Origin: Pristiophorus japonicus
Lineage: Eukaryota
DNA: 64,000 nt
Assembly (NCBI RefSeq): GCF_044704955.1
Contig: NC_091997.1
Location: forward strand, 69,750,001-69,814,000
Direction: 5' to 3'
Position 1 is the first letter of the stretch. Every line of letters begins with the position of its first letter. The notes under the pieces are model-generated. The model searched no databases. It had not been told where the DNA came from and worked only from the letters and a program-made list of their open reading frames with translations. The position numbers and the translations under genes are program-made. Positions 1 through 64,000 of this stretch are shown in pieces.

Positions 1-2134
1 ATTGTTCTATGTTGCCAATAACCATGGTGGTGAACAGAATAATTTGGTTTCAGAACAATTATCCAACATTGTTTAATTTAGGTCAGAAATACAGTATCGC
101 AGCCTTAACCGGTTAGATTATTTGCATATTAGCAATATGCAGCTTCGGGAATTATAGCGGGTGCTCAACAAAGAGAGCCCTTTTCAAATTATCTTGCAAA
201 GTAACAGACAACAGAAATGTCTTCACTCAGAGGGTGGTGAATCATTGGAATTCTCTACCCCAGAGGGCTGTGGAGGCTTAGTCGTTGAGTATATTCAAGA
301 CAGAGATCGACAGATTTTTGAATATGAAGGGAATCAAGGGATATGGGGACAGTGCAGGAAAGTGGAGTTGAGGTAGATCAGCCATGATCTCATTGAATGG
401 TGGAGGATGTTCAAAGGGCTGAAGGGCCTACTCCCGAAAGACAGAGCAGCCTTCTGTCGGATGAGACATTAAACCGAGGCCCTGTCTGCTCTCAAATGAA
501 CGTAAATGATCCCATGGCACTATTTCGAAGAGGAGTTATCCCTGGTGCCCTGACCAATATTTATCCCTCAATCAACATCACTAAAAAAACAGATTAGCTG
601 GTTATCACATTATTGTTTGTGGGAGCTTGCTGTGCACAAATTGGCTGCTGTATTTACCACATTACAATAGTGCCGACACTTTTTTAAAAAAAAGTTCTTT
701 ATTGGCTGTAAAGCACTTTGGGACATCTGATGGTCATGAAAGGCGCTTTATAAATGCACGTCTTTCTTTCATTTTCTTTTCCCATTTCTTATGTTCTTAT
801 AGCAACCATATTCTTGTTTTAAGTCTATATCTTAGATGAATGTTGATATAAAAAGGCGGGGAATGAGTCGATGTGCCTTAGAGATCAGGTCCAATCTCCT
901 GCCTGCACCAAGAACATAAATAACAAAAGAAATAGGAGCAGAAGTAGGCCATTTGGCCCCTCGAGCCTGCTCCGCCATTCAATAAGATCATGGGTGATCT
1001 GATCTTGGCCTCAACTTCACTTCCCTGCCCGCTCACCATAACCCTTGACTAAGTCAACTGATCTCAAACCAGGTGTGACAGGTGTGCTATAAAGTAGCTT
1101 CAGTGCCCTGGAAAGGAAATAGGAAATACAGCCCTGTAGAACGTTCTCATTCCTGATCCCTATCCTGTGATCCCTGTTGGAAGTACATGGATGTCAGGTG
1201 ACAACTGTCAGGCTGAGCTGTGTTTGTACCCCACCCTCACAGTCGAGCTTACTTGGGTGAGATAGCACTGGTCAACAGGTGCTCAAGGGCAGTACTCCAG
1301 TAAGTATTCAACATCTTCTAGCGAGGAGGGGAGTGGGAAATTAGCAAGCAAAAAATGGACTTGTATTACACTAACTGCTAGGAATGCCTGAACAACACAG
1401 ATCTAAAATAACCTGCAGATTCCTCACTAGTCTCCAGTAGCTACTAAGGACCGTCTGACTATTATTCACGTGAGTAAACTTGCCAAACCCGATTACTTCC
1501 ACACACAATTTATAAAATCCAGATTAGCCATTTTAAAAAGGTATGTTTTGTAACATTTCATATCAATTCCACGATTGCATGCGACCAAACTATAAAAGAT
1601 GGGCATTTAAAGTGAAACTGCCACTAAAGTGGGTTTCAAAATGGACCCCTTCGAAAATATTTTGTAATTAATATACATCAATATAGAGTCAAAGTTTTGA
1701 CATGTTAATTTACACACCAAGATCTTTTTAAGGAGGAACTTCCAATGGATTGCACAAGTTATGCATTACAAGCAACTTTTGAACAAGTTTATAGCAAATT
1801 ACAATGAGCTCAAACTGCCTGTTGGGTTGTGTTCAACACTGTCCCCAATTACTCATCATCCAACATGCCATCCATCCTGACAAGCAAACACTGCAACTTT
1901 CCTGGATCTTTCCCCTCTACCCAGCTAAGATCAAAAACTCTGATTCGCAGCAAAAAAAAAACCCCAGGCACAGAGGTATGTAAATCACTTTTTTCTCGAC
2001 TCAGATTTACCCGTATAGCACAGCTGCAAGTTTCTGCACATATATGGCTGGACTAGAAATAAGGAGCACTGCTAAAGTTCACTTTCTGGTGAAGCAGAAA
2101 GAAGGATTATTAACAGTATACAAACCAAACTTAC

Positions 2135-2215
2135 CAGCCTGGAGTTCTCGGTGAATGGATTAAAGTCATCAATTCCTTGCTGGTTAGCATTTGTCAGTTG
2201 AGTTACTGATGGATC
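2135..2215 (-). CDS. SCAMP2: SCAMP2 coding exon 2 (DPSVTQLTNANQQGIDDFNPFTENSRL)
   Basis: Pyrimidine-rich acceptor tgtttctgtcttctcag|GAT, 81 nt, phase 0, third NPF motif, CTG|GTAAG donor. The gene continues beyond the left window edge. Confidence 0.92.
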
Positions 2216-2959
2216 CTGAGAAGACAGAAACACACAGTACCTGTGAGCATAAGTACTATTGGGAAAACTTCACTGCATTAAACAATTCCTTCCCTGGGAG
2301 AGTGTATAAAATGGAATCTAGATTCATTCATGGGTAACTTAAACTCAGCAGAATAGGTGCCTCTGCTAAATTTTGCTCTTATCTCAAGTGTGTAGCTAAA
2401 TTAGCTTTCCTCTCATCAGTTTCTCAGTCTCCTCCTCTCCCTCCTATTTAAGCAAAGTTATCTTGGGACCCACAGGTATTAGAATAATGGAACAACGAGC
2501 TGCATATTCCAGCCTCCTCCCCCCACCACCTCCTAAAGTACCAACACAGTGATATATTGATGCTTGACTGCTGAGCCCCTCGGGTACCTCACCCAAGTGG
2601 TAATTTTTCATGTGAGCCCAGACAGCGTCAGCAACAATTCACTGAGGGGAGAGGAGACTATAGCCATCCCCACTCTGACCAATGTCCACACATACACAGT
2701 TTCCGTCAAGGACTGCAAATTTAGGAGGCAGAAACCCTGGTGATTTCCCCTTCCCTAGCCCAAGGACAGCATCTCTGCTACCACCATAACTGCGATTAAA
2801 TTCGTCATCAAGGACATATTATTCGGATGTTCAGATCATTATCCTCCAGTACCACTAAATTCGACTGGCAAAAGAAATGCAGTTGCTGCATTAAAATAAT
2901 CGCCGTACAAGCATATATAACAAGGTGACCATCCACCAGAAGGGAGCAGTTAATAGGTA

Positions 2960-3286
2960 CAGGCTGAATCTCTCTTATCCGGAACCCTCGGGATCTGGTC
3001 TGTTCTCGATAAGGGATTTTTCTGGACGAGGGGCGGTCATGTTAAATTGGATGGTACAGGTACTGAGCAAGGGGATATCGGGGCTGGCTGACTTGCAGCA
3101 GAGAGATCATGGGGCGGGGGGGTGGGGGGGGGCTCCGGTGGATCGCGGGGTTAGGCCAGTGATTGCGGGAGTCGGCAGCGAGGAAGGACTTCAATTTGTT
3201 TATGTCGGAGTTCTGCACATGTGCCACTCGGTAGCCGGGAATGGTTCTGGACGAGGAGTGGTTCTGGATAAGGGAGGTTCAACCTG
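2960..3286. mobile_element. Tc1/mariner (pogo/Tigger-like) MITE, 327 bp
   Basis: TA|CAGGCTGAATCTCTCTTATCCGGAA ... TTCTGGATAAGGGAGGTTCAACCTG|TA: ~25-bp imperfect TIRs with TA target duplication. Confidence 0.85.
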
Positions 3287-6139
3287 TAACAGTTGATGTC
3301 AAGAATAAAATGTACAGATTCTTCACAAGGAAATCATGTGAGCAGCTGTTGCACGATCGGGGGCATAATGTTATCAACTTTGAATGTGGGACCGCTGGCT
3401 ATGGATCTTTAATGCCTTCAATTTACTGCCTAACCTTTTGTTCTACATCAGCACCATTAGAACATAAGAAATAGGAGCAGGAGTCGGCCATTTGGCCCCT
3501 CGAGCCTGCTCCGCCATTTAATAAGATCATGGCTGATCTGATCTCGGCCTCAACTTCAGCTTCCCTGCCGGCTCCCCATAACCCTCGACTTCCTTATTGT
3601 TCAGAACTCCCTTATCGTTCAGAAATTCTAAAGGTTTCCTGGATAGTCTTCTGAATGTTGCCCCTGCACAAAAGGACGCACCCCTACTTTGTCAAAAAAT
3701 AAATCCATTTTTCAAGTTTGAAGATGGAACCGGATGTTAAACTATACACAATATGAACAGGCACAATTATAGTAATGCACGTCAGTCTCTGTTTAGGAAG
3801 TTAAGTCTGCAATTTTGCAACTGTTTTAACATCAGTTTACAAGTTTTGTTCAAAAATAAGCATGTTAAACTTCTTTTTCTCAGGGTGACTCTCAGAATGC
3901 GTCAGCAATATTCCAGTTTCTTGCCCAATTGACTATTCTTCACGTTGATGACATTGACTGTTGGCAGGCTTTTTGGACGAAAACTCAATCCCATCCATAA
4001 GGAGTCAGCCTTGGCTCAGTGGTAGCGCTCTCACCCGAGTCAGAAGGTCAGAGGTTCAAACTTCACTCCAGACTCGAGCATATAATCCAGGCTGACATTT
4101 AAGTGCAGTACGAGGGAGTGCTGCACTGTCGGAGGTGCCGTCTTTCAGGTGAAACGTTAAACCAAGACTCCGTCTGCCCTCTCAGGTGAATATTTGTCAC
4201 TCTTCAAAGAAGAGCAGAGAAAGTTCTGCCGTTGTCCTGACAGCAACATTTATCCCTCTTACAACATCACAAATAGATTAGCTGATCATTTATCTCAACG
4301 CTGTTTGCGGGACCTTGCTGTGACTACACTTCATTGGCAATGAAGTACTTTGAGATGTTCTCAGACATGAATGCACGATTTTAATAAAAGTACTTTGCTT
4401 CTATATCCAAAATTAATGTAAATGCCGTTTCACTGGATAGTTATGAGCAGCAGCCTTTCCTAACCTAATGAAACTGATCCAATTTTAGCTCTGCCCATTA
4501 CCATTCCGAATGGGACTGACAAACTCATCACAAAGCAAATATCTTGTGAAGGTTCAACATCAGAATGTGTGCTGTATGAAGAATCTTACACTAATCAACT
4601 GTATTTCAAACATCTGCAGCAATTACATCCTAATTGACAATCTGTTTGAATTCAATCTAACTAAATGTTGGCACATGGATAGGCACAAAAAAAAACTATA
4701 GTGTAAAATGGAAACATTACTGCAAATACTGGGGAGGGATTAGACTCAGATCAAATTAGTTCAAAACATCAATTAATGTGTTAGATTATGTTACATTTAA
4801 TGTCCTAGATTAGGTTACTACCTCGATTACAGCCCTCAGTAGTTTTAAGCATCGACCTACAGTGCATCTGGTGAAAAGATGCACAAGCCGGCTTTCAACT
4901 TGAGTAGAAAATTTCAATTAAGCTGTAAACACATAGAAAGAGTCAAATCATCAGCATGCACCTTGTAATGCAAATTAAACTTTTTAAATCATTCCCCCCG
5001 GCCCATCCTTTCCTGTTTTGATTATTTTTGGTTAGTGGCTGCTGATAACAAGAGAACTTGCTTCTGATTACTAAGCTCAACCGTTCTGGAAGATTTAAAT
5101 GGAAATGCACTGCTGAAATAAAATAAAAACTGAAGCACTGTGGGTTTAAGGATTCTCTCGGCTGTTAGGTCCTACAATTCCCCCTTCTCCACACTCTCTG
5201 CCAGGGCTTCAATTGATAATGCAAATCAAGAAAATTCAAGTTAATCGCAAGAGAAATATGGATGACAAAGGCCATTTGCCTTATCTTGGCTTATCCGTCC
5301 AGGAAAACCCTGCAGTTGACCCATCGCAGCATCCATTTGTTTTCTAAATGATTTCAGGGTCTTTTTTAAATTCCTTTTCTTCTTGCTCATCTCCATTTTG
5401 TGTAAGGATTCCTGAAAATTGACCTAAACTTGTCTTTAACTAGTGTAATCCTGGTTTAGTTTGACTTAAATTTCCAGAATTCCTTTTTCCATACCATTTA
5501 CTATCTTAGCTCACCTCTTTTCATAAGAACATAAGAAATAGGAGCAGGCCATTTCGCCCCTCGAGCCTGCTATGCTATTCAATAAGATCTTGGCCTGAGT
5601 TCCACTTCCCTGCCCGCTCCATATAACCCTCGACTCCCTTTTCAAATATCTGTCTATCTCCATCTTAAATATATGCAATGACCCAGCCTCCACAGCTCTC
5701 TGAGGTAGAGAATTCAAAGTTGAAGAGCCACGTTTCTCCTGTCTTTTTCATATCTCAGTTCTCACTTGAAATTGGCCCTTTGGCTCTTGTCTGAAATGCC
5801 GCTAGGGCTCAAATGTCTTCTTTATTAGAACTGTGCTCGAAATATGGTCTGACGTGACTTTCTCAGACTTGTACTCCACTGTTTTTGCGATATAGTTCTG
5901 CATTCTATTTGCTTGATTGATTGCTGTTGCACAGTGGTGCAGCTCAGAGTCTATTGGCACTGTAATGTGTTGTACTGGTTTGATTGCACTGGCTGCTAAC
6001 CATGGCAAGCACTTTGTTCAAGGTTTCCTACATGAGTGATAACACAGCCTGTGAGGAGGATGAACCAACCCAACCAGAGAGGTAGCAGGTTCAACCCTGG
6101 CCAGTGTCAAAGCTGTGGCAACGGCACTGGTATTGCAAA

Positions 6140-6912
6140 AACAGGAAGGAAGATTATCTGAATGGTGACAGATTAGGAAAAGGGGAGGTGCAACGAGACC
6201 TGGGTGTCATGGTACATCAGTCATTGAAAGTTGGCATACAGGTACAGCAGGCGGTGGAGGCGGCAAATGGCATGTTGGCCTTCATAGCGAGAGGATTTGA
6301 GTATAGGAGCAGGGAGGTCTTACTGCAGTTCTACAGGGCCTTAGTGAGGCCACACCTTGAATATTGTGTACAGTTTTGGTCTCCTAATCTGAGGAAGGAC
6401 ATTCTTGCTATTGAGGGAGTGCAGCGAAGGTTCACCAGACTGATTCCCGGGATGACAGGACTGACACATGAAGAAAGACTGGATTGACTAGGCTTATATT
6501 CAATGGAATTTAGATGAATGAGAGGCGATCTCATAGAAACATATAAAATTCTGATGGGATTGGACAAGTTAGATGCAGGAAGAATGTTCCCAATGTTGGG
6601 GAAGTCCAGAACCAGGGGTCACAGTCTAAGGATAAGGGGTAAGCCATTTAGGACCGAGATGAGGAGAAACTTCTTCACTCAGAGAATTGTGAACCTGTGG
6701 AATTCTCTACCACAGAAAGTCGTTGAGGCCAGTTCGTTAGATATATTCAAAAGGGAGTTAGATGTGGTCCTTACGACTAAAGGGATCAAGGGGTATGGAG
6801 AGAAAGCAGGAATGGGGTACTGAAGTTGCATGATCAGCCATGATCATACTGAATGATGGTGCAGGCTCGAAGGGCCGAATGGCCTACTCCTGCACCTATT
6901 TTCTGTTTCTAT
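6140..6912 (+). mobile_element. CR1 LINE 3' fragment
   Basis: ORF2 C-terminal peptides LVRPHLEYCVQFWSP and RNFFTQRIVNLWNSLP, plus 3' UTR and tail. Confidence 0.92.
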
Positions 6913-8324
6913 GGGCCCAAGTTTCAAGCCGCGCCTAGAACGGCACAGTCCCGACCTGGACGCCCATTTTTCGCGCCTAAAAAAAACCTCTGTATTCTCC
7001 ACCTCCCTGCAGGTCCTCTGGCCCTCGGCGCAGCGCAGCAGGAGCTGCAGGGGGCGGAGCCAGGTCCCTGCGCTGAAAGCAGTGCCGGGACCTCTGCACA
7101 TGCGCGCTACAGTGGGCACGCATGTGCAGTAGCTCCAGGCGCCCGAAACTGTGTGGGAGGGGCCGAAGCACGCAGCCCCTAGCCCTGGCCGAATGGCCTC
7201 ACTGGGGCTGCGTGAATAAGGCTCCTCCCACGGCCAGCTCCTGCTTCCTCCCGACCCGACTCGACTCCCGCTTCCCGCCTTCGGACCGGACCCCCCCCCC
7301 CCGACTGGACCCGACCCGGCTCCCGCTCCACCCCCCCCCCCCCCCCCCACCGACCGGACCCGACCCCGGTCCGTGTCCCCCCCCCCCCCCAGACCCGGAC
7401 CCGACTCCCGCTTCACCCCCCCCCGGCCCCCGGACTGGATCCGACCTCCCTCCCATCACCACCCCCCCCCCACCCGACACGACCCAACGCCACCTACCTG
7501 TAAATCTGGTGCTGGGGATGGGCCCTGCCTGAAGTCTCAGGCCCGGCCCGTTCAGCCTCCCTCCCCCCCCCCAATCTCCCCTTCCCCCCCCCCCCCACAA
7601 ACCATCTCCCTTTCCCCCCCCCAATCTCCCCTTCTCCCCCCCCCCCCCCCAATCTCCCCTTCTTCCCCAGCCCCCCCCCAAATCTCCCCTTCTACCCCCC
7701 TCGCTGTCAGAAACACAGACACTGACAGACAGAGAATGAGAGACACACACAGACAGACTGAGAGATAGAGACACTGACAGAGACACACTGGGGTGGGGGG
7801 CATCCCAGCACGCTGTTGGAGGGCTCCCGGTGCTGCATAGAAAATGTTTTATTTATTGATTTAAAAAAATTATTTCTTATTAATTTTTTGATTGATTTAT
7901 TGGTTGATTTATTGATGTATTTATCATTTATTATTGATGATGGCTCTTTATTTGTAAAACTGAAGTGTTTAATGTTTGTAAACTTCCCTTTAAACCCCCT
8001 CCCCCCACCATTCCCTACGCCTGATTTGTAACCTATGCCTGATTTTCTAAAGTGTAGACAAGGTTTTTTTTGAGCGTACAAAAATCTTCACTTACTCCAT
8101 TCTAAGTTAGTTTGGAGTAAGTTTTCACTGACGAAACTTTGAAAACAGGCGTAAGTGGCCGGACACGCCCCCTTTTGAAAAAAAAATTCTGTTCCAAAGT
8201 GAAACTGTTCTAACTGACTAGAACTCGAGCAAACTAAATGACGAGAATTCCGATTTCTAAGATACTCCGTTCTATACCAGTTGCTCCTAAAAATCAGGAG
8301 CAAATCATGTGGAAAATTGGGGCC
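6913..8324. mobile_element. Non-autonomous DNA transposon (~1.4 kb, possibly Harbinger-like) inserted in a CR1 tail
   Basis: Ends GGGCCCAAGTTTC and GAAAATTGGGGCC are imperfect TIRs; TAT on both flanks; interrupts the TTTCTATG tail of the CR1; GC-rich non-coding interior. Confidence 0.7.
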
Positions 8325-8551
8325 TATGTTTCTAACATTGTTCATTGGCAAATGTTTCAAACGTAGTTGATCTTTTGGACAGCAAACCCCTTTTTTACTT
8401 CCAGCTGACTTTCATTTATAACATAATTTGAAGGAATGGAGCCTAATTTAAAAAGTGTAGAATACAGAACATAAGAATTAGGAGCAGGAGTCGGCCATTC
8501 AATCAGATCATGGCTGATCATCTACCTCAACTCCACTTTCCTGCGCTATCC

Positions 8552-11500
8552 CCATATAGAAACATAGAAAATAGGTGCAGGAGTAGGCCATTCGGCCCTT
8601 CGAGCCTGCACCACCATTCAATAAGATCATGGCTGATCATTTCCTCAGTACCCCTTTCCTGCTTTCTCTCCATACCCCTTGTTCCCTTTAGTCGTAAGGG
8701 CCACATCTAACTCCCTTTTGAATATATCTAACGAACTGGCCTCAACGACTTTCTACGGCAGGGAATTCCACAGGTTAACAACTCTTGAGTGAAGAAGTTT
8801 CTCCTCGTCTCAGTCCTAATTGGCCTACCCTTTATCCTAAGACTGTGTCCCCTGGTTCTGGACTTCCCCAACATCGGGAACAATCTACCCGCATCTAACC
8901 TGTCCAATCCCGTCAGAATCTTGCATGTTCAAGAGGGAATTAGATATGGCCCTTACGGTTAAGGGGGTCAAGGGGTATGGAGAGAAAGCAGGAAAGGGGT
9001 ACTGAAGGAATGATCAGCTATGATCTTATTGAATGGTGGTGCAGGTTCGAAGGGCCGATGGGCCTACTCCTGCACCTATTTTCGATGATTCTATCAGGTC
9101 CCCTCTCATCCTTCTAAACTCCAATGTATAAAGGCCCAGTTGATCCAGTCTCTCCTCATATGTCAGTCCGGCCATTCCAGGAATCAGTCTGGTAAACCTT
9201 CGCTGCACTCCCTCAATAGCAAGAAAGTCCTTCCTCAGATTAGGAGACCAAAAATTGAACACAATATTCCAGCTGAGGCCTCACCAAGGCCCTGCACAAC
9301 TGCAGTAAGATCTCCCTGCTCCTATACTCAAATCCCCTAGCTATGAAGGTCAACATACCATTTGCCTTCTTTACTGCCTGCTCACCTGTATGCCAACTTT
9401 CAATGACTGATGAACCATGACACCCAGGTCTCGTTGCACCTCCCCCTTTCCTAATCTGCCACCATTCAGATAATCTGTCTTTGCATTTTTGCCCCCAAAC
9501 TAGATAACCTCACATTTATCCACATTATACAGCATCTGCCATGCATTTGCCCACTCACCTAACCTGTCCAAGTCACCCTGTAGCCTCTTAGTGTCCCCCT
9601 CACAGCTCACACCGCCACCCAGTTTAGTGTCATCTGCAAACTTGAAGATATTACACTCAATTCCTTCATCCAAATCATTGATGTATATTGTAAAGAGCTG
9701 GTCCCAGCACTGAGCCCTACAGCACTCCACTAGTCACTGCCTGCCATTCTGAAAAGCACCCATTTATCCTGACACTCTGCTTCCTGTCTGCCAACCAGTT
9801 CTCTATCCATGTCAGTATATTACCCCCAATATCATGTGCTTTGATTTTGCACACCAATCTCTTGTGTGGGACCTTGTCAAAAGCTTTTTGAAAGTCCAAA
9901 TACACCACATCCACTGGTTCTCCCTTGTCCACTCTACTAGTTACATCCTCAAAAAATTCCAGAAGATTTGTCAAGCATGATTTCCCCTTCATAAATCCAT
10001 GCTGACTTGGACCGATCCTGTCACTGCTTTCCAAATGCGCTGCTATTTCATCCTTAATAATTGATTCCAACATTTTCCCCACCACTGATGTCAGGTCAAC
10101 CGGTCTATAATTACCCGCTTTCTCTCTCCCTCCCTTTTAAAAAAAGTGGTGTTACATTAGCTACCCTGCAGTCCATAGGAACTGATCCAGAGTCGATAGA
10201 CTGTTGAAAAATGATCACCAATGCATCCACTATTTCTAGGGCCACTTCCTCAAGTACTCTGGGATGCAGACTATATGGCCCTGGGGATTTATCGGCCTTC
10301 AATCCCATCAATTTTCCGAACACAATTTCCCGCCTAATAAGGATATCCTTCAGTTCCTCCTTCTCGCTAGACCCTCGGTCCCCTAGTACTTTCGGAAGGT
10401 TATGTGTGTCTTCCTTCGTGAAGATAGAACCAAAGTATATGTTCAATTGGTCTGCCATTTCTTTGTTCCCCCATTATAAATTCACCTCAATCCAACTGCA
10501 AGGGACCGACTAATCTTTTTCTCTTCACATATCTATAGAAGCTTTTGCAGTCAGTTTTTATATTCGCGTACTCGATTTTCCTCCTCTTAATTAAACCCTT
10601 TGTCCTCCTCTACTGAATTCTAAATTTCTCCCAGTCCTCAGGCTTGCTGCTTTTTCTGGCCAATTTATATACCTCTTCCTTGGATTTAACACTATCCTTA
10701 ATTTCCCTTATTAGCCACGGTTGAGCCACCTTCCCCATTTTATTTTTACTCCAGGCAGGGATGTACAATTGTTGAAGTTCATCCATGTGATCTTTAAATG
10801 TTTGCCATTGCCTATCCACCGTCAACCCTTTAAATATCATTTGCAAGTCTACTCTAGCTAATTCACACCTCAAACCATTGAAGTTACCTTTCCTTAAGTT
10901 CAGGACCCTAGTTTCTGAATTAACTGTGTCACTCTCCATCCTAATAAAGAATTCTACCATGTTATGGTCACTCTTCCCCAAGGGGTCTCGCACAGGATTG
11001 CTAATTAGTCCTTGCACATCACCCAGTCTAGGATGGCCAGCTCCCTGGTTGGTTCCTCGACATATTGGTCTCGAAAACCATCCCTAATACACTCCAGGAA
11101 ATCCTCCTCCACCGCATTGCTACCAGTTTGGTGAGCCCAATCAATATGTAGATTAAAGTCACCCATGATAACTGCTGTACCTTTATTGCATGCATCCCTT
11201 ATTTCTTGTTTGATGCTGTCCCCAACCTTTGATGGTCTGTACACAACTCCCACTAGCGTTTTCTGCCCCTTGGTATTCCGCAGCTCCACCCATACCGATT
11301 CCACATCATCCAAGCTAATGTCCTTTCTTACTATTGCATTAATTTCCTCTTTAACCAGCAATGCCAACCCGCCTCCTTTTCCTTTCTGTCTATCCTTCCT
11401 AAATGTTGAATACCCCTGGATGTTGAGTTCCCAGCCTTGGTCACCCTGGAGCCATGTCTCCGTGATACCAATTGCATCATACCCGTTAACTATTATCTGC

Positions 11501-11725
11501 GCAGTTAATTAGTCCACCTTATTCCAAATACTCCTCGCATTGGGCACACAGAGTCTTCAGGCTTGTCTTTCGAACACACTTTGCCCCTTTAAAATTTTGC
11601 TGTAATGTGGCCCTTTTTGCTTTTTGCCTTAGGTTTCTCTGCCCTCCACTTTTACTTTTCTTCTTTCTATCTTTTGCTTCTGCCCCCATTCTACTTCACT
11701 CTGTCTCCCTGCATAGGTTCCCATC
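8552..11725 (-). mobile_element. Long decayed CR1 LINE (APE endonuclease + RT) with a nested opposite-strand CR1 tail at ~8928-9086
   Basis: Fragments with VGVVYRP/MGDFN (EN), SDHN, QHGF..KSCLTNLLEFF, YLDFQKAFDKVPH and FADD (RT); frameshifted. Confidence 0.95.
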
Positions 11726-13529
11726 CTTGCCTCCTAGCAGGATGCTTCTGTCCACTTCCACATTAAAATTACTATCTTTGAAGCTAGACAGCAAAGCTCC
11801 TTAACTAAGGATTACTTTTGAACAAAAAGGAGGCAGATACAAGTGCGCAAAACAGAACATACAACAGATAAAGTACGTGACAAAGTGCTTACTTGCTCAG
11901 TTAGTTTATTTAAAGTCCTGGCTCAGTAGGTAAATGCATCACATGGTGCGGCACTGAACCACGCAGGCTAGAATGACTATGGGCTCTGTACCCGGTCTGC
12001 ATCGAATTAACCAACCCCAGTTGGAGGCCACACACACACACACACGTTTGTTAACCAGCTGCCACTGCTGGAAGTTTATCAGTGACCATCAGGCAAGAAG
12101 GGAATTGAACTTGTATACAACATAACAGGAGTCGGCCATTTGACCCTTCGAGCCTGTTCTGCCATTCAATAAGATCATGGCTGATCTGATCTTGGCCTCA
12201 GTTCCCCTTCCCTGCCTGTTCCCCATAACCCTGGACTCACTTATCATTCAAAAATCTGTCTATCTCCACCTTAAATATATGCAATGATCCAGCCTCCACA
12301 GCTCTCTGGGGTAGAGATTTCCAAAGATTCACGAACCTCAGAAAATAAATTCTTCCTCATTTCCGTTTTAAATGGGCACCAAAATTCTCTGTTTGATTCA
12401 CGTGATGAATAGCCAGAAAAACATTAAGGTGCAAGAACTGCAACTCTGGTGATAAAAATCACACCGACGTGACAGCCTACCGCCCAAATTGTGTTGGCAA
12501 ATACTAGTTTCAATTCTGCACAGCCAGACTTGCTATTTTACACTGGGGCAAAGCAGCAGAGAGCTAATGCAACCTCACCTGGGAATCATATCCCAGGCAC
12601 GAGTTGCTACATTTGACCAGGAGGGTTAGAAAAGGTGGAGGAAGAAGGGAGAGTAAAATAAAGTGAAGCTATGGCATCAAATCAAAACTTAATCTAATGC
12701 TAGCTTAATTCCTTCTTGGAGCTGCACGTTGGTAAGTTTGTGCTTCTGTAAATAATGCAGAACAGGATGTGCACCTGGGCTGTTCCAGTGAGTAAGGAGC
12801 CACCCATTAAATGTACTTAAGATAGTATATTTGAGTGTCTCTAGAGAGGTTGTAAATAAAGAAAAGATATCCATGCAGATTGCTACATACTGTGAAGGCA
12901 CCAAACCTAGAACCAGTTGAAGTGACTAAAAGACGAGGAATTTAACTGGTCAAACTTGTATTCTCTGATGAATTTGCTTGGAAATTCACATCTCATTATG
13001 TGTTAAAAAATTAAATTGGAATTAAGAAAATCAAAATTTAACAATGCTTTATTATAAAGGATTTTGAGCGAGAGTGTAAACTGTACTCCCAACCTTAAAA
13101 ATTAATCAAAAATGCTGTATTTTTAATGCGTTTGTATTTACATCTCGTCAGTATTTTAAACATATCAAATAAATGTACACATCTTTATGAATTGAAATGC
13201 ACAGGAATTCTATGCATCAAAGCTTTAGAAAATATGCAGCTAAATACAAAAAGAACAAAACTATTTGTGCACACTAGAAAAGTGGGGCAATGAAAAATTG
13301 CAATCGACACAATAGCACATTAGTTTAGTGGAGAACCTGATGAAAGATGATGGGTCTACTCCACATGCATTGATTTTTCGTTAATCTGTCTCCCTCCCAT
13401 TTTCATTCTTGGCTGCCCCATTTTCTTTCCATTCTACTTCTGCTCAACAAACCATTTTAAAATCCCACGAAGCTTCCATCAACACTGACACCTGGCACAC
13501 TAGTTCAAGTCGTGTCAAACTGCTAGGTA

Positions 13530-13995
13530 TCTCACTGCCTGCCTGGCATCCCATCTTCATAAACTTGAACTCATCCAAAGCTCGGCTGCCCGTGTCCTAA
13601 CTCACACCAAGTCCCATTCGCCAATCACCCCCTGTGCTCGCTGACCTACATTGGCTCCCGGTCCAGCAACGCCTTGATTTTAAAATTCTCATCCTGGTTT
13701 CATCAGCCCGCCCTATCTCTGTAACCTCCTCCAGCCCTACAACCCGCCAGGATCTCTGCGATCCTCCAATTCTGTCCCCTTGCGTTCCTCGATTTTAATT
13801 GCTTTACCATTGCCGGCCATGCCTTCAGTTGCCTGGGTCCTAGGCTCTGGAATTCCCTCCCTAAACCTCTCCACCTCTCCTGGTAGATGCTCCTTAATAC
13901 CCACCTCTAACCAAGTTTTCGGTCACCTATCCTAGTATATCCTTGTGGCTTGATGACAAATTCAATGGCGCTATATAAATGAAAGTTGTTGTTGC
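13530..13995 (+). mobile_element. L2-type LINE 3' fragment
   Basis: LHWLPV.QRLDFKIL-type coding remnant, tail GGCGCTATATAAATGAAAGTTGTTGTTG. Confidence 0.8.
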
Positions 13996-14811
13996 CTTTT
14001 AATACAAAATCAGAAGCTAAAAAAGTATATTTTTTTCAAAAACAAAACAGGATCTGTGGTTTTAACAAGATACACACCAAGCTGAAAACCATTATGTGGG
14101 TCTGCAGCACTTGCGATTTATTTACCATCAATTCCCATGTATAGTCTTCATTTATAGAAATTACTTTATATTATTAACCTCCCACATTCAATTGGTCAAT
14201 TGTATACAATATGTACCTTAGCAAAAAGCACCTGCAATATTTTAAGATCACAATTCAGTCAGCCTATATTGTCAGTTGTGCCTACTTCAGCATGCAGTTC
14301 CAAGGAAATTTCAAATCTGTTCCGACCAACATTCAAGGATGCTATGCTTCCCAGAAACATTATTATAGTGTAACACGGTAGTTCTATGATAAAGTCACAC
14401 TGACAGTCTACTGTCCAAATTGAGGTGGCCAATTCTTGTTTCAGCTCTGTAGAACCAAACTTAATATTTTATCTGATGAAAGGACAGCGACCTAAAATTA
14501 TTTCTCTCTCCATAGGTATTGCCTGACCTACTCAGTGTTTCCAGCATTTTCTTGGTCTTGAATACACTTAACGACTGAGCCTCCACAGCCCTCTGGGGCA
14601 GAGAATTCCAAAGATTCACCACCCTCTAGAAACTCCTCCTCATTTCAGTCTTAAATGGCCAACCCCTTATTCTGAGACTGTGTCCCCATGTTTAAGCGTC
14701 TCCAGCCAGGGGAAACATTTTCACAGCAGTAACCCAGTCAAGCCCTTCAAGAATTTTATAAGTTGCAATGAGATCGCCTCTCATTCTTCTAAACTCTTAG
14801 GAAATATAGAC

Positions 14812-15716
14812 CTAGAGGAGGATGCCAAGAGGCTGCAGGGTGACTTGGACAGGTTAGGTGAGTGGGCAAATGCATGGCAGATGCAGTATAATGTAGATAA
14901 ATGTGAGGTTATCCACTTTGGTGGCAAAAACAGGAAGGCAGATTATTATCTGAGTGGTGACAGATTAGGAAAAAGGGAGGTGCAACGAGACCTGGGTGTC
15001 ATGGTACATCAGCCATTGAAAGTAGGCATGCAGGTACAGCAGGCAGTAAAGAAAGCAAAAGGCATATTGGCCATCATTGCGAGAGGATTTGAGTATAGGA
15101 ACAGGGAGGTCTTGCTGCAGTTGTAGAGGGCCTTGGTGAGGCCACACATTAAATATTGTGTACAGTTTTGGTCTCCTAATCAGAGGAAGGACATTCTTGC
15201 TATTGAGGGAGTGCAGCGAAGGTTCACCAGACTGATTCCCAGGATGGCAGAACTGACATATGAAGAAAGACTGGATCAACTAGGCTTATATTCACAGGAA
15301 TTTAAAAGAATGAGAGGGGATCTGATAGAAGCGTATAAAATTCTGACAGGATTGGACAGGTTAGATGCAGGAAGAACGTTCCCGATGTTGGGGAAGTCCA
15401 GAACCAGGGGTCACAGTCTAAGAATAAGCCATTTAGAATAAGCCGAGATGAGGAGAAACTTTTTCACCCAGAGAATTGTGAACCTGTGGAATTCTCTACC
15501 ACAGAAAGTTGTTGAGCCCAGTTCATTGGATATATTCAAAAGGGAGTTAGATGTGGCCCTTACGGCTAAAGGGATCGGGAGGTGGGGGGGGGCGGTATGG
15601 AGAGAAAGCAAGAATGGGATACTGAAGTTGCATGATCGGCCATGATCATATTGAATGGTGGTGCAGACTCAAAGATCCGAATGGCCTGCTCCTGCACCTA
15701 TTTTCTAATGTTTCTT
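14812..15716 (+). mobile_element. CR1 LINE 3' fragment, flanked by further CR1 pieces (14553-14800 minus; 15770-15975 plus)
   Basis: RLQGDLDRLGEWANAWQMQYNVDKC...LWNSLP peptides. Confidence 0.92.
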
Positions 15717-16229
15717 GTCTACTCAATCTTTCCACACGAGAGAGAGTCTGATAAATCAATTGTGACAATTGACCTATGGAATTCTCTGCCCCAGAGAGCT
15801 GTGGAGGCTGGGTCATTGAATATATTTAAGGTGGAGATCGACAGACTTTTGAGCAGTAAGGGAAATAAAAGGTTACGGGAAGTGGAGTTGAGTCCATGAT
15901 CAGATCAGCCATGATCTTATTGAATGGCGGAGCAGGTTCGAGGGACCAAATGGCCCACTCTTATTTCTTATGTTATGATTCTTCTAATCAGATTAACAAT
16001 GGATTTAAACAAATAACTGAAACCTAGTTTGGGTGTGGGCAACAATTTAAAACCCTTGTGACTTGACGCCTTCTGTTGACCTTTCTTCAAGGAAGGAGCT
16101 GCACCTGCTTCAAAACCCTCAGCCCAAACCCTGCCAGAAAAAAAACTTTTCAAACACATATTTATTTTGCCGACCATCTAAAAAGCAGAATGTTGCACTT
16201 TCTGCTGACTTTTGGGGCGCTGAAGGCAC

Positions 16230-16990
16230 AAAGTTACGCCCAGCAAACAGGGGCGTAAGCACGCAGCGCCAACCGAACTTGTTCAACCGTCCCCTCTCGG
16301 GGCTTTACCCCGCCCCCCTGCTCGGCGCTGATTGGCCGGGGAGGCGCATCCCGGCTCCGCTATTGGCCAAGCCGGCACGTCAATCACCCCCCCACCCCCC
16401 ACACCTTCCCTTCCCCACTCCCAGCCACCCCAGCAGGTTAGGCTGCCTCAAGACTTTTCGGCAGCTTGGGGCCCACCCGAATTATTTGTTTACTTTTTTT
16501 TCCCCACCACATACTTCTTCAATTTAATTACCTGAAAGGGATTTATATCCACCGGGTCCGCGAAGGGGTTGGCGTCGAATTCCGACATCTTTGTTGGATT
16601 TTATTCCTTTCCCTTTTTTCCTGCTTCACCCCGTCGCCGCGAAAGTTTTGTTTTTTTTTTCCGCCGGACAGCTTCGCTTTCGGCCGCTCGCGCTCAACTT
16701 CCTTGTGCCCGCCTGGCCCGAGACTGCGGAACTGCGCACGCGTGAACAGCCGCCCGGCGTTGTGATCTCACAATGGGGGCGGGACCCTTGACGCGCTTAC
16801 AATCCCCCGTGGCCGACTCAAGACCGCGCGCAAAAAAAACGTGACTGCTGCTAACGACCGGAAGCTGCTGCCACCATAACGCTTCTCGGTTCGTTGGCAG
16901 CAGTCGCGTCCTTTAACAAATACTCCACTGGCAATTGCCCAATTAAAAAGTCAAGCACGTGCCCCGCTCCCCCCCCGCACCACCAATAAA
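16230..16990 (-). promoter_or_regulatory. SCAMP2 CpG island / promoter
   Basis: High CpG density; NRF1-like TGCGCACGCG (16733-16742), ETS CCGGAAG (~16858), E-box CACGTG (~16956), CCAAT boxes. Confidence 0.75.
16532..16588 (-). CDS. SCAMP2: SCAMP2 coding exon 1 (MSEFDANPFADPVDINPFQ)
   Basis: Minus-strand ATG at 16588, 57 nt, two NPF motifs, CAG|GTAA donor, within a CpG island. Closely matches the SCAMP2 N-terminus as recalled (human MSAFDTNPFADPVDVNPFQ); head-to-head with MPI as in human. Confidence 0.93.
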
Positions 16991-17042
16991 ATCTGTAAAT
17001 GAACGAAATTTTAGCTAAGACTTAACCAGTCAGAAGTTAACA

Positions 17043-18210
17043 AAGAAAATAGGTGCAGGAGTCGGCCATTCGGCCCTTCGAGCCTGCACCACCATTCAAT
17101 ATGATCATGGCTGATCATGCAGCTTCAGTACCCCATTCCTGCTTTCTCTCCATACCCCTTGATCCCTTTAGCCATAAGGGCCACGTCTAACTCCCTTTTG
17201 AATATATCTAACGAACTGGCCTCAACCACTTTCTGTGGTAGAGAATTCCACAGGTTCACAATTCTCTGAGTGAAGAAGTTTCTCCTCATCTCAGTCCTAA
17301 ATGGCTTACCCCTTATCCTTAGACTGTGACCCCTGGTTCTGGACTTCCTCAACATCGTGAACATTCTTCCTGCACCTAACTTGTCCAATCCTGTCGGAAT
17401 TTTATATGATCCCATGAGATCGCCTCTCATTCTTCTAAATTCCAGTGACTATAAGCCTTGTCGTTACAGTCTTTCTTTATATGTCAGTGCTGCCATCCCG
17501 GAAATCAGTCTGGTGAACCTTCGCTGCACTCCCTCAATACTAAGAATGTAATTCCTCAGATTAGGAGATCAAAACTGTACACAATATTCAAGGTGTGGCC
17601 TCACCAAGGCCCTGTACAACTGCAGCAAGACCTCCCTGTTCCTACACTCAAATCCCCTAGCTATGCAGGCCAACATGCCATTTGCCTTCTTCACCGCCTG
17701 CATGCCAACTTTCAATGACTGATGTACCATGACCCGCAGGTCTCGTTGCACCTCCCCTGTTCCTAATCTGTCACCATTCAGATAATAATCTGCCTCCCTG
17801 TTTTTGCCACCAAAGTGAAGAACCTCACATTTATCTACATTATACTGCCATGCATTTGCCCACTCGCCTAATCTGTCCAAATCACCCTGCAGCCTCTTAG
17901 CATCCTCCTCACAGCTCGCACTGCCACCCAGCTTAATGTCATCTGCAAACTTGGAGATATTACATTCAATTCCTTCGTCCAAATCATTAATGTATATTGT
18001 AAATAGCTGGGGGCCCAGCACTGAACTTTGCAGTACCCCACTAGTCACTGCCTGCCATTCTGAAAAGGATCTGTTTATCCCAACTCTCTGCTTTCTTTCT
18101 GCCAACCAGTTTTCTATCCACGCGAATACATTAACCCCAATAGCACGTGCTTTAATTTTGCACATTAATCTCTTGTGTGGGATGTAATTGGGATTTTGCA
18201 CACTAATCTC
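17043..18210 (-). mobile_element. CR1 LINE 3' ~1.15 kb in the SCAMP2 upstream region
   Basis: RT peptide VLGPQLFTIYINDLD...KFADD and C-terminal motifs. Confidence 0.93.
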
Positions 18211-18275
18211 TACTGGCAATTGCCCAATTAAAAAGTCAAGCACGTGCTCCCCCCCCGCTTTTTAAAGGGGTACCA

Positions 18276-18634
18276 TGATAGAGTATTCAAACAGGCTCAT
18301 TTAGACAGACTGTGAAAATTCACAGACCCCCAAGTCAAGGCTGTTACATGCAGTTCGGCATGTTGCATTAACTCATCAATCAACTTGACATTTTCGGACC
18401 TTGGGTAGCGAGCCAATAAAACGTTAAAAGACTTTCAATTGAGCCAATAAGGTCAAAGAAGGCGAGTTCTTTTCTGTAAATTGATCCAGGCATAAATACA
18501 GCCATTTTGACCATGTGTCTCAGTAAGAACAAAGACTTGGCTTGAAGCAAAGAAGTTTATTGCTCTCTGCCAGTATTAAAAAGTTAAAACTACCATCGGA
18601 GTTCGTATTTCATTGGAAATTAAGAGATCTAACA
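18276..18634 (+). mobile_element. Solo LTR, 359 bp
   Basis: TG...CA ends (TGATAG / CTAACA), 5-bp TSD TACCA on both sides, two CCAAT boxes, TATA-like CATAAATA, ATTAAA. Confidence 0.85.
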
Positions 18635-18939
18635 TACCACCAATAAAATCTGTCAATTAACAAAATTTTAGTTAAAACTTAACCAGTCGGAAGTTAACAT
18701 TTGGTTTCTGGGTTGGCTAATGATGCACTCCAGTCCCTCCGGTGTCCACCGGTCGCGTCCGTGCAACTTTGGCCAACTCAAGACAGGAAGAAGAAAAGAA
18801 AATGTTTTGGCCGGGGGCAGGCACCTGCCTCGCAAGCATGTGGGGATGGTCCCATCCAGCCTGATTGGATGTGGGAAAAAAAAACACCATTCATGGCTCC
18901 CCCTTTGCTCCTTGCCTCTGAATCAGAAGGTTACGCGAA

Positions 18940-19072
18940 ACCTCCTCTTAGGACTTCTCCTGGGCCTGGCCAAGGTGGCCATCAACAGGTCCAAGCAGCG
19001 GGCGGTCAAGGGGGTTGTTCGTCCCAACTGCCTGACTCTCTTCCGTGGCTACTTCCCCACCCGGGTGGTGTC
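18940..19072 (+). mobile_element. Tx1/L1-clade LINE ORF2 C-terminal remnant
   Basis: Peptide LLLGLLLGLAKVAINRSKQRAV..CLTLFRGY resembles Tx1-type ORF2 ends. Confidence 0.55.
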
Positions 19073-19599
19073 GTCTTTCGGATGAACCATTAAACCGAGA
19101 TCCCTGAGGTGGACATAAAAGATCCCTTGGCACTATTTTGAAGAAGAGCAGGGCGATTCTCCCCGGTGTTTTGGTTCCAATATTTATCCCTCAATCAACA
19201 TCACTAAAACAGATTATCGAGTATTATCGCCTTGCTAATTTGGGGAGCTTGCTGTGCCCAAATTGGCTGCACTGTTTCCTACATTACAACAGTGACTACA
19301 TTTGAAAAAAAAAGTACTTAATTGGCTGTGAAGCGCTTTGGGACATCTGGTGGTGGTGAAAGGCGCTATATAAATGTAAGTCTTTCTTGGCACCTTCCCA
19401 TAGGAACAGGAATAGGCCATTTAGCCCCTCGAGCCTGTTCCGCCATTCAATCAAATCATGGCTGATCTGTGACCTAGCTCCACATACCCGCCTTTGGCCC
19501 ATATCCCTTCTGACCTTTGGGGAATAGAAATCAATCAATCTCAGATTTAAAATGAACAATTGACCCAGCATCAACTGTTGTTGTGAGCGCAGTAGATGG

Positions 19600-19840
19600 A
19601 AGATCTGGCCATTCCCCTCACACACTACCATCCAGAGTTCCATACTCCTACCACGTGTGACAGTGATTTAACTATACTTCCTCTATCCTAGTATACTGTA
19701 TTTGCTGCTCACGATGTGATCTCCTCTATATTGGGGAGACCAAATGTAGATTAGGTGATCACTTTGCTGAACACCTTCATTCTGTTCACAAGCGCGACCC
19801 TGAGCTCCTTGTTGCTTGACACTTTAATTCTCCTCACTCA
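19600..19840 (+). mobile_element. Penelope-like element, GIY-YIG endonuclease remnant
   Basis: From 19688 reads LVYCICCSRCDLLYIGETKCRLGDHFAEHLHSV...VA*HFNS, the Penelope GIY-YIG pattern, with a stop. Confidence 0.85.
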
Positions 19841-20699
19841 GTCACCCAACCTGCTGAGACACCAGCGAGTTCACAAGTGACTGCAGGTGTTGGATTCTGC
19901 TGTTGTTGCTGCTGTTATTCACATCCTACATAATCGTGTTCATTCAATTAGTTGCCGTTTGTTTCTGCTGATGTTAATAACCCTTCAACGATGCTGGAGT
20001 TTAATATTTTTATATTTCAAATAACAGTGTGTCGATATTTGATGTCTCCAAGATAAGAGGAGACTAACTGATGTCTTGTTACTGACTGCTCCATTTTTGA
20101 TTGGGACAGAGGAGCGTTGAGAGATCGGGGCGGAAGAGTGGTGAGAGATCAGGGCCCAGGAGAGGCAAGGGTTCGGGGCCCAGAAGAGGTGAGGGCCCAG
20201 GGGCAGCACGGGCCAGCCCACACTGCGATCTATGGACAGTAGCAGCTTGTGTGCACACTAGGTCCGTGCAGCAGAGCTTGGTCTCCAGTCGTCTTGGTTA
20301 ACCCTTGCCACTGGATCAAAACCTAGCTCTGTAAGATTTATCATATAAGAGAACTCTAGCAAATTTGTCAAACATGATTTCCCTTTCAGAAAACCATGCT
20401 GACTCTGCTTGATTGAATCATGCTTTTCCAAATGTCCTGCTACTGCACACTAAGTCTGTGCAGCAGAGCTGGTCTCCAGTCCAGTTAATTCTTACCACTG
20501 GACAAAGACCTAGCTCTGTCAAGCCCATGTGGTGGCTGGTGTGCAACGTTAAAAGAATCCATGCACAGGTATCTTCCATCCTTCAGTAAGTAGTTCTGGA
20601 CCTAGAATGTCAGGTCCCTCATTGAAACATCTGTGAACTCATCCCTTTTTGGTGTGGAAGCAAGTCATCCTCGATACGAGGGACTGCCTGATACTAATA

Positions 20700-20835
20700 C
20701 TACACCATCCCGCTTCCAGTCTGACCTCTCTGTCTTTGACCTACTGTAGTGTTCCAGTGAAGCTCGGGAAACAGCGTCTCATCTTTATTCTGGGCACTTT
20801 GCAGCCACGTGGCATTAACATTGACTTTACAACTT
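20700..20835 (+). mobile_element. Penelope-like ORF C-terminus (likely continuation of the 19.6-19.8 kb remnant)
   Basis: QRLIFILGTLQPRGINIDF matches the Penelope terminal motif (LxTLxPxGLN type). Confidence 0.75.
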
Positions 20836-21439
20836 CATGCCATTTCCCCTCTGACAGTCGGTGTTGATAGGTGTAACAACACTTCCAGGTATAGGGGCGG
20901 GAGCGGGTGCATGCTAGGGGTGGGGATTTCACATTGGTACACTGCCCCCGCTGTAGGCCTTAGGCCCCGAACAACAAGCTTTGGCTCCAGCCTTTGCCCC
21001 GAGCGGGGCCCCCGGGGGAGGGGCAGCTGCAGGACTTTCTCCCGGTGACAGGCCGGGGAACGGCCGCCATCTTGCTGGGGCAGGGGCAGCAGGGCGCATG
21101 CGCGGCCTTTCCCCGGGCCAGGAATCAGGAGGAGACTTGCTGAGTGTTTTCAGCATTTTCTGTTTTTGGTTCAAATTTCCAGCAACTACAGTAGTATTTT
21201 TGCTCTTTCCAATAATAGGCTGGCTCACTTGTTTCGGAGTTTGCAGGGTCAAACTGCACTCCAGAACTTGAGCACATAAGCAAAGTTGACATTTCAGTGC
21301 AGTACCTTTTTTGATGACATGTATACTGTGGCGAGGTATTGTCTTTCAGATGAGAAGTTATATCAAGAGGCTGTCTGTCTGTTCAGGTGGACATTAAAGC
21401 TACTAGTTACAGAAAAACAGAGAGTTCTCTTCATTAATA

Positions 21440-21594
21440 ATAAAAACAGAAAATGCTGGAAATACCCAGCAGGTCATGCAGCATCTGCGGAGAGAGAAAC
21501 AGAGTTAACTTTTCAGGTCGATGACCTTTCGTCAGAACTTCTGTCGAAAGGCCATCGACCTGAAATGTTAACTCTGTTTCTCTCTCCACAGATG
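21440..21594. mobile_element. Penelope-terminal-derived inverted-repeat unit with hammerhead-like motifs
   Basis: 56-bp arms (21482-21537 and 21539-21594, 4 mismatches), each with a CTGACGA..GAAA-like core. Confidence 0.7.
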
Positions 21595-21769
21595 GTCATT
21601 TAATTTTGTGGTACTTTGCTATGCATAAATTGGCTGCCATGCTTGCATAGATAACAAATGTGACACTTCAAATGTAGCTCATTGGAGGTGCAGTGCCTTC
21701 GGAAGTGTTGAGGATCTGATTAAGTACTATATTAAGTTTTACTATATACTTATACTTATATACATATGC

Positions 21770-22300
21770 AGCATCGGAGCAGGCCAGGGAGCAGAAGGAG
21801 CAGCGTGGCGGTGTACCACTCCAGGGAGCAGCACGTGCTGGAGCAGGAGAGCAATGGCAGTGAAAAGGGACGTCACCAAGGTCCAGGTCGGTGATTGGAG
21901 CGTGGGCAGGTACAGCAGGAGCGGCGAGGTTGGGGCGAAGCAGTGGCGAGAGATTGTAGAGGGACGTGATTGGGGCCCAGGAGAAGCGCGAGTTCGGGGC
22001 CCAGAAGAGGCGAGGGCCCAAGGGGAGCACGGGCCAGCCCACACTGCGATATGTGTGTGCGCTATGCCCGTGCAGCAGAGCAGGTCTCCAGTCGTCTTGG
22101 TTAATCCTTGCCACTGGACCAAGACCTGGCTCTGTCAAGCCCGTGTGGTGGCTGGTGTGCAACGGCCACCACACGTTAAAAAAATCCACGCACAGGCATC
22201 TTCCACCCTTCAAGATTTAGTTCTGGAATTTTAGGTCCATCATTGAAACTCCTGTGAAAGCAAGTCAGCCTCGATTCGAGGGACCGCCTATGATGATGAT
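21770..22300 (+). mobile_element. Non-coding retroposon with RTE-type 3' tail; other copies at 20100-20330, 20445-20695 and 33385-33790 (minus)
   Basis: Four similar copies; those retaining the 3' end finish in GCAAGTCA(T/G)CCTCG...AGGGAC(T/C)GCC plus a (TGA)n-like tail, as the RTE remnants do. Confidence 0.75.
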
Positions 22301-22459
22301 ACTATTGTGAGTTTTTCTTTCAACGATATTAATTTAGGAACGGCCAAAATCAAAAGCCTATTGTTCATGGACAGTTATAGAGGACCTCCAATCCAAAGAA
22401 TCTTATAAGGAAGCACGAACAACTTCAAACTGAGTTTTCATCCATGGCCAAGCCCCTCT

Positions 22460-22700
22460 TTGAACAGAAAACTACAACTCCCGGCAGGCTCCGCGGGCAC
22501 GCACAACACGGACACCACGGGGAGCTTGCGTAACGGCGATGACGTCAGACGCAAAGGTACGTGCACCTGAGCGGCGTGATGGCGGCGGTGGGAGGTGAGT
22601 TGGAACTTGTTGGCTGCACTGGAGAGAAGCAGGAGATGGCGCCGGTCACCGAGTGAGGGGGATGGACGGGTGGGCACCGGGCAATGGGGTGCGGCAATCG
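22460..22700 (+). promoter_or_regulatory. MPI promoter: ZNF143/THAP11 motif, CRE, C/EBP-PAR-like site
   Basis: ACTACAACTCCCGGCAGGC at 22471-22489, TTGCGTAA at 22526-22533, perfect CRE TGACGTCA at 22540-22547; CpG-rich. Confidence 0.75.
22579..22594 (+). CDS. MPI: MPI coding exon 1 (MAAVG + G of split Val codon)
   Basis: ATG GCG GCG GTG GGA G|GTGAGT in a CpG-rich promoter; 16 coding nt, phase 1, joins exon 2 in frame. Confidence 0.85.
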
Positions 22701-22764
22701 CTGGAGAGACTCCTGACCTCTGACCGGTCACTTCAAGGATGCTGCTCCCCTCTCCCACCCAACC

Positions 22765-25700
22765 CCTCCCTCACCCCCACCCCCACCCCCCACTTCAACA
22801 CCACCCCCCAACACCACTCCACCCCCGCCTCCCACCCACTCCACCCCCGCCTCCACCTCCGCCCCCACTTCTCCACCCCCACCCCACCCCCCCCTTCTCC
22901 ACCCCCCACCCCACTCCCCCCTTCTCCACCCCCCACCCCACTCCCCCCTTCTCCACCCCCCACCCCACTCCCCCCTTCTCCACCCCCCACCCCACTCCCC
23001 CCTTCTCCACCCCCCACCCCACTCCCCCCTTCTCCACCCCCCACCCCGCTCCCCCCTTCTCCACCCCCCACCCCGCTCCCCCCTTCTCCACCCCCCACCC
23101 CGCTCCCCCCTTCTCCACCCCCCACCCCGCTCCCCCCTTCTCCACCCCCCACCCCGCTCCCCCCTTCTCCACCCCCCACCCCCCTTCTCCACCCCCCACC
23201 CCCCTTCTCCACCCCCCACCCCGCTCCCCCCTTCTCCACCCCCCACCCCGCTCCCCCCTTCTCCACCCCCCACCCCGCTCCCCCCTTCTCCACCCCCCAC
23301 CCCGCTCCCCCCTTCTCCACCCCCCACCCCGCTCCCCCCTTCTCCACCCCCCACCCCGCTCCCCCCTTCTCCACCCCCCACCCCGCTCCCCCCTTCTCCA
23401 CCCCCCACCCCGCTCCCCCCTTCTCCACCCCCCACCCCGCTCCCCCCTTCTCCACCCCCCACCCCGCTCCCCCCTTCTCCACCCCCCACCCCGCTCCCCC
23501 CTTCTCCACCCCCCACCCCGCTCCCCCCTTCTCCACCCCCCACCCCGCTCCCCCCTTCTCCACCCCGCTCCCCCCTTCTCCACCCCGCTCCCCCCTTCTC
23601 CACCCCGCTCCCCCCTTCTCCACCCCGCTCCCCCCTTCTCCACCCCCCACCCCGCTCCCCCCTTCTCCACCCCCCACCCCGCTCCCCCCTTCTCCACCCC
23701 CCACCCCGCTCCCCCCTTCTCCACCCCCCACCCCGCTCCCCCCTTCTCCACCCCCCACCCCGCTCCCCCCTTCTCCACCCCCCACCCCGCTCCCCCCTTC
23801 TCCACCCCCCACCCCGCTCCCGCCTTCTCCACCCCCCACCCCGCTCCCGCCTTCTCCACCCCCCACCCCGCTCCCGCCTTCTCCACCCCCCACCCCGCTC
23901 CCCCCACCCCACCCCACTCCCCCCTTCTCCGTCCCCCCTTCTCCGTCCCACCCCCGCCCCCCCTTCTCCACCCCCCACCCCCCCTTCTCCACCCCCCACC
24001 CCCCCTTCTCCACCCCCCACCCCCTTCCCCACTCCCCCCACCCCACTCCCCCCACCCCACTCCCCCCACCCCACTCCCCCCACCCCGCTCCCCCCTTCTC
24101 CACCCCGCTCCCCCCTTCTCCACCCCCCACCCCGCTCCCCCCTTCTCCACCCCCCACCCAGCTCCCCCCTTCTCCACCCCCCACCCCGCTCCCCCCTTCT
24201 CCACCCCCCACCCCGCTCCCCCCTTCTCCACCCCCCACCCCGCTCCCCCCTTCTCCACCCCCCACCCCGCTCCCCCCTTCTCCACCCCCCACCCCGCTCC
24301 CCCCTTCTCCACCCCCCACCCCGCTCCCCCCTTCTCCACCCCGCTCCCCCCTTCTCCACCCCGCTCCCCCCTTCTCCACCCCGCTCCCCCCTTCTCCACC
24401 CCGCTCCCCCCTTCTCCACCCCGCTCCCCCCTTCTCCACCCCGCTCCCCCCTTCTCCACCCCGCTCCCCCCTTCTCCACCCCGCTCCCCCCTTCTCCACC
24501 CCCCACCCCGCTCCCCCCTTCTCCACCCCCCACCCCGCTCCCCCCTTCTCCACCCCCCACCCCGCTCCCCCCTTCTCCACCCCCCACCCCGCTCCCCCCT
24601 TCTCCACCCCCCACCCCGCTCCCCCCTTCTCCACCCCCCACCCCGCTCCCGCCTTCTCCACCCCCCACCCCGCTCCCGCCTTCTCCACCCCCCACCCCGC
24701 TCCCGCCTTCTCCACCCCCCACCCCGCTCCCCCCACCCCACCCCACTCCCCCCTTCTCCGTCCCCCCTTCTCCGTCCCACCCCCGCCCCCCCTTCTCCAC
24801 CCCCCACCCCCCCTTCTCCACCCCCCACCCCCCCTTCTCCACCCCCCACCCCCCCTTCTCCACCCCCCACCCCCCCTTCTCCACCCCCCACCCCCTTCCC
24901 CACTCCCCCCACCCCACTCCCCCCACCCCACTCCCCCCACCCCACTCCCCCCACCCCACTCCCCCCACCCCACTCCCCCCTTCTCCACCCCCCACCCCAC
25001 TCCCCCCTTCTCCACCCCCCACCCCACTTCCCCCTTCTCCACCCCCCTGACCGGTCACTTCAAGGATGCTGCTCCCCTCTCCCACCCAACCGCTCCCTCT
25101 CCACCCTCACCCTTCACCCCCACTCCACCCTCACCCTTCCCCCCCACTCCACCCTCACCCTTCACCCCCACTCCACCCTCACCCTTCCCCCCCCCACTCC
25201 ACCCTCACCCTTCCCCCCCCCCACTCCACCCTCACCCTTCCCCCCACTCCACCCTCACCCTTCCCCCCCCACTCCACCCTCACCCTTCCCCCCCACTCCA
25301 CCCTCACCCTTCCCCCCCCACTCCACCCTCACCCTTCCCCCCCCACTCCACCCTCACCCTTCCCCCCCCACTCCACCCTCACCCTTCCCCCCCCACTCCA
25401 CCCTCACCCTTCCCCCCCCACTCCACCCTCACCCTTCCCCCCCCACTCCACCCTCACCCTCCCCCCCCCCACTCCACCCTCACCCTCCCCCCCCCACTCC
25501 ACCCTCACCCTCCCCCCCCCCACTCCACCCTCACCCTCCCCCCCCCACTCCACCCTCACCCTCCCCCCCCACTCCACCCTCACCCTCCACCCTCACCCTC
25601 CCCCCCACTCCACCCTCACCCTCCCCCCCCCACTCCACCCTCACCCTCCCCCCCCCACTCCACCCTCACCCTTCCCCCCCCCACTCCACCCTCACCCTTC

Positions 25701-28700
25701 CCCCCCCCACTCCACACTCAACCTTCCCCCCCCCACTCCACACTCAACCTTCCCCCCCCCACTCCACCTTCCCCCCCCCACTCCACCCTCACCCTTCCCC
25801 CCCCCACTCCACCCTCACCCTTCCCCCCCCCACTCCACCCTCACCCTTCCCCCCCCACTCCACCCTCACCCTTCCCCCCCCACTCCACCCTCACCCTTCC
25901 CCCCCCCACTCCACCCTCACCCTTCCCCCCCCCACTCCACCCTCACCCTTCCCCCCCCCACTCCACCCTCACCCTTCCCCCCCCACTCCACCCCCCACAC
26001 TCCACTCCACCCCCTCCCACCCACTCCACCCCCGTCCCCCACCCCCCCTTCTCCGTCCCCACCCCCGCCCCCCCTTCTCCGTCCCCACCCCCGCCCCCCC
26101 TTCTCCGTCCCCACCCCCGCCCCCCCTTCTCCGTCCCCACCCCCGCCCCCCTTCTCCGTCCCCACCCCCGCCCCCCTTCTCCGTCCCCACCCCCGCCCCC
26201 CTTCTCCGTCCCCACCCCCGCCCCCCTTCTCCGTCCCCACCCCCGCCCCCCTTCTCCGTCCCCACCCCCGCCCCCCTTCTCCGTCCCCACCCCCGCCCCC
26301 CTTCTCCGTCCCCACCCCCGCCCCCCTTCTCCGTCCCCACCCCCGCCCCCCTTCTCCGTCCCCCCTTCTCCGTCCCCCTTTATCCACCCCGCCCCCCCTT
26401 CTCCGCCCCCACCCCCGCCCCCCATTCTCCGCCCCCACCCCCGCCCCCCATTCTCCGCCCCCACCCCCGCCCCCCATTCTCCGCCCCCACCCCCGCCCCC
26501 CATTCTCCGTCCCCCCTTCTCCACCCCACCCCCGCCCCCCCTTCTCCACCCCACCCCCGCCCTCCCTTCTCCACCCCCGCCCCCCCCTTCTCCACCCCCG
26601 CCCCCCCCTTCTCCACCCCCGCCCCCCCCTTCTCCACCCCCGCCCCCCCCTTCTCCACCCCCGCCCCCCCCTTCTCCACCCCCGCCCCCCCCTTCTCCAC
26701 CCCCGCCCCCCCCTTCTCCACCCCCGCCCCCCCCTTCTCCACCCCCGCCCCCCCCTTCTCCACCCCCGCCCCCCCCTTCTCCACCCCCGCCCCCCCCTTC
26801 TCCACCCCCGCCCCCCCCTTCTCCACCCCCGCCCCCCCCTTCTCCACCCCCGCCCCCCCCTTCTCCACCCCCGCCCCCCCCTTCTCCACCCCCGCCCCCC
26901 CCTTCTCCACCCCCGCCCCCCCCTTCTCCACCCCCGCCCCCCCCTTCTCCACCCCCGCCCCCCCCTTCTCCACCCCCGCCCCCCCCTTCTCCACCCCCGC
27001 CCCCCCCTTCTCCACCCCCGCCCCCCCCTTCTCCACCCCCGCCCCCCCTTCTCCACCCCCGCCCCCCCCTTCTCCACCCCCGCCCCCCCCTTCTCCACCC
27101 CCGCCCCCCCCTTCTCCACCCCCGCCCCCCCCTTCTCCACCCCCGCCCCCCCCTTCTCCACCCCCGCCCCCCCCTTCTCCACCCCCGCCCCCCCCTTCTC
27201 CACCCCCGCCCCCCCCTTCTCCACCCCCGCCCCCCCCTTCTCCACCCCCGCCCCCCCTTCTCCACCCCCGCCCCCCCCTTCTCCACCCCCGCCCCCCCCT
27301 TCTCCACCCCCGCCCCCCCCTTCTCCACCCCCGCCCCCCCCTTCTCCACCCCCGCCCCCCCCTTCTCCACCCCCGCCCCCCCCTTCTCCACCCCCGCCCC
27401 CCCCTTCTCCACCCCCGCCCCCCCCTTCTCCACCCCCGCCCCCCCCTTCTCCACCCCCGCCCCCCCCTTCTCCACCCCCGCCCCCCCCTTCTCCACCCCC
27501 GCCCCCCCCTTCTCCACCCCCGCCCCCCCCTTCTCCACCCCCGCCCCCCCCTTCTCCACCCCCGCCCCCCCCTTCTCCACCCCCGCCCCCCCCTTCTCCA
27601 CCCCCGCCCCCCCCTTCTCCACCCCCGCCCCCCCTTCTCCACCCCCGCCCCCCCCTTCTCCACCCCCGCCCCCCCCTTCTCCACCCCCGCCCCCCCCTTC
27701 TCCACCCCCGCCCCCCCCTTCTCCACCCCCGCCCCCCCCTTCTCCACCCCCGCCCCCCCCTTCTCCACCCCCGCCCCCCCCTTCTCCACCCCCGCCCCCC
27801 CCTTCTCCACCCCCGCCCCCCCCTTCTCCACCCCCGCCCCCCCCTTCTCCACCCCCGCCCCCCCCTTCTCCACCCCCGCCCCCCCCTTCTCCACCCCCGC
27901 CCCCCCCTTCTCCACCCCCGCCCCCCCCTTCTCCACCCCCGCCCCCCCCTTCTCCACCCCCGCCCCCCCCTTCTCCACCCCCGCCCCCCCCTTCTCCACC
28001 CCCGCCCCCCCCTTCTCCACCCCCGCCCCCCCCTTCTCCACCCCCGCCCCCCCTTCTCCACCCCCGCCCCCCCCTTCTCCACCCCCGCCCCCCCCTTCTC
28101 CACCCCCGCCCCCCCCTTCTCCACCCCCGCCCCCCCCTTCTCCACCCCCGCCCCCCCCTTCTCCACCCCCGCCCCCCCCTTCTCCACCCCCGCCCCCCCC
28201 TTCTCCACCCCCGCCCCCCCCTTCTCCACCCCCGCCCCCCCCTTCTCCACCCCCGCCCCCCCCTTCTCCACCCCCGCCCCCCCCTTCTCCACCCCCGCCC
28301 CCCCCTTCTCCACCCCCGCCCCCCCCTTCTCCACCCCCGCCCCCCCCTTCTCCACCCCCGCCCCCCCCTTCTCCACCCCCGCCCCCCCCCTTCTCCACCC
28401 CCGCCCCCCCCTTCTCCACCCCCGCCCCCCCCTTCTCCACCCCCGCCCCCCCCTTCTCCACCCCCGCCCCCCCCTTCTCCACCCCCGCCCCCCCCTTCTC
28501 CACCCCCGCCCCCCCCTTCTCCACCCCCGCCCCCCCCTTCTCCACCCCCGCCCCCCCCTTCTCCACCCCCGCCCCCCCCTTCTCCACCCCCGCCCCCCCC
28601 TTCTCCACCCCCGCCCCCCCCTTCTCCACCCCCGCCCCCCCTTCTCCACCCCCGCCCCCCCCTTCTCCACCCCCGCCCCCCCCTTCTCCACCCCCGCCCC

Positions 28701-29960
28701 CCCCTTCTCCACCCCCGCCCCCCCCTTCTCCACCCCCGCCCCCCCCTTCTCCACCCCCGCCCCCCCCTTCTCCACCCCCGCCCCCCCCTTCTCCACCCCC
28801 GCCCCCCCCTTCTCCACCCCCGCCCCCCCTTCTCCACCCCCGCCCCCCCCCTTCTCCACCCCCGCCCCCCCCTTCTCCACCCCCGCCCCCCCCTTCTCCA
28901 CCCCCGCCCCCCCCTTCTCCACCCCCGCCCCCCCTTCTCCACCCCGCGCCCCCCCTTCTCCACCCCCGCCCCCCCCTTCTCCACCCCCGCCCCCCCCTTC
29001 TCCACCCCCGCCCCCCCCTTCTCCACCCCCGCCCCCCCCTTCTCCACCCCCGCCCCCCCCTTCTCCACCCCCGCCCCCCCCTTCTCCACCCCCGCCCCCC
29101 CCTTCTCCACCCCCGCCCCCCCCTTCTCCACCCCCGCCCCCCCCTTCTCCACCCCCGCCCCCCCTTCTCCACCCCCGCCCCCCCCTTCTCCACCCCCGCC
29201 CCCCCTTCTCCACCCCCGCCCCCCCCTTCTCCACCCCCGCCCCCCCCTTCTCCACCCCCGCCCCCGCCTTCTCCACCCCCGCCTTCTCCACCCCCGCCTT
29301 CTCCACCCCCGCCCCCCCCTTCTCCACCCCNNNNNNNNNNNNNNNNNNNNNNNNNNNNNNNNNNNNNNNNNNNNNNNNNNNNNNNNNNNNNNNNNNNNNN
29401 NNNNNNNNNNNNNNNNNNNNNNNNNNNNNNNNNNNNNNNNNNNNNNNNNNNNNNNNNNNNNNNNNNNNNNNNNNNNNNNNNNNNNNNNNNNNNNNNNNNN
29501 NNNNNNNNNNNNNNNNNNNNNNNNNNNNNNACCCCGCTCCCCCCTTCTCCATTCCCCCCACCCCCGCTCCCCCCTTCTCCATTCCCCCCACCCCGCTCCC
29601 CCCTTCTCCATTCCCCCCACCCCGCTCCCCCCTTCTCCATTCCCCCCACCCCGCTCCCCCCTTCTCCATTCCCCCCACCCCGCTCCCCCCTTCTCCATTC
29701 CCCCCACCCCGCTCCCCCCTTCTCCATTCCCCCCACCCCGCTCCCCCTTCTCCATTCCCCCCACCCCGCTCCCCCCTTCTCCATTCCCCCCACCCCGCTC
29801 CCCCCTTCTCCATTCCCCCCACCCCGCTCCCCCCTTCTCCATTCCCCCCACCCCGCTCCCCCCTTCTCCATTCCCCCCACCCCGCTCCCCCCTTCTCCAT
29901 TCCCCCCACCCCGCTCCCCCCTTCTCCATTCCCCCCCCGCCCCCCCCCCCCCCCCAGTTT
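22765..29960. repeat. C-rich tandem repeat array in MPI intron 1
   Basis: Successive ~20-30 bp units (CCCCGCTCCCCCCTTCTCCACCCCCCA; CACTCCACCCTCACCCTTCCCCCCC; CCCCCGCCCCCCCCTTCTCCA), interrupted by an N gap. Confidence 0.97.
29331..29530. other. Assembly gap (200 N)
   Basis: Run of exactly 200 N; true length unknown. Confidence 0.99.
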
Positions 29961-30944
29961 TCCGCCCCCATCTTCCCACCCCCACTCCAGGAACTTCAGC
30001 ACAAAAAAATCCAGACTGACACTGCCAGTGCAGTGCTGAGGGAGTGCTGTGCTGTACTGTCAGGGGCATTACTGAGGGAGTGGCACGGTGCTGGATGAGA
30101 CGTTAACCCGAGGCCCCGTCTGCTCTCTCAGGTGGACCTAAAAGATCCCACTATTTCGAAGAGGAGCAGGGGGAGTTTATCCGTGGTGTTCTGGGGCCAA
30201 TATTTATCCCTCAATCAACATAACAAAAACAGATTATCTGGTCATTATCACATTGCTATTTTTGAGAGCTTGCTGAGCGCAGATTGGCTGCTGTTTTTCC
30301 CACATTACCACAGTGACTGCACTCCCAAAAAGTACTTTGTTGGCTGTAAAGTGCTTTGAGACGTCTGGTGGTTGCGAAAGGCGCTGTATAATCTACGTCT
30401 TTCATGCTCCTCTGATTCTGAAGGTTGTGGGCTCAAGGCCATTTAAAAAAAAAGCAAACCAAGCACTCGGGTTTATTTCTAGAGGGATTGAATTGAAAAG
30501 CTATACTAAACTTGTATCGAACCTTGGATGCAAAAAGCTGGTCATTTATTATTTGTGCTTTGCTGTGCATAAATTGGCTGCCTTCATAACAAATGTCACA
30601 CTTCAAAAGTAGCTCTTAGGAGGGGCAGTGCCTTTGGAGGTCCTGCGACTACACTTGGAGTACTGTATACAATTCTGCTCGCTGTATTATTAAAAATGAT
30701 ACAGACGCACTGGAGAGGGTGCAAAAAGGTTTACAAGGATGGTTGATGACAGATATATGAGGGTATATCATGAAAGGATAAACAGGCTGGCTCTCTTTGG
30801 CTGAGGGGTCTTTAAAATTATGAAACGTTTTGATGGAGTAGATAGAGTGAGTGTTTCTACTTGGGGAGAGAAAATCTAGAGACCATCAATATAAGATAGT
30901 CACCAAGAAATTAAATAGGGAATTCAGAAGGAACTTCTTTACTC

Positions 30945-31110
30945 TGTGACAAAAGCAAAATACTGCGGATGCTGGAATCTGGAATAAAAACAGAAAATGC
31001 TGGAAATCTCAGCAGGTCAGGCAGCACCTGTGGAGAGGAAGCAGAGTTAACAATTCGGGTTGATGAGTTGCTGCCTGGCCTGCTGAGATTTCCAGCATTT
31101 TCTGTTTTAT
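30945..31110. mobile_element. Penelope-terminal-derived inverted-repeat mini-element inserted in a CR1
   Basis: ~45-bp inverted arms (AAACAGAAAATGCTGGAAATCTCAGCAGG...); 10-bp TSD TTCTTTACTC at 30935-30944 and 31111-31120. Confidence 0.75.
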
Positions 31111-31756
31111 TTCTTTACTCAGAGAGTGGCGAGAATGTGGAACTCGCTGCCACAGGGAGTGGTTGAGGTGAATTGTATAAATACATTTAAGGGGAGGCTG
31201 GACAAGCGTATGAGGGAGAAGGGAATAGAGGGTTATGCTGATAGTTAGATGAGGAAAGACGGGAGGAGCCTCAAGTGGGACGTCCTGAGGTCGTGAAAGG
31301 CGCTATAGAAATGCAAGTCTTTTTTACTTTGAAGTGACTATCTGAGTGTATGCAAGTCACCAGAAAATTATTTAAAATGCAAAGTAAATTTCTGTTAAAT
31401 AAAAATGCAAATACTGCAAATCTGAAATAAACACAATGGAGGAAATGCAAAGTATCTGAATAGAGAAACATAAAGGAGAGGTAATCCTTCGAGTACAAAT
31501 ACTTAGACCTTGTTATAACTTTCTAAAGTTGGATGAATATTCTGCAGTTGATTATCGTTGGGAATCGAGGAAAATTTGTGCATTTTTTTTCAACAGTCTA
31601 ATAAGATGGGTAGGATCGATTGATTGTACATGGTATGCAGAAGGATCTATTTGGCTCTTTGTCGCTACATACTTGTCTGCTTGCCTTTTTTGGAGCGATG
31701 TAACAATTTGCACTGCACTTTTTTGACAGACATGCGACGAGCCACGCCCCCTGTCA

Positions 31757-32057
31757 AGCACTTTGGCTGGGGGATGCATGCACTTGGACTGGGGTAAGGC
31801 ACTTCGGCTGGGGAGGGCATGCACTTGGACTGGGATAAGGCACTTTGGCTGGGGAGGGCATGCACTTGGACTGGGATAAGGCACTTTGGCTGGGGGATGC
31901 ATGCACTTGGACTGGGGTAAGGCACTTTGGCTGGGGGATGCATGCACTTGGACTGGGATAAGGCACTTTGGCTGGGGGATGCATGCACTTGGACTGGGGT
32001 AAGGCACTTTGGCTGGGGGATGCATGCACTTGGACTGGGATAAGGCACTTTGGCTGG
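31757..32057. repeat. 41-bp minisatellite, ~7 copies
   Basis: Unit AAGGCACTTTGGCTGGGGGATGCATGCACTTGGACTGGG(A/G)T; period 41 (e.g. 31796, 31837). Confidence 0.95.
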
Positions 32058-34559
32058 CCCTTGCTGTCTTCTGGGGAGCTCTGTCCTCTGTCGCTTCAGG
32101 AAGTCAAAGTGGATCGAGTAACCATTTGCAATGTCAGTGAGGTGTTGGGATGGGCGGTTCCAGTTACACAGTCCAGTGAAACTTCAGGGTGTGGCTTATC
32201 CTCCAAGGGGACCAATCATAGACAAAGGGTGGAGCATGGCGGCCATTTTGGCAGTACAAATAAGCATGTCTTTTTTTGAGTGCACAAGTATTTCTGTTTT
32301 ATTATACATGCGGTCAATGGTCGGAATTAAGCTGCACAGTGTTTGGTCCCAACAAGCGCAGATTTGTGGCTTTTTTGAGCTGGTTACCGTATTTCTGGAA
32401 TAATCAGTAAGAAACGGAGCAATCGATTTAACGTAATTATTCCAAATACAAGTCAGGAACTGACTTCTTGATCTTTTAATGTGTGCTACTATGATTAAAA
32501 TTCAGTGAATCAAGAGTACACCAGAGGGCCTGATTTATAGGGCACGAGTGAGCTGGAACCCACTGACCATCAAGAGGCGATGTTATATTGGCTGTGTTTT
32601 GTGGCTCAGCAGTGTATTCAGTTTATGCCCTGTTGGATAAATAAAATGAGAAATGGCCTGGAGAATTTTAGACCCATACTGCAGTGCAGATTGCAGATTA
32701 GTTTCACAGAAACCAGTTAATAGTGAATAATCAGTCAACCACATCCTCTCTGTTAAGTACAAACAAAGGCAATATATTTGATGTGGGTTAAACAGATATT
32801 TGAGCGATAAGGGCCTCAAGGATTGTGGGGAGCGGGCAGGGAAGTGGAGTTGAGGCCAAGATCAGATCAGCCATGATATTAAATGGCGGAGCAGGCTAGA
32901 GGGGCCGAATGGCCTACTCCTGCTCCTATTTCTTATTTCTTCCACACTAAAAATTCTCATGTCGCTGATGAGTCCTATGCGGGATCTACAGTCTCTGTCA
33001 CAGGCGGGGCAGACGCTGGTTGAAGGAACGGGTGGGTGGGGGTGCTTGAGTTGCCACGTGCTCCTTCCACTATGTTGTGGTACACAAGGTATCGTAACTG
33101 TGGCACAGGCTACTCCTATTCCTTATGTTCTCATGTAAAAGAGGATCTTTTGTAACTCGGGTGTCCGGTAACCGTTAGAATTCAGTCTTCGCTTGTTAAT
33201 TGTGTCGTGGACCCGTGAGATATTTCAGGGAGGTGATTGGGGCAAAGCGAGGATTGTAGAGGACCAGCTCCAGGTGCAGGTCGGTGTCTTGCTTCGGAAA
33301 TCATGCCTGCACAAGGATTGAAGATCACATAGCACAAATTTGACAGAGCTGGCACCCTTGCTCCTTCATCTGTTGCGAAAAAGCATCATCATCATTGGCA
33401 GTCCCTGGAACGAGGATGACTTGCTTCCACAAGTGCTCACAGATGTTTCAATGAAGGTCCAATGTTCCAGTCCTGAACTCCAGTTGAGGGGGTGGAAGAT
33501 GCCTGTGCGTGGATTTTTTTTTAAATGTGTGGTGGCCGTTGCACACCAGCCACCACACGGGCTTGACAGAACTGGGCCTTTATCCAGTGGCAAGGGTTAA
33601 CCAGGACGACTGGAGACCAGCTCGGCTGCACGGACCGAGTGCGCACACATGTCGCAGTGTGGGCTGGGCCCGTGCTGCCCCTGGGCCCTCGGCTCTTCTG
33701 GGCCCCGTACCCTCATTCGCCGCACCTCTGCCACCATGTTCCAGGGGCCCGGCGCTCCAGCTCTATTTAAAGCCCTGACCTGCGGTGGTGGTCTCACACA
33801 GGTCGGGGTGGCCCTCGAAAAAGCAGCTAAGTAATGAATAGCGGTCAGCAGTGAATGCAGGTCAAGGTGTAGGTGAATTAAAAGGAAATAAAAATGTTCT
33901 GGTTTTTAAAAAAAATTTAGTTATCAAAAGAACTGAGAGACTTTTCCAGTACTGTATACTTAATGGGCGAATCCTCGGACTATGATACTATTTGGAAGGA
34001 GCGCTGTGGGAGAAGGTTTGCAATGGAACCATGATACAACAAATAAAATACATATTATAGATTAATGAATGGCTTCCCGGGAGTGATTCCAAGGAGGTAA
34101 TCTAGTAAATGAGCTCAGATCAGATTTTTAATTGTGGAAGAACCGATACCTTGGAGTGATTTCAAGGTGGTAATGTGACCCGAGGGTTCTGTTCATGCAA
34201 TAGCAAAGGTTGAATAGCTTCTTTTATTCGCCCAGTTGTAACCTTGGGTCTCGGGCAGGGATCAGCTCACTTGTCACAGCCCAGAGCTTAAATGCTCTGT
34301 CTGTACGGTTCAATACAACGTCATGTTAATTGAGAAAATTCTCTTTCGAAAAAAACAGATTTACAGGTGAGCTGATAAGAACATAAGAATTAGGAACAGG
34401 AGTAGGCCATCTAGCCCCTCGAGCCTGCTCCGCCAATATAGAGGACTTTAAAATGAAGGAACAGTAAAAGAAAGACTTGCATTTATATAGCGCCTTTCAC
34501 AACCACCGGATAACACAGAGCACAATGAAGTACTTTTGGAGTGTAGTCACTGTTATAAT

Positions 34560-36352
34560 GTAAGAACACAAGAAGGAGGAGTAGGCCATATGGCCCCTTG
34601 AGTCTGCTCCGCCATTTAATACGATCATAGACTCAGCTCCACTTCCCTGCCCGCTCCCCATAACCCATTATCCCCTTATCGGTTAAGGAACTGTCTATCT
34701 CTGTCTTAAATGTATTCAATGTCCCAGCTTCCACAGCTCTCTGAGGCAGCGAGTTCCACAGATTTACAACCCTCTGAGAGAAGAAATTCCATCTCATCTT
34801 AGTTTTAAATGGCCGGCCCTTATTCTAAGATTATGCCCCCTAGTTCTAGTCTTTCCTATCAGTGGAAACATTCTCTCTGCATCCACCCTGTCAAGCCCCC
34901 TCATAATCTTATACGTTTCGATAAGATCACCTCTCATTCTTCTGAATTCCAATGAGTAGAGGCCCAACCTACTCAACCTTTCCTCATAAGTCAACCCCCT
35001 CATCGCCAGAATCACAGCAGCCAATTTGCACACAGCAAGCTCCCATAAACAGCAATGTGATAATGATCAGCTAATCTGTTTTATGGTAATGTTGGTTGAG
35101 AGATAAATATTGGCCAGGACACCGGGAAGAACTCCCCTGCTCTTCTTTGAAGTGCCATGGGATCTTTTACCTCCACCTGAGAGAGCAGAAGGGGCCTCGG
35201 TTTAATGTCTCACCCGAAAGACGGCATCTCCGACAGTGCAGCGTTCCCTCAGGACTGCACTGGAGTGTCAGTCTAGATTTCTCTGCTCGAGTCTCTCGAG
35301 TGGTGTTGATTTGTTGCTGGGGTACTTTCTACGAATGTATATGTACTCCGGTACTCTGCCCAAGCCTTGATGGCGGGCCTATTTGACCGCAGGGGGCATC
35401 ACAGTTGAGTCCAGTTTGTGTCTTTACCCATCATTGAGATGTGCGGGAGTCAGTGAAAGATAATTTTGTTCTCCCCCACCCCCCCCCCCCCTCCCAAACC
35501 CAAACATAGCGCTCCGAGTGCTGCTCCTGCCTACATTAGTGAATTGTAATCAACCCTGGTCTGTGGCTGAATCAGCTAGTTGATTTTCAATCTGCGCCTG
35601 TGACTCGCTGGCAAGATTGCACTTTTATAATCATTGCAGGGTGTGCGTCCATTTTAATTTAGCTTATGTGCTCTATACTGACGCTGAATGCCCCTCTCGG
35701 GTAAAGATTAATAAGCACAACACCATTGCTGCCAAGTTCTATCATTAAATAATTCATAATTTATTCCTTTTTCCAGTATAGATTACATCTAGGGCCATCA
35801 GGTCACAGTGACTGAATACATCAAAAAATCTGTGTTCATTCCATGGGAAAGTACAAACATATCAAGAATCTTGCATACAACATAGAAAAATAGAAAATAT
35901 GTGCAGGAGTAGGCCATTCGGCCCTTTGAGCCTGCACCATCATTCAATATGATTATGGCTGATCATGCAACCTCAGTACCCCATTCCTGCATTCTCTCCA
36001 TACCCCTGATCCCTTTAGCCATAAGGGCCACATCTAACTACCTTTTGAATATGTCCAACAAACTGGACTCACCAACTTTCTGTGGCAGAGAATTCCACAG
36101 GTTCACAATTCTTTGGGTGAGAGAGTTTCTCCTCATCTCGGTCCTAAATGGCTTACCCCTTATCCTTAGACTGTGACCCCTGGTTCTGGACTTCCCCAAC
36201 ATCGGGAACATTCTTCCTGCATCTAACCTGTCCAATCCCGTCAGAATTTTCTAAGTTTCTATGAGATACCCTCTCATTCTTCTAAATGACAGTGAGTATA
36301 AGCCTAGCCAATCCAGTCTTTCCTCATATGTCAGTCCTGCCATCCCGGGAAT
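34560..36352 (-). mobile_element. Cluster of CR1 3' fragments (34560-35005, 35880-36352) and a SINE in MPI intron 1
   Basis: GLYSLEFRRMRGDLIETYK and RIVNLWNSLP peptides. Confidence 0.85.
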
Positions 36353-36921
36353 CACTTCCTGTCTTCAAACCTTACTTCCCGTTATCGTTACTTCTGCTCA
36401 TGTTTTTAATGTCAACATTTGCCGTTGTAAATGGCTGGGTCAGCATTTCCCATTCAATCTGCCGTGTCAGCTGATGCAGTGAAGCTCTGGCCACAAGGTG
36501 GCTCTGTGGAGCGTGTTTCTACAACCTCTTTCCCACCATCTTGGATATTTTATAAACATGTACTTAACCACTTGTGGGCAATGCTACAGGCAATTTGCGT
36601 GTGTAAGCACCGAACACTAGACAGTGCAATCTTATGCACCTCCCTCCTGGGTTGTCCAATGCAATTTTGTGAATCTAGAATCATAGAATGGTTGCCAACA
36701 CAGAAGGAACCCATTCAGCCCGTACCGGCTCTATGCAAGAGCACTTAAGCTAGGCCCAACACCCACCCTTTCTCCGTAGCCCTGTTTTTAAAAAAAAAAA
36801 AAAAATTCCTTCTGAAAGCCACGATTGAGTCTGCCTCCACCACCCTTTCAGGCAATGCATTCCAGATCCTAACCACGTGCTGTGTAAAAAAAGGTTTTTC
36901 CTCGTGTCGTCTTTGGAGATT

Positions 36922-37661
36922 TGAAAGATTGGATCCCAAAGTTGGGTAAAGACGAAATGTGTCGAAATCTCGACCTCCGATAAACGACTCAGACACCTTC
37001 AGCTCCGGCAGAAGTTTCTTTAATTTACTTGCTAGCAAGGGAACGGTCACACTCAGTCAATGGCTAAGTAAACACCTCCGTGATGGTACAGTTTCACGAG
37101 ATATTTATACAGTAAAATCCAAGTTATGGCCTCTCCCTGTGTATTGGCTCTGTTGCGCAGTCAGTGAATACAGATAAAGAGTTAATTATTACATCCTTGT
37201 CCTGACATGGTTTCCAGATATTTCCTTTTGTCAGGGTTATTAATTGGCCAGCCGGCCATTACTCGATGAGAGTGTGGTAATGAGCTATTACCTGCCTTGC
37301 ATTGTGTCAGGATTGTCCAGTTTCCTGGTCAGTTATTTTTTTTGCATCAAACGGATGAGGTCTCTACAAGAGATAATGGCTGGTGGTTTGAGTACTTTGA
37401 AAAGGGTGGGGTGGAGTGGAACTGGTGTTGTATAGATAATAGGAGAGCACCATGGGGTGGGGGGGGGGGTACTTGTCTCAGCAGGACTTGTCTCTTAGCT
37501 GTCTGGTGGCTATCAGCCATTTCAAGCCAGGTTTAGCTGTTTATGCAAGCCGACTGCTTTATGCAGAAATTTCTGGAAGGACCAGGACTCCATTTTGTTA
37601 TATATTGCAAAGGGCACAAAAATACCGTGTGGTATCAGCTTAGATAAAAATACATTTCCAC
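36922..37661 (-). mobile_element. Possible ERV-type solo LTR
   Basis: Minus-strand TGTGGAA start, TATAAATA, ATTAAA and ...TTTCA end; no clear TSD found. Confidence 0.4.
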
Positions 37662-37969
37662 AAACGTTTTGCTTGGCTTGTAAGAATGTTCTAAATATTC
37701 TTTTTATTGTAGATTAGCAGCTTTCTACCAAATGATTGGTCAGAAAGTTAAAACCAAGTCCTGTCTTGATGTATCTTTATTCCAACATGCACCAGGTTTG
37801 GAGATCAGTAAGTGTAGCGCTGTAATTTGGAGACTGATTGAGATTTTCAGTCTTCCCCACATTACAACAGTGCCTGCACGCCAAAAGTACTTCATTGGCT
37901 GTAAAGTGCTTTGAGACGTCCGCTGGTCGTGAAAGGTGCTATATAAATCCAAGTCTTTTGTTTCTGCAG

Positions 37970-38097
37970 TGTTTCCGCTGAAGTGTGTTGTGCAGCACTA
38001 CGCCTGGGGGAAGATTGGCTCGGACAGTGAGGTGGCAAAGCTCATTTCAAGTGATGATTCCTCGGTAGTTATCGAACAAGAGAAACCCTACGCTGAG
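37970..38097 (+). CDS. MPI: MPI exon 2 ([17 protein letters not shown]...EKPYAE)
   Basis: tttctgcag acceptor, GAG|GTA donor, 128 nt; type I PMI N-terminal Q-x-Y-x-W-G-K motif. Confidence 0.96.
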
Positions 38098-38336
38098 GTA
38101 TTTTGTTCCCTTCTCTTCAAAGAAAACCCGAGAGCCTTGTTTTAAGTGGGAGGTGAGCTGGCAAAGAGGGTCTTGCTGTCGGGCACTCATTTTCTTGTGA
38201 GTGTGTGAACTTTACTTGTCTTCCTCTTTGGCTATTGCTCTTGCAGAGAGCCGGTAGGGGCTCAATGGGCCGACATGGTGCTGGTGCTTCTCTGGCCTCC
38301 ATCAGTGCTGCTCTGAGCCGGTTGCTAGAAGGTGTG

Positions 38337-38538
38337 TGTTATGTATTTAACCCCTTCACACTACCACCAGAGGGCCTACCGGTTGGAGTCCCAAGGGATC
38401 CCAGCATCCCTTGGGAGCACTGTCTAAAAGCAGGCCGCCCACGAGGTGCCTGCACTCTGGAGTCTTATTAAAGGAGCTAAGGTCACACTTGCTCATTTAT
38501 ACAGTACTCAGTTTCATCCTTTTATTATGAGTGTATCA
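38337..38538 (+). mobile_element. Solo LTR, 202 bp, MPI intron 2
   Basis: TG...CA ends, 5-bp TSD GTGTG (38332-38336 and 38539-38543), ATTAAA inside. Confidence 0.75.
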
Positions 38539-40021
38539 GTGTGGAGATCATCCTCTTGCTCCCCTACAGAGGGGAGTGGGTAGCACTCTCTTTCGCCTCG
38601 GAGTCGGAAGGTTGTGGGTTCAAGTCGCGCTCCAGGGACTTTAGCAGAATAAATCTAGGCTGCGCCGCACTGTCGGAGGTGCCATCTTTCGGATGTTAAA
38701 CCGAGGCCCCATCTGCCCCCTCAAGTGGGCGTAAAAGAGCGCATGGCACTACTTCAAAAAAAAGCGGGGAAGTTATCCCCGGTGTCCTGGGGCCAATATT
38801 TATTCCGCAATCAACATCACTGAAACAGATTATCTGATCATTATCACATTGTTGTTTGTGGGAGCTTGCTGTGCGCAAATGGGTTGCCGCGTTTCCCACA
38901 TTACAACAGTGACTGCACTTCAAAAGTACTTAAATGGCTGTAAAGTGCTTTGAGACGTCCAGTGGTCATGAAAGGCGCTATATAAATGCAAGTCTTTCTG
39001 TTTTTCTTTGAGGTTGTGCTTGGTCTCTCTTCTGTAGGTACATTGGATAGATCAAAAGCTTGGGGATATGGCGGGTTGTGAACATGAGCCGGCACCCTCA
39101 CTCTCTTGTGTTGTGTTCTTAGCAACTCTTAAAATAAATAAATGAAGCAGTTAAAGGCATTTGAATGAGCTTTGCCCTTTTTTGGCTTAGCTTGGCTCAG
39201 CAGTAGCACTTTCAGCAGTGCCAGAAGTTTGTGGGTCCATGTTCCAGTTCAGGGATTTGAGCACATAAGCTAGACTGGCTCTTTAGTGTTGTATTGTCAG
39301 AGGTGCTGTCTTTTAGACAAGACATTAAACAGGCCTGTTCAAGTGGATGTACTGTTTGGCTGTAATGGCCTTCCTCATCCATATTTGTCTAGTGTCTAGG
39401 CCATTCAGTCTAATTTAATTCCTCCTCTGCTCAAAAAGGCCCATTGCCTCCATGACCCAATAAGAACATAAGAAATAGGAGCAGGGGCAGGCCATTGGGC
39501 CCCTCGAGCCTGCTCCGCCATTCAATAAGATCATGGCTGATCTGATCTTGGCCTCAACTCCACTTTCCTGCCAGTTCCCCATAACCCTTGACTCCCCAAT
39601 CTGGAAGTTTGTTTGACAAGTTTATTGACAAGTACAGAAAAGAAGTGTCCCATTTACTGTAACGACAATTCTGCGCTAAATATTCTGGTGACAATCAAAC
39701 GAGCAGCAAAAAAAAAAATCTGTGTTGTGGTAAATTATACTTTTCTGCGCTGGACAAGATTGAGTCTCATACAGTCCAGATGGGGAAGAAGTAGGGCTGA
39801 TAAATTCAGGTGGCAGTTTGCAAAAAAAAGTTCAGGATAACACACAAAATTATTCCTAACATATTGCATTTATTTATGGTGTTAGCGTGTTAATGAGCAA
39901 CACCATAACACAAGAACACTCCAACTGTGTGCAATATAATTAACAAAACACCTTTTACAATCTGGCAAAATATATTAGCGAGCTTGGAAAGTGATGCTGT
40001 TTCGTTGTGATTTTCCATTAG

Positions 40022-40222
40022 TTATGGATGGGCGCACATCCCAAAGGAGACGCGGTCATCTGCGACAACAGGATTTCCCAGAAGACTCTTGGGCAGTGGA
40101 TTGCAGAGCATCCCGAGTGTTTGGGGTCGAAGGTGAAAGATATCTTCCAAGGACAGCTGCCTTTTTTGTTCAAGGTGCTTTCGGTCAACATCTCGTTATC
40201 TATTCAAGCTCATCCAAACAAA
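40022..40222 (+). CDS. MPI: MPI exon 3 (LWMGAHPKG...[22 protein letters not shown])
   Basis: ttag acceptor, AAA|GTAAG donor, 201 nt; LWMGxHP motif and SIQAHP (zinc ligands Gln/His). Confidence 0.97.
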
Positions 40223-41119
40223 GTAAGCAAAGAAGTGGCTAAGTTGGCGTTCCCGAGTTAACCGGGCACATAACTGAATTTGTGGCATAGAATGTAACTT
40301 TGATTTTGCTCAAAACTGTTTGTACGCTCAGAATCTTAAATTCTGAACAAAACTGTGCTTATAAGAAAGGAAAGCTTTGTCTGGAGAATGAATGTAATTT
40401 CAAAAGGTGTTGAGCTGAAATGCGTCATGTACATAGGATGAATGATCACTTTCTCCCCCAATTACTAGGGACATCGAAGGTTGTGGGGAGCAGACAGGGA
40501 AGTGGAGTTGAGGCCAAGATCAGATCAGCCATGATCTTATTGAATGGCGGAGCAGGCTCCAGGGGCTGTATGGCCTACTCCTGCTCCTAATTCTTATGTA
40601 AGGCTTATTCTCTTCGGCAGTGGTTTCCACCAGCAAATGTTGGCACGCTTCCAGATGCCTCGACTTGACTTTTAAAGGCCGGGGCAGTTACCCAAAGGAA
40701 AACAGTGCTATTATTGCAGAATTTTATTAGTGGTATCCAACCTTGTAAAGAATGTGCTAATAAGTTCACACAAAACTCACAAGACATCACGCTTGTTATG
40801 CTCAAGAATGTCTGACTGTCAGAAATATGATAAACTCTGATGTCCCCTCATGGGTCCCACTTTGCTCTCATAACTTTGTACGTTTCACTGCCTTTTCTTC
40901 TGAATGTGAAAAACTGCAATTTAAAAAAAAAAAAATCCATCTTTGTGGGATGACAAACTGATTCATTTGTAACCCACATAAAGTCAGTCGTACAGAGAGA
41001 ACAAGAATGCATTGGACCAAATTTCACGCCTACATTGGCCAAGCATACACGCAGATTGACCAACCATGCAGCACCTTTGTCTAAACCCTTCCACCAAGAC
41101 TGACCTGGATAGTTAGATG

Positions 41120-42328
41120 TGCTAGATTGAGTAGACTAGGCCTATATTCTCTAGAGTTTAGTAGAGTGAGAGGTGATCTCAGTGAAACATACAACATTTT
41201 TATAGGGCTTCACAGGGTAGATGCAGGGGGGATGTTTCCTCTGGCTGGGGGAGTCTAGAACCAGGGGTCACAGTCTCAGAATAAGGGGTCAGCCATTTAG
41301 GACTGAGATGAGGAGAAACGACTTCACTTAAAGGGTGGTGAATCTTTGGAATTCTCTACCCCAGAGGGCTGTGGAGGCTCAGTCTTTGAGGATATTCAGG
41401 ACTGAGATCGATCGAGTTTGAAACATTAAGGGAATCAAGGGATATGGGGATAGTGCAGGAAAGTGGAATTGAGGTAGAAGATTAAACATGATAATGATTG
41501 GCGGAGCAGGCTCGGGGTGGGGCGGGGGGTGGGGATGGAGGGGTGCCAAACGGCCTACTCCTGCTCTTTGTTCTTATATGCACATGACCCTTCTGCGCAT
41601 AAAATTAGTGTTTCCAAATATGCTGAAGCAAAGAAACTGACTCCATTCATAGACCTTTTTGTATATTGATGGCGGAGGGTTCACATACTCTACACTCGCC
41701 TCTGGCACTTTTAATTCCAGCCAGGGCCGATTGAACAAATGTCTTCTGTCTCTCTGCCAAATGAAGTAATGTTTGAGCAGTCTCAGTTGAGGATGAGTAC
41801 AAATCACAGAACAATCCTTAATTTAACGGATGCAATCTGATTGCCAATTTCACTCCACCATAACTATAACTGGTGTATATTTACATGGGTGCATTAGGAG
41901 GGGCTCGAAGGGTGGAGTTAACATAGAAATTAGGTGCAGGAGTAGGCCATTCGGCCCTTCGAGCCTGCACCACCATTCAATAAGATCATGGCTGATCATG
42001 CAACTTCAGTACCCCATTCCTGTTTTCTCTCCATACCCCTTGATCCCTTTAGCCGTAAGGGCCACATCTAACTCCCTTTTGAATATATCTAACGAACTGG
42101 CCTGAACCACTTTCTGTAGTAGAGAATTCCACAGGTTCACAATTCTCTGAGTGAAGAAATTTCTCCTTATCTCGGTCCTAAATGGCTTACCCCTTATCCT
42201 TAGACTGTGACCCCTGGTTGTGGACTTCCCCAACATCGGGAACGTTCTTCCTGCATCTAACCAGTCCAATCCCGTCAGAATTTTATATTTTTCTATGAGA
42301 TCCCCTCATTCTTCTAAATTCCAGTGAA
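41120..42328. mobile_element. Two CR1 3' fragments (41120-41577 plus; 41920-42328 minus) in MPI intron 3
   Basis: CR1 C-terminal peptides and 3' UTR. Confidence 0.85.
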
Positions 42329-42479
42329 GGCACTGGGGGAGCATATAAATATAAATCCACTTTTGCTATTTATAATAGAATCACAAAATGTTACTTATAC
42401 ATTGTATTTACGATTTTACTAGAAATGGTGAATCAGAAATCCTCCAACTTTATTGGGGCAGAATGGGCACATCTTTGCC

Positions 42480-42795
42480 TCCACACCAAGATGTCTGCGC
42501 TCCTCTAATTCTGCCCTCTTCAGCATCCCTGATTATAATCGCTCAACCATTGGTGGCCGTGCCTTCAGTTGCCTGGGCCCCAAGTTCTGGAACTCCCTGT
42601 CTAAACGTCTTTGCCTCTCTTTCCTCCTTCAAGACGCTCCTTAAAACCTACCTCTTTGACCAAGCGTTTGGTCACCTGCGCTAATTTCTCCTTATGTAAC
42701 TCCGTGTCAATTTTTTTTAGTCTCATAATACTCCTGTGAAGCGCCTTGGGACATTTCACTATGTTAAAGGCGCTATATAAATACAAGTTGTTGTG
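42480..42795 (+). mobile_element. L2-type LINE 3' fragment (MPI intron 3)
   Basis: GGRAFSCLGPKFWNSL / FKTLLKTYLFDQAF and (TTG)n tail. Confidence 0.85.
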
Positions 42796-43216
42796 ACAGA
42801 AAGTGGAGTGAGATTGACCCTACGTTTTTGCTGTACTTGACATGGGAGTTCTTCATCCTGTTCCTGCTCCCTGTCCCGGGGCTCACGCACATAAAATTGC
42901 AATAAATTGAAAATATAGATAATTTTATTTACAGGAATCAACACACTGCAAAAAGGAGTTAGATGTAGTCCTTACTACTAGGGGGATCAAGGGGTATGGT
43001 GAGAAAGCAGGAATGGGGTACTGAAGTTGCATGTTCAGTCATGCACTCATTGAATGGCGGTGCAGGCTCGAAGGGCCGAATGGCCTACTCCTGCACCTAT
43101 TTTCTATGTTTCTATGAATTGTTATAACATTTCTCCACACATTTTCCCAATTGTTCAGATGTTGAAGATTAGTCAACGCTGCATTGTTCACAGCTAATGG
43201 AGTTGGTGTTTTTCAG

Positions 43217-43358
43217 GAGCTCGCTGTACAACTCCACGCTCAGTTTCCCGATCGCTATCCAGATAAAAATCACAAACCAGAAATGGCTATAGCACTGACG
43301 CCGTTTGAAGGGTTGTGTGGATTCAGACCGGTGGAGGAAATCGTTGGATTTTTGAAAA
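43217..43358 (+). CDS. MPI: MPI exon 4 ([38 protein letters not shown]...)
   Basis: tttttcag acceptor, A|GTAAG donor, 142 nt; type I PMI signature YxDxNHKPE. Confidence 0.97.
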
Positions 43359-44723
43359 GTAAGATTCTGAACCACCCTTGATATGTACTGGTAAGAAACC
43401 GATGGGAATCTTGATAGTAGATTTAAGGATAAAACAACTGCATGCTTTTTCCATATTCCAAATACATCGACATGTTCTGTCTGGGAATCACTGGAGCGGT
43501 TTTGAAAGTTCAGTCCTCCTGTTAATTTCACTGTGTCTCAACTCTCAGCGATCAGTGTCAAGTCGGCTCATTTGTCAGCGCTTCTCGCTGAAGGTTCTGG
43601 GTTCAAGCCACACTGCAGTCTTGAGCACATCCAGACTAACGCTGAATCCAGAATACCATTGATTCTGAAGGGGGGGATCGACAGGGTAGATGCAGTCAAG
43701 ATGTTTCCCCTTGTGGGGGAGATCTAAAACTAGGGGGCATAGTTTCAGAATAAGGGGTGGCTCATTTAAAACGGAAACGAGGAGGAATTTCTTCTGTCAG
43801 TGGGTCGTGAATCTTTGGAATTCTTTGCCCAGAGAGCTGTGGGCGCTGAGTCATTGAATGTATTTAAGGTGCAGATGGACAGATTTTTGAACGATAAGGG
43901 AGTCGAGGGTTATAGGGAGCAGGCTGGGAAGTGGAGTTGAGGCCGTGATCTTATTGAATGGCAGAGCAGGCTCGAGGGGCCAAATGGCCGACTCCTGCTC
44001 CTATTGCTTACGTTTATGTCTTATTCGCCTGCTCAGGTGGACACAAAAGATCGGAAAAAGAGTAAGGAGAACTCTGGTGTCCTGGCCGACCTTCCTCAAC
44101 CAACACTAGCAAACAAGCGTTTTCTGGCCCTTCATTTATATACTGCTCGTGACACATTACTGTGTGCGATTGGTTGCTGAATTTACCTCTAAACAACAGT
44201 GACTGTCCTTCGAAAGTAATCAATTAGTTGTAAAGAGCTTTGGACTGAGGATGTGATGAGGCACTATATAAATGCAAGTTCTTTCTATTATCAATCCGAC
44301 CAGTTTATAATTTATTAACACAGAAATATTTTCCAAAGTCAATGGCCTAGTCATTAATGAATATAACTGAAAATAATTATTAATTTACCGTCCTTTGGTT
44401 CTTTTCCCCTCCTGATTTTGTCCTTTCATCTCCCCGTTCCTGAAGGGCGTAGCTCATATGGGAGCATGGTTCCTCATTCGACCACCATCCTCCAATACCT
44501 TGTGTACGTGGTTGTTCTCAAAACGGAATATGGGCGGCTCAACTGTGTGAGCCCTCCCAGACAAGCTTGACCCTCTCCTCACCATCTGCATACGTGTATT
44601 TACAGCGGTTATCCATATTAATTCAGAGCAGACACTTTGGCCGATACTTCCGTCTCTCCGCTAGCCTAATGGTTCTGATGAAGTGTTACACCCAAAGTCT
44701 TAGCCTGCCTTTCTCTTTCGGCT

Positions 44724-45230
44724 GCAACAACAACTTGTATTTATATAGCGCCTTTAACATAGTGAAACTTCCCAAGGCTCTTCGCATGAGTATTATGCGA
44801 TTGAAAATTGAACACCGAGCCACATAAGTAGAAATTAGCGCAGGTGACCAGAAGCTTGGTCAAAGAGGTAGGTTTTAAGGAGCGTCTTGAAGGAAGAAAG
44901 AGAGGTGGAGAGGTTTAGGCATGAAGTTACAGAGCTTGGGGCCTAGGCAACAGAAGGCACGGCCACCGATGGTTGAGCGATTACAATCAGGGATGCTCGA
45001 GGGCAGAATTAGAGGAGCGCAGACATCTCCGGGATTTGGGAGGGGGGGTGGCGGTTGTGGGGCTAGAGGAGATTTCAGCGATCGGGAGGGGCAAGGCCAT
45101 GAAAAGATTTGAAAACCAGGATGAGAATTTTGAAATCGAGGCGTTGCTTTACTGGGAGCCAGTGTTGGTCAGGGGGTGCTGGGCGAACGGGACTTGATGC
45201 GAGTTAGGACACGGGGCAGCCAAGTTTTGG
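44724..45230 (-). mobile_element. L2-type LINE 3' fragment (MPI intron 4)
   Basis: Reverse complement of the same family as 42480-42795. Confidence 0.85.
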
Positions 45231-45319
45231 AAACTGAAATGCGCGTTAGCAGCATTTAGCAGATGTCTGTCACACGCTGTTTGCCTTTTCATCTCCGTAA
45301 CACGTGCGCTTTGTTGCAG

Positions 45320-45499
45320 ATGTCCGGGAATTTCACGCAGTGATCGGCAGTGAAGCCGCAGAAATGCTGGAAAACAGCACCGGGGACCCTGGCAAGGTGT
45401 CCGATGCTTTGAAGAAGTGCTTTACCAGAATGATGAACTGCGAAAAGAAAGCCTTTGTTGATCAGCTGAACAAGCTGGTGAAGAGGGTGTTGGAGGAAG
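45320..45499 (+). CDS. MPI: MPI exon 5 (helical domain, VREFHAVIGSEAA...LVKRVLEE)
   Basis: ttgcag acceptor, G|GTTTGT donor, 180 nt; phases fit exons 4 and 6. Confidence 0.92.
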
Positions 45500-45937
45500 G
45501 TTTGTGATATTAATCCTGTTAATATCGATTATAATAATTATAATCCGACTGAAGAACCGTGTTAAAGTCAAATGTAAATTAGTTTGTACTTACGAAACTA
45601 TTGTTTGTTGTGAACTATTTCTTAAAACATTGTTACACGCAAGTTTGCCGACATATGGAATCTTAAACAAATATTTTCATTGATCTGCCACATCACAGCT
45701 GTCAGAAATGTCTCACTGACAGAAGTTACTTGAGGTGCAGTCACTGTTATGCAAGTATGTGTGACAGCCATTTTATGCATGGCAAGATCCCACAAGCAGC
45801 GATAAGATGAATGACCAGTTGGTATTGGTGAGAGAGGAATGTTGTCCAGGACACCAGGAGAACTCCCTGCCCTTCAGTGTAATGTCATGGGACCTTCACT
45901 GTTCACAAGGATGGACAGGGCCCACGTTTACTACGTG

Positions 45938-46549
45938 TCAACTGTGGCTCAGTGGGCAGCACCCTCTGAGTCAGAAGGTTGTGGGTTCAAGTCCCACTCC
46001 AGTGACTTCAGCGCAAAAATCTCGGCTGACACTCCAGTGCAGTGCCGAGGGAGTGTCGCACTGTCAGAGATGCCATATTTCAGATGAGCTGTTAAACCGA
46101 GGCCCCGTCTGCTCTCTATTTGCCACGGTACTATTTTGAAGAGGAGCAGGGGAGTTATCCCCGGTGTCCTGGGCCAATATTTATCCCTCAATCAACATAA
46201 CAAAAACAGATTATCTGGTCATTATCACGTTGCTGTTTGCGGGAGCTTGCTGTGTGAAAATTGGCTGCCGTGTTTCCCACATTACAACAGTGACGACACT
46301 TCAAAGGTACTTCATTGGTTGTAAAGCGCTTTGAGACTGAATATATTTAAGAGGGAGATAGATAGATTTCTAGAAACAAAAGGCATTAAGGGCTATGGGG
46401 AAAAAGCAGGAATATGGTGTTGAGATAGAGGATCAGCCATGATCATATTGAATGGCGGTGCAGGCTCGAAGGGCCGAATGGCCTACTACTGCCCCTATTT
46501 TCTATGAGACGACCGGTGGTTGTGAAAAGCATATAAATGCAAGTCTTTC
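45938..46549 (+). mobile_element. Deu-type SINE split by a nested CR1 3' end (46338-46504)
   Basis: SINE sequence resumes after the insert; TGAGAC is duplicated at 46332-46337 and 46505-46510. Confidence 0.85.
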
Positions 46550-46610
46550 GTACATTTTTGCACGTCACGTACCACTGTTTGGAACTAACAGACACCCCAT
46601 GTTTCTGCAG

Positions 46611-46784
46611 CTGCCGCTGGCAAGGACACAGCAGCAAGTAACGGCGAACTGTTGCTACGGTTACACTCCCAGTTTCCGGGCGATGTCGGGTGTTTCGTCA
46701 TCTACTTCCTGAACCAGGTGAAGCTGCAGCCCGGGGAAGCCATGTTCCTGGGAGCGAACGAACCCCACGCCTATCTCAATGGAG
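46611..46784 (+). CDS. MPI: MPI exon 6 (...[45 protein letters not shown])
   Basis: ACTAAC branch-like site, tttctgcag acceptor, G|GTGAG donor, 174 nt; PGDVG and PHAY (zinc His) motifs. Confidence 0.97.
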
Positions 46785-47869
46785 GTGAGACTTGGAGCCT
46801 GCTGTCTGCAAAATGACGTCGGAAATGAAATGTGTCACCCTGAACTCGATAAAATCTAATGGTTTCGCTGGTCAATTTTTGCATAGCTGCACTGCAAGGT
46901 TTTTTTTTCCCACACATTTTGCTTAAAGTGTCATTGTGGGTGTTTGGGTCTAATTAAACTGTGAAAAACAGCCATCAGTTAGTTCATTTATGTCCTTCCA
47001 CATTTAAGAACATGTGAAATAGGAACAAGAGTCGGTCATACAGCCCCTCGAGCCTGCTCCGCCTTTTAATACGATCATGGCTGATCATCGACCTCAACTC
47101 CACTTTCCTGCCCGATCCCCATATCCCTCGATTCTCCTACACTCCAAAAAATCTATTGATCTCAGCCTTGAATATATTCAGAGACTTGGCATCCACAGCC
47201 CTCTGGGGCAGAGAATCCCAAAGATTCACAACCCTCTGAGTGAAGAAATTCCTCCTCATCTCAGTCTTACATAGCCGACCCCTTATCCTGAGACTGTGCC
47301 CCCTGGTTTCTAGACTCTTCAGCTAGGGGACTGGGTCTGGAGAGATATTCTGAATTGTAGGTGTGTGACCAGTGGGAGCAATTAGAAGTGATGAGTCAAG
47401 CATTGCACAACATTAAAGCACATTAGCTTAAATACGATATGTTTCCTATAACGTGCATTGGTATCATTGTTGACCAAGCAATCGACAATGGTAAATGTTG
47501 ACAAGTGTAACCAAAACTAGCGACAGCAGGTTTGTGGGTCCGACGTGTGCAAGGTTTTAATAATTTGCATTGTTAAGAATGATTGTACTGATATCTTTGC
47601 TACTTTCCCCTTCAATCCTGTTTTGAAAGGATATATGGCCAAATCATGCAGTAGAAATTACACTCTAATTCTGGAATCCGGTCCTGAACTAACTCTGAAA
47701 TGGAGCAGGGTGATTCCCTTCCCCGGGGAAGCTGTATAACTCCAGTGTAGTTTCAAACCGAGTGTAAAAAGTACTTGGGACCCTCCATTATAACACTTTA
47801 TTTTCTTTTTTTTTTGGTTGGCTTTTGTTTTGCTTAAATACTTTCAATTTGAGGAGAAGTCATTTTTTT

Positions 47870-48930
47870 TGTATCTCTGTAATCTCCTCCAGCCACACAA
47901 CCGCCCCCCCCCCCTCCGCCCCGAGATGTCTGCGCTCCTCTAATTCTGCCCACTTGAGCATTCCTAATTTTAATTGCTCAACCATTGACGGCCGTGCCTT
48001 CAGTTGCCTGGGCCCCAAGCTCTGGAACTCCCTGCCTAAACCTCTCTGCCTCTGTTTCCTCCTTCAAGACGCTCCTTAAAACCGACCTCTTTGACCAAGC
48101 TTGCCCTAATTTCTACTTATGTGGCTCAGTATCCAATTTTTTGTCTCATAATACTCCTGTGAAGCACTTTGGGATTTTTCACTTCGCTAAAGGCGCTATA
48201 TAAAAACATGTTGTTGTATAGTGTTTGAGTTTATTACTGCATGTTTTTAATTAGCTTACCCAGATTTCCCTCTGTACTGCTTTGTGTTTGCGCCCCCCCC
48301 CCACCCCCCGACCCGTGCTCATGTGAATAAAAATGCACAGTGCTGTCGCCTGTTCAACCAGTGTTTGTAAATGAGGTGCTGCCGGCTGCAAATTGATTCT
48401 ACAGTTATTGGTCTAAGGAGTTAGTCTACATGGTATTAACAACAACAACTTATATTTATACAGCGTCTTTAAGATAATAAAACATCCCAAGGTGTTTCAC
48501 AGGCGTGTTATCGGAAAAAAACCACAATTTGATACCGAGCCATATAAGGAGCGGTTAGGACAGGTGACAAAGAGGTAGGTTATAAGGAGTGTCTTAAAGC
48601 GGGAGAGAGAGGGGCGGAGAGATTTAGGGAGGTCATTCCAAAGCTTGGGGCCCAGGCAACAGAAGGCACGACTGCCAGTGGTGGAACATTTCAAATCGGG
48701 GATGTTCGAAAGACCAGAACAGGTGGAGCGCAGAGGTCTAGGAGGATTATAAGGCAGGAGGGGATTACAGAGGTAAGGAGGGGCGAGGCCGTGGAGGGAT
48801 TTGAAAACAAGAATGAGAATTTTAGAATCGAGGCCTTGCTTAACAGGGAGCTTAATATAGGTCAGCAAGCACAGGGGAGATGAGTGAGCGGAACTTGGTG
48901 CGAGTTAGCAGGCGTTTTGGATGACCTCAA
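47870..48930. mobile_element. Tail-to-tail pair of L2 fragments in MPI intron 6 (47870-48217 plus; 48439-48930 minus)
   Basis: Both encode RAFxCLGPKLWNxLPK-type remnants. Confidence 0.85.
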
Positions 48931-49128
48931 TTAACTGCTTTTAATGGGCATTCATGCCATGTGTGACAATATTGGGAGGAAGGGCTCTTCAGTCTTACTG
49001 GGTGCTTGCCAGTTCTGCATCGAGCCTCAGGTTCTGCAGTCTAATGAGCTATTCCGATTCGAGCTATTGTTGAGATATTGAAGCGATAACTAGCATAAGC
49101 TGATGAGCTTTTCTTTTATCCGTTCTAG

Positions 49129-49337
49129 ATTGTATTGAATGTATGGCGTGTTCCGATAACACCGTGCGAGCTGGCCTCACCCCAAAACTCATTGATGTCC
49201 ACACCCTTTGTGAAATGCTCAGTTACACACCGGCACCAGCAGGTGCGAAGATTTTCCCGTCCGTTCGGGATCCCTGCGATCCGTGCGTCTCTGTGTACGA
49301 TCCTCCGGTGCCCGATTTCAGCGTGATAAAAATTGAG
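49129..49337 (+). CDS. MPI: MPI exon 7 ([20 protein letters not shown]...[12 protein letters not shown])
   Basis: ttctag acceptor, GAG|GTAC donor, 209 nt; type I PMI signature ExMAxSDNxVRAGxTPK. Confidence 0.97.
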
Positions 49338-49786
49338 GTACGGCTTAACACAGAAGCATAGAAAATAGGTGCAGGCCATTCGGCCCTTCGAGCCTGCACC
49401 ACCATTCAATATGATCATGGCTGATCATTCACCTCAGTAGCCCATTCCTGCTTTCTCTCCATACCCCTTGGTCTCTGCTGCTGCTGTTCTGGGATTGTCG
49501 CTCTGGCACTGCCGAATACCTGATCATCTGCATTCCTCGACTGGTGCGTCTGCGTACCAGCTCTGGCACTGCAGTGGAGCTGTTTCCATGGTGCCATGGC
49601 ACCAAAGCTGGAGGGAGGGGGGGGGATAAAGAAAAACCGACACCAGCGATCTGTGACTGCTCTGCAGCAGCTGCAGTGAAACCTCAGGAGGCTGGTGGCT
49701 TCACGCACAAACTGCACACCGCAGGGTGCGCACACACTCGTCTGGTGTTGGACTGCACAAGGAGATTGTTTAGCGACAGTGAGATG

Positions 49787-50218
49787 CATCACCATCACGG
49801 GCCGTCCCTCGGAATCGAGGAAGACTTGCTTCCACTCTAAAAATGAGTCCTTAGGTGACTGAACAGTCCAATACGAGAACCACAGTCCCTGTCACAGGTG
49901 GGACAGACAGTGGTTGAGGGAAAGGGTGGGTGGGACTGGTTTGCCGCACGCTCTTTCCGCTGCCTGTGCTTGGTTTCTGCACGCTCTCGGCGACGAGACT
50001 CGAGGTGCTCAGCGCCCTCCCGGATGCACTTCCTCCACTTAGGGCGGACTGGTCTTTGGCCAGGGACTCCCAGGTTTCAGTGGGGATGTTGCACTTTTAT
50101 CAAGGAGGCTTTGAGGGTGTCCTTGAAACGTTTCCTCTGCCCACCTTTGGCTCGTTTGCCGTGTAGGAGTTCCGAGTAGAGCGCTTGCTTTGGGAGTCTC
50201 GTGTCTGGCATGTGAACG
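49787..50218 (-). mobile_element. RTE-clade LINE 3' fragment
   Basis: Minus strand encodes MPDTRLPKQALYSEL..GGQRKRFKDTLKASL plus RTE-type tail. Confidence 0.85.
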
Positions 50219-51261
50219 ATGGAGAACTCGATATGTATTACATAGAAATTATCGCACAGATCATTCAGCCTAAAAGCTGTCCCATTCTTAATCTCACCCT
50301 ATCTGGATATCCTTCTATTCCTTTCTCCCTCATGTACTTACCTAGCTTCCCATCAAATGCTAGTCCTTATGGTAGTGAGTTTCACATTCTCTGACTAAAG
50401 AATTTTCTCCTGAATTCCCTGTTAGATTTTTGGTGACTATCTTATATTTGGATATTAAAGGAATCCAGGGATAGGGGCATAGTGCAGGAAAGTGTTACGG
50501 TAGAAGATCAGCCATGATCTCATTGAATGGCGGAGCAAGTTCGAGGGGGCGAATGGCCGACTCCTGCTCCTAATTCTTATTTATAGCTCCTAGTTCTGGA
50601 TTTCCCCACAAGTGGTCACATGTTCTCTACATGGAGAGGAATTTTCCCAGATTTCTTCCCCCCCCCCCCCCACAAATTGGCCTGGGTTTTTAATCTGTTT
50701 TTTTGCCTCTCCCAGGAGATCACATGGCTCCGGTTGGGGTGGAGTGTAAAATGTTTCAGTGTAAGGGGTGTCGCAGTTGTGTGGGGCGGACTGGTTGGGC
50801 TGGATGCTCTTTACCTTTCTGCCATTGTTCATTGTTCATAGGTTTATATGTAACCTTCAGGGCTGCTGACCGAGGGCCGTGCGGCTCTTTGTCGGCCGGC
50901 GTGGACACGATGGGCCGAAATGGCCTCCTTCTCCGCTGTAAATTTCTATGTTTCTGTGTGCCCTGTCGAACCCCTTCATAATTTTAAAGACCTCTATCTA
51001 GAGAAAAGATTAGCAGCCTGATCAGTCTTTCTTGATAGTTAAAACCCTCATATACTGGTATTATCTTTGTAAATCTTATTTGTGCTTTCTCCAGTACTTT
51101 TTGTAATATGGAGACCAGAAATGTGCACAGCACTCTAAGTGTGATCTAACCAAGGTTCTATATAAGTTGTGTAAATACACTGATCACTGTATGCTGAGGA
51201 GAGAGGGCTGAATGTTGTCAACTTGCACTTTATAATCAAAATTGAAATCTCTTGAACCCAG

Positions 51262-51474
51262 GTTCCGAGTGCAGTGGAACGATACATGGTGTCCTCCATT
51301 GATTCTGCAAGCATCTTGCTGGTCATCAGGGGCAAGGCCACAGCCAAGGCTGCCCCGTCTCAGATCAACATTCACCGAGGATCCGTGCTGTTCATCGCGG
51401 CCAACGAGCGCGTTGACCTGTGTATCGACTCAACAGATGGGATGCTGCTTTTCAGGGCGTGCTGTGTGCTGTAA
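51262..51474 (+). CDS. MPI: MPI exon 8, coding part (VPSAVERY...LLFRACCVL*)
   Basis: cag|GTT acceptor, TAA at 51472-51474. The eight exons total 1263 nt (420 aa) with no frameshift or internal stop. Confidence 0.94.
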   Translation, partial: VPSAVERYMVSSIDSASILLVIRGKATAKAAPSQINIHRGSVLFIAANERVDLCIDSTDGMLLFRACCVL

Positions 51475-51954
51475 CCTCTCTCGCCCTCCACCCCGTATCC
51501 TTGTGACTAAAAATACACTATTCTGTAGTACTGTAGTCCGGTGAACAGATTGCAAATCGCATATGAATGAGGTTAACCCTTAAGTGTTTTTTTTTTGTGT
51601 GGGATTCAAAATTTTACATTGTTACCAAGGTAACTGTGGCTGCTGCCAACGAACAGGAAGCTGCACAGCAGAATTTTCTGCATAAACTTTCATAAATCCT
51701 TTAGAAACACCATGAGCCGATAGAAACACAAATTTGACTTTTAATTTTTATTTTCTTCTCCTGCCGGGGTTCATTTCGGCATCAGCGATCTCTTTTCCCC
51801 ACTCCCTCCCCTCCTTTCTCCCTCACCAGTCGGTGGCAAGTTCGGCGAGAGCAACCAAATCACCACTGCAACTGCACATGTGCAACGACTTTATTCCGTT
51901 GGCAGCAGCCGCTTCCTGACAATTTTCATGAGTGCGATTATTTTTTTTTTCTGT

Positions 51955-53076
51955 AAGAATATAAGAATTAGGAACAGGTGTATTCTACTCGGCCCCTCGC
52001 CTGCTCTGCCATTCAATGAGATCATGGCTGATCTTCTACCTCAACTCCACTTTCCTCCACTGTCCCCATATCCCTCGATTCTCTTAATATCCAAAAATCT
52101 ATTGATCTCTGTCTTGAAGACTGAGCCTCCACAGCCCTCTGAGTTAGAGAATTCTAAAGATTCACCATCCTCTGAGTGAAGAATTCTCTCCTCATCTCAG
52201 TCCTAAATGGCCGTCCCCTTATTCTGAGACTGTGACCCCTGGTTCTAGACTCTCCAGCCCGGAGGAAACATCCTCCCTGCATCTACCCTGTCAAGCCCTG
52301 TAAGTATTTTGTACGTTTCAATGAAATCACCTCTCATTCTTCTAAACTCTAGAGAATATAGGCCGAGTCTATTAAATCTCTCCTCATAGGACAATCCCCC
52401 CATCCCCCCATCCCACCATCCCAGGAATCATCCCAGAATATCCATTCTGATCCCTTTTCCTGTCACTATTTTTCTTTGCTTTATTTCAGCTACGATGACG
52501 TGGAGTCTTTTGGGGGGGGGGGGATAGCTTTGTAGAAACATAGAAAATAGGTGCAGGAGTAGGCCATTTGGCCCTTAGAGCCTGCACCGCCATTCAATGA
52601 GTTCATAGCTGAACATGCAACTTCAGTACCCCATTCCTGCTTTCTCGCCATACCCCTTGATCCCCCTAGTAGTAAGGACTACATCTAACTCCTTTTTGAA
52701 CATATTTAGTGAATTGACCTCAACAACTTTCTGTGGTAGAGAATTCCACAGGTTCACCACTCTCTGGGTGAAGAAGTTTCTCCTCATCTCAGTCCTAAAT
52801 GGCTTACCCCTTATCCTTCGACTGTGACCCCTGGTTCTGGACTTCCCCAACATTGGGAACATTCTTCCTGCATCTAACCTGTCTAAACCCATCAGAATTT
52901 TAAACGTTTCTATGAGATCCCCTCTCATTCTTCTGAACTCCAGTGAATACAAGCCCAGTTGATCCAGTCTTTCTTGATATGTCAGTCCCGCCATCCCGGG
53001 AATCAGCCTGGTGAACTTTTGCTGCACTCCCTCAATAGCAAGAATGTCCTTCCTCAAGTTAGGAGACCAAAACTGT
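51955..53076 (-). mobile_element. Two CR1 3' fragments just downstream of the MPI stop codon
   Basis: ORF 52623-53057 (-) is the CR1 ORF2 C-terminus. Confidence 0.9.
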
Positions 53077-53504
53077 CCTGCAACAACAACAAATTTGTGT
53101 TAGCTCTTAGCTGTTTAGCTCCATGCCCTCCCACTCCTCCGATCCATGAGGTTGCTGAATTAACCTGGCTGTTTCACAACGCTTCTCTCACTTCCTCATA
53201 ATGATCTGTGTTCAGAGGACAATTAACTTGCTGATGGATGTTGATGTTCGACGACGGGGGAAAAAAGCATGTTTTGTAAACCGTGTTGATAGAACATCGC
53301 TGTTTTGGGAGTTGGAGCCAAAGCTTGTTGCATTACTGAGGTAAAGAACAATGGTCCACCTTACTGACGTTTAATTTCGGATATCAGGACCGTTGGGCTA
53401 GCACTGTAGTTACATAACTGGCATCTGCTATAAATCCTACCATTCTTTAAATAGAACGGGGCATTGACTTTTTCCCACCAAAAAATTCTAATTTATAAAA
53501 AAAA

Positions 53505-53795
53505 AAATTTGTTCACAGGATGTGGGCTTCGCCGGCAAGACCAGCATTTATTGCCCATCCCTAATTGCCCCTTGAGAAGGTGGTGAGCCGCTGCTGCAGT
53601 CCGTGTGGTGAAGGTGCTCCCACAGTGCTGTTAGGGAGGGAGTTCCAGGATTGTGACCCAGCGATGATGAAGGGACGGCTGATATATTTCCAAGTCAGGA
53701 TGGTGTGTGACTTGAAGGGGCACGTGGAGGTGGTGGTGTTCCCATGCACCTGCTGCCCTTGTCCTAGGTGGTAGAGGTCGCAGGTTTGGGAGTTG
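53505..53795 (-). mobile_element. 3' end of another LINE family (HER1-like)
   Basis: GSQSWNSLPNSTVG remnant; tail GGCAATAAATGCTGG...GCCCACATCC on the minus strand. Confidence 0.6.
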
Positions 53796-53914
53796 TGGTA
53801 CTCGGTGAGGATTTCTTCAAACTCTTTTTGAAACTCTTATCCTGTTCAGAGCCCCTGATAATTGTGTTGCAAATCACGGAAACATAGAGCACAGAATGAG
53901 GCCATTCGACCCGT

Positions 53915-54380
53915 TGTCAGCTGTGGCTCGGAGGGTCGCACCCTCATCTCTGAGTCAGAAGGTTGTGGGTTCAAGTCCCACTCCAGAGACATGAGCATAA
54001 AAATCTAGGCTGACAAACCCAGTGCAGCGCTGGGGGAGCGCAGCACTGTCGGAGGTGCCATCTTTCGGATGAGACGTTAAATCGAGGCCCCATCTGCCCC
54101 CTCAAGTGTACGTAGAAGATCCCGTGGCACTGTTTCGAAGAAGAGCAGGGAAGTTCTCCCTGGGGTCCTGGGCCCATGTTTATCCCTCAATCAGCATAAC
54201 AAAAAACACATGATCTGATCATTGTCACATTGCTGTTTGTGGGAGCTTGCTGTGCGCAAATTGGCTGCCGCGTTTCCCACATTATAACAGTGACTACGCT
54301 CCAAAAGTACTTCATTGGCTGTAAAGCGCTTTGAGACGTCTGGTGGTTGTGAAAGGTGCTATATAAATGCAAGTCTTTTT
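53915..54380 (+). mobile_element. Near full-length tRNA-headed Deu-type SINE (SacSINE1-like)
   Basis: A-box-like TGGCTCGGAGG, B-box GGTTCAAGTCC, conserved central domain, tail GCTATATAAATGCAAGTCTTT. Other copies at ~432-770, 4005-4375, 19070-19386, 29985-30400, 35010-35285 (-), 38578-39000. Confidence 0.85.
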
Positions 54381-55387
54381 CATTGTGCCTGTGCTGGCTC
54401 TTTGAAAGAGCTCTCCAATTAGTCCCACTCAACGTTCCCTTTAAGCAGTGCGGCCATGCAGCGGGTCTGGGCCTCCCGTGCAGCCAACTCAGCAGCTTTT
54501 AAATGCAAAAATCGCGCATGTGTGGATATTTGAACGGGCCGGCCAGCCCCCCAAAAATTAAAGAGAGCATTGGTCGCACTCCCCTGCTCCTTCACCATAG
54601 CCTTGCAGCTTACTCCTTTTCAAGCATTTATCCAATAGCACATCTTAGTATTTATTTTAGTTCTTGATCATGTGTAAAATGTTACCATAGTATACTGGGA
54701 CGTTGATATGGTAGTCCTGTTCAAATACTTTAGATATGCTTTGGAATTCAGAAGAAAGCAATATTTTACTGAACTGCTGCTTGACTGTTCAGGGTGAGCG
54801 ACTGTGCGAAACTTGTGTCTCTAAGGGAGGTGGAGTTGAGGCCAAACTCAGGTCAGCCATGATCTTATTGAATGGCGGACCAGGCTCGAGGGAACAAATG
54901 GCCGACTCCTCCTGTTTTGTTATGATTCTGCATCTTCTGCCAAAGCCTGCCTCTGACGATCCCCATGGGACTGCAGTCTCCGGCAGGTTCCCGGCCTGAG
55001 TTACTAACCAGCCAGCTCCACTCCACGGTGTGCACCAGAATGAAACCCCTCCAGTTCGGCATCACTGCAGCCTGTGGCGTACATCTGGGGAATGAGCACT
55101 GGCAAAGTGGAGGGAGATCACTGTGTGAGGAGGAGGTGTGACTGCCTCCAGTCCGAAGCTCACGTTAAAAATCTATTCGGCCAGGTACTTGAACCACCTG
55201 TAAACTCTCAACACATTTGTTGGCCAGCCAGGAGGCAGGAATGTCGTCAGCCTTTCCCCAATGTAACATTTCATCAGTGTTTAAGTTAGCCAATGAGAAG
55301 AGCCGTTCTTTGCTCGACCGACTAATCAGAACTACGTAGCTTTTATGATAACGCCATCCTAGCTGTTCCACACTGTGTCAAACCAGT

Positions 55388-57070
55388 ATAAGAACATAAG
55401 AAATAGGAGCAGGAGTGGGCCATACGGCCCCTCCTTCCTGCTCCGCCATTCAATAAGATCATGGCTGATCATCGACCTCAACTCCACTTTCCCGCCCGAT
55501 TCCCATATCCCTTGATTGCCCAAGACTCCAAAAATCTATTTATCTCAGCCCTGAATATATTCAGAGACTCTGCATCCACAGCCCTCTGGGGTAAAGAATT
55601 CCAAAGATTCACAACCCTCTGAGTGAAGAAATTCCTCCTCATCGCTGTCTTAAATGGCCGACCCCTTATCCTGAGACTGTGTGACCCCTGGTTCTAGACT
55701 CCCCAGCCAGAGGAAACAACCTCTCAGCATCTACCCCGTCAATCCCCTTCAGAATCTTGTATGTTTCGATGAGATCGCCTCTCATTCTTCTAAACTCCAG
55801 AGCGTTATAGAGCCATTCTACACAACCTCTCAATCTAGTGAACCTTCGTTGCATCACCTCCAAGGCAAGTATGTCCTTCCTTAGATAAGGAGACCAAAAT
55901 TGTGCACAGTACTCCAGGTGTGGTCTCCCCAAGACCCTGTACAATTGTATCTACAGTTTAACAACCTGCTGACAAACTGTTGGGGCTGTTCTTGAGTGAT
56001 TGCTACAGCCAGGTATCTTGCACTGCATGTGCTAATTTTATTTACGCAGTGAAAGTTTACCTCAGAACTTAAAACATATTACGCTGCCATAAAATGTGGC
56101 TCCCTTGTATAGTCTGGAAGTTAAAATGCGAGAGAGACAGAGGAAACGAATTATTTTAATGAAGGTAGTTGGAGTAGATTTTTTCCTCCAGAGTTTTACG
56201 AAGCTGAAACCTTTATCTTAAACTGAGGCCAAGGACCTGGGGCAGGACCTGATGAAGGTTGAAAACAGTAACAGATTTGGCTGCTTGAAACACTTTTGAA
56301 TGTGATGGGGAAATGTAAATTATTCATATCCGCTGTCTTCTGCTAAACATTTTGAGATGTGGTTCTATGCTTAGCTTTAGAAATTGGGTTTAATTTAATC
56401 TTATAAAGCCATGAACTGATCTGAGTCAAGTGTTGTCACTTAACTGTGGTAATGAGACAGATGTAATTGTTAGGAATCATAGAGATTTACAACACAGACA
56501 GAGTCTGTGCTGTCCAAAACAGAGCTATCCAGCCGAATCCCACTTTCCAGCCTAATCCCTCTTTCTAGCTCTTGGTCCTTAGTCCTGTAGATTGCGGCAC
56601 TTCAAGTGCACGTCCAAGAAATTAGGGTTTCTGCCTCTACCACCCTTTCAGACAGTGAGTTCCAGACCCCCACCACTCTCTGGGTGAAAAAGGTTCTCCT
56701 TAACTCTCCTCTAATCCTTCTACCAATTACTTTAAATCTCTGCCCTCTGGTTGTTGACCCCTCTGCTAAAGGAAATGGGTTCTTCTTATCACTCTATTTA
56801 GACCCCTCAATTTTATACACCTTAGTCAAGTCTCCCCTCAACCCTCTCTGTTCCAAAGAAAACAACTCCAGCCTATCCAGTCTTTCCTCATAGCTAAAAT
56901 TCTCCAGTCCTGGCAACATCCTCGTAAATCTCCTCTGTACCCTCTCCAGTGCAATCACAGTTTTCCTGTGATGTGGTGACCAGAACTGCACGCAGTACTC
57001 CAGCTGTGGCCTATATAGTGTTTTATACAATTCTAGCATAACCTCGCTGCTCTTGTATTCTATGCTTCGT
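55388..57070 (-). mobile_element. CR1 3' fragments (55388-55946 and 56474-57070)
   Basis: RPHLEYCAQFWSP and RPQLEYCVQFWSP peptides. Confidence 0.88.
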
Positions 57071-57918
57071 AGTTGTTAACATAAGGAAAGGCAGGTGTGT
57101 GAATGGGTTAGTTACAAGCCAGGTGGAAGGGGATTCCGGTGCTTCTGTATGACCTGGGAAGAAGCTTTCTGCAGAGCAGACTTGTGACCAAAACACCCGA
57201 TCGCAGGCCAGTGATCCAGAAGTGCTGCTCTCGCTGTGAGAGGCCTGCGTTATGTGCTGCCTCCAACAAGTGATCTTTAAGCGAAAGCTGGATTTGTTTC
57301 TGGCTGTGGCGGAGATCACCTCTTACAGGAGGTAGGTACTGCAGGGAATTTAATGGCCAGCGTGATGATTTGGACTAGTTTTGATCGCCTAGCTGGGTCG
57401 GAGAGGAATTCCCCAGATTTTATTCCCCAATTTGGCCTGGTGTTTTAAAATCTTTTTTTTTTTGCCTCTCCAAGGAGTTCACATGGCTTCGGCTGGGGCG
57501 GAGTGTATATGTTGTGATACACAAGGTATTGCAATTGTGTGGGACAGGCTCAATGGACCAGATGGTCCGTCGTTGTTCGTTTATCCCAAGATCCTGTATC
57601 CTGGAACGCACCTGGGAGATGCAGTTTGCTTCCTTGCTGCTGCTCGGTCTTGTTGGCCCAGCAGTACTGAGGGCATATCATCAATGTACAAGCATCGTTA
57701 AGCTTCAGCTCCCAATTGTTCAGTCTCCAGCAGAGTTGCAGAGTTAATGATTGATCCTCGTTACAGTTCACATCTAGAGATGCTGACAATTTTTTTTAAA
57801 TGGCTGGAAATCTGAAGTTAAATCATGAAATGGTGGAAATCTGAACTGTTGTTCACTCAACATCAGTTTAAAAAAAAAAGAAAACCAGGCTGAGGTTGGC
57901 CTGGTCAACCAGGCTGAG

Positions 57919-58002
57919 GTTGGCCTGGTCAAGCAAATGACCCAGTAAATGAAGGGTGAGCTCACCCTTCATTTACTGGGTCATTTGCTTGACCAGGCCA
58001 AC
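57919..58002. repeat. Perfect 84-bp palindrome
   Basis: 42-bp arms, no spacer, centred on GAG|CTC at 57960/57961. Confidence 0.97.
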
Positions 58003-58212
58003 ATCCCCAGCATTGAAGCACTGACCACGCTCGACCAGCTCCGCTGGGCAGGCCACATTGTTCACATGCCTGACACAAGACTCCCAAAGCAAGCGCTCTA
58101 CTCGGAACTCCTACACGGCAAGCGAGCCCCAGGTGGGCAGAGAAAACATTACAAGGACACTTTCAAAGCCTTCTTGATAAAATGCAACATCCCCACAGGC
58201 ACCTGGGATTCC
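57988..58212 (+). mobile_element. RTE-clade LINE fragment
   Basis: LDQANIPSIEALTTLDQLRWAGHIVHMPDTRLPKQALYSEL. Confidence 0.85.
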
Positions 58213-58334
58213 TTAAGAAGCACATCATTGTATTTACTCTAAATGTAAACATTTCAAGAGTAGAAGAAGCAACCGACACAAATTGGGAGGAATTTGTCCT
58301 GGGGAGCGCACGGCAAATACAGGGGAGGGGAGAA

Positions 58335-58377
58335 CGGAGTTCTGACGAAGGGTCATCGACCTGAAACGTTAACTCTG
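58335..58377 (+). ncRNA. Minimal type I hammerhead ribozyme motif within a Penelope-type terminal repeat (58335-58457)
   Basis: CGGAGTT-CTGACGA-A-GGGTC atc GACCT-GAAA-CG-TT-AACTCTG: stem I, core, stem II, GAAA, palindromic minimal stem III. Confidence 0.6.
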
Positions 58378-60077
58378 CTTCTCTCTCCACAGATGCTTCC
58401 ATTAACTGAGATCTCCAGCATTAGCTCAGGTTCCAGAATATGCAGTATTTTGCTTTTGTACAGGGGAGAGGAGGGATGGGGGGGTGGGGAAAGAGAGCTG
58501 GTGCGGCTGGGGTAAACAGTCAAATCCTCAATGTACAATGTTCTTACAATGCTGGTAATCTACTAGGAGACTGTACCGGCCCATTTATACTGCCTGGGCT
58601 CCACATTCCTTCAAACCTGAGTCACACGTCTAATTCTGAGCTCACACCCTTAGGCTGGGTTGCACTGGAATGCGAACCTATTCGGAAATTGCTAATTCAA
58701 GTCATGTAATGGTGAAGAGAGATGTTGCAGCTACTGGGTGAAAGGCCAGGTGGATCGAGACCTTTGTCAGAACTCAGCTCTGGTGGGGGTTTTGCGAAGG
58801 GTTGTGCCCATTGCATTTACCTGTTCCCCCCCACCCTGTCTGGATCTGGCAGACTTCCTTCTCCAGCATTGTCCCATTTTAATGGTTTAATCACCCTAGC
58901 AATGGGCAGGTACTTTCACGTCCCTAACATCCTTTTCCTTGCCTTGCTGAGATAATCTTTTATATCCAACAGGTTTTTGCTTTGCTGTTAAGCTGCTCAC
59001 AGGTCAGTCAACCGTTAACCACCTCCAGATCACTGGAGTATCTCGCGTCTCTTTTTCTCCCCTGCCTATTTCTGTTCCACCCGTCATCATCATCAAAACT
59101 CTGCGCGAATGAAAGAACCCGGAAAGGGTGGCAGCAGCAGTAGTAGGGGCATTCAAGCCGGTTTATCCTGTAAGGTCCCTCAAACCACCCACTTAAGGTT
59201 CCAAATCTGTTCATAAATTAATGATCACTTCCTCCCCTATTACTAGGGAAGTCGAGGGTTATGGGGAGCGGGCAGGAAAGTGGAATTGAGGCCAAGATCA
59301 GATCAGCCATGATCGTATTGAATGGCGGAGCAGGCTCGAGGGGCCGAATGGCCGACTCCTGCTCCTATTTCTTGTTATGTACTTCAAACACTCCTGCAAG
59401 GTGGTTTACGGATTTGGTCAGACTTGAGAGAAGGGAATAAGCAAGATTCCTGACAGACCAAAGATGTTTTCTGGTCCGTTAATTGCATTAGAAAGAAGCA
59501 CATTGGTCAGTGTTTTGCTCCTTGGGTAAACTTTTGGTTTTAAGAGTAAATTTGGTGACCACTGCAGTTTGCTCAGTGTCCAATGGTATGAAATGATCAC
59601 TAGTGTACTGTAACTAAAATTATTTTAGTTGAATTATTTACCCATGTTCTTAGCTGAAGACTAAAATAAATGTTAGTGTTGATGATCGATTATAAGGTGA
59701 AGGAATGTATGATTGCTGATGTAATGTACAGAGTTTGAAATAAAATATCCAATGACTATTTTTCACATGTCAAGACTTTGTTTTTAATCTGGGTTTTCCT
59801 TTTCACAATCATTAATTCACTCTGTAATCCAAAATTGACAGATGAAGAAAAACTGAATGCTAGCAATTTAAAAGGCAAGCAGAAAATGCTGGAGAGGCAC
59901 AGCATTCGGAAGAGGAACGATGGTTTTGAATACGGCCCTTTGTCAAAACCGTCTCCCTGTTTCAAGCCTCTCCTAAAATCCTTTGCGACTGACTTTCCAT
60001 CTTTCCCCTTCCAGTTCCTTTTAATTTTCCCGTGCACCTACCCTCGTCGAGAAATGTTTAACAGGGCTGCATAAATG

Positions 60078-60536
60078 CATTGAGGCGTTGACCACGCTCG
60101 ACCAGCTCCGATGGACGGGCCATATTGTCTGCATGCCCGATATTAGACGTCCGAAGCAAGCGCTCTACTCTGAGCTCCGTCACGGCAAGCGAGTCTCAGG
60201 AGGGCAGAGAAAATGCTTCAAGGACACCCTCAAAGCCGCCTTGAAAAAATGTAACAGCCCCACTGACTCTTGGGAATCCCCGGCCCAAGACCGCTCAAAG
60301 TGGAGGAGAAGCATCTGAGAAGGTGGCGATCGCCTCGAGTCTCTTTGCCGGGAGCACGCGGAAGCTAAATGCAAACAGCGGAAGGAGTGTACGACAAATC
60401 AAGCACCCCACCCACTCGTCCCTCCAACCACCGTCTGTCCCACCTGTGACAGAGACTGTCGATCCCTCATTGGCCTCATCGGTCACCTTAGTGTGAAAGC
60501 AAGTCATCCTCTGGGGAACTGCCTGAGAAGACAATG
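60078..60536 (+). mobile_element. RTE-clade LINE 3' fragment; a second, minus-strand tail lies at 60697-60825
   Basis: QLRWTGHIVCMPD...GGQRKCFKDTLK, C-terminal CPTC zinc-finger-like segment, tail. Confidence 0.85.
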
Positions 60537-60942
60537 ATATCAGTTGTTGGGACAGCCAGTCGGAGACTCTGCTACCTGCATCAGTTCTGATAAATGTGCT
60601 CCACCCAAAATATTTCTTTCAGATGTTAGCAGATCTGCTGTAGATCTCCAGCTGGCTCTTATTTTTGCCCAGAACTTTATCGCTTATTGTTATGAGTCAT
60701 CATCATCATAGCCAGTCCCTCAGAATCGAGGGAAGACTTGCTTCCACCCTTAACATGAGTTCTTTGGTGGCTGAACAGTCCAATACGAGAGCCACAGACT
60801 TTGTCACAGGTGGGACAGATTGTGATTGGCCGAGTAACCTCCTTTGGGGTTTGGGAGACATTGTTGCAGTCACACTCCTGCTCATAACACTCCCATCTGC
60901 TGGAGGGCGCATTTGTCACATTCCAGCTCAAAAAAAGAAAGC

Positions 60943-61375
60943 CTTGCATTTATATAGTGCCTTTCATGACCAGCAAACGTCTCAAGGCACTTTACAGCCA
61001 ATGAAGTACTTTTTCAAGTGCAGTCACTGCTGTATTGTATGAAATGTGGCAGCCAATTTGCGCACAGCAAGCTCACACAAACAGTGATGTGATAATGACC
61101 AGATAATCTGTTTTTAGTGATGTTGATCGAGGGATAAATATTGGCCCCAGGATACCGGGGAGAACTCTTCGGGACAGGGCCGTGGCATCTTTTCATTCAC
61201 GTGAGAGGGCAGAAGGGGCCGCGGTTCAATGGCTCATCCGAAAGACGGCACCACCGACAGTGCAGCACTCCCTCAGCACTGTACTGGGAGTGTCAGCTTA
61301 GATTTTTTTGTGCTCAAGTCTTCGGAGTGGGGCTTGAACCCCCAAAGCTCTGACTCAGGCTGAGCCAGTGGCTGA
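60943..61375 (-). mobile_element. Deu-type tRNA SINE directly upstream of the CpG island
   Basis: Reverse complement of the same family, including the tRNA-like head. Confidence 0.85.
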
Positions 61376-61379
61376 CACT

Positions 61380-61680
61380 GTCACACTGATTACACTCCCA
61401 GCCGCCGGGGGCGCTGTGGCGGCCGCTCCTGGGGCCCGGACACTTGTCGGCAGCACTATGGAGACGGCGGGCGGGCGGCCGCGTCACAATGTGCGGCGGG
61501 GGCGCGGTGCTAGGGCCGGGCGGCCAGGGCCGGGCACGGCAGCGAGGGACGGCGGGCCGGCGCCGCGGCGGCCCAGGGCGGCATGAGCGGGCGACCGGGG
61601 ACGGCATGAGCTACCAGCCGGTGGCCGACAGCGAGCTGGCGCAGCAAGACCCCGGTAATGGCGGGGGAGGGGGGTGCTCA
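61380..61680 (+). promoter_or_regulatory. CpG island / promoter of the downstream gene
   Basis: Very high GC and CpG content; CTCF-like GCCGCCGGGGGCGCTG at ~61381. Confidence 0.7.
61606..61654 (+). CDS. First coding exon of a downstream gene, probably FAM219 family (MSYQPVADSELAQQDP)
   Basis: CpG island ~61380-61680, ggcATG start, G|GTAATG donor. Peptide resembles the recalled FAM219A N-terminal FQVPTAHSEMQPLDP; FAM219B neighbours MPI in human. An in-frame upstream ATG exists at 61489. Confidence 0.55.
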
Positions 61681-62610
61681 GGTATCGGGAGGCCAGGTAT
61701 AGGGGGTACCCAGGTGTGTGAGGGTGCCCAGGTATAGGGGATGCTCAGGTGTGTGAGGGTGCCCAGGTATAAGAGATGCCCAGGTGTGTGAGGGTGCCCA
61801 GGTAAAAGAGATGTCCAGGTGTGTGAGGGTGCCCAGGTATAGGGGATGCTCAGGTGTGTGAGGATGCCCAGGTATAAGGGATGCCCAGGTGTGTGAGGGT
61901 ACCCAGGTATAGGGGGTGCCCAGGTGTGTGAGGGTGCCCAGGTATAAGGGATGCTCAGGTGTGTGAGGGTGCCCAGGTATAAAAGATGCCCAGGTGTGTG
62001 AGGGTGCCCAGGTATAAGAGATGCCCAGGTGTGTGAGGGTGCCCAGGTATAAGGGATGCTCAGGTGTGTGAGGGTGTCCAGGTGTGTGAGGATGCCCAGG
62101 TGTGTGAGGATGCCCAGGTATAAGGAGTGCCCAGGTATAAGGGATGCTCAGGTGTGAGGGTGCCCAGCTATAAGAGATGCCCAGGTATAGGGGTTGCCCA
62201 GGTGTGTGAGGGTGCCCAGGTATAAGAGATGCCCAGGTGTGTGAGGGTGCCCAGGTATAAGGGATGCTCAGGTGTGTGAGAGTGCCCAGGTATTGGGGGT
62301 GCACAGGTGTGTGAGGGTGCACAGGTGTGTGAGGGTGCTCAGGTATAGGGGGTGCACAGGTATGTGAGGGTGCACAGGTATAGGGGTGCCCAGGTGTGTG
62401 AGGGTGCACAGGTGTGTGAGGGTGCCCAGGTATAGGGGATGCCCAGATGTTAAGGGTGCCCAGGTATAGGGGATGCCCAGATGTGTAAGGGTGCCCAGGT
62501 ATAGGGGTTACCCAGTTATGGGGGTGCCAGTGTGCCCAGGTAAGGGGTTGCCCAGGTATGGCAGAGTGCCCAGGTGTGTGTGCCAGGATGCCCCGCTGTG
62601 GCAGTGTGCC
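61680..62610. repeat. G-rich minisatellite of alternating ~17-18 bp subunits
   Basis: CCAGGTGTGTGAGGGTGC and CCAGGTATA(A/G)G(G/A)GATGC repeated directly after the exon donor. Confidence 0.93.
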
Positions 62611-63220
62611 CAGGAGGGGAGGGGGGGGGTAAAATGCCCCTGTGTGAAGCTCATGGTCCTTTTGTGGGATGAGGGAGGGAGGACAGGTCAGGTACCCAGG
62701 CATGGAGAGAGGGTCAAATGCTGTGGTGTGAAGATAATGATCCTAGGTGGGCTGGGGTGGAAGAGATCAGGTCCCCAGCTGTGGAGGTCAAAACTCCGCA
62801 GGGCAATCGGGGCACTATTAGAGTGCTCTGCTCATAATTAGAATATTCCTAATTTAAGAATAAAATTATAATGCAATGTTTGTCATTGATAAAGTTTTAT
62901 TATATAAATAACTATAATTGTTAACCATTTTTTATTTGTGAATTTATTATAAAATTATGACCAGTTCAGAAACATTTGAAGTGACTTTTATAATGTTTAA
63001 ATGTATTGTGTCATTTTATTAAATTGAAAATATGAACCCTGGCTCAGCAAGAGATGCGCTTTCAAGGGGGAGGTTAAATGGGCACTTAAATGTTTTCCCC
63101 CAAAATAATTTTCTCCTTCCCTTTGGGATTTGTGTGGAATCTGCCCCCCAGGTGCCTTGTTGCAAGAGAGTATTCCGTGCTGCTAGACGTGACTCTTCCA
63201 TCGAATCTCTTTCTCTAATC

Positions 63221-63311
63221 TGAAGGAATACAAGTGTAGATTTGATCCTTTCTCCTTGCTCAGATCAAGAACTGGTGCAGTAAGGATCAAACCTACACTT
63301 GTATTCCTTCA
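63221..63311. repeat. Inverted repeat, 30-bp arms (1 mismatch), 31-nt spacer
   Basis: TGAAGGAATACAAGTGTAGATTTGATCCTT ... AAGGATCAAACCTACACTTGTATTCCTTCA. Confidence 0.95.
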
Positions 63312-64000
63312 TCAGCTTGTTTGTAGCTAAGAGCGGAACATGTCCAAATTAGGCCTTGTTTTTTAAATCAAAGTGAGTCATTGTCATGTTGACTTCTACA
63401 CCTGGGACACATCTCGCACCTGGGCGTGTGATTTTTTTTTTGCTTTCAATCACAGCTGCCATCTTCTCTAGAAAAAATATTCCCTCAGATTATTAATCTT
63501 TACTCAAAATAAAAACTGATGTTACTTATGAGCTTTGTACATTGGACGGAGACGTTAGCTCACTGGTGAAAAAGAAAGTACATGAGGGGGTTTCTCCAGT
63601 GCAGAATACAAGACTGGCTAGCTCTTTCACAGAGCCCAGACCGGTGTGAATGACCTTCTCTGTGCAGTATCGTTTATGAAGACACCTGCGGATAGAAATT
63701 CTCGGGCAGAATTACATGACGTAGAATATACAGCACAGAAACAGGTTTTTGGTCCGTGCCGGTGTTTATGCTCCACACGAGCCTCCTCCCACCCCTCTTC
63801 ATCTTACCCTATTAGCATATCCTTCTATCACTTTCTTCCTCGTGTGTTCACCTAGTTTCCCCCTAAATGCATCTAGGCTTTTCGCCCCCGACTGCTCCTT
63901 GTGGTAGCAAGTTCCACGTTCTTGCCACTCTCTGGGTAAAGAAGTTAGCCACTATAGAAACATAGAAAATAGGTGCAGGAGTAGGCCATTCGGCCCTTCG

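What the first reader, a model, noticed from the sequence alone, without database searches (positions are those of the whole stretch)
58335..58457. Minimal hammerhead ribozyme motif carried by a dispersed Penelope-type terminal repeat
Seen: stem I CGGAGTT/AACTCTG (7 bp, one G-U) encloses CTGACGA, an extra A, stem II GGGTC-atc-GACCT, GAAA, then CG-T-T. Stem III is only the palindrome AACGTT with no loop. Related motifs occur at 21501-21575 (both strands) and, degenerate, near 14473 and 31045. Known: Penelope-like elements and retrozymes carry minimal type I hammerheads that work as dimers. Inference: a self-cleaving RNA module spread through this genome, here without its ORF, able to cut transcripts that read through it.
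Basis: partly seen in the sequence, partly recalled or inferred. Interest (0 to 1): 0.7.

Follow-up and report, generated by a model that had tools for sequence, protein, structure and literature searches.

The report
Penelope end piece with minimal hammerhead
This is a 122-base leftover of a very common Penelope-type jumping gene that carries a known kind of miniature hammerhead ribozyme motif; it is ordinary, and the ends of its many copies indicate that the element's RNA likely starts at the motif and was likely copied uncut.

Summary
The motif is real. At 58338-58374 lies an intact minimal type I hammerhead, the only strict hit in the window (0 of 100 shuffles). It opens a solo 122-bp insertion (58338-58459, 15-bp target-site duplication) from the pseudo-LTR of an endonuclease-bearing, Neptune-like Penelope element. 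Long copies join it to RT and GIY-YIG coding sequence and carry it at both ends. The genome holds roughly 140,000 insertions, 4,521 with an exact intact motif. Corrections: native stem I is 4 bp, and the 7-bp stem uses junction filler; the other window copies are broken or altered; copies decay neutrally; modelling favours an inactive fold. Copy 5' ends pile up at the first stem I bases (about 15-21%), with a roughly twofold G excess before them, and not at the cut site (about 0.8%). This fits a capped, uncut template. Cleavage and read-through cutting are untested and unlikely for a solo copy. The kind is published (PMC4209133). This scan noted it before on other DNA (411 findings, at least 34 genomes), including the start-site reading.

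The parts
58318..58332 (+). left copy of the target-site duplication (15 bp)
   Evidence: 14 of 15 identical to 58459-58473
58333..58337 (+).
   Evidence: absent from native upstream pLTR, which reads pyrimidine-rich ending in CC
58338..58374 (+). minimal type I hammerhead motif: 4-bp stem I, CUGACGA, extra A, 5-bp stem II with G-U closing pair, GAAA, loopless C-G, GUU triplet
58338..58459 (+). solo insertion of the pLTR end of a Penelope-like element (hammerhead, likely first codons of the ORF, optional tail)
   Evidence: 82% to the in-script majority reference with a 10-nt deletion; 42 matches scored of 1031 candidates
58393..58395 (+). ATG that likely starts the element ORF (inferred); the preceding pyrimidine tract and CAG also resemble a splice acceptor
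   Evidence: in L026 this frame runs on, across one stop, into the element's N-terminal coding region
58459..58473 (+). right copy of the target-site duplication; its first two bases overlap the element end
21439..21594 (.). head-to-head inverted pair of the same repeat, both arms ending near the first stem I base; both motifs altered
30949..31113 (-). same repeat, starting at about +15 (no CUGANGA), with an inverted arm
14472..14552 (+). decayed copy of the same repeat

Best explanation
The stretch is a solo, ORF-less insertion of the terminal repeat of an abundant Neptune-like Penelope retrotransposon and carries that element's minimal hammerhead motif intact; it was likely made by reverse transcription of the first 130 or so bases of a capped, uncut element RNA and is likely inert where it sits. 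Shown: motif, duplication, link to RT and GIY-YIG coding sequence, two preferred 3' ends about 33 nt apart, a 5'-end peak at the first stem I bases, no peak at the cut site. Inferred: the element protein nicked the target and began copying at an internal site (+100 or +133), ran off the RNA 5' end at an initiator-like start (CC/AGTTC) and was joined to the target. The hammerhead was selected in active master elements, where it would cut only as a dimer or with protein help, not in dispersed copies.
For: GIY-YIG coding sequence directly upstream of the repeat in L008, L009, L026. Motif at both ends of a near-full element (L169) and at a pLTR-ORF junction (L161). 3' ends: 26 of 77 at +91..+112 and 47 of 77 at +125..+133, like the PLE tail and the internal RT starts of PMC11167929. 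5' ends: 9 of 77 at -2..+3 against 1.7 expected, P 6e-5 (13 segmental duplicates dropped from 90). Genome-wide, about 1,075 of about 5,150 copies end at 0/+1 (my estimate), against about 0.8% (at most 2.3%) at the cut site (74 of 5,955; 10 of 30 viewed are true ends). G before position 0: about 172 WG against 118 WW, background ratio 0.55-0.78, P under 1e-7. Stem II closing pair in the first 100 of 4,521 listed copies: G-U 40, G-C 32, A-U 27, A-C 1 (counted by hand). Active-like folds lie 2.7 (monomer) and 13 kcal/mol (dimer) above the predicted minimum.
Against: No RNA start or cleavage data: only contigs were available. The G signal is not clean: copies with G at -1 are 198 of 4,525; in 8 of 30 with a detected duplication the G lies inside it in 3 and follows 1-11 other filler bases in 5, never alone; 4 of 30 are inverted junctions; no G excess before +1 starts (41 of 100, background 36-45%). 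Pfam gives GIY-YIG only below cut-off (E 0.017-0.023) and no RT family; PDB gives nothing. The stem II covariation reflects a few subfamilies, not independent events. Nearest-neighbour energies ignore core tertiary contacts.
Confidence: 0.8

Rival explanations
1. One reading: the dispersed motif is a working self-cleaving module that cuts host transcripts reading through it; this copy's longer stem I would help it.
For: Core fully intact and stem I extended to 7 bp, with further purine-pyrimidine pairing beyond. The insertion junction is also held by a contig of another run (X22, 58117-58366, no differences). 4,521 intact motifs exist.
Against: Stem III has no loop, so a monomer cannot form it; PMC4209133 found no monomer cleavage and low dimer cleavage for such a motif; PMC11167929 found cleavage only with protein. 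Predicted minimum fold sequesters the core. GUU is a weaker triplet (recalled). About 3% of insertions keep the motif. No host exon or transcript shown here (one search is only an ORF list).
Confidence: 0.08
2. The 5'-end peak is not a start site but a structural or repair effect: the new DNA folds back through the stem I complement, or the endonuclease cuts its own pLTR there.
For: Fold-back junctions through AGTT/AACT exist (L007, L283, L314, L330, L339). Inverted arms precede 10 of 60 position-0 copies. PMC3846280 discusses self-priming for inverted pLTRs.
Against: 50 of 60 position-0 copies have no inverted arm. The stem is only 4 bp. The peak sits on an initiator-like sequence and has a G excess.
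Confidence: 0.25
3. The short copies are a separate non-autonomous retrozyme or SINE family that amplifies on its own through hammerhead-cut circles.
For: Many copies have the same two ends; animal retrozymes are proposed to derive from pLTRs (10.64898/2026.07.22.740005).
Against: No tandem units at this locus; 5' ends are otherwise scattered over 500 bp of pLTR; short copies viewed carry the same variants as long ones (by eye); no cut-site ends. Tandem arrays were not searched genome-wide.
Confidence: 0.07

Closest known systems
Minimal hammerheads (min-HHR) in pLTRs of metazoan Penelope-like elements, Cervera and De la Pena 2014 (PMC4209133; read parts 1-2 of 4, searched 2 supplement files, file 1 not searchable)
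   Same: Type I, conserved core, extra base between 9 and 10.1, palindromic 15.2-16.2 with no loop, short helix I, mostly solo genome-wide copies in thousands, a few in full elements.
   Different: Helix II is 5 bp (7-8 bp in the Schistosoma families); 10.1-11.1 is G-U here and G-C in only a third of intact copies. No shark or skate entry was found in the supplement files searched.
Poseidon element of Anolis carolinensis (PAc), Frangieh et al. 2024 (PMC11167929; read parts 1-2 of 4)
   Same: Hammerhead at the pLTR-ORF junction; two internal RT starts that define an optional 30-40 bp tail; unprocessed RNA is the main substrate; no reads at the cut site.
   Different: There the ORF starts inside the hammerhead; here it likely starts about 21 nt after the cut site. 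This family has the Neptune/Nematis Zn linker. The 5'-end peak at stem I was not reported in the parts read.
Neptune-type endonuclease-bearing PLEs (PMC8557442, passages; PMC3846280 and PMC2377424, passages)
   Same: RT then CX2-5CxxC linker then GIY-YIG; partial tandems; inverted 5' pLTR; tail; pLTR promoter with initiator-like site.
   Different: Clade placement not tested by tree; no intact ORF was found among 20 long loci.
Non-LTR retrozymes (bioRxiv 10.64898/2026.07.22.740005; read part 1 of 5 and passages)
   Same: Type I or minimal hammerheads derived from pLTRs; found in one chondrichthyan genome.
   Different: Defined by tandem units each with a hammerhead; this is a solo copy of an ORF-bearing family.

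Membership tests
min-HHR of PLEs (PMC4209133) | core CUGANGA, GAAA, UH with helices I and II | tested here: met
min-HHR of PLEs (PMC4209133) | unpaired base between positions 9 and 10.1 | tested here: met
   A58349; A in 49 of 49 copies
min-HHR of PLEs (PMC4209133) | palindromic 15.2-16.2, no or tiny loop 3 | tested here: met
   C58367-G58368
min-HHR of PLEs (PMC4209133) | G10.1-C11.1 pair (a trend in the paper, not part of its descriptor) | tested here: inconclusive
   G-U in this copy; G-C 32, G-U 40, A-U 27, A-C 1 of 100 listed
min-HHR of PLEs (PMC4209133) | located in pLTRs of a PLE | tested here: met
   L169 both ends, L161 junction
min-HHR of PLEs (PMC4209133) | self-cleavage as dimer or with protein | not testable with these tools
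   only folding energies
EN+ PLE, Neptune type | one ORF with RT and C-terminal GIY-YIG | tested here: met
   domain order in 20 long loci; KPADKG, YIDD and YIGET motifs read; Pfam GIY-YIG E 0.017, below cut-off; no Pfam RT or PDB hit
EN+ PLE, Neptune type | CX2-5CxxC linker between RT and EN | tested here: met
   CKHRRCNIC in L018, CKRRRCNNC in L009; shared with Nematis (PMC8557442)
EN+ PLE, Neptune type | partial tandem and inverted pLTRs | tested here: met
   L161 tandem; L152, L160, L169 inverted
EN+ PLE, Neptune type | optional 30-40 bp tail | tested here: met
   bimodal 3' ends, 26 and 47 of 77
EN+ PLE, Neptune type | RT phylogeny within Neptune | not tested
   no reference PLE proteins fetched
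Non-LTR retrozyme | tandem units each with a hammerhead | tested here: not met
   solo copy with duplication at this locus; genome-wide arrays not searched
Rfam hammerhead families | covariance-model match | tested here: not met
   no hammerhead family among 15 matches at E up to 10

The most novel reading that the evidence does not exclude
In this family the transcription start site is the first base of hammerhead stem I. About a fifth of the copies that reach it are complete run-off copies of the capped, uncut RNA 5' end, primed at internal sites, so they are not 5'-truncated 3' ends. The hammerhead cut is dispensable for insertion, and templates with a dead core (G8 to C) still produced new copies.
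Probability: 0.55. Interest if true: 0.42.

Novelty: new member of a known kind. Interest (0 to 1): 0.22.

Why it matters
The motif and its carrier are a published kind, so this copy matters little. The family is useful as a large natural record of Penelope insertion. Its ends bear on the open question of what PLE hammerheads do (PMC8557442 calls it unclear): they suggest that the RNA begins at the ribozyme and is copied uncut, in line with in vitro results for the anole element. That gives a cheap test by CAGE and cyclic-phosphate sequencing.

Tried and rejected
Rfam scan: no hammerhead; miRNA hits below gathering score come from inverted arms. First impression that most solo copies carry an extra G (about half of the 29 best hits) was a bias of my query; genome-wide the G class is 198 of 4,525. 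G excess before +1 starts: not found. Excess of 5' ends at the cut site: not found. Spliced first exon upstream of position 0: rejected, the 60 upstream flanks viewed share no common exon. One G8C subfamily: not supported; G8C copies (78 of the first 100 of 120 listed, against 22 G8U) are scattered over the tree of 41 copies, with one small clade of 4. Upstream LINE-like piece at 57983-58212 is unrelated to the motif (its RTE label is recalled). Pfam and PDB did not name the RT. Public runs: only contigs; RNA status guessed, shares under 0.1, so no evidence on expression, start or cleavage; they show the same repeat and both 3' ends in coded organisms A, B, C, D and J. Literature searches listed no paper on hammerheads of shark PLEs or on a start-site peak; subscription papers and Repbase are not covered, and supplement file 1 of PMC4209133 and bioRxiv supplements were not seen.

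Full report
Observation. The loose core pattern is not significant alone. A strict minimal-hammerhead descriptor finds only this site in the window, none in 100 Markov controls, 2 in 1 Mb of random genome and 1 in 10 Mb of control. Rfam has no hammerhead match. The related window copies at 21439-21594, 30949-31113 and 14472-14552 are real but each is altered or lacks part of the core.

Boundaries. Positions are counted from the first stem I base, A58338 = 0. The element runs 58338-58459, between a 15-bp duplication (58318-58332 and 58459-58473, 14 of 15 identical) with 5 filler bases on the left. Native upstream sequence ends in CC, so native stem I is 4 bp; the three outer pairs come from the filler. 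Whether the filler is a short fold-back or added bases is unresolved.

Carrier. The genome is 5.9 Gb; the repeat landscape looks like a cartilaginous fish (recalled, not tested). Longer copies extend about 300 bp upstream into GIY-YIG coding sequence. An RT-thumb query has 29,670 candidates, 150 scored. In 20 long loci the order is N-terminal region, RT thumb, endonuclease, repeat, with tandem (L161) and inverted (L152, L160, L169) arrangements; L169 has the motif at both ends. A CX4CxxC linker precedes the endonuclease, which PMC8557442 (passages) gives for Neptune and Nematis. Pfam support is weak and PDB gave nothing; no tree with references was made.

Abundance and decay. One hundred 10-kb stretches at fixed round coordinates gave 26 hits, 24 insertions by my count, so roughly 140,000 genome-wide. 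An exact intact-motif pattern has 4,521 matches, about 3%. In 49 position-ordered copies, non-CpG core sites differ in 4.5-5.2% of cells and stem I in 3.6-5.6%, like invariant flank sites, so single copies decay neutrally; subfamily differences fall in the flank, N7, loop 2 and the stem II closing pair. That pair is G-U, G-C or A-U in 99 of 100 listed copies, which fits selection in a few master elements. One exception: G8C occurs in 6 of 49 and outnumbers G8U 78 to 22; the copies are not one clade, but four with different flanks group together.

Ends. Ninety copies were taken in genome order by a pattern downstream of the motif; 13 segmental duplicates were dropped. 3' ends are bimodal, 26 of 77 at +91..+112 and 47 of 77 at +125..+133, matching the PLE tail, which PMC11167929 (parts 1-2 read) ties to two internal RT starts. 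5' ends fall at -2..+3 in 9 of 77 against 1.7 expected. Genome-wide counts agree: base before position 0 is C 4,027, G 198, A or T 300; WW 118; non-native starts at +1 377. Corrected for flank composition about one in five copies reaching +1 ends at 0/+1; this figure is my estimate. At the cut site 74 of 5,955 have non-native preceding bases, and 10 of 30 viewed are true ends, about 0.8%, near the background of 0.5% per base.

The extra G. 29 of 30 G-class copies are non-native upstream. WG to WW is about 1.46 against 0.55-0.78 in background. An extra G marks capped full-length L1 insertions (PMC11702581, one passage), and CC/AGTTC fits the initiator consensus (recalled); Penelope promoters lie in the pLTR (PMC2377424 and PMC3846280, passages). 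Against: no lone G between duplication and element in 8 resolvable cases, 4 of 30 are inverted junctions, and +1 starts have no G excess. The start-site reading is likely, not shown.

Activity. The predicted minimum fold pairs UGACG of the core with CGUUA of the cut site; the open monomer has probability 0.004, and the active dimer lies 13 kcal/mol above the dimer minimum. PMC4209133 (parts 1-2 read) reports no monomer and low dimer cleavage for such a motif; PMC11167929 reports protein-assisted cleavage that insertion does not need. Public runs held only contigs and could not show starts or cuts. Cutting of host transcripts by this solo copy is therefore unlikely but untested.

Comparison and verdict. 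It works like, and meets the testable features of, a PLE minimal hammerhead; it is not a retrozyme at this locus. The seven searches listed no paper on this family, but coverage is partial. The scan's own notes hold 411 such findings in at least 34 genomes, several with the same start-site and uncut-template reading; I had noted that lead before the look-up, and those notes are not independent support. Nothing was noted near this place. New member of a known kind; interest 0.22.

Noticed in passing
window 57919-58002: Near-perfect 84-bp hairpin formed by an inverted piece of the adjacent LINE-like fragment; Rfam mir-2831 hit at 48.8 bits, far below gathering 90.
   Followed up: no
window 19721-19833, 20760-20843, 21139-21207: Endonuclease and pLTR fragments of the same element, possibly one old copy broken by later insertions.
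   Followed up: no
window about 22750 onward, and 61611-62742: Long low-complexity tandem arrays (period about 25-27 bp in the first); the second gives long open frames.
   Followed up: no
L399, L400, L402, L403 (G000:C2:370-372 Mb): Four copies with G8C, shared pLTR variants and different flanks form a clade: possible local burst from a template with a dead core. G8C copies seem frequent near contig ends.
   Followed up: partly
L007, L283, L314, L330, L339: Inverted junctions joined through the AGTT/AACT stem I complement, a rare fold-back or template-switch class.
   Followed up: partly
L171-L187 (G000:C1:0.6-3.1 Mb): Segmental duplicates: three repeat copies recur with the same flanks; 13 dropped before counting.
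   Followed up: partly
window 58375-58395: Pyrimidine tract, CAG and ATG right after the hammerhead resemble a splice acceptor; sense-strand intronic copies could be exonised.
   Followed up: no
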